DNA of 63,508 bases, the filler included, from Octopus bimaculoides (lineage: Eukaryota): the NCBI RefSeq assembly GCF_001194135.2. It is 6 parts of 5 records of this genome, joined end to end, with 100 filler letters (N's around TTAATTAATTAA, not from the genome) between each part and the next. Parts side by side here need not be neighbours in the genome. Positions count along the whole stretch, not along the records: positions 46,291 to 59,602 come from NC_068983.1; 5 more parts are not named here. One strand, given 5' to 3'. Position 1 is the stretch's first letter. Each line of letters starts with the position of its first letter. The position numbers and the translations under genes are program-made. The notes beneath the pieces were generated by a model, which was given only the letters and a program-made list of their open reading frames with translations, did not search any database and was not told where the DNA came from. Positions 1 to 63,508 of this stretch are shown here, one piece after another.

Positions 1-87
1 ATCTTTCTTTTCTTTCCTTTCCAGAGCATCCAATAACACTGTACTTATTCCACATCCTCGCGTTGTTTTTTTTTTCATGTTTGAATT

Positions 88-118
<31 letters not shown>

Positions 119-120
119 AT

Positions 121-385
121 CACCATCATCATCATCATCATCGTTTAACGTCCGCTTTCCATGCTAGCATGGGTTGGACGATTTGACTGAGGCCTGGCGA
201 ACGAGATGGCTACACCAGACTCCAATCTGATCTGGCAAAGTTTCTACAGCTGGATGCCCTTCATAATGCCAACCACTCTGAGAGTGTAGTGGGTGCTTTT
301 ACGTGCCACCGGCACGTGGGCCAGTCTGGTGGTATTGACAATGGCCACACTCAAATGGTATTTTTTATGTGCCACCTGCACAGGA
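121..385 (-). mobile_element. SINE copy with RTE-type 3' tail ending in (GAT)n (reads catcatcat...gtttaacgtccg on +)
   Basis: Same tail module recurs at ~41090-41330 (+) and ~45670-45870 (-). Terminal ATG/CAT triplet repeats are typical of RTE-mobilised SINEs. Confidence 0.7.
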
Positions 386-495
386 GTATATATATATATA
401 GTACAGGTGTTTATGACAAACCATGTTATTTTGACAACCAGGTTTACAGATGAAAGTACAAAGTACATAAAGAATTAGAGAATGAACAAAAGTTT

Positions 496-624
496 AATGT
501 TACAGCTGTTTCGGCCTAGCTTTGGCATGCCTCATTCTATCCGAATAGTTCCTGCCAGAGTGATTATCAGATGAAATGCTGAAATGGGGGTACATGCACG
601 ATTCGCTAGGCCTCTTCAGAGATT
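496..624 (-). ncRNA. Type I hammerhead ribozyme motif of the Penelope/retrozyme minimal type with long helix II insertion
   Basis: Minus strand reads AAUCU-CUGAAGA-GGCCUAGC-[84 nt]-GCUAGGCC-GAAA-C-AGCU-G-UA/ACAUU. It has both conserved core strands, an 8-bp perfect helix II, a palindromic helix III tetraloop, and helix I with one mismatch. Confidence 0.75.
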
Positions 625-1226
625 CACAACGAATTTCATACAAATATAGAGTAAGAGGTAAAAACAAAGGTGAAATAGAAACAAGAACAAAAACAAAAGT
701 AAAAATAGAAATAAAAATAAGGGTACAGGAAGAAAAAAATAGTAATAAAAAATAAATAAATGAAAAATGAAAATATAACATATAGGAAATATAAAAATAT
801 ATAAAAACATAAAAATATAAGACACATAAAAAGCCTACAAACAGTACAAATAGCTTATATTTTTATGTTCAGCAAAAGAGATTGATAGAATAAGTACTAG
901 GCTTAAATAGTACATAAGTACTGGGGCTGATTAGTTTGACTAAAATTCTCCAAGGCGTGTTCCAGCATGGCCACAGTCTAATGACTGAGACAAGTAAAAA
1001 ATAAAAGATTAAAGGTAACTAACTAAACAAATAAAATGTTAAAGAAAAAGTAGGTAACATTCTAGCACACTGCACCCTCCCCAACAACCTCAGTTTCTGC
1101 CTTCCACTATTCATCTTTTTCTGTTAACACCTGTTTTGATTTTATATTTTCACTCCTATCATCATTGTCCTCATCTTTTGTATTTACAATTATTCAAATT
1201 CTTCTTCTTGTATCAACTTCAGATTC

Positions 1227-1619
1227 ATGTGGCGTTATGTGTTTACTGATTTCTTGGAATATGTCAGTGAATCTTTGGCCCAAGAAGGAACTGGGTCAGA
1301 AGATGTCAATAGTAACAGCAACAACAACAGCCACAATGGCATCAGTGATAGGGACAGTGGAGGAGGTCGTGAAGAAGTAAAATACGAAGATGAAAATGAC
1401 TTTGAGGAGGAGGAAGAGGAGGAAGAGGAGGTTGAAGGTAAAGATGTGGATGAAAGAAAAAGCACTTATTACTCTGAGGATGATGAGGAACTCTTGGAAG
1501 GTTGGTCAGCAATCCCTGACATAATTCTAGAAGATATTTTGTCACTGCTTTCTCCAAAATACCGGCACCAATGTTCCATGGTCTGCCGACGCTGGTACAG
1601 ATATTTTTACTCAGCCAGG
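1227..1619 (+). CDS. F-box/LRR protein, coding exon 1 (acidic N-terminus plus F-box motif)
   Basis: ORF 1227 contains the F-box WSAIPDIILEDILSLLSPKYRHQCSMVCRRWYRYF. There is an acceptor (pyrimidine tract...ttcag) at 1222 just upstream and a donor AGG|GTATGG at 1620. An upstream exon may exist outside this call. Confidence 0.85.
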
Positions 1620-1689
1620 GTATGGAATGTATTTTGTCTTTGCTTTCCTTTTCATCTTTTATTTTTGTTATTATTAGTTAGAAATGGAT

Positions 1690-2342
1690 GATGGGGAGCT
1701 GGCAGAATCATTAGCATGCCAGGTAAAATGCTTAGTGGCATTTTGTCCATCTTTACATTCTAAGTTCAAATTCTGCTGAGGTCATCTTTACCATTCATCT
1801 TTTTGGGGGTGAATAAAATAAGTACCAGTGGAACACTGGAGTTGATGAAAGTGACTTAACCCTTCTCTCAAAATTGCTGGCTTTGTGCCAGAATTTGAAA
1901 CCTGTTATTACTCAGACATGAATGGTGGGGAGCTGGCAGAATTGTTAGCATTTCTTCCTGCTCTTTATGTTCTGAGTATAAATCCTGCCAAGGCCAGCTT
2001 TGCCTTTCATCCTTTCAGAGTTGATAAAATAAAGTACCAGTCAAGTACGGGGGTCATTGGTATTGACTAACCACCTTCTCTCAAAACTGCTGGTTTTGTG
2101 CCAAAATTTGAAATCATTATCATTAGCATTATTATAAGGTGGTGAGCTGGCAGAATTGTTAGCACACCTAGCAAAATGCTCTGCAGCATCTTGCCCATCT
2201 TTGCATTCTAAGTTCAAATTCCACCAAAGTCGACTTTGTCTTTCACTCTTTTGAGTCAGTAAGACAAGTACCAGTTGAGTACTAGGGTCGATGTAATTGA
2301 CTTACCCTAAATTGCTGGCCTTGTGCCAAAATTTGAAATCCT
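1690..2342 (+). mobile_element. Three head-to-tail copies of a ~210-bp tRNA-derived SINE
   Basis: Each copy has an A-box-like gagctggcagaat..ttagc. Copies 1 and 3 keep a B-box-like gttcaaattc, and all share the tail ctcaaaattgctggc.ttgtgcca.aatttgaa. Copies lie at ~1690-1902, ~1920-2112 and ~2135-2342. Confidence 0.8.
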
Positions 2343-2699
2343 TATTACTTCTCTTATTATCACTACTAAAAATATTGTTATTTGTGTTATGATTACTATC
2401 ATGGTTATGATTATATGCAGTGATAATAGTCCTGTAGTAACGCCGTGCGCATGCGTGGAATTAAACAAGCAAGCTTTCCCGCTTAATTCTACCTCTTTCT
2501 TGCTGGCCAGCAATAGAGCATGGACGTGTTTAGCTGTCACTCTCCATCTTTCGGACTTACACTCGATAGCTCGCTTACATCTACATAACAACGTCCCAAC
2601 AACTATGCTCACACACACAGAAGCTGTAACAACAAGAGCTAAAGATGTATATATTTACCACCTAAATAAAGAGTTGTTTAAGTTGATAGTCCGGAGTTC

Positions 2700-3440
2700 A
2701 GCGTTCCGTTATATATTTCATAATTTTATATAGGAAAGTCAGGTATACATCTAATGATGTATAACCAACTTTCCTATAGTCCCTATCTTAGGTGGTTTAT
2801 CATAGAAGAGTTTAATAGTTGATGTATTAAATATTAAGTAATAGTTATGTTGAAATAGGAAATTAAATTTTAGAATATTAAAGAACAATTTAGGCAATAC
2901 TTTAACTTTCAATCAGAAGAGAGGTGTAAACCAAAGAACTGAATGTCTCCTATTCTTATTAAGTCCACCTGAACATTTGAAATAAGGGCAAGTATCTAGA
3001 AAACGATGTATACTGTTCCTTTCAGAATCAGCTCTCATATTGGTGGTGTAAGTAGAGTTGCAGATAGAGGGTCAGGAAGAGGATTACTTCTGGGGAAAGA
3101 AATATTATTGCCAGAAGATATAAGAGAAGGAAAGGATTAGTATTTGAATTGTTGATAGGGAGAATCTCATTATTACTGTTCAGTGTATTATGATTAGCTG
3201 TGGTTGGTTTACTGTATGCAGTTAATTGAGCTAGTAACATTTTCAGCTCAGTCCTCAATATGCACTTTATTTTATCAGAGAAGCTACTATTAAGCAGGGC
3301 TTGGTTATAAGAAGGATTGGTTATAATAAGGGCCTGGTTATTAAATATATCTTCATTAGCGAATAGATTAGAAACTTTATAATAGAAATGCTATTTATTA
3401 TACTATTGAATACAAACCTATGGTGGTTAAATCTCATTCT
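2700..3440 (-). mobile_element. Degenerate Penelope-like element ORF fragment in F-box intron
   Basis: Manual minus-strand translation gives NRRHSVLWFTPLF*LKVKVLPKLFFNILKFNF...IFNTSTIKLFY and LFANEDIFNNQ, resembling the Penelope RT thumb/linker (RxRNIIWFNPPF...IFNRNTVKVSY). Stops and frameshifts are present. Confidence 0.6.
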
Positions 3441-4789
3441 GACAGAGTTAAGTTATTTGTTAGGACAGATAATACAAAACAGAGTTTAAAGCTAAGATGG
3501 CATCAAGAAAGCAAGCAATTTTATGTCTGTTGTCAAAACTAATGGCTTGATTGAAGTCACTGCAAAATTTATGTAAAGCTCTTCTACTATGTTCTAATCC
3601 TGATTGAGACAAACGTGGGAACGGGGTGGGGAGAGGGGGCTAAAGGTGCATGCAGCAAGTGATGGTGAGCAATATAGGATGGCTCAGGGGGCTATGGTTA
3701 AGTTGGGTGTGATGGTAGTTTTGAGAGGGCATTGAGTGATAGCAGGTAAGAGACGTGTAAAAAATGGAGTATAGAGGAGGAGAGTAGTGACTGAAGGCAG
3801 AAAAAGAAGTGATTGGTAGAAGTAGTGTGAACAGGGATGATAAAGGAGAATGAAAGTGCTATTGTGGGGGAGGGGAATGTAATTTGTGTCCATTCTGCTC
3901 TCAAGTGATTACAGCAGGCAAGTAGTACCCTAGACAGAGAAATGATGGGTGTTGAGGGAAGTGATGTCGGGGAAATGCTTGATGGAGCAAAAACAGTCTG
4001 TCAAATGCTTGACAAATCTCCACACCTACAAGCATACCAAAGGTGGTTTTAGGATGTCGTTTCTACTGCATTGGATGAGTCTTCTCAAGCATATATATAT
4101 ATATACACACACACACACACGAGTGTGTATGTATGGCTTTGTGTACATACTAATGATTCATTTGTTTCTAGTCATCCATGAAAATATACCTGGCTATGGA
4201 GAAATATTACCTTGTTTGGAGGCAAATGTAAGAGTTTACAACAGGAAGGGCATCTGACCGCAGTCCATCTACCTCAATGAATTTCATTTGACCCATGCAA
4301 GCAAGGAAAAGTGGATGTTAAAATGATAATGATTTGAATCTAAATTGCAAGAAATTTTTAATTTGGAAACGAATTATTGTTTTGTTTATCTGAATAAAAA
4401 AAAAAAGAATCAAAGAAAACATTTTAAAAATTTACCCTGATAAAGTTCTAAATATAATGTACACATTTTCACTAGTTGCAATGTTTAGGAGTGTTTATGA
4501 TACAAAGTTCATTCATTTGTTTAATCTTATGTTTGCTTTTCAATGCCAGCACGTAAAGCATGATTATACTATGAATGTATTGTCTACAGCCAGATGCTGT
4601 TCTTTTTGACGGTCTCTTATTCTATGTCTTTGAAGTTAGATGATTTGCTGACAGGGGAAATAATAATGTTACTGCTTGTAGCTCAGTGGATCATTTTTGG
4701 AGAAGTGTGCACGCACACGCACACACACACACACACACACAGCATATCAATGTCCATGTCCCCATGTTTGATAGCATGTTGAGATAGAG

Positions 4790-5039
4790 CAGTTTCTCAA
4801 CCATTTTTACTTATGGATCTCTTTGATTCCTGTTTTACTCAGATGGACCCTCCTAGCCATCCAATGTTTTTTAAAAAAAAATCCTATTATATTTTTATAA
4901 CATTATTAAGAATTGTATGAAAAAATTATTAAAATATGTTGTATATTGTAGAAGTTTAACCAATATATTGCACATAAATTTTAACAAAATCTTATATTGG
5001 AGCCCCAAGGGTCATATAGACCCTGGTTGAGAAACACTG
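4790..5039 (-). mobile_element. hAT (Charlie/Buster-like) MITE, ~250 bp
   Basis: TIRs cag(tg)tttctcaacc / ggttgagaaacactg. Degenerate 8-bp TSD agatagag/aggtagat with central TA. A second copy lies in the opposite orientation at 22611-22877. Confidence 0.75.
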
Positions 5040-5984
5040 AGGTAGATGGCTAGATGCCTTTTCTGCCATCACCCCTTATCAACTTGCGAGCAAAGTAAAT
5101 GTTCCTTATGATGGTGATACTTGTTTACGACTATTGCACGATAAAACACATGTACACCCACATACATACACTGTTCCAGCACATCTCCCTCATCATCCTC
5201 CAAGGCAATGCCTTTTCCATTTTATCTGCTGGGACCATGTATGTCAGTCTGAATTATCAGAAATCAGGAGAATGTAAGAATTTTGTAGCTTACTACACAA
5301 ACAATAAACTTATGTAACTCTTCATATATTAATTAACCCCTAATTTTTTTAAAAAAAGCTCATGAGTCATCAACAAAAAATAATAAAGTAAAAGGCATAA
5401 CAACACACTTCTCTCTCCCCCTCCACATTCCTTGTCTTTTCTTCTACACGTTTTCTGCATACACTTGTATGTCCACACACACATGTACACTTACAGGCTT
5501 CTTTCAGTTTCCATCTGTTGTATCCACTAATGAGGTTTTGGTCTGCCTGGAGCTGTAGTGGAAGATACTTGCCCAAGTTACTGCTCTGTGGGAATGAACC
5601 CAATCCCACAGGATTAAGAAGTAAACTTTTTAACTACATAGTTTGCCTGTATAATGTAATAAAACTCAGTACTTTTTCAAAATGATTTTTAATTTTATAG
5701 AATAGATTCTATATAAATATATTAAGTAAAATCATGGCTGTTCTTGTCCCCTACATCCTTCTTCAGCCAAGTGATCCTAACTTTGTGGGCTCATGGGTGC
5801 TGGTGCCACATAAAAAGCACACATGCCAGTGTCATGTAAAAGTGCCCAGTATACTCTGTAAAGTGGTTGGCATTAGCAAGGGCATCCAGCTGTAGAAACT
5901 AAGCCAAAATGGACATGGAACCGGGGCGGTTTTTGCTGATGTTATTATTATTATTTATTCATAATAATAATAATAATAACATCA

Positions 5985-6175
5985 GCAAAAAATACCTTAG
6001 GAATGAGAACCCAGGGTTGGGTTCAAAATTCCACCAGGACACCTGAGGAAAGCTGGAGAGTAAATCAGCCAAAACATTGTGGTAACAACAAACAAGATGA
6101 GGACACATATCCATCCAATGTAAATAATGTAAATGACGTACAGAATTCCTCATCTCTAAAATATAGAATGGTATT
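5985..6175 (+). mobile_element. Penelope pseudo-LTR-like repeat with a decayed hammerhead motif
   Basis: acac-CTGAGGA-a-agctg-gagagtaaat-cagcc-AAAA-cattgtg at 6039-6081 has hammerhead topology. The GAAA core is changed to AAAA and CG to CA, consistent with CpG decay. Confidence 0.55.
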
Positions 6176-6430
6176 ATTACTCTAATAGCTATTGTGTATT
6201 AACATTGTATATTACAATTGGTATCACAGGGTTGTAATACAGTTTAGGCCTTTAAATTGAGATGTGTATTATATCCATGAGCTTTGATAGTTATAAACAA
6301 TTTGAACTGGAAAAAACCCCGAAAAAATATGAAATGGAAAAATTTAAAAGGAAAGCTTGAATTAGAAAATGTCATTTTTCCTATCTTAACAATTTAATAT
6401 CAACTGCTTTTTTTTTTTTCTATTTTGCAG

Positions 6431-7642
6431 GTATGGGAGGCATTTACTCTCAATGACCGATCTTTCACTCGGAAGAAATTTAATTTGTATTTAGGTTACC
6501 AACATGAGAGTGATCCCAGGAAGGTGCAGCTGTGTTTGGCCCGGGTTGGCTCTTTCTTCAAAAGCATCATCATCCCACCCATCAAAGATTACTTCAACCT
6601 GTATGAGTTTCTGCGAGTTTTGGGTTACTTCCTCAACTTCTTCGATAATTATCCAATGCCACACCTTAAAACTTTTCATTTCACCTTCCACTGCGAGTTT
6701 TGGGAACACAGTGGAGTCAGCATCCATGGAACTGGTGGAGACATTTTGGACAAGATGAAGAAAGTGATTGGCAGTATGAAGAATATGAAGGAGATTCATT
6801 TGGCCAACCTGATGTTGGACATGAAAGATGCCAGTGACTTCATCGATCCGATCTACAAAGTGAGTGGAGATTCACTGCAGACACTGAGTTTGGTTAATTG
6901 CACCAATGATGTTTTCCCATTCCCAATGATTGCACAGATGTCTGCACTGCAAAAGCTGGTCATCTCATCAAATAACATCGATGATGAGAGTGTCCTGTTG
7001 TTTGCTGGGACACAGCTAACTGAGATTCAAATTGTTGAAGACCACCTCACACCATCCAGCATACCAATCTCACCAGCGACATGGAGCTTCTTGCTTGAAA
7101 TGATCCCTTATATCCGAGTGGTGCTGAGGACACTTGGTCGACTTAGGCGAGATATGATGCAGCAGCCTGGAGCACCAGTGTACTCAGTCATCCATGAGAA
7201 TCCACGCAGCCAGTTAAGGCCAGCTGTTGCTATGCAAATTGCAGACCTGTATCATAAAAACCTTGAACTCTTTGCTCAACTTAAGTTGCCCCGAGTACAT
7301 GGCTCACGTTCGTTCACTGAACGGATTGATTCTAACCTGCTGATGATGGTCAAGAGTTGTCCAAAATTGCACACACTCATCATCAAGGAAAGACTTTCCA
7401 CAGCTTCTCTTCTCCTTTTGGTCCACGAAGCAAAGAACCTCAAGAAACTCTATGTTCGTAAGAACGCTTTGCTACGAAAGTATGATTGGCCTCGGTTACC
7501 TGAGTGGTCAGACAGCTTTTACAAATGGCTGAAACGAACTTCGTATGACATAAACTCTCTTGAAGACTACATATCTGAGGTTCTAGATTACCGATGGCAC
7601 CCCTTAACTGATAAACAATTTAAGCTTTTGTCTTTGATGTGA
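6431..7642 (+). CDS. F-box/LRR protein, coding exon 2 (degenerate LRR region, FBXO39/FBXL3-like class). Spliced product ~534 aa.
   Basis: Long clean ORF after acceptor ttttgcag (6430), in phase 0 with exon 1 (SAR|VWEAFTLNDR). LRR-like segments include LQTLSLVNC, LQKLVIS, CPKLHTLII and LKKLYV. Stop TGA at 7640-7642. Confidence 0.88.
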   Translation, partial: VWEAFTLNDRSFTRKKFNLYLGYQHESDPRKVQLCLARVGSFFKSIIIPPIKDYFNLYEFLRVLGYFLNFFDNYPMPHLKTFHFTFHCEFWEHSGVSIHGTGGDILDKMKKVIGSMKNMKEIHLANLMLDMKDASDFIDPIYKVSGDSLQTLSLVNCTNDVFPFPMIAQMSALQKLVISSNNIDDESVLLFAGTQLTEIQIVEDHLTPSSIPISPATWSFLLEMIPYIRVVLRTLGRLRRDMMQQPGAPVYSVIHENPRSQLRPAVAMQIADLYHKNLELFAQLKLPRVHGSRSFTERIDSNLLMMVKSCPKLHTLIIKERLSTASLLLLVHEAKNLKKLYVRKNALLRKYDWPRLPEWSDSFYKWLKRTSYDINSLEDYISEVLDYRWHPLTDKQFKLLSLM

Positions 7643-7684
7643 CAAAAGCTTCACCTCAGCCTCGTCCTCCTTCCCAAACTTTCA

Positions 7685-7717
7685 AATAAAAATAGATATA
7701 TATTTATGTAAATAAAA
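7685..7717 (+). terminator. Candidate polyadenylation signals of the F-box gene
   Basis: AATAAA at 7685-7690 and 7712-7717, shortly after the stop codon. Confidence 0.45.
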
Positions 7718-7949
7718 TCTCATTCTTATATATTATCATCTTCATCATCACTTCCACAAATCCCTTTACTATCATCATCACTATCACCATCGTAATCACC
7801 ACAATCCTTGTCACAACTTTCAAGTTTCCTGACATAAACATCTCTGTGTTGTCATCATTGTTCCCAACCACCACCACCACCCCAACAACAACAACCACCA
7901 CTGTTACCTCCCTCCACTTTGCTGTCATCATCATCATCATCATGAAGGT

Positions 7950-8574
7950 GTCAAACACGACTGTTGAGGATAAGAAGAGATAGAGAGTGGATAGTCAGAA
8001 ATGATGGGAAGGAACTATCTGGTCTTACCCGTTGCCCCTGGGTAAGAGGTAGGTGCCTTATCTGGAATCCCACAGTTAGTGACTCCTTTTCTCCTTCCCA
8101 CATCCTGGATGCTGCATTGAATAGGAAGGTTACTATTTCTGTAGCCAAAGGGAACAAAGTCCTTAAGTACTGGGACCTGTCAGTGAACCATCTCTTCCAG
8201 CCAGTGGCATTTGAGACGTTTGGAGGGGCTGAGCCGCTAACAACGAAGTCCTTGTCATCATTGGCAGCTCGCCTTACCAAGCTGACAGGTGAGGATTGTG
8301 AGGGTCTTGGCTGCTCCAACGCCTTAGCCTTGCCATCACCCGCGGTAATGCTGCGAGTGTGGCATTTTGCTTCAGTAGGTTCCACTGAACTTTGTGGTAA
8401 GCGACCAATTGAGACATTTAGGTTGAATTGATGTTTTTTCTTTTTGTTACTTTCTTCTTCATTTTCTTGTTTTTTTTCTTTCTCCGCTCATGTTTGTATT
8501 TTCTTCAGTTTTAGATTTGTAATTTAATGTGATTATATATTGTATACGTGTTATAAATTAAAAAAAAAAAAAAA
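7950..8574 (+). mobile_element. 5'-truncated CRE-clade non-LTR retrotransposon (restriction-like endonuclease C-terminus, 3' UTR, poly(A))
   Basis: DGKELSGLTRCPWVRGRCLIWNPTVSDSF...KYWDL...FQPVAFETFG, then after a frameshift WLLQRLSLAITRGNAASV (from 8308). This matches the RPDGLTxxPWxxGxxLxWD...ET.G...QRISIAIQRGNAASV pattern. A-run at 8560-8574. Confidence 0.75.
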
Positions 8575-10545
8575 GGTTTGAAGGTTTGAAGAAGTAGGCG
8601 AATGAATATAAAATAATTTGAGTTGGGATTAGATTAGAACTTTTGATATAATTCTTGAATACGATTTCAAAGTAATTTGGCATTTTCATATTGCTTACTT
8701 TGGAATTGTCTCCTTTTTATTTTAATCTCAAAACAACACAGAAAAGCAAAACAAGAAGAACTTACAAAGTTATCTCCCTTGAATACTTGAGCAGCCAAAA
8801 TGCTAGAATATTTGAGGGAAGATTANNNNNNNNNNNNNNNNNNNNNNNNNNNNNNNNNNNNNNNNNNNNNNNNNNNNNNNNNNNNNNNNNNNNNNNNNNN
8901 NNNNNNNNNNNNNNNNNNNNNNNNNNNNNNNNNNNNNNNNNNNNNNNNNNNNNNNNNNNNNNNNNNNNNNNNNNNNNNNNNNNNNNNNNNNNNNNNNNNN
9001 NNNNNNNNNNNNNNNNNNNNNNNNNNNNNNNNNNNNNNNNNNNNNNNNNNNNNNNNNNNNNNNNNNNNNNNNNNNNNNNNNNNNNNNNNNNNNNNNNNNN
9101 NNNNNNNNNNNNNNNNNNNNNNNNNNNNNNNNNNNNNNNNNNNNNNNNNNNNNNNNNNNNNNNNNNNNNNNNNNNNNNNNNNNNNNNNNNNNNNNNNNNN
9201 NNNNNNNNNNNNNNNNNNNNNNNNNNNNNNNNNNNNNNNNNNNNNNNNNNNNNNNNNNNNNNNNNNNNNNNNNNNNNNNNNNNNNNNNNNNNNNNNNNNN
9301 NNNNNNNNNNNNNNNNNNNNNNNNNNNNNNNNNNNNNNNNNNNNNNNNNNNNNNNNNNNNNNNNNNNNNNNNNNNNNNNNNNNNNNNNNNNNNNNNNNNN
9401 NNNNNNNNNNNNNNNNNNNNNNNNNNNNNNNNNNNNNNNNNNNNNNNNNNNNNNNNNNNNNNNNNNNNNNNNNNNNNNNNNNNNNNNNNNNNNNNNNNNN
9501 NNNNNNNNNNNNNNNNNNNNNNNNNNNNNNNNNNNNNNNNNNNNNNNNNNNNNNNNNNNNNNNNNNNNNNNNNNNNNNNNNNNNNNNNNNNNCCCCGTCA
9601 CCACTAGACAACCGGGTGCTTTTACGTCCCAATAACTTATCGATTCGGCCTAAGAAGCTGATAGAATAAGAACCAGAATTGTTTTTTTTTTAAATGAAGT
9701 ACTGAGGTCGATTCGTTCGACTAAAATTCTTCAAGGCAGTGCTTCAGCATGACCGCAATCTAATCGCTGAAACAAGTAAATGATAAAAGACATCTATACA
9801 ATGGGCTTCTTTCAGTTTCTCTCTACCAAATCTATACACAGGCTTTGGTTATAGTTGAAGACACTTGCTCGTGGTGCTGTGTAATTGGACTGAACCCGAA
9901 ACCATGAGGTTGGGAAGCAACCTTCATTTTGCACAGCGACCTCTGCGAAACATTTTATGCATTTTTCTTCATTTTTTTCAAATTTTTTTTCTCTGTGTCA
10001 ACGAACTTCTGTATCATGAAATAAAAACTGTAAATAGCTTGGTTTGTCAAGTGATAAGGTTAGTTTTGAAGTCATTCGAAAGGCCACACTTAATGGCTAA
10101 GAAGGCTGCTGGTTCCTCACCTCTGGCTTAGTATGTGATAACAATCAGGTGTAGTAAGAGCTAGAATTAGTACACGATGGAGAGGAAGAGTTGGTGTATC
10201 GAAGTTTTTCAAATTATTTAATGAAATAACACTAGAGAATATTATTGATATATAATTTCTTAAAAAGGTAAAAAAAAAATCGATTCTTCACTTAGCTGGC
10301 ACTTTGTTTTATTGACCCTGAGAAGAAGAAAGGTAAAGTTAGCTTTGACGAGATTTAGAATTTAATCGCAGAATGTAATGAGTTAGAACAAATACAAAAA
10401 TACAGAGTATTTTGCCCAAACCTTTAACGATTCACAACTTTACATTTTATCCATTTCTTTTTCTTTTTCAGTTTCTTTGCTAACTGTTTATTGATTTATT
10501 GAATCACTAAAAAAAATCTGTAAATAGTGACAGCCAGTTTGGGAG

Positions 10546-37295: not shown

Positions 37296-38618
37296 TGAGG
37301 TCACCCACTTCTTCTCCAAACGCTAGCTCTGCCTTCTGCCACAAAAATGCAATATCAACTTTCGTCAGAGGCTGCAGGAGTTCATTTGTCATCATCTCTG
37401 AGTGTTCCTTGATGAGATTGTTAATGTCCCCAACGTCAACCTCAAGGCCCATGGACAGGTGTCTCAGACTCGAACCCCTCAAAGTCTCTTTTGGAAAAGC
37501 AAACAGGCCACAGTTTGCTCCATGCAGAATTCAGTGTTCTCATTACATCCTGCCAGGCCATATTGATAATTTTCATACATTTAACAATGCTATAGTGCAC
37601 CTTCCAAAACTCACAAAGGGTTAGATTTGTATTTTCGGTGACTTCAAAACATTGACAAAACAAGTGTTTGGTGTACAATTTCTTATAATTAAAAATCACT
37701 TGTTGATCCATGGGCTGCAAGATAGGAGTGGTGTTGCAGGAAAAGGTATTGAATTTTTATGGATTTAAATTCATCCAGGATATCATCTTCAAAGTTAGGA
37801 GGGTGAGCAGGAGCATTGTCGAGAATGAGGAGGACCTTCGGAGGAAGATCGTTCTCCAGAAGGTACTTTTTCACTGCTGGCCTGAAGATAAGGTTGACCC
37901 ACTCAGTGAAGAATTACCTGGTGACCAAGGCTTTAACATTTTCTCTCCACACGACCTGCAACTTCTCCTTCAGGATTTTGTGTGACTTGAATGCTCGTAG
38001 ATTTTTGGAATGGTAGACAAGTAGTGGCTTAATCTTCAAATATCTACTAACATTGGCACAAAGGGCAAGAGTTAGCCTATCTTTCATAGGCTTGTGGCTT
38101 GGCATTTGCTTCTCCTCTGCAGTTATGCAGGTTCTTCTTTGCTGTTGTAATGGCCTTGATCTCATTCTTTTTTCTTCAGGATGGTGCAGATTATCGATGT
38201 GCATTGGTTGTAGTTACATGCTATGTCTACTACATACACTCCTCTCATGTTTATCAATGATTTCTTTCTTCAATTCTATCGCAATTAGCTTTTCTTCTTC
38301 TCAGCACTGTCCTTTGCATTAACCTTCTTCAGACCCATAATTAACACAACTAATTATTATGAAATAATAAACAAAAAACACACAAAAGTGAAAAAAAAAT
38401 ACAGGGTAAAACACAATGTGATAATGTGAACTGAGCAAGCAGAGGCTAGACTTGTTGGGAGAGTGTGTGTGAACTTAGTGCTGACTAGTGATCGTTTGTA
38501 TGAAACTGGTTCATACTGCAGATTGCCACTCATACTTCATGACAAAAATTTGCAGGCGCCTCAGGTCGTACAACAAATTACTTGTACAATAATGCACTCA
38601 TACTGCTAAGTTCTACTG
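37296..38618 (-). mobile_element. Tigger/pogo (TIGD1-like) transposon remnant
   Basis: KPMKDRLTLALCAN...KPLLVYHSKN, KVLLILDNAPAHP and QPMDQQVIFNYKKLY. TIR TA|cagtagaact ends at 38618. Multiple frameshifts. Confidence 0.85.
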
Positions 38619-38658
38619 TATATATATCTATGTATACATATATATAAATATGTATTTG

Positions 38659-38768
<110 letters not shown>

Positions 38769-38974
38769 AGAAGAAGAAGAAAGAGAGATTTGAGACAAAT
38801 TTAAGATGATTTTGAGATGTTAAGGACTCTTTTAATTAGCTCATGTCACATAGTACTAATGCCATGAAAGTGACACCAGCTAATTTCCTTAGTTTTAACT
38901 CATGTGCTCAAACTGGATAAATAAACATTTAAACACATGCATGTACATACACACATACACCACACATTTACATA

Positions 38975-39285
38975 CAGTGGTGGAGTGGATCTAAAAATAT
39001 TGGTTGCCAGGAGACTAAAGGGACCCACCTGCAACTGCAAGGGGTTCCACCCGCAACTACAATGCTATCATTTAATTCTTTTTTGTTAAAAGAATTCTTT
39101 TTAACTGTTTACAAACACAGCCAGGCTGAAATGATTAATGCATTCTTCCAGGAGTGAATAAAAAATTCTCAAACTTGAGGGAATAGGCCCCTTAGATACT
39201 AACATGGGCCCCCATATATGGATTCTAGTGGTGCAGGGGCCCACTTGCCATTGGGCAAGCTGGCAACCTAGCCAGTCCACCACTG
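38975..39285. mobile_element. hAT-type MITE, ~310 bp
   Basis: TIRs cagtggtggagtgg / ccagtccaccactg (1 mismatch). 8-bp TSD tttacata/tatacata. Confidence 0.7.
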
Positions 39286-40419
39286 TATACATATATGTAT
39301 ATATGCATGCATATGTTTGAATGTATGTGTGTATGTATGTATCCATGCATAAGTCAGTTTGTATGTTTCTCTTGTATTCACATGCGTGTGTGCTGATTAT
39401 GAATAAAAGCCTCACTGTTCATATAGATGATGTCATTTGTTTGCAGTCTACTGAGAAAGCATGTCCAGGCTGTTTGTCGTTTGATTGGAAATGAGTGAAA
39501 ATTGACACCAGGAAGGGTATCCAGCTGAAAATTCTACTCAACATATTTTTGTCTGAGCCATGCAGGCATGGAAAAGATATATATATATATATAAACGTAT
39601 GTATGTATGTTTGTGTGTGTGTGTGTGTGTAAACTAGCTATCATATGAGACTGTTGTTAAATCACTAAAATGCTGACTCCATTTGTTTTAGTTAACTTCA
39701 TCTTGATAATAGCATGACAACATCAACTAATGAACATGTTTCCATGACAACATGATCTCTGTAGAGGTTTGAATTCCACAATTAATTTACAAGTCTAGTT
39801 GCATGTTCTTATCTAGAATTCATTAATTTCAGTCTGTCCAGTGTTAGCAGACTTATGGTGGTACACTCTCAATATGAATCAACAACAACAACATGATTGA
39901 AACCCCCAAAGCCATCTGCAAATGCCAGTCCTTACGCTTTCTGATTATACTTGTCTACATAGGCTTTCATAAGGCTGTCCCATATACTCTCTTGTAATCT
40001 TTTCTCATGGTGGCCACACAAATATAACATTGGCAAAAGTGCTTCAAAAGAAGTAGATTTTCTTCAATACTTCACTCACAGTAAGTTGCTGACTCTCTAT
40101 CAGAGCTAGATTGAAAGTGATGTAAAGCTTGGTGTCACTTGTTAAAAAAAACCTTACACAAGAAGATTTAAAGAAAATTGGAAATTATTTTGATGCCAGT
40201 GCAGATAGCAAGGCCTTAAGCTGTAATTTGTTTAACAGTTATTAGTGCCCTCTATAATGCCCATGTAAGATCCACATTAAGAGTACTCCCCAAATAGCTG
40301 GGCATTGCTACTGCTGTTACAAACGTATTAAATAATAACTAAAACAATGTCATTTGATTGATTGCCAAAGAAACAGCAATAGATCCCAGACATATGTTAT
40401 CTCTTCTCTGCCACTTCCC

Positions 40420-40462
<43 letters not shown>

Positions 40463-40585
40463 AATGGTTGTTACTCATCTGACCCAGCAAACTACATACT
40501 GACTCTACTCAAATCCACTCAATATCTCTCCTCCTTCTATCATTTGCATTACTATATCATCCTTCAACTCTCAGATTTCATGCTA

Positions 40586-40880
40586 TGAGAGTAGGCTGAA
40601 AAGTTCATAGACTGACTACAAAGGAATGATGCTAGAGCTGTGAAATCTTGCATCCATTAATTTCAACTATTCTTACTAATAGCTGCATTATTTTTTTGCA
40701 GGTAAACTGACATCCGACTGTTCTAAGGAAACTTCAAAAGTAACTGGTTGTGGACTTCTCTTGAAAACGAACAAAATTTGGCATTGGGGTGTTATCAAGT
40801 ACCTCCTGAAGAAGTGTTTGATCCCCAAGAGTATTCACACTGACATGGTTGTTACATTAGGGAATGACAATATGCCCCTG
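40586..40880 (+). mobile_element. Mariner 5' fragment
   Basis: TIR-like tgagagtaggctgaaaagttc. The degenerate N-terminus reads IWHWGVIKYLLKKCLIPKSIHTDMVVTLG, resembling mariner HTH starts. Confidence 0.6.
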
Positions 40881-41687
40881 TTAAATTCTTCTCCTCTCCA
40901 CCACCTCTAGTTTCCACTCTCCTTTCAAAATCCTGCGAACTCACCCACCAACCCACCCTCTCCAATCTCCAGCCCACTTCTCTATATACACCACCCCCAC
41001 CATCTTGCTCTCCTCACTCTCTTCTCTATCTGAGAAAGCCATGTCTCTCTTCTAATGCAAGACACCTTTTCTGTCCCACAAAACTACTCCCTGTATTTGA
41101 GGGGTCTTGTTCTGCAAGTTACTTGGTGACCTCACTGCTGCTGGTGCCACATAAAAAAACACCCAGTACACTTTGTAAAGTGGTTGACAATTGGAAGAAC
41201 ATCCAACTGTAGAAACTATGCTAAAACAGACAGCAGGGCTTGGTGTAGTCCTCTGACTTGCCTTTCCTGTCAAACTGTCCTACTCATCCCAGCATGCAAA
41301 ATGAACATTAAATGATGATGATGATGATATTTACAGAGAAAGGGAGCAAGGGGGCAGGCAAAATGTAAGATATGGGTATATATGTATATATATAATTGAA
41401 AACCAAGAGGAGAGTGGGGATTTATTCACATCCAAAACTTTATATTAAAAAAGTTTTCTACAGCATATATAACAATGACCAACATATGTTTCAATTGCAG
41501 CAACTACATATTGCTCCGTATACAATTATGCATCCTAGTTGCTGCAATTTCATCAAGGCTCCATCACTTACAATGTTTTCAAACAAGCTTCCTCATGATT
41601 GTGAGCCTGATGCTTTAACCGCTGAGCCATGCAGCTTTACCACACGCACATACACACACGTATGTATGTATATACATATATATGTAT

Positions 41688-42030
41688 GTGGTGAAGCTGC
41701 ATGGGTCAGTAGTTAGAGCTTCAGGCTCACAATCATGAGGTAGTGAGTTCAATTCCTGGACCAGATTGTGTGTTGTGTTCTTAAGCAGACACTTTATTTC
41801 ATGTTGCTCCAGTTCACTCAGCTATAGAAATGAGTTGTGACATCACTGGTGCCAAGCTGAATTGGCCTTTGCCTTTCCCTTGGATAACATCAGTGGTGTG
41901 GAGAGGGTAGACTGGTATGCATGGGCAACTGCTGGTCTTCCATAAACAACCTTGCCTGGACTTATGCCTCGGAAGGGAACTTTCTAGGTGCAATCTCATA
42001 GTCATTCATGACTGCAGGGGGTCTTTACCC
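41688..42030 (+). mobile_element. tRNA-derived SINE with Meta/V-like central domain
   Basis: Head with A/B-box-like motifs (gagttcaattcc) and central gcagacactttatttcatgttgctccagttcactcagct. A related copy lies at ~53195-53520. The domain name is an inference. Confidence 0.6.
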
Positions 42031-42036
42031 TTTTAC

Positions 42037-42071
<35 letters not shown>

Positions 42072-42101
42072 ATATATGTATGTATAGTATAGGACATTCA
42101 A

Positions 42102-43549
42102 TAAGTTGTCATAATAGGACTCAGAGTTTCAAATGCCGGAGCTAAGAGCTATGATGCATTTTCATTGGTTATTTTGACAATAGATGCTATGAAAAAAAAA
42201 AAACGTTGAATAACAGGGAAGTTACTCTAATAGACAGAAAAAGTTATAAAAGATAGAAAATGAAAAATAAAAAATAAAAATTATGTGAAATACATGCAAC
42301 CATATTCTTACCATATATATAAGACCTGTGTGTGTAAAGTCAACTTAGTACACACTCACACAAGCATGTATATATATATATATGCCCATACACACAAAAT
42401 ATATACATGCATTTATGTGCTCATATACACATCTCTACATGCACACACACACACACACACATATATATACATATACATACCTGCATAAATATACACACAC
42501 ATATGTATATATGCACACAACGTCATCTTCATATACACATAGATGTATGCTTACAAATATATTAGACATTTATCCATATAAAATATACTCACACATATAC
42601 ACAAGCACATACATACACACATACTTGTACAGGCATGTATTCACACTCACCGCATATATGAGTATACATATATGTACATATGTATACGGAAATACACATA
42701 CATACATACATATACACCCTCCTATCAACACATCCTTTCGGGGTCGATTAAATAAGTACCAGTTATGCACTGGGTTGATATAATCGACTTAATCCCTTTG
42801 TCTGTCCTTGTTTGTCCCCTCTATGTTTAGCCCCTTGTGGGCAATAAAGAGATAGATATACTTACACACACACACAAAGACATATATACACATGCACACG
42901 CATACAAATTTAGTATATGCATACATATACATATACTCACACACATACAATCACACAACTAAAAAAGGAAAAAAGGAAAAATATAAAAATATATATATAT
43001 AAAACAATAAAAAATGTTAAGACATATGGAAGGCTTGTACGAGAACATAATAAAAAAGCAGGTTCTATCCATGATCTTGTAGGGCCCGAAACCTTAACAA
43101 GTATTTTGTCATATGTGGACATGATCCAAAAAGTTCAGTTCTTGAATTTAGACATGTAGCAGGGTCTAAGGAATTTTTCCAGATGAGCTATCTTTCCATA
43201 TCACAAAGACCGCACTTACCACTGCCGTTGGTATAAGGTTTACACTTGGCCAAGATCTTCCAGTAAATCTTTTAGCTGATACCTTGTTCTGTTAAGAACC
43301 ATATGTATGTATGTAGATTTTACGAACACAGAAGGTTTTATATGTATTGTGAGAATATGGTTGCATGTATTTTTTATAATTTTTATTTTTTTATTTTTCA
43401 TCTTTTATAATTTTTCCTGTCTATTAGAGTAAACTTCCCTTTTATTCGATGGTTTTTTTCATGGTGTCTATTGTCAAAATAGCCGACAAAAATGCATCAT
43501 AGCTCTTAGCTCCGGCATTTGAAACTCTGAGTCCTATTATGACAACTTA
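42102..43549. repeat. Pair of ~250-bp inverted repeats enclosing ~1 kb
   Basis: 42102-42161 is an exact reverse complement of 43490-43549. Similarity continues inward to ~42345 and ~43310. Confidence 0.85.
43095..43315 (-). mobile_element. Penelope-like GIY-YIG C-terminal fragment
   Basis: Manual translation YIWFLTEQGIS*KIYWKILAKCKPYTNGSGKCGLCDMER*...TCLNSRTELFGSCPHMTKYLL. Confidence 0.75.
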
Positions 43550-43636
43550 CTATACTATACATATATAAATTCCTATACTATACATATATAAATTCCTCTA
43601 TTTACCTAATATCAAGGTCTCATTCTTTTGTTATCA

Positions 43637-43699
<63 letters not shown>

Positions 43700-44629
43700 T
43701 ATATGTGAGTGTGTTTGTGTGAAGAAGGTTAAAAAATGTGATGGTACCAATGATACAAAATAATTTATACACCATTAATAGTTACATCTTTTATTTTTCT
43801 TAACTGATATCCATATTGAAGCAATGGAGTTTGGCATTGTAAGGCTAGCTATTTTCACAGCTGAAAATACTGAATATAAATAGTGCATAACATAATGTGC
43901 ACATAATTTATCAATATTTAATCTGCAAAGAAACAAATAAAAATACTAACAAAGCCAAGATAACTCATGTTGAGTCTGGAGGTTATCTAGAAGGCAGGAA
44001 TTAGAATTTCACAAAATCACAGAGACAAGAATCTATTGAATTACTCTGTTATTTTGCTGAGATGGAGATAATAAATGCAGTACATCTGAGTGAATCAGTC
44101 ATTAAAATACAGTAGAAACCTCATTGGTTACCCACGTGTTCTAGAGTATTAATTAAATACAGGACGTTGTGAATGCTTTATTTTATATCAGATTTACTGA
44201 AATTATAGTGGATATGCAAAAGGCTTGTGAAGCTAAAGCAGAAAACATTATGAAAGCCTTTTTCTTTTTTGATTCATTCAGTTTAAAGAAATGGTGGATT
44301 CTGTTTATATTTTGACTTCAGTGAAATATTTATGTTTTTTTTTTGTGTTAATGACTACATCTCTTTGGAAAATTAAAAACAAAAAAAGAATGATAATGAA
44401 GACTACAATGATGATGGTAATAGTTTCAAATTTTGGCACAAGCAATACTGAGGGAAGAGAAAGTCAACTACATTGACCCCCAGTGCTTAATCAGTACTTA
44501 TTTCATTGACCTGGAAAGAACAAAAGTCGTAGTCAGCCATAGTGGAAATTTGAACTCAGGATGTAAAGGGCTGAAAGAAATGCCGCATGGTGAGGTGAAT
44601 ATAGGACTATTTGAGTAGAGGGTGAGAAT

Positions 44630-44900
44630 TAGAGTACGTGAGCATTGGAGCATCTAATTACAGTTGTGTGTGAGTATTGGAGTGCTGGTGTACTTGGGTG
44701 TCTGAGTATTTCAGTGTGTGGGGTCTGGAGTGTCTAAGTACTGTTACATGTACAGAAGTATATAAGTACTGGAATATCCATTTACTAATGTGCTTGAGTA
44801 CTAGCATATCTAAGTCCCGAGTATCTGAGCATTAGTGGGTGTGAGTTCTGAAGTGCCTTAGTACAGGAATGTGTACACAATTATGTAAATGAGTATCTGA
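44630..44900. repeat. Degenerate ~16-bp minisatellite, consensus ~TGAGTACTGGAGTGTC
   Basis: Units such as tgagtattggagtgct, tgagtatttcagtgtg, taagtactggaatatc, tgagtactagcatatc and tgagttctgaagtgcc. Confidence 0.6.
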
Positions 44901-45669
44901 ATAATGGGGTGTATATGAATTTGCAAATGAACAGGAATAGTTATAAACAGATTGTGTACTGGAGCAATCACTAGCCATCCAGAAAACATGATCAAAGATG
45001 TTTCAAACATCTCTTAATCATACATAGAATATCTAGGATTGTTTTATCTTGCATGGGAATGGCTGTATGATTAGGAACCTTGCTTTGCAATCATGCAGTT
45101 TTGGGTTCAGTCCCGCTGCAAAGGACCTTAGGAAAGTGTCTTCTGTAATAGCCTCAAAGTCAACCAATACCTTGTGAGTGAATTTAGTTTACAGAATCTG
45201 TGTGGAAGCCTGTTGTATGTATATACATATGTATATAGGTATATATTTTTGTATATATTTAAATATTGATGATACATCTATGTACGTGTGCGTGTGTGTG
45301 TGAGAGAGAGAGAGAGAAACAGACAGACAGAGAAAAAAGAGAGAGTGTGTATGTGTGTGTGTGTATTTGTATGTCTAGACATATACACATATATACACAC
45401 GCATTCACATATACACATGTGAGAGATACCTGTTATCAACAATTCAAAAAGAAAAAAACAATAAATTGATTTTACTTGCAGACAATAAAATATATAATCA
45501 GAAGATTCTTACGAAATGCAAAACTGCAGTTTTGCATTTTGAAAAATAATTATGTTATGTATACATTCATAGAAATGTATGTATGTATGTATGTATGTAT
45601 GTATGTATGTATGTATGTACATGTGTATATATGTATATATGTATATATGTATGTATGTACATATGTATA

Positions 45670-46150
45670 TCATCATCATCATCATTATCCTTTAATGTCT
45701 GTTTTCCATGCTGGCATGGGTTGGATAGTTTGACCAAAGATGACCAGCAGGATAACTGCACCAAGTTCCAATCTTATTTGGCTTGTTTTCTATGGCTGGA
45801 TGCCCTTCTTAATGCCAACCACTTTACAGTGTATGCTGGGTGCTTTTTACATGCTACTGGCATGAGTGCTTTTTTCACATGGCCCTAACACAGGGCTCTT
45901 GTAGGCCAGTCTTCTTCATCAGGGGAAGCAGAATTAACACTTCTGCTGTGGCAGATGGGTCTTCTTGAGTATAGCAAGGCACCAAATATCTTGGTTCCTT
46001 GTCATCTCCTCCATGAAGCTATTTGTCCTGAGGTCAACCTTCAGTACTTCATCTTATGTCTTCCTGGGTCTCCCTCTTACCCAAGTTCTATCCACTTGGA
46101 GTGATCAGCACTTCTTTATGGAGCTGTCTACATTCATCCACATCACTATA
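45670..46150 (-). mobile_element. RTE LINE C-terminal fragment followed by RTE-type 3' tail
   Basis: Minus translation RGRPRKT*DEVLKVDL...EEMTRNQDIWCLAILKKT, then the tail shared with the SINE at 121-385. Confidence 0.65.
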
Positions 46151-46159
46151 TGTATATGT

Positions 46160-46190
<31 letters not shown>

Positions 46191-46779
46191 NNNNNNNNNN
46201 NNNNNNNNNNNNNNNNNNNNNNNNNNNNNNNNNNTTAATTAATTAANNNNNNNNNNNNNNNNNNNNNNNNNNNNNNNNNNNNNNNNNNNNTATATATATG
46301 TATATATATATATGTATATATATATATGTATATATATATATGTATATATATATATGTATATATATATATGTATATATATATATGTATATATATATATGTA
46401 TGTATGTATGTATCTGATAACATGAAAACAAAGCAGGTACGTAGCTGTCACGTTCTGGAATGTAAGCTAAGTAATGAGAAAATGTAATTTATTTAAATCT
46501 GACATAACATTTCTTGGAAACTAAAAAAATACACGACTTTCCCTCATATTGCTAATATAAATAACATACAACATTAGATTCACAAGGAAAGTCTGAGGAA
46601 ACATAATCTATCTTTTCTAATTCTCTCTCCTTCTGCCTACGTTCAATCGTATGTTCCTAAATATTAAGAATATGTTATTATGCACACACGCACACACATA
46701 CACACACACACACACTCAAATAGGTATATAGATACATGTGTGTATCCATATCATGTGCATATTTAGGAAACTAAATGTG

Positions 46780-46822
<43 letters not shown>

Positions 46823-47732
46823 TTGTGTGTGTGTACATGCGTGTGTGTGTGTGTCCATATTGCCAATATATATGTGTGAATATATATGTGTGAATATATA
46901 TGCAATATATGTGAATATATATATGCAAATGCATGCATTTGAATATATGTATATATATACATGTATATACATATGCATAAATGCATAAGTATATATACAC
47001 ACCCCTCACGGTGGTGCTCCAGCATGACCATAGCCACTTGGCTGAAACCCATATATATATATATATATATATATATAACATAAATACGAAAAAGCATCCA
47101 TATATGTATGTATATGTGTGTGTACGTAATATATAGACTTTATCCTTGATTATAGTTTATATATATATACATATATATATNNNNNNNNNNNNNNNNNNNN
47201 NNNNNNNNNNNNNNNNNNNNNNNNNNNNNNNNNNNNNNNNNNNNNNNNNNNNNNNNNNNNNNNNNNNNNNNNNNNNNNNNNNNNNNNNNNNNNNNNNNNN
47301 NNNNNNNNNNNNNNNNNNNNNNNNNNNNNNNNNNNNNNNNNNNNNNNNNNNNNNNNNNNNNNNNNNNNNNNNNNNNNNNNNNNNNNNNNNNNNNNNNNNN
47401 NNNNNNNNNNNNNNNNNNNNNNNNNNNNNNNNNNNNNNNNNNNNNNNNNNNNNNNNNNNNNNNNNNNNNNNNNNNNNNNNNNNNNNNNNNNNNNNNNNNN
47501 NNNNNNNNNNNNNNNNNNNNNNNNNNNNNNNNNNNNNNNNNNNNNNNNNNNNNNNNNNNNNNNNNNNNNNNNNNNNNNNNNNNNNNNNNNNNNNNNNNNN
47601 NNNNNNNNNNNNNNNNNNNNNNNNNNNNNNNNNNNNNNNNNNNNNNNNNNNNNNNNNNNNNNNNNNNNNNNNNNNNNNNNNNNNNNNNNNNNNNNNNNNN
47701 NNNNNNNNNNNNNNNNNNNNNNNNNNNNNNNN

Positions 47733-47780
<48 letters not shown>

Positions 47781-49156
47781 TGTGTGAGAAAGAGAGAGAC
47801 TATGTGTGTTTGTGTATGTATGTACGTGTGTGTGTGTAATGAAACATCAATACAACTGTCAACATCATTAACTTTATGATCATCCTTAATAACGCTATTT
47901 ATCTCAATCTGTCAACATCTCGATTGTAAACAATTAACCATTAATATAAGGTGACGTTACCTTTATTAATAAACGATATCAAACATAAAATTAGAGTGTC
48001 GACAATGTCAGAAACAAGCAAAACAATATGACAATCATTGGTTGTATACTCTGTTGAAAGACAAAATATGATGCAATTGGAAAATATCTTTGCAGAAATG
48101 ATGCATCGCTATAATGGTTCTCTTATATTCATCAGTAGTTCCTATGTCTGTTTTATGTTGGAGCTATTGTGGCTGATCTTTTGTTGTTTTGTCCAGGTTA
48201 GCTTGGGTATAAGTATCTGTGTGTGTGTGTGGACTCGTTTTTCTCTCACTGTTGTATCTCCTGTTTACATCTGTTTTCTCTATTCATTCCTATGCAGCTT
48301 GGTAATGTAGCAAAGCAGGAGCTGTTACAATAGTAATAAAACAGTTGATTGCCAAATTGTCTCCCTTTGTAAGTGGTATAAGATGTCCATATATGTAACA
48401 TTAGAAGAGTTACACACACACTCACACACACACACAGCTGAATTATAACCACAAAATATTTCTCCGTACACCTATTTGTCTTCTATTTGAAATGGGAAAC
48501 CTTTCCCGAAATATTATGAGATCGCTAAACCACGCAGGTCAAATAACACAATATCATTTCTGTTTTCGTTTTTCATTTATTGGCTTCACCTTACATATTT
48601 TGTCTAATTTCTCACCTGTGTTACTCAAAGATTTTTTTTTTTACAGTTCGTTTATAATTTTATATTATCTATATCATTCTGCCGGCTACTAAGGAAGTTC
48701 TGCAGCTATTTTATCGACTTCCTTTGTAGTTTCTCAGTCCGCCATTAACGGATTAATTGGTTTTATATTTATTTGTTTTGTTTAAATTGTATCACTTCTA
48801 ATGACATCAGTTCGTGTGAATTTATAATTGCGACCAAATCGGTCGGATAGAGGATAATCAACCAAAAGGTAAGAGGTTCACACCTTACACTAGATCTTAA
48901 ACCAAGACAAACCTTAAAGTAGAAAAGTAGAAATAATAACTTGTCAATGTAAGCAGGGGGAGAAATATATATATATATATATATATATCACAAATGTCTC
49001 AGCTCAGTAGTTTATTGCGCTGTGTTGCATTCCGTCTATTCGTTGAAATTGTTGAAGGATGGACTGATGATCTCTGCTAACCTGATTTTTTCTTGACCAA
49101 CTTTATGAAAACGAAACCTCAGTGTTTATCTAATGCCTCTATGAATTGGGACAACC

Positions 49157-49760
49157 CAATACTGACCCTATGGATTATGGGATACATAATTTTCTAAACT
49201 CTGGATTATTGGAAATCTCTCTGTTCTCATTATGGATTTTGGGATATTACACATCATGGTATATCCCAGATTTTACCGTATGGATTATATTATATTACAG
49301 CTTAACCCCTGTGGATTGTGAGATATCTCAACATTGATTCTATGGATTATCTAACTCATCAGTATTTATTCTATGGATTAACGGATTTCATAGTGTTGAC
49401 CCTATGGATTATATACCACATATGTATGGACTTAATGGATTATAACCACCCCCATATTGACTCATGGATTAACTAATTCTCCAATTCTAACCACATGGAT
49501 TACAGCAATCACCAGTATTGAATACGTGGATTAGTGGTTCACTAATCTGACCCCTCTGGATTATATTCTATGACTCAGTAATGTTCTTCCAACGGATTAT
49601 ACAATTCAGCAACTCGGAATCTGTGGATTATAAAACTTACCAATATTCACCCTAAGGATTAAGGGATACACCATCATTTATTGGATTAACGGAATACTAA
49701 TACTCCTCCACTCTAAATAATAAATTCAAGGGTATTAAACTCCAGTGGATTATCATGCTC
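49157..49760. repeat. Highly diverged 31-bp tandem array with invariant GGATT(A) core
   Basis: GGATT starts at 49172, 49203, 49234, 49282, 49313, 49344, 49375, 49406, 49437, 49466, 49497, 49528, 49558, 49594, 49625, 49656, 49683 and 49747. Loose consensus CA(A/G)TATTGACCCTAT-GGATTA-TNNGATACAC. Confidence 0.9.
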
Positions 49761-50405
49761 AGCAATATTTTCATCTCATTCGACCCTCACCAATCAAGGA
49801 TGATTTGTGTTTTGATTTTTTTGCCATCTGTTGATCCCCATGGCTGGATTTATCTCCCCTTGGTATTTTCAAGATTTTGATTTCCTTTATTGTATCTAAT
49901 GTTCACAAGATTTGGTTGGTGATGATGTCATTATAGACAAAAAAAAAAGACAAAAAAAAGAAGAAAATCAGAGCATTTGGATGATTAGAGGGCTCTCATT
50001 CAGTTCCGTCATGGTTGTCAGGTTTAGCAGAGATTCCACCGTCCATTTTGAGGAAGTGTCTCTGTGTCCTCTATTCAAACACATAACAAAACACATATAT
50101 ACATACAAACAAGACATATATATATATATATACATATAAATACACACACACACGCACACTCACACACATATATATACATAAATGATGTCATAATACTGTT
50201 AATGTAGTAAATTACGATGACGTTAATGCTGATTTTGTTGCAGTAGTTGTTGTTGCTGTTGATGATGATGATGATGATGGTGATAATGATAGAAGTATTA
50301 ATGATGTGCAAACGAGAAAAAAATTATGTTTCCTAATGCATGCTGTTTCGAAGTTTCATCAATGTTCTTGCATCTTAAAGCTGAACTGGGCGGGTGGACA
50401 GTGTA

Positions 50406-50451
<46 letters not shown>

Positions 50452-50454
50452 TTA

Positions 50455-50830
50455 TGGTTGTAGGCGTAGATGTGTGGTAAGAAGATTGCTTTCCAATCCC
50501 ATGCTTCCGGGTTCAGTCCCATTGCGTGGCACCTTGGGCAGGTGTCTTCTACTATAGATTCTGGCCGACCAAAACCTAGCGTGCGGATTTCGAAGACATA
50601 AACTAAGAGGCGTCGAGCTGGCAGAACTGTTAGCACGCCGGGCGAAATGCTTAGCGGTATTTCGTCTACCGTTACTTTCTGAGTTCGAATTCCACCGAGG
50701 TCGACTTTGTCTTTCATCCTTCCGGGGTCGATAAATTAAGAACCAGTTACGCACTGGGGTCGACTTAACCCTTTTTGTCTGTCCTTGTTTGTCCCCTCTA
50801 TGTTTAGCGCCTTGTGGGCAATAAAGAAAT
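50455..50830 (+). mobile_element. Two adjacent tRNA-derived SINEs
   Basis: First: ggttcagtcccattgcgtggcaccttgggcaggtgtcttctactatag (also at ~52672-52830 + and ~56135-56300 -). Second: gagctggcagaactgttagc...gagttcgaattccaccgaggtcgac (also ~54180-54430, ~55735-55935 and ~58770-58990 on -). Confidence 0.8.
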
Positions 50831-51414
50831 AAGAAACTAAAAGAAACCCGTTGTATATGTGTGTGTGGGGGTTGTTTGCGCGTGTGTGTATAGATATANN
50901 NNNNNNNNNNNNNNNNNNNNNNNNNNNNNNNNNNNNNNNNNNNNNNNNNNNNNNNNNNNNNNNNNNNNNNNNNNNNNNNNNNNNNNNNNNNNNNNNNNNN
51001 NNNNNNNNNNNNNNNNNNNNNNNNNNNNNNNNNNNNNNNNNNNNNNNNNNNNNNNNNNNNNNNNNNNNNNNNNNNNNNNNNNNNNNNNNNNNNNNNNNNN
51101 NNNNNNNNNNNNNNNNNNNNNNNNNNNNNNNNNNNNNNNNNNNNNNNNNNNNNNNNNNNNNNNNNNNNNNNNNNNNNNNNNNNNNNNNNNNNNNNNNNNN
51201 NNNNNNNNNNNNNNNNNNNNNNNNNNNNNNNNNNNNNNNNNNNNNNNNNNNNNNNNNNNNNNNNNNNNNNNNNNNNNNNNNNNNNNNNNNNNNNNNNNNN
51301 NNNNNTGTGCTATGTGTAATTCCACGAAATAGTTTTCATTAAATGGACGATTAAATTTTCTTTTAATAAGCTATATGATTAACTCTTTTATTAATAACAT
51401 CTTACTGTTATATG

Positions 51415-51461
<47 letters not shown>

Positions 51462-53829
51462 ATATATATATATATATATATATTCGTTTATATGGATTAG
51501 TATATCTGTGGCGGGGTGTATGCGTCATAGTCCGTGTGATTACGTCTCGCTGTCTTCTCTCCGTCTGCAGTTAAATTAAAAATGCACTCACCAATATGTC
51601 TTTCTGGTGAATGGCTATTTATCCTAAATATCACAGCGTTGGCAATAGCTAAGACATGTATCACGTGACATAGAGTAATATGGCTGCCGTTATTTATGTT
51701 TTAGGTCATTGTCACGTGATTGTGACGTGGAGAGAGGGACGGGAATTTCGAGAGTTTTTATTGTTTTTACTTTTTACTCTTTTCGTGGGGTATTTTGACT
51801 GTTACACTCACGCGCGCGCACATACGCAGACACTTATATGTATAGACATAAACACATACATAGTTGCATATATTTGTATAATAGCTTTAGTTATAGTTGC
51901 AAACGTACACACATATATACATATGTACACACGTACACACATATATAAACTAATCATGTGTCTGTGTGTGTGTGTATGCGTATAATTGAAACTATAAGGT
52001 TAACTGAACAGCTTTAATATTAGGAGACAGCCTGGCTGTTGTAACTTTACTTAGGGCGATATAATTGCTATAATTAAGTATTCGGATATGTTTTGTTTTT
52101 ATTTATTTATTTGTTTATCTATTATTATTATTATTGTTGTTGTTGTTGTTAATCGCTTGTTATATTTGATTTCCTCTAATAATTAATTCTATCTTTGGCA
52201 CAAGGCCATTGCATGTATTCGTACTACAGGAATATCACTAAATCAGTCTCCAAATTGTTACCGTAATCGATTATATCGATCACAGGACAAAGATATACAG
52301 ACTTGATTACAGTGTGATCTAAATGCTAAACAATGAAGAAGCTAAAATATAAACGGCAAGGTACCCAAACACCAGTGAGGTGTTTAGAAGTACCTTAGGT
52401 TGGTCCTGCTCTTTTGTTGCCCTGTTTAGAAGTACCCGACCTCCCGCCACTGGTGTTTAATTACTTTTAATGGGATATACTTCGTTGCTACCCTGTTCAG
52501 ATTTATCATTTATTACTTGGGTATCTTTAATGTAACCCACCCGGTGACCAACATTCAAAGCAATGTCTTGCATCTGTGTATAATTTCGTACCCCCAGACA
52601 AATATATTCTGGTATCAGCCGATCCCCTGATCCAATATTTCGGATATATATATATATTTTATTCAGATATAGGCGCAGGAATGGCTGTGTGGTAAGAAGC
52701 TTGCGTCCCAACCACATGGTTCCGGGTTCAGTCCCACTGCATGGCACCTTGGGCAAGTGTCTTCTACTATAGCCTCGAGCCGACCAAAGCCTTATGAGTG
52801 GATTTGGTTGACAGAAACTGAAAGAAGCCCATCGTATATATGTATATATATATATAGATAGATGTTTTCGATCTAGTTTGAATTCTTTGCCATCAAATTT
52901 GAATTATTTGTAATCAAATTTGATTGCAAAGATAGAAAACATCTATATATATATGTTTGTGTGCCTGTATTTGTCCCCCTCACCACCACCATTGTTTGAC
53001 AACCAATTTTGGTGTGTTTTACGTCCCCTTAACTTAGCGGTTAGGCAAAAGAGACTGATAGAGTAGGTACTAAGCTTACTAAGAACAAGTCCTAGAATCA
53101 ATTTGTTCGACTAAAGGCAGCATGACCGCATTCCGTCCTTGACAGACTGACTTCATAATTCCACCTTTGTAAAAATCTTGTGAAGCCCTTGCCTCAGCTG
53201 TTGGAGTATTTGGCTCATGATTGTAAAGTCGTGAGTTCAATTCTTAGAGGCACATTGTGTCCTTGAGCAAGTCACTCTGTTTCACATTGCTCTAGTCCAC
53301 TCAGCTGCCAAATATGAGAAGTATCTGTATTTCAAAGGGGTCAGTCTGTGTTACGCTGTGTTACAATCTGTGTTACGCTGAATTTCCCTGAGAACTGTGT
53401 TGAGGGTATTCGTGTCAGTGGAGTACTCAGCCACTTGTACGTTAATTTTACGAGCTGGCTATTCCCGTTGATCGAAACAAGTGGAATATTCGTCGTCGTA
53501 ACCGACGGAATCCCGGCTTCCTGCTTTTATAAATTGCTTATATTTGTCTTTTTCTTCTTCATGTTATCATGACCAACATAGGCTCCACCACCACCACCAT
53601 CACAACCACCGCCACCACCATCATTAATACCCCGCAACCACCACCACCACCGGCGCCACCTATATAATCACAACCACCACCACTACCCCCGCAACAAATT
53701 TCGAGACAATCTCTATCACCCGGTCTCTATCACCACTGCCGCCACCATTACCCATTATGAATGTATGGGAGTGTGCGTTTGCAGGTGTGTGTGTGTGTAT
53801 GAATGCGTGTATAGCACGCACATGCACAT

Positions 53830-53883
<54 letters not shown>

Positions 53884-54434
53884 AATGTATATATATTACT
53901 CACGACTGTTCCATTCATTCTCTCTGACCGTGAGATATTTCACACACAGACAACATTGAAAGGATTGTTTTCTTCATTCTATCATTGTTACTTAGTCTGG
54001 GAAATAATACACCGGAGGTGTGAGAGAACGACGACGATGATGATGATGATCATGATCATGAAGATGTTGATAAGAATAAGTAATTATGCTTTTATCTACT
54101 TGCATCATGGGAATAATAATAATAATAATAATTATAATAATAATAATAATAATAATAAAAATGATAATCCTTTCTACTAAAGGCACAAGGCCTGAAATTT
54201 TGGGGAAGGGGCCAGTCGATAAGATCGACCCTCAGTACGCAACTTGTACTTAATTTGTCGACCCTGAAAGTATGAAAGGCAAAGTCGACCTCTGCGGAAT
54301 TTGAACGCCGAACGTAAGGACAGACGAAATAACTCTAAGCGTTTCGCCCGGCGTGCTAACGTTTCTTATTTCTTTACTGCCCACAAGGGCATTTCGTCCG
54401 GCGTGCTAACGATTCTGCCAGCTCGCCGCCTTTA

Positions 54435-54478
<44 letters not shown>

Positions 54479-54529
54479 GAATAAGAATAAGAATAATAAT
54501 AATAATAATAATAATAATATAAAAGATGA

Positions 54530-54990
54530 ACTACAACAAATATTCTGCTCAATGCCACAGATCTGCTTGACACTTGTTTGACCTTAACTAGTTGGGCATG
54601 TCCTTTGGTGGCTGACGATATGTGCATATCACGAGCAGAAGTAGTGGGGGAGCATCATAGCCATGTGTTGAGAGGAATTCTTTGGGGTTTGGATAATTCA
54701 CCTTTGGAAACGTGGCTGTTTCGTTTAACATCCTTAAACAACCCTTATTCAGAGACCTTTTGAGTGAGATGGGCTACTCAACTTGAAGAAACTTCTAACT
54801 GGTCCCCACCTACGAGGTCATGCGCTGTTTATCTTAATATGAGATTACCATGTCGTGTACATATGGTTGTGATGCATGTGTCTGGTGTACACTTAGCAGA
54901 CGAGTAGTCATGATGGGTATATTGGGCTTCGTATATTTGTACCCCAGTGTCACTTTGATGGCATGCACAGCTCTCTTACTCAATGATAAT
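54530..54990 (-). repeat. Unclassified ~450-bp interspersed-repeat-like block between (AAT)n tracts
   Basis: Complex, relatively GC-rich block bounded by simple repeats amid SINE copies. No ORF was recognised, and the class is not determined. Confidence 0.35.
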
Positions 54991-55933
54991 AATAATTATT
55001 ATTGCCATTATTATTTAACCACGGGGCCATGGATAAGGGGAACAGCATAAGGAAATTCAACAATGTGTGTGGGGAATTTAGGTAAAAGATGGGGAGAAAG
55101 AAATGGAAAAGGCAATGAAATTCGATATACATAGCATAGACAGTATATGAACACATAAAAGCTGCAGTCCTCCTTATACAACCAAGGTTAAGCAAGAAAT
55201 CCCACAGATCTAAAATTACCCTAACCACCAAAGGTACGCGCCCTCTCTCCTGCTCTCCAATCTACAGGTGCTTACTTACTTACTCCAACCATTTTTGTCA
55301 CAGTCACCTGTCTTCTCACAATTTCACTGGAAGGTGGCACTTTCCTCACCACCCTCTCGTTCTTTTCCAAGCGGAACTTAAAAGTCGATGAGAGCTTGAC
55401 CGAAGAGGAAGGTGTCTTTCCTCAATCATTTCAGCCTCGTCCACAGTAACTTTTTTCACCATAGCCACCAGACAAAGGAATACCGCCTGCCCTGCCTTAT
55501 TAAAAGTGAGTGGTGGGGTAACGCTCACGGTGGATGCGGCCGCTTGCCAGATTCATCCTACACACGAGAACGGATGCTCTACCAAGTCAAGGATTTCTCG
55601 AAGTCATCCATGATAGTTGCCGGTCCGATAATCCTCTAAAACAGTCCAGCTGGTTCCTCCACGTTGACTCCTAGAGTTTCCTCGAGAACCTCATCGCTCT
55701 TAACCACTTCTAGATAATGATAATTATTATTTCAAAATTTTGCCATAACGGCAGCTTGGGGGAGGTGGGTTTGAGTCGATTAGATCGACCCCAGTGCTCA
55801 ACTGGTACTTATTTTATCGACTCCGAAAGGATGAAAAACAAAGTCGATCTCGGCGAACTCAGAACGTAGCGACGGGCGAAATACCACTAAGCATTTTGAC
55901 CAGTGTGCTAACGATTCTGCCATTTCGCCTCTC

Positions 55934-55976
<43 letters not shown>

Positions 55977-56082
55977 GCAAGATGTAGTTTGAGCACAGAC
56001 CGCAGAGAGTGAAAGAGTCGGAGACTAGCAAAATCCCCTGAGATTTCCCAATCTAAACACATCAGGACAAATACAGACACAA

Positions 56083-56118
<36 letters not shown>

Positions 56119-56353
56119 TTATATATACACATTTATACGACGGGCTTCTTTCAATTTCCGTCTACCAAATCCACTCACAAGCCTTTGGTTAGCCCGATGC
56201 TACATTAGAAGACACTTGCCCAAGGTGTCACGTAGTGGGACTGAACCCGAAACCATGTAGTTGGGAAGCGAGCTTCTTACGACACATCCACGCTTGCGCC
56301 TATAGTAAGCTATTCACACATTTTACATATACAAATCATAAATATAAATATAC

Positions 56354-56386
<33 letters not shown>

Positions 56387-57254
56387 GAAACAGAGACAGA
56401 TTAAGGGAATTGAAGAACGCAGGATGGCTCTGAAAACGGCTTAGAAAATCAGGTAAAATACCCTTAGAAGTCGGTGGTGGGAAAAAAGTGGCCAGCAAGC
56501 CTACATGCGTGTGAGTTCCTGCTTGTGCTTGTCTTCTCCCCACCACTACCACCACTGCTTGACAACTGGTGTTGGTTTGTTTACGTTCCTGTTAAACTAG
56601 CGATTCGGCAATGGTACTGAAAGTCGATTCGTTCACCTGAAAATTTTCCAAAGCCGTGCCCCAGCATGGCCTCAGGGAAATGAATGAAATAGTTAAAAGA
56701 TAAAAAGATATATACAGAGAGAGAGAGAGAGAAAGAAAGAGTGAGGAAGTATCATTGATATTGTTTTCTCACTCAATCTCAAACATGGCGTCCGGTCACA
56801 CTTCCTTTCTATTGTTCTTCCAAAACATTTTTTTTTTCTTTATTACTTTGTCTTTTGTAGAGTTTATTTTCTCTGCCTTTCCTTCCAGTTCTTTTGAATT
56901 CTCACCCTTTCTATTCTGTGAATGTGTCTGTCTATGTGAATGCCTGTGTATATGTGTATGCCAATGTGAGTGCGATTGATTGTGCATGTGTGTGTGTCTT
57001 GTTTGACATTCCCTGAGTGCTTATCACTGTATTCCTTTCTCTCCCTCTCGGCATTCGCGAATAAGCGATTGTATACATAAATGAATACTCTCAAACACAA
57101 ACACACACATACACCCACACATATACACAAACCTCCTGATTTCCGGATTATATATGTATATACGTGTGTGTGTGTGTAACAGATATATCAATGCAAGCGT
57201 ACGCACATACATACATATGTATGTACGTATATATGTATGTATCTATATATGTAT

Positions 57255-58540
57255 ATCATTCAGTTTATTTCAAGATTTCTTGCCAATAGAGAAAGAACCG
57301 GTTTCTAACCTAGATCCAAGGTTCCTTCATTGCATTTCAACATCAACAACAGGGTATTTTTGTATGTATGTATGTATGCATGTGCAGATTTGTATGTTTT
57401 ATTATGTATTCTCGTGCATATAGTTGCATATCTAGATATGCTCATATATATATATTTAAATGATAAACTTCTGGAAAGTTTTACAGTTCCAGTGATGGAT
57501 TGGATCTATAGTCTTTGAATTAGTCGTATGGACTCGGTTGAGAACAACTGATTTAGGATATGATTGTTACACAGTAACGGTCATAGTCGTCTACGAATGC
57601 GTGCAGATTTGTGTTTTCCTTTATGTTTATCTACTCATGCATATATTTGCATATCTAAGCATGCTCATATATATTTAAATGATAAACTTCTGGAAAGTGT
57701 TACAGATTGTTACAATTCCAGTGATGGATTGAATCTGTAGTCTTCGAATTAGCTTCCTCCTTTCTGGTTTTGAGAAGCCTAAATTCTCAAGATTGATATT
57801 TAGGCAGTGTGTTACATATCGCTTGTGTTAATGTATGTATGTATAATGCATGCATGTATGTATGTATGTATGTATGTGCTGATTTGTATGTTTTATGTAT
57901 GTATTCTCATGCATAGAGTTACATATCTAGACATGCTCATATATATTTAAATGATAAACTTCTGGAAAGTTTTACAATTTTTCACAATTCCAGTGATGGA
58001 TTGGATCTGTAGTCTTCCACCTTTCTGGTTTTGAGAAGCCTAATTTCTTAAGATTGATATTTAGGCTGTGTGTTACATATCCCAGCGCGCCAATAATTAC
58101 AGGTATAAATCTGAACTTTCAATCTGTCTGTCTGTATGTTTGTATGTATGTATGTATGTCATTATTCAGTTTATTTCAAGATTTCTTGCCAAAAGAGAAA
58201 GAACCGGTTCCTAACCTAGATCCAAGGTTCCTCCATTGAAATTTCAACATCAACAACAGAGTATTTTTGTATGTATGTATGTATGCATATATGCATGTAT
58301 ATATATGAACGAATGCGTGTAGATTTTTGTTTTGTTTTATGTTTATCCTTTCCTGCATATAATTGCATATCTAGACATGCTCATATATATTTAAATGATA
58401 AACGTCTGGAAAGTTTCACAGATTTTTACAGTTCCAGCAATGGATTGAATCTGTAGTCTTCGAATTAGCTTCCTCCTTTCTGGTTTTGAGAAGCCTAATT
58501 TCTCAAGATTGATATTTAGGCAGTGTTTTACATATCCCAA
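57255..58540. repeat. Locally amplified repeat: four imperfect tandem copies of a 150-250-bp module
   Basis: ctcatatatatttaaatgataaac.tctggaaagt...acagttccag..atggattg occurs at ~57441, ~57664, ~57936 and ~58380. The block gatttcttgccaa.agagaaagaaccgg occurs at ~57273 and ~58180. Confidence 0.85.
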
Positions 58541-59530
58541 TTACACTTGCGCTCCATACTTGCGCTCAAAGCCCAACCGCTCGTCCTCGTCGTGAGAGAT
58601 GGAAACAGGTAAAGCTATGGTGAAGTTGAATGGGCTAATCATCCGTGCAATGGATTTTCAAATTGATTACGAAAACACTGATGGTTGACAAGTCTTGTAT
58701 TAATTTACCAACCGAAGGTTTCCAGAGTCAAAGGTGTTTTATATATATGTATCAGTATATATTTATTATTTCCTTACTGCCCACAAGGGGCTACACACAG
58801 AGGGGACAGACAAACGGATTAAGTCAATTATATGGAACCAAGTGCGTAACTGGTACTTATTTAATCGACCTCGAAAGGATGAAAGACATAGTCGACCCGG
58901 CGGAATTTGAACTCAGAACGTAGCAGCAGACGAAATACCGCTAAGCATTTCGCTCGGCGTGCTAACGTTTCTGCCAGCTCGCCGTCTTAATCTGTATATA
59001 TTTCTATGTATGTATGTATGTATGTATATGTCTATATATTTATGCGTGTGTGCGCGCGCATGAAACCACATACGTGCACATGCGTATGCGTCCATGTGTT
59101 CGAGTGCATATGCATATTTCTCTATATCTACCTAAATATTTAACCTACAAATATATATATATATATATATATGCTTTCCTCCTCCAGCCCATTTTTCGTC
59201 ACGCACGAATGCACACACGTTCAGAGTACGTGCACAGAACATGACCCCATACGACGCAATCAAACAATAACGCAACAATCCCTTCCCCCCCTCGCCGATG
59301 TCCATGCGTTAACGTAACACACGTGCACACGCATGTGTAATGACAATACGTGACGTCATCGTTATGCTACCACATACCTCAGCACGTGCAACAGGATTCT
59401 TGCAGTATGCATTGAGCAAACACTTCCTCTTCTATCTTTCAATATTTGATTTGTAAATTCTTAAGAAACGGAATCTCTCTCTGTCACTCACTCTCTCTTA
59501 TTCTCTCTGTCTCTCTCTCTCTCTCTCTCC

Positions 59531-59561
<31 letters not shown>

Positions 59562-59571
59562 CATATGTCTA

Positions 59572-59602
<31 letters not shown>

Positions 59603-60390
59603 NNNNNNNNNNNNNNNNNNNNNNNNNNNNNNNNNNNNNNNNNNNNTTAATTAATTAANNNNNNNNNNNNNNNNNNNNNNNNNNNNNNNNNNNNNNNNNN
59701 NNTATACATATATATATATATATGCATATGTGGGCACAGGACGTCACGAGGCGAGTACAGCAAAAAATACGAAGTACGAGTACATGGAATATGAACTATT
59801 TTTTCGAACAATGAAAGACACAAATGGGGGGAAACAAGACAAACAACATAAAGAACGACTCTTCATCAGTTGTTGGTTGTTTTTTTTCTACTCTCGTATG
59901 TCGAGCATTTAACAACAATATACGCTTTCGATAAAACAGTTGCTCCCGCAAAGCAAATTATATAAAATTTTGAATTTTGCGGAGGGTCAAAATTGGCAAC
60001 ACAAACAGGACAGTGAAAACAAACAGGAAGGGCTGCTAAGCCTCAATGAGATTGTGGTGGCGAACGCATAAATGAAGCTTGGACAGAAGACAGACAAGAA
60101 CACGTCTTCATTGTTCCAGCTATAACGGACTGAAAGAAACACAGGTTGGGAGAAGAAAGAAAGATGGCCGATGGTCATGTGGGAGCCACGTGAACAAGGG
60201 AGGAGGAGTGAAGGAGAGAGATTTACAGAGTAATAGGATAGAATAGTGGGAGAATAGGAGGTAAAAGAATCAGAGACAGAAAGAGAGAAGAACGAAAGAG
60301 TGAAAAGATCATATAGAGTGTGCATCAGAATTATTAAGATAAAACTTACTTGGAAGAAGATGCGTACCGTTCAATCATATAATAATATTA

Positions 60391-60439
<49 letters not shown>

Positions 60440-60440
<1 letters not shown>

Positions 60441-61117
60441 CAGAGAAAGTTGCTATGGTGCTACCTGTTCAGAGCCTTATGCAAAGTTGCTGGGAAAGGA
60501 GTGTGTAAGAGGCACACTAGCATACGGTTTTTACGATGGACAAAAAATATCGATAGCGACGAACGTTCTGGGAGACCACCGACCAGCATAACTGAGAAAA
60601 ACATCGCAGATGTGCGTACAGCTATGAGAGGAAATCGTCGAATCCCCATCCATAAGTTAATTGAGGATCTGCAGATTAGTTACGGTTCCGTTCAGTCAAT
60701 TATTATTGAAGATTTGGGCATAAGTCTCATGTCTGCCATGTTTATGCCGAGATTGCTTTCAGCTGACTAAAAATACACTTGGGTCTCATTTGCACAAGAT
60801 CTCGTTGATTCTGGCTAGAACGATGAAAACCTTTTGAAAACTGTGCGTAGGTCACTGAGCAGGTACCGCCAAGTATTTTGCAAAATTTGATGCAAAGTCT
60901 ATACTCAACTTTTTCTGTCGTGGTCAATACAACGTTCACACGTTACATACATTCCTTCCAGACACTGCTGTGAATACCAGAAGGGAGCTAGAACGTTAAA
61001 ACTTAGTGCACATACACAACAGAGTTCAGGATCAGTATGTACCAAGCGGCTTCACACTACGTGCTGTAGCTTAGTTATTATGGTGACAGACCGGATACTT
61101 ATTGATGAGATCACGTA
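60440..61117. mobile_element. Rearranged mariner remnant (5' end and TIR on -, HTH region on +)
   Basis: + strand: DSDERSGRPPTS...ISYGSVQSIIIEDLG...FMPRLLS. - strand: TEKVEYRLCIKFCKILGGTCS with TIR TA|cgtgatctcatcaataagtatccgg ending at 61115. Confidence 0.75.
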
Positions 61118-61158
61118 GCAAAAGGGTAAAATTAATAACAAAAAACACGTTTTTAGAG

Positions 61159-61680
61159 AGTAGAATGGTACTAACCTTTAGGAAAGAACTTCACAAATTG
61201 TGTGTAGGCTTTAATAAATGTGCAAGCGCTTCAGTTCTCAACGTTATCAAGCACGTGTTATGTCTCTTGTATACATCGGAAGTTGTTTTAGGTAAAGTTG
61301 TTGATTATTTCCGGTTTAAACAAAAGCCAAATTAACCAACCGAGTAAATGTGCGTAAACACCAAGGAAAATATCCCTCGCTTAGATGCATACCATGCAGC
61401 GCGCACTTAAATACCTGCGCACAAGGAAAATGCACAATATTCCCCTTCTATAAAATAAATGAATAAAACGTCCTATACCGAAATGCAAAAGAATATTTTA
61501 TGAGGTTTCTGAATCTGAAATTAAACCGAAAATAATCAACAACTTTACCTGAAGAACTTCCCTTATTTACAGTAGCTATAACACGTGCTTGATTATGTTG
61601 ATAACTGAAAGCGCTTGCACGTATATTAAAGCTTACATACAATTTGTTATGTCCCTTCTAAAGATTTATACTATTCTACT
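61159..61680. repeat. Fold-back element with ~160-bp inverted arms
   Basis: 61159-61319 vs 61521-61680, e.g. ggtaaagttgttgattatttccggtttaa vs the reverse complement ggtaaagttgttgattattttcggtttaa. Confidence 0.8.
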
Positions 61681-61940
61681 TACTGCTAAGTGTGTTTCTT
61701 AATCCTACCGTTTTGAAAACAATCTTTCTCTCAATACACACACACATACACACACACACACACCCACCCACACATACATACATACATACATACATACACA
61801 CACACACATACATACACACACACACACACGCACACACACANNNNNNNNNNNNNNNNNNNNNNNNNNNNNNNNNNNNNNNNNNNNTTAATTAATTAANNNN
61901 NNNNNNNNNNNNNNNNNNNNNNNNNNNNNNNNNNNNNNNN

Positions 61941-61983
<43 letters not shown>

Positions 61984-62344
61984 CACACACACACACACAT
62001 ACACAACGTTTTGTTTATATTGCGTCACAAAAACAAACAAAATATATATTTCGTAATGTCATAACATTCAACATGCGTGTAGAAATTACGGATGTATGTT
62101 TATATATACGCGGGTGCGTTTGAGCGAAACCATGTACCGGTGTTTGTAGAAAAGTCAAGGATTCTTTCAGTCACACACCCACACATACACAGTTACACGT
62201 TTAGACATATATATATATATATATATACAAATACGTATGTATACAAACGTACATGGAATAGTATTATAAAACATCCTTTTGATATATATACATATATATA
62301 TACATACACATACATATACACACATATATGCATAAATACATATT

Positions 62345-62388
<44 letters not shown>

Positions 62389-62792
62389 TATATTCATATA
62401 TATATACATGCGTTGATATGTATACACATATCTAAATACTGATACATACTCACACATATTCATACATATATATGTGCACACAAACACACACACACATTAT
62501 GTGTATGCATATAAGAAATATATGTATGAGTATATGTGCATATTAGCATATACACATTTAATACTTATATATATACACAAAAATTTATTATATATATTAT
62601 GCATTTGTAATACACATTGATATGCGTGCGGGTGTGCATATATGTGTATATTTACCATACACACACAAACACATACCTACAAACATACTATCGTGCATAC
62701 ATACATACATGCATACACACATACCAACGTACATACATACATTACTTATTTACATGTATATAAAAGTATGTGTGTGTGTCTACGAGTGTGTG

Positions 62793-62890
<98 letters not shown>

Positions 62891-63410
62891 CACATGGGGT
62901 GGCTGTATGTCTGAGTGAGTGTGTGTGTGTAGGTTTCTTTGCATGTGAACATGTACATATATATTTATATGTTATTGTATACATAACTTTTAAAAACACT
63001 CACAAAAACTCACACATATAATATATATACTCGTAGACACACAGTCATATATACAATTATATACATATATGTATGTATATGTCCATGTATGTATGTATAT
63101 ATGTATATACGATGGCATGTATGTAAATATGTATGCATGTATGTATTAATGAATGCATGTATGTATGCATGCATGATGGCATGTTTATATGTATGTGTGT
63201 CTATATCTATAGATCTTTCAGCTTATTCGCTATCATGACACTGTCGAATATCCACCGAAAACCGCTATGTCGTTATCAAAATTTCCCATTTGGAATATTA
63301 AGTAATCCTTCTGTTTTTATGTTACATTGTTTTTAATTGTAAGTGTGTGATTAAAATGTGTGAGTTCGTGCAAATGCTTATTTACTTACACACAGACACA
63401 CAGACAGACA

Positions 63411-63448
<38 letters not shown>

Positions 63449-63476
63449 TATATATATATATATATTATATATTTTA

Positions 63477-63508
<32 letters not shown>

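What the first reader, a model, noticed from the sequence alone, without database searches (positions are those of the whole stretch)
49157..49760. Helically phased array of 18 GGATT(A) cores in a decayed 31-bp repeat, ~20 kb upstream of POU3
Seen: 18 same-strand cores, 16 exactly GGATTA and 14 exactly TGGATTA. Spacings are 31,31,48,31,31,31,31,31,29,31,31,30,36,31,31,27,64. The other ~24 nt of each unit have diverged until neighbouring units look almost like unique spacers, giving a CRISPR-like constant/variable layout. The period is not a multiple of 3 and frames are closed, so it is non-coding. Two TGACTCA (AP-1) sites have arisen in spacers. Known: GGATTA/TAATCC is the site of K50 homeodomains (Otx, Pitx, Gsc), and 31 bp is about 3 turns of B-DNA, placing sites on one face. 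Inference: a minisatellite exapted as a homotypic enhancer for POU3, with selection keeping both motif and phase. Alternatives are an RNA sponge (UGGAUU+A has the form of a 7mer-A1 site for a miRNA with seed AAUCCA) and transposase-binding subterminal repeats of a Foldback-like element. No inverted partner array was seen in this window.
Basis: partly seen in the sequence, partly recalled or inferred. Interest (0 to 1): 0.8.

Follow-up and report, generated by a model that had tools for sequence, protein, structure and literature searches.

The report
Decayed 31-bp repeat, conserved TGGATTA cores
A 600-base stretch of octopus non-coding DNA is an old 31-base tandem repeat in which only a 7-base TGGATTA word survives, which points to an array of protein-binding sites, but its claimed target gene (POU3) is not actually nearby and I could not test whether it belongs to a mobile element.

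Summary
With the cores masked, a 31-nt periodicity is still detectable, so this is a decayed minisatellite. Pairwise identity between units is 0.94 in the core, 0.36 in the other 24 columns and 0.27 at random. Equal-rate neutral simulations that allow for anchoring never gave five invariant columns. The units show no sign of recent duplication. Selection on the core is therefore well supported.

- The POU3 link is void, because that gene lies in an unrelated piece.
- Helical phase is kept only within short runs. Three steps flip to the opposite face, and the Rayleigh test over the whole array gives p=0.39.
- The two AP-1 words are near-misses of the ancestral TTGACCCTA.

The piece is octopus DNA. 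I found no terminal inverted repeats, target-site duplication, partner array or coding capacity. An old dead transposon copy is excluded, because the cores would have decayed. A very young mobile-element copy remains possible.

Copy number and orthology could not be tested, because no cephalopod genome collection was on hand. My best reading is a multi-site docking array for a DNA-binding protein, with a K50 homeodomain as the leading candidate, kept at this locus (confidence 0.45).

The parts
49103..49170 (+). Two decayed units at the left edge without an intact core (TTATGAA..., then TATGAAT-TGGGACAACCCAATACTGACCCTA)
   Evidence: A weight matrix built from the non-core columns scores 8.9 at 49103 and 17.0 at 49140, the highest score in the region. 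They also appear in the alignment.
49171..49776 (+). Main array: 18 units each with a GGATT core. Unit consensus TGGATTAT.GGATAC.TCAGTATTGACCCTA, all in the same orientation, with a modal period of 31 nt.
49240..49273 (+). 17-nt internal duplication (TGGGATATTACACATCA / TGGTATATCCCAG...) that makes the 48-nt step
   Evidence: The non-core matrix hits 49250 with a score of 13.9; see also the alignment.
49281..49443 (+). Longest run with exact spacing: six cores at 31-nt steps (49282 to 49437)
49713..49745 (+). 33-nt segment where a unit is expected but the core reads CTAAATA; this explains the 64-nt step
49458..49464 (+). TGACTCA word, formed from the ancestral TTGACCCTA by a 2-nt loss (29-nt unit)
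49571..49577 (+). Second TGACTCA word, inside the 36-nt unit
49777..49870 (+). Possible further decayed units at the right edge (GACCCTCA...GGATGATT at about 49782-49806, TGGATTTAT at 49845). Weak.
   Evidence: Read directly from the 31-nt rows printed; these do not pass the matrix threshold.

Best explanation
This is an old 31-bp minisatellite in an octopus genome. Its units have drifted almost to random sequence, except for a 7-nt word, TGGATTA (TAATCCA on the other strand), which purifying selection has kept in 18 units.

The array most likely works as a multivalent docking platform for a sequence-specific DNA-binding protein that reads a short monomer site. Many same-orientation sites about three helical turns apart would raise local occupancy through avidity or neighbour contacts. 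This would make it a cis-regulatory or architectural element maintained at this locus.

The best candidate reader is a K50-type homeodomain (Otx, Pitx or Gsc class), whose textbook site is TAATCC.

Shown: the repeat origin, the excess conservation of the core, the lack of recent unit duplication, and the partial retention of spacing.
Inferred: that the agent is a DNA-binding protein, which protein it is, and that selection acts at this locus rather than in a mobile-element lineage.
For: - **Conservation contrast.** Pairwise identity is 0.94 in the core and 0.36 in the spacers, against 0.27 at random. GGATT is invariant in 18 of 18 units.
- **Neutral simulations.** Star and coalescent trees were tried, with 18 or 21 units, and the best window was chosen afterwards. 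A run of 5 or more invariant columns occurred 0 times in 5000 in all 8 settings. Sixteen or more exact 6-mers occurred with P<=0.0034.
- **Internal control.** The ancestral unit carried a second GGAT 8 nt downstream (TGGATTATGGGATAC). Only 4 of 18 units keep it.
- **No recent duplication.** Neighbouring spacers are no more alike than distant ones: lag 1 gives 0.370, lags 2 to 8 give 0.32 to 0.42. Recent duplication or homogenisation therefore cannot explain the intact cores.
- **Spacing.** 12 of 17 spacings are unchanged despite about 0.76 substitutions per site. This has p=0.011 or less if indels occur at 5% or more of the substitution rate.
- **Not an old transposon copy.** The chance that all 18 GGATT survive neutral decay is 0.0099 at 5% divergence and 2e-4 at 9%. 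Octopus DNA-transposon and Helitron copies peak at a Jukes-Cantor distance of 0.09, and insertions at 2% or less make up about 1% of transposable-element content (PMC13282606).
- **No transposon structure.** No terminal inverted repeats, target-site duplication, partner array, coding capacity or second copy was found in the piece.
- **Site size.** A 7-nt site of about 12 bits fits a monomeric homeodomain-type reader (plus established knowledge of K50 sites).
Against: - No cephalopod genome collection was available, so copy number and conservation at the orthologous locus are unknown.
- About 66% of an octopus genome is repeats, so the prior for mobile DNA is high.
- Homotypic site clusters in known host enhancers are usually irregular in spacing and orientation. 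Strictly periodic arrays are better known from mobile elements, viruses and satellites.
- Helical phase is broken three times.
- The base after TAATCC is A in 16 of 18 units. As far as I recall, K50 proteins prefer C, G or T there.
- No binding, chromatin or expression data exist here.
Confidence: 0.45

Rival explanations
1. The array belongs to a very young copy of a mobile element, for example a subterminal or internal array of a DNA transposon, Helitron or tandem-repeat-bearing MITE. The TGGATTA words would be binding sites for the element's transposase or for a host factor it recruits. The constant-core, variable-spacer layout would have been shaped by selection in the element's lineage, and this copy would simply have inherited it.
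For: - Repeats make up about 66% of an octopus genome, with many recently active families.
- Arrays of short binding sites inside tandem repeats give transposases their specificity in Galileo and Foldback-like elements (PMC3688188).
- Mollusc MITEs carry internal tandem repeats next to a microsatellite (PMC3879986). Here an (AT)12 lies 130 nt upstream.
- Helitrons spread tandem heat-shock elements in Caenorhabditis (PMC6927752).
- The piece is crowded with SINE copies.
- Units at both edges of the array lack cores.
Against: - The piece holds no inverted partner array.
- No terminal inverted repeats or credible target-site duplication were found; the only 9-mer shared by the two flanks is at chance level.
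- No transposase-like reading frame and no Pfam hit were found.
- The array and its flanks 48000-50400 have no second copy in 13 kb.
- The copy would have to be at most about 2 to 3% diverged. Such a young insertion should still show clean ends.
- Tandem repeats in Foldback and Galileo arms are homogeneous, not saturated. This last point is from my own knowledge.
Confidence: 0.3
2. The function is at the RNA level. A transcript through the array would carry 18 UGGAUUA words (or UAAUCCA on the other strand). It would then act as a sponge or scaffold for a microRNA with seed AAUCCA, for an RNA-binding protein, or as a source of phased small RNAs about 31 nt long that start with U.
For: - All cores are on the same strand, and the layout of a constant core with variable spacers resembles repeat-bearing non-coding RNAs such as the Xist A-repeat or NORAD (my own knowledge).
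- Neither strand folds better than shuffles, and the - strand folds less well: z=+0.79 for + and +2.61 for -. That would suit an accessible sponge.
Against: - No transcript evidence is available.
- No Rfam family matches the piece.
- No microRNA beginning NAAUCCA and no TGGATTA site word were found in the held supplements of the octopus microRNA study. Those files do not hold the mature sequences and one is truncated, so this check is inconclusive.
- Same-strand orientation follows automatically from a tandem origin.
Confidence: 0.07
3. There is no function. The array would be a neutral minisatellite whose core looks conserved because the reader anchored on it, or because slippage or gene conversion between cores keeps them alike.
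For: - Units were first identified by the motif, and core-less units do exist at 49103, 49140 and 49713.
- Some unit-length changes have occurred.
Against: - Simulations that choose the best window afterwards, and that allow three extra core-less units, still fail.
- Adjacent units are no more alike than distant ones, so there has been no recent slippage or homogenisation.
- Spacers are too diverged to support conversion tracts limited to 7 nt. This last point is an inference.
Confidence: 0.05

Closest known systems
Homotypic clusters of K50-homeodomain sites (TAATCC) in animal enhancers, such as Bicoid sites in Drosophila hunchback or Otx/Crx/Pitx targets (my own knowledge)
   Same: Many copies of the same short word GGATTA/TAATCC within a few hundred bases of non-coding DNA.
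   Different: Known clusters have fewer sites, usually 3 to 10, in mixed orientation with irregular spacing, and do not derive from a tandem repeat. Here there are 18 head-to-tail sites on a 31-nt lattice. Binding was not tested, and no target gene is known.
gypsy retrotransposon insulator: 12 Su(Hw) sites separated by AT-rich spacers (my own knowledge)
   Same: A dozen or more short sites for one protein, same orientation, roughly 30-nt spacing, spacers free to vary, and function dependent on multiplicity.
   Different: The gypsy array is carried by a defined LTR element and bound by a zinc-finger protein, and its spacing is less regular. Here no element structure was found.
Transposase-binding sites inside tandem repeats of the long terminal inverted repeats of Galileo and Foldback-like elements (PMC3688188)
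   Same: A short recognition word repeated in a tandem array, proposed to supply specificity through multiplicity. Drosophila Foldback arms also contain 31-bp repeats (my own knowledge).
   Different: Those arrays occur as inverted pairs at element ends and their repeats are homogeneous. Here there is no partner array, no terminal inverted repeat and no target-site duplication, and the spacers are saturated with changes.
Iteron-type arrays: Epstein-Barr virus oriP family of repeats (about 20 repeats of 30 bp, each with one EBNA1 site) and plasmid iterons or partition sites (my own knowledge)
   Same: About 20 units of about 30 bp, each with one protein site, spaced close to a whole number of helical turns.
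   Different: Those belong to episomes and act in replication or segregation. This array sits in animal chromosomal DNA and nothing suggests an episome.
CENP-B box in alpha satellite (my own knowledge)
   Same: A protein-binding word conserved inside tandem repeat units that otherwise diverge.
   Different: Alpha satellite has 171-bp units in megabase arrays at centromeres. This is a 0.6-kb array.
Tandem-repeat-containing MITEs of bivalves (DTC84 and pearl-like elements; PMC3879986)
   Same: A mollusc genome, a short internal array of tandem repeats, and a microsatellite nearby.
   Different: The repeat unit, copy number (up to five core repeats), flanking inverted repeats and AA target-site duplication of those elements are not seen here.

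Membership tests
Minisatellite (tandem repeat with units of 10-60 bp) | Head-to-tail units sharing one period | tested here: met
   12 of 17 steps are exactly 31 nt. With cores masked, autocorrelation peaks only at lags 31 and 62.
Minisatellite (tandem repeat with units of 10-60 bp) | Units recognisably similar over their whole length | tested here: inconclusive
   TRF does not call the array at a minimum score of 30. Residual spacer identity is 0.36 against 0.27, z=11. It is a strongly decayed member.
DNA-transposon end array (Foldback, Galileo or subterminal-repeat type) | Inverted partner array at the other end of the element | tested here: not met
   Only two isolated TAATCC words on the + strand, at 54165 and 55629. 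The test is limited to a 13-kb piece with two gaps of 552 and 407 N.
DNA-transposon end array (Foldback, Galileo or subterminal-repeat type) | Terminal inverted repeats and a target-site duplication bounding the element | tested here: not met
   No inverted repeats other than microsatellites were found around 48700-50300. The only 9-mer shared by the two flanks (TATCTAATG) is at chance level and is not followed by inverted ends.
DNA-transposon end array (Foldback, Galileo or subterminal-repeat type) | Multiple copies in the genome | not testable with these tools
   No cephalopod genome collection was on hand. There is no second copy in the piece or in one 25-kb O. bimaculoides locus. Protein-level and pattern searches found nothing related.
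DNA-transposon end array (Foldback, Galileo or subterminal-repeat type) | Transposase gene, for an autonomous copy | tested here: not met
   No reading frame of 75 aa or more looks like a protein. Ten candidate frames gave no Pfam hit. A non-autonomous copy would not need a transposase gene.
K50-homeodomain homotypic site cluster (cis-regulatory) | Core word TAATCC/GGATTA | tested here: met
   16 exact GGATTA, plus GGATTT and GGATTG.
K50-homeodomain homotypic site cluster (cis-regulatory) | Bound by an Otx-, Pitx- or Gsc-class protein, in accessible chromatin | not testable with these tools
   This needs EMSA, DAP-seq, CUT&Tag or ATAC-seq.
K50-homeodomain homotypic site cluster (cis-regulatory) | Conserved at the orthologous locus, with cores evolving more slowly than spacers | not testable with these tools
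   No other cephalopod sequence of this locus could be fetched (look-ups were all negative).
   The program's note says POU3 lies in an unrelated piece. The piece itself holds no gene.
MicroRNA sponge | A cognate microRNA with seed AAUCCA in the species | tested here: inconclusive
   No such word was found in the held supplements of PMC9699675. Those files lack the mature sequences and one is truncated.
MicroRNA sponge | The array is transcribed | not testable with these tools
   No expression data were available.

The most novel reading that the evidence does not exclude
The array is a single-copy element maintained by the host. It would be a minisatellite that became fixed as a lattice of about 18 homeodomain-type sites, and has been held for on the order of 100 million years with selection on both the 7-nt word and, more loosely, the 31-nt spacing. 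That would make it an iteron-like regulatory or architectural element in a cephalopod genome, with no described counterpart among animal enhancers.
Probability: 0.25. Interest if true: 0.7.

Novelty: new member of a known kind. Interest (0 to 1): 0.45.

Why it matters
If the array is single-copy and conserved between octopus species, it would be an unusually clean natural experiment on enhancer grammar. Eighteen sites for one reader sit on a fixed lattice, and the spacers act as a built-in neutral control. That would allow direct measurement of selection on motif versus spacing, and it would be a simple substrate for binding and reporter tests in a group where cis-regulatory elements are barely known.

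If it turns out to be a young mobile element, it would instead define the binding word of an active octopus transposon family. That is useful for repeat annotation, but ordinary.

Tried and rejected
- **Pattern scans.** I scanned metagenome and viral contigs for three TGGATTA words at 29-33-nt steps. This gave 120 or more hits each, all unrelated tandem repeats or chance. BLAST of the array and its flanks against them matched only microsatellites. The one hit (P0004, E=4e-5) is a reading frame through an unrelated, homogeneous 62-bp satellite next to a LINE on an ENA contig. I rejected it as a chance resemblance.\n- **Exact look-ups.** Five reading frames in and around the array were looked up exactly; none is on record.\n- **Rfam.** No match at gathering thresholds anywhere in the piece.\n- **RNA folding.** Neither strand shows excess structure.\n- **MicroRNA seed.** A search in the papers and supplements of the octopus microRNA study was inconclusive.\n- **Octopus satellite literature.** Nothing relevant.\n- **Target-site duplication and terminal inverted repeats.** Only a chance-level 9-mer was found.\n- **Secondary conserved CA.** A CA 16-17 nt from the core is kept in 13 and 15 of 18 units, which is not significant after correcting for 24 columns.\n- **THAP-like word.** TATGGGAT occurs in the ancestral unit, but it is the part that decayed, so it is not the selected site.\n- **Sampling more octopus loci.** I considered fetching more loci through protein look-ups to estimate copy number. 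A few hundred kb would detect only families of several thousand copies or more, so I dropped it.

Full report
**What is in the sequence**

The piece available to me is window 46291-59602, with two runs of N at 47181-47732 and 50899-51305.

Between 49172 and 49752 the + strand carries 16 exact GGATTA. The whole window has 22, whereas dinucleotide-preserving shuffles give a mean of 8.4 and at most 16. GGATTT at 49234 and GGATTG at 49313 bring the total to 18 cores. Fourteen read TGGATTA. One extra GGATTT at 49383 lies inside a spacer. Both TGACTCA words are present.

**Is it a repeat, and is the core special?**

Tandem Repeats Finder does not report the array even at its lowest score, so the units are less than about 70% alike.

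Aligned on the core, the units give the consensus TGGATTAT.GGATAC.TCAGTATTGACCCTA. The repeat can be seen without using the core:
- With all cores masked, the self-match of the region is about 0.27 at every lag from 20 to 44, except lag 31 (0.370). Lag 62 gives 0.356.
- Spacers kept in register are more alike than the same spacers shuffled or rotated, z about 11.

Mean pairwise identity between units is 0.94 for TGGATTA and 0.36 for the other 24 columns. Two random sequences of this composition would share 0.27. GGATT is invariant in all 18 units.

I simulated equal-rate neutral decay of a perfect array on star and coalescent trees, with 18 or 21 units. The simulations were tuned either to the spacer identity or, conservatively, to the identity over all columns.
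- A run of five invariant columns never appeared in 5000 trials in any of the eight settings.
- Sixteen exact 6-mers appeared with P of at most 0.0034. This happened only on trees where whole units stayed alike, which is not what is seen here.

Two internal controls point the same way:
- The ancestral unit held a second GGAT eight bases downstream (TGGATTATGGGATAC), and only 4 of 18 units keep it.
- Neighbouring spacers are no more alike than distant ones: 0.370 at lag 1, and 0.32 to 0.42 at lags 2 to 8. Recent duplication, slippage or homogenisation therefore cannot be what keeps the cores intact.

I conclude that the core has been under purifying selection, either here or in the lineage this DNA came from.

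**Units without cores, and the odd spacings**

A weight matrix built from the non-core columns alone finds more units (alignment):
- 49103, where the core position reads TTATGAA.
- 49140, which has the best spacer match of all, with 19 of 24 bases equal to the consensus. Its core is damaged to TGAATT with a small deletion.
- A hit at 49250, which shows that the 48-nt step is a 17-nt internal duplication.

The 64-nt step contains a 33-nt segment whose core position reads CTAAATA. The rows printed suggest still weaker units up to about 49870.

The array is therefore about 22 units long. Its constrained block lies in the middle, and it is eroded at both ends.

**Helical phasing**

A 31-nt step is 2.95 turns at 10.5 bp per turn, so neighbours differ by about 17 degrees. 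Runs of three to six sites are therefore roughly on one face.

The 27-, 36- and 48-nt steps each rotate the next site by about 154 degrees. Over all 18 sites the phases are not concentrated (R=0.23, Rayleigh p=0.39 at 10.5 bp per turn). 'An array of 18 sites on one face' is therefore not correct.

Even so, 12 of 17 spacings are unchanged, although the spacers carry about 0.76 substitutions per site. If indels arise at 5% or more of the substitution rate, that has p=0.011 or less. This is a hint of a loose constraint on spacing. It rests on an assumed indel rate and on a star-like history.

**The AP-1 words**

The piece holds only two TGASTCA words, both inside the array. For the window as a whole that number is what chance gives (1.94 expected). 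Both words sit where the ancestral unit reads TTGACCCTA, one or two changes away. They are by-products, not evidence of added function.

**Surroundings and origin**

- The piece has no convincing coding sequence. Ten of the better reading frames have no Pfam match, and no Rfam family reaches its threshold.
- The piece is AT-rich and full of microsatellites. It carries five or six copies of a SINE-like repeat.
- A reading frame through that repeat matched an Octopus bimaculoides protein. The 25-kb chromosome locus fetched through it (L241, GCA_001194135.2) holds several copies that are 75-92% identical to those in the piece. The DNA is therefore from an octopus.

**Mobile element or host element?**

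This is the decisive question, and I could not answer it directly because no cephalopod genome collection was on hand. All indirect routes came back empty:
- Pattern scans of metagenome and viral contigs returned only unrelated tandem repeats.
- A six-frame pseudo-protein of the array found nothing among 5.8 billion proteins.
- Five exact look-ups of local reading frames found nothing.
- The one hit among 1.84 billion representative proteins is a frame through an unrelated 62-bp satellite.

The local structure gives no support for a transposon:
- No inverted partner array.
- No terminal inverted repeats.
- Only a chance-level 9-mer shared by the flanks.
- No second copy of the array or of 48000-50400 in the piece.

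One quantitative argument narrows the field. If this were a neutrally decaying copy of an element whose own lineage had selected the cores, all 18 GGATT would survive with probability 0.16 at 2% divergence, 0.0099 at 5% and 2e-4 at 9%. In Octopus vulgaris, DNA-transposon and Helitron copies peak at a Jukes-Cantor distance of 0.09, and insertions at 2% or less make up about 1% of transposable-element content (PMC13282606).

An old, dead transposon copy is therefore excluded. Two readings remain: constraint at this locus, or a very young insertion. A very young insertion should still show clean ends, and I did not find any. Repeats make up about two thirds of the genome, so I keep a substantial probability (0.30) for the mobile-element reading.

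**How it most likely works**

A 7-nt word of about 12 bits is the size of a monomer site for a homeodomain-type reader. GGATTA/TAATCC is the textbook site of K50 homeodomains (Bicoid, Otx, Pitx, Gsc); that is established knowledge and was not tested here. A caveat from my own recollection is that these proteins seldom prefer A after TAATCC, which is what 16 of 18 units have.

A short word like this occurs very often in a large genome. Repeating it about 18 times in one orientation on a lattice of about three turns gives high local occupancy and specificity through multiplicity. The same logic has been proposed for Galileo transposase sites in tandem repeats (PMC3688188). From my own knowledge, it is also used by the gypsy insulator and by the 30-bp repeats of Epstein-Barr virus oriP.

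I therefore read the array as a multivalent docking platform for a DNA-binding protein. That proteins bind, which protein it is, and what follows from binding (activation, insulation, or recruitment of a transposase) are all inferences.

**RNA-level rival**

Neither strand folds better than shuffles: z=+0.79 for the + strand and +2.61 for the - strand. The search for an octopus microRNA with seed AAUCCA was inconclusive, because the held supplements of PMC9699675 do not contain mature sequences. Same-strand orientation follows from the tandem origin and is not evidence for transcription. I give this reading 0.07.

**Age**

The spacers carry about 0.76 substitutions per site (star model). Using the octopus rate implied by a Jukes-Cantor distance of 0.09 per 25 million years, in-place neutral decay from a perfect array would take on the order of 200 million years. 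This is a rough figure that depends on the model. If it is right, the host reading implies a very old element. If the array came from a mobile element, the divergence could have built up in that lineage instead.

**Verdict**

The minisatellite origin is supported. The POU3 link, whole-array phasing and the AP-1 significance are not. K50 binding and copy number remain open.

The array is a new example of a known kind of object, a tandem-repeat-derived array of binding sites. It is notable for the sharp contrast between invariant cores and saturated spacers. Interest is moderate until copy number and orthology are known.

Noticed in passing
window 50460-50840, 52667-52863, 54220-54366, 55785-55936, 56079-56304, 58762-58987: Five or six copies, in both orientations, of a SINE-like interspersed repeat. 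They are 75-88% alike within the piece and 75-92% identical to copies in an Octopus bimaculoides chromosome locus (L241). This fixed the origin of the piece.
   Followed up: partly
window 57593-58536: Two to three dispersed copies of a 130-230-nt segment (86-91% alike), each next to a (TGTA)n run. Stop-free stretches on the - strand read ...LGYV.H.LNINL.KLGFSKPER.... From memory this resembles the tail of invertebrate retrotransposon proteins, but there was no Pfam match.
   Followed up: partly
window 47181-47732 and 50899-51305: Both assembly gaps abut (TA)n or (TG)n microsatellites. The gap lengths are estimates, so sequence is missing within 1.1-1.4 kb of the array on each side.
   Followed up: no
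window 48744-48757: A lone GGATTA lies 420 nt upstream of the array in the context AACGGATTAA. AACGGA also follows the core in units 49375 and 49683 (TGGATTAACGGA).
   Followed up: no
window 49171-49776, columns +16/+17 from the core G: A CA dinucleotide is kept in 13 and 15 of 18 units. It is the next best conserved feature after the core, but is not significant on its own after allowing for 24 columns.
   Followed up: partly
L242 1-1225: An ENA metagenome-assembly contig, probably eukaryotic, carries a homogeneous 62-bp satellite (19.8 copies, 94% matches) next to a LINE with endonuclease and reverse-transcriptase domains. It surfaced only as a chance protein-level hit to the array.
   Followed up: yes
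window 46291-46413, 54435-54519, 53835-53884: Long, nearly perfect microsatellites: (TATATATATGTATA) with 8.5 copies, (AAT) with 28 copies and (CA) with 25 copies. They are part of a very high microsatellite density across the piece.
   Followed up: no
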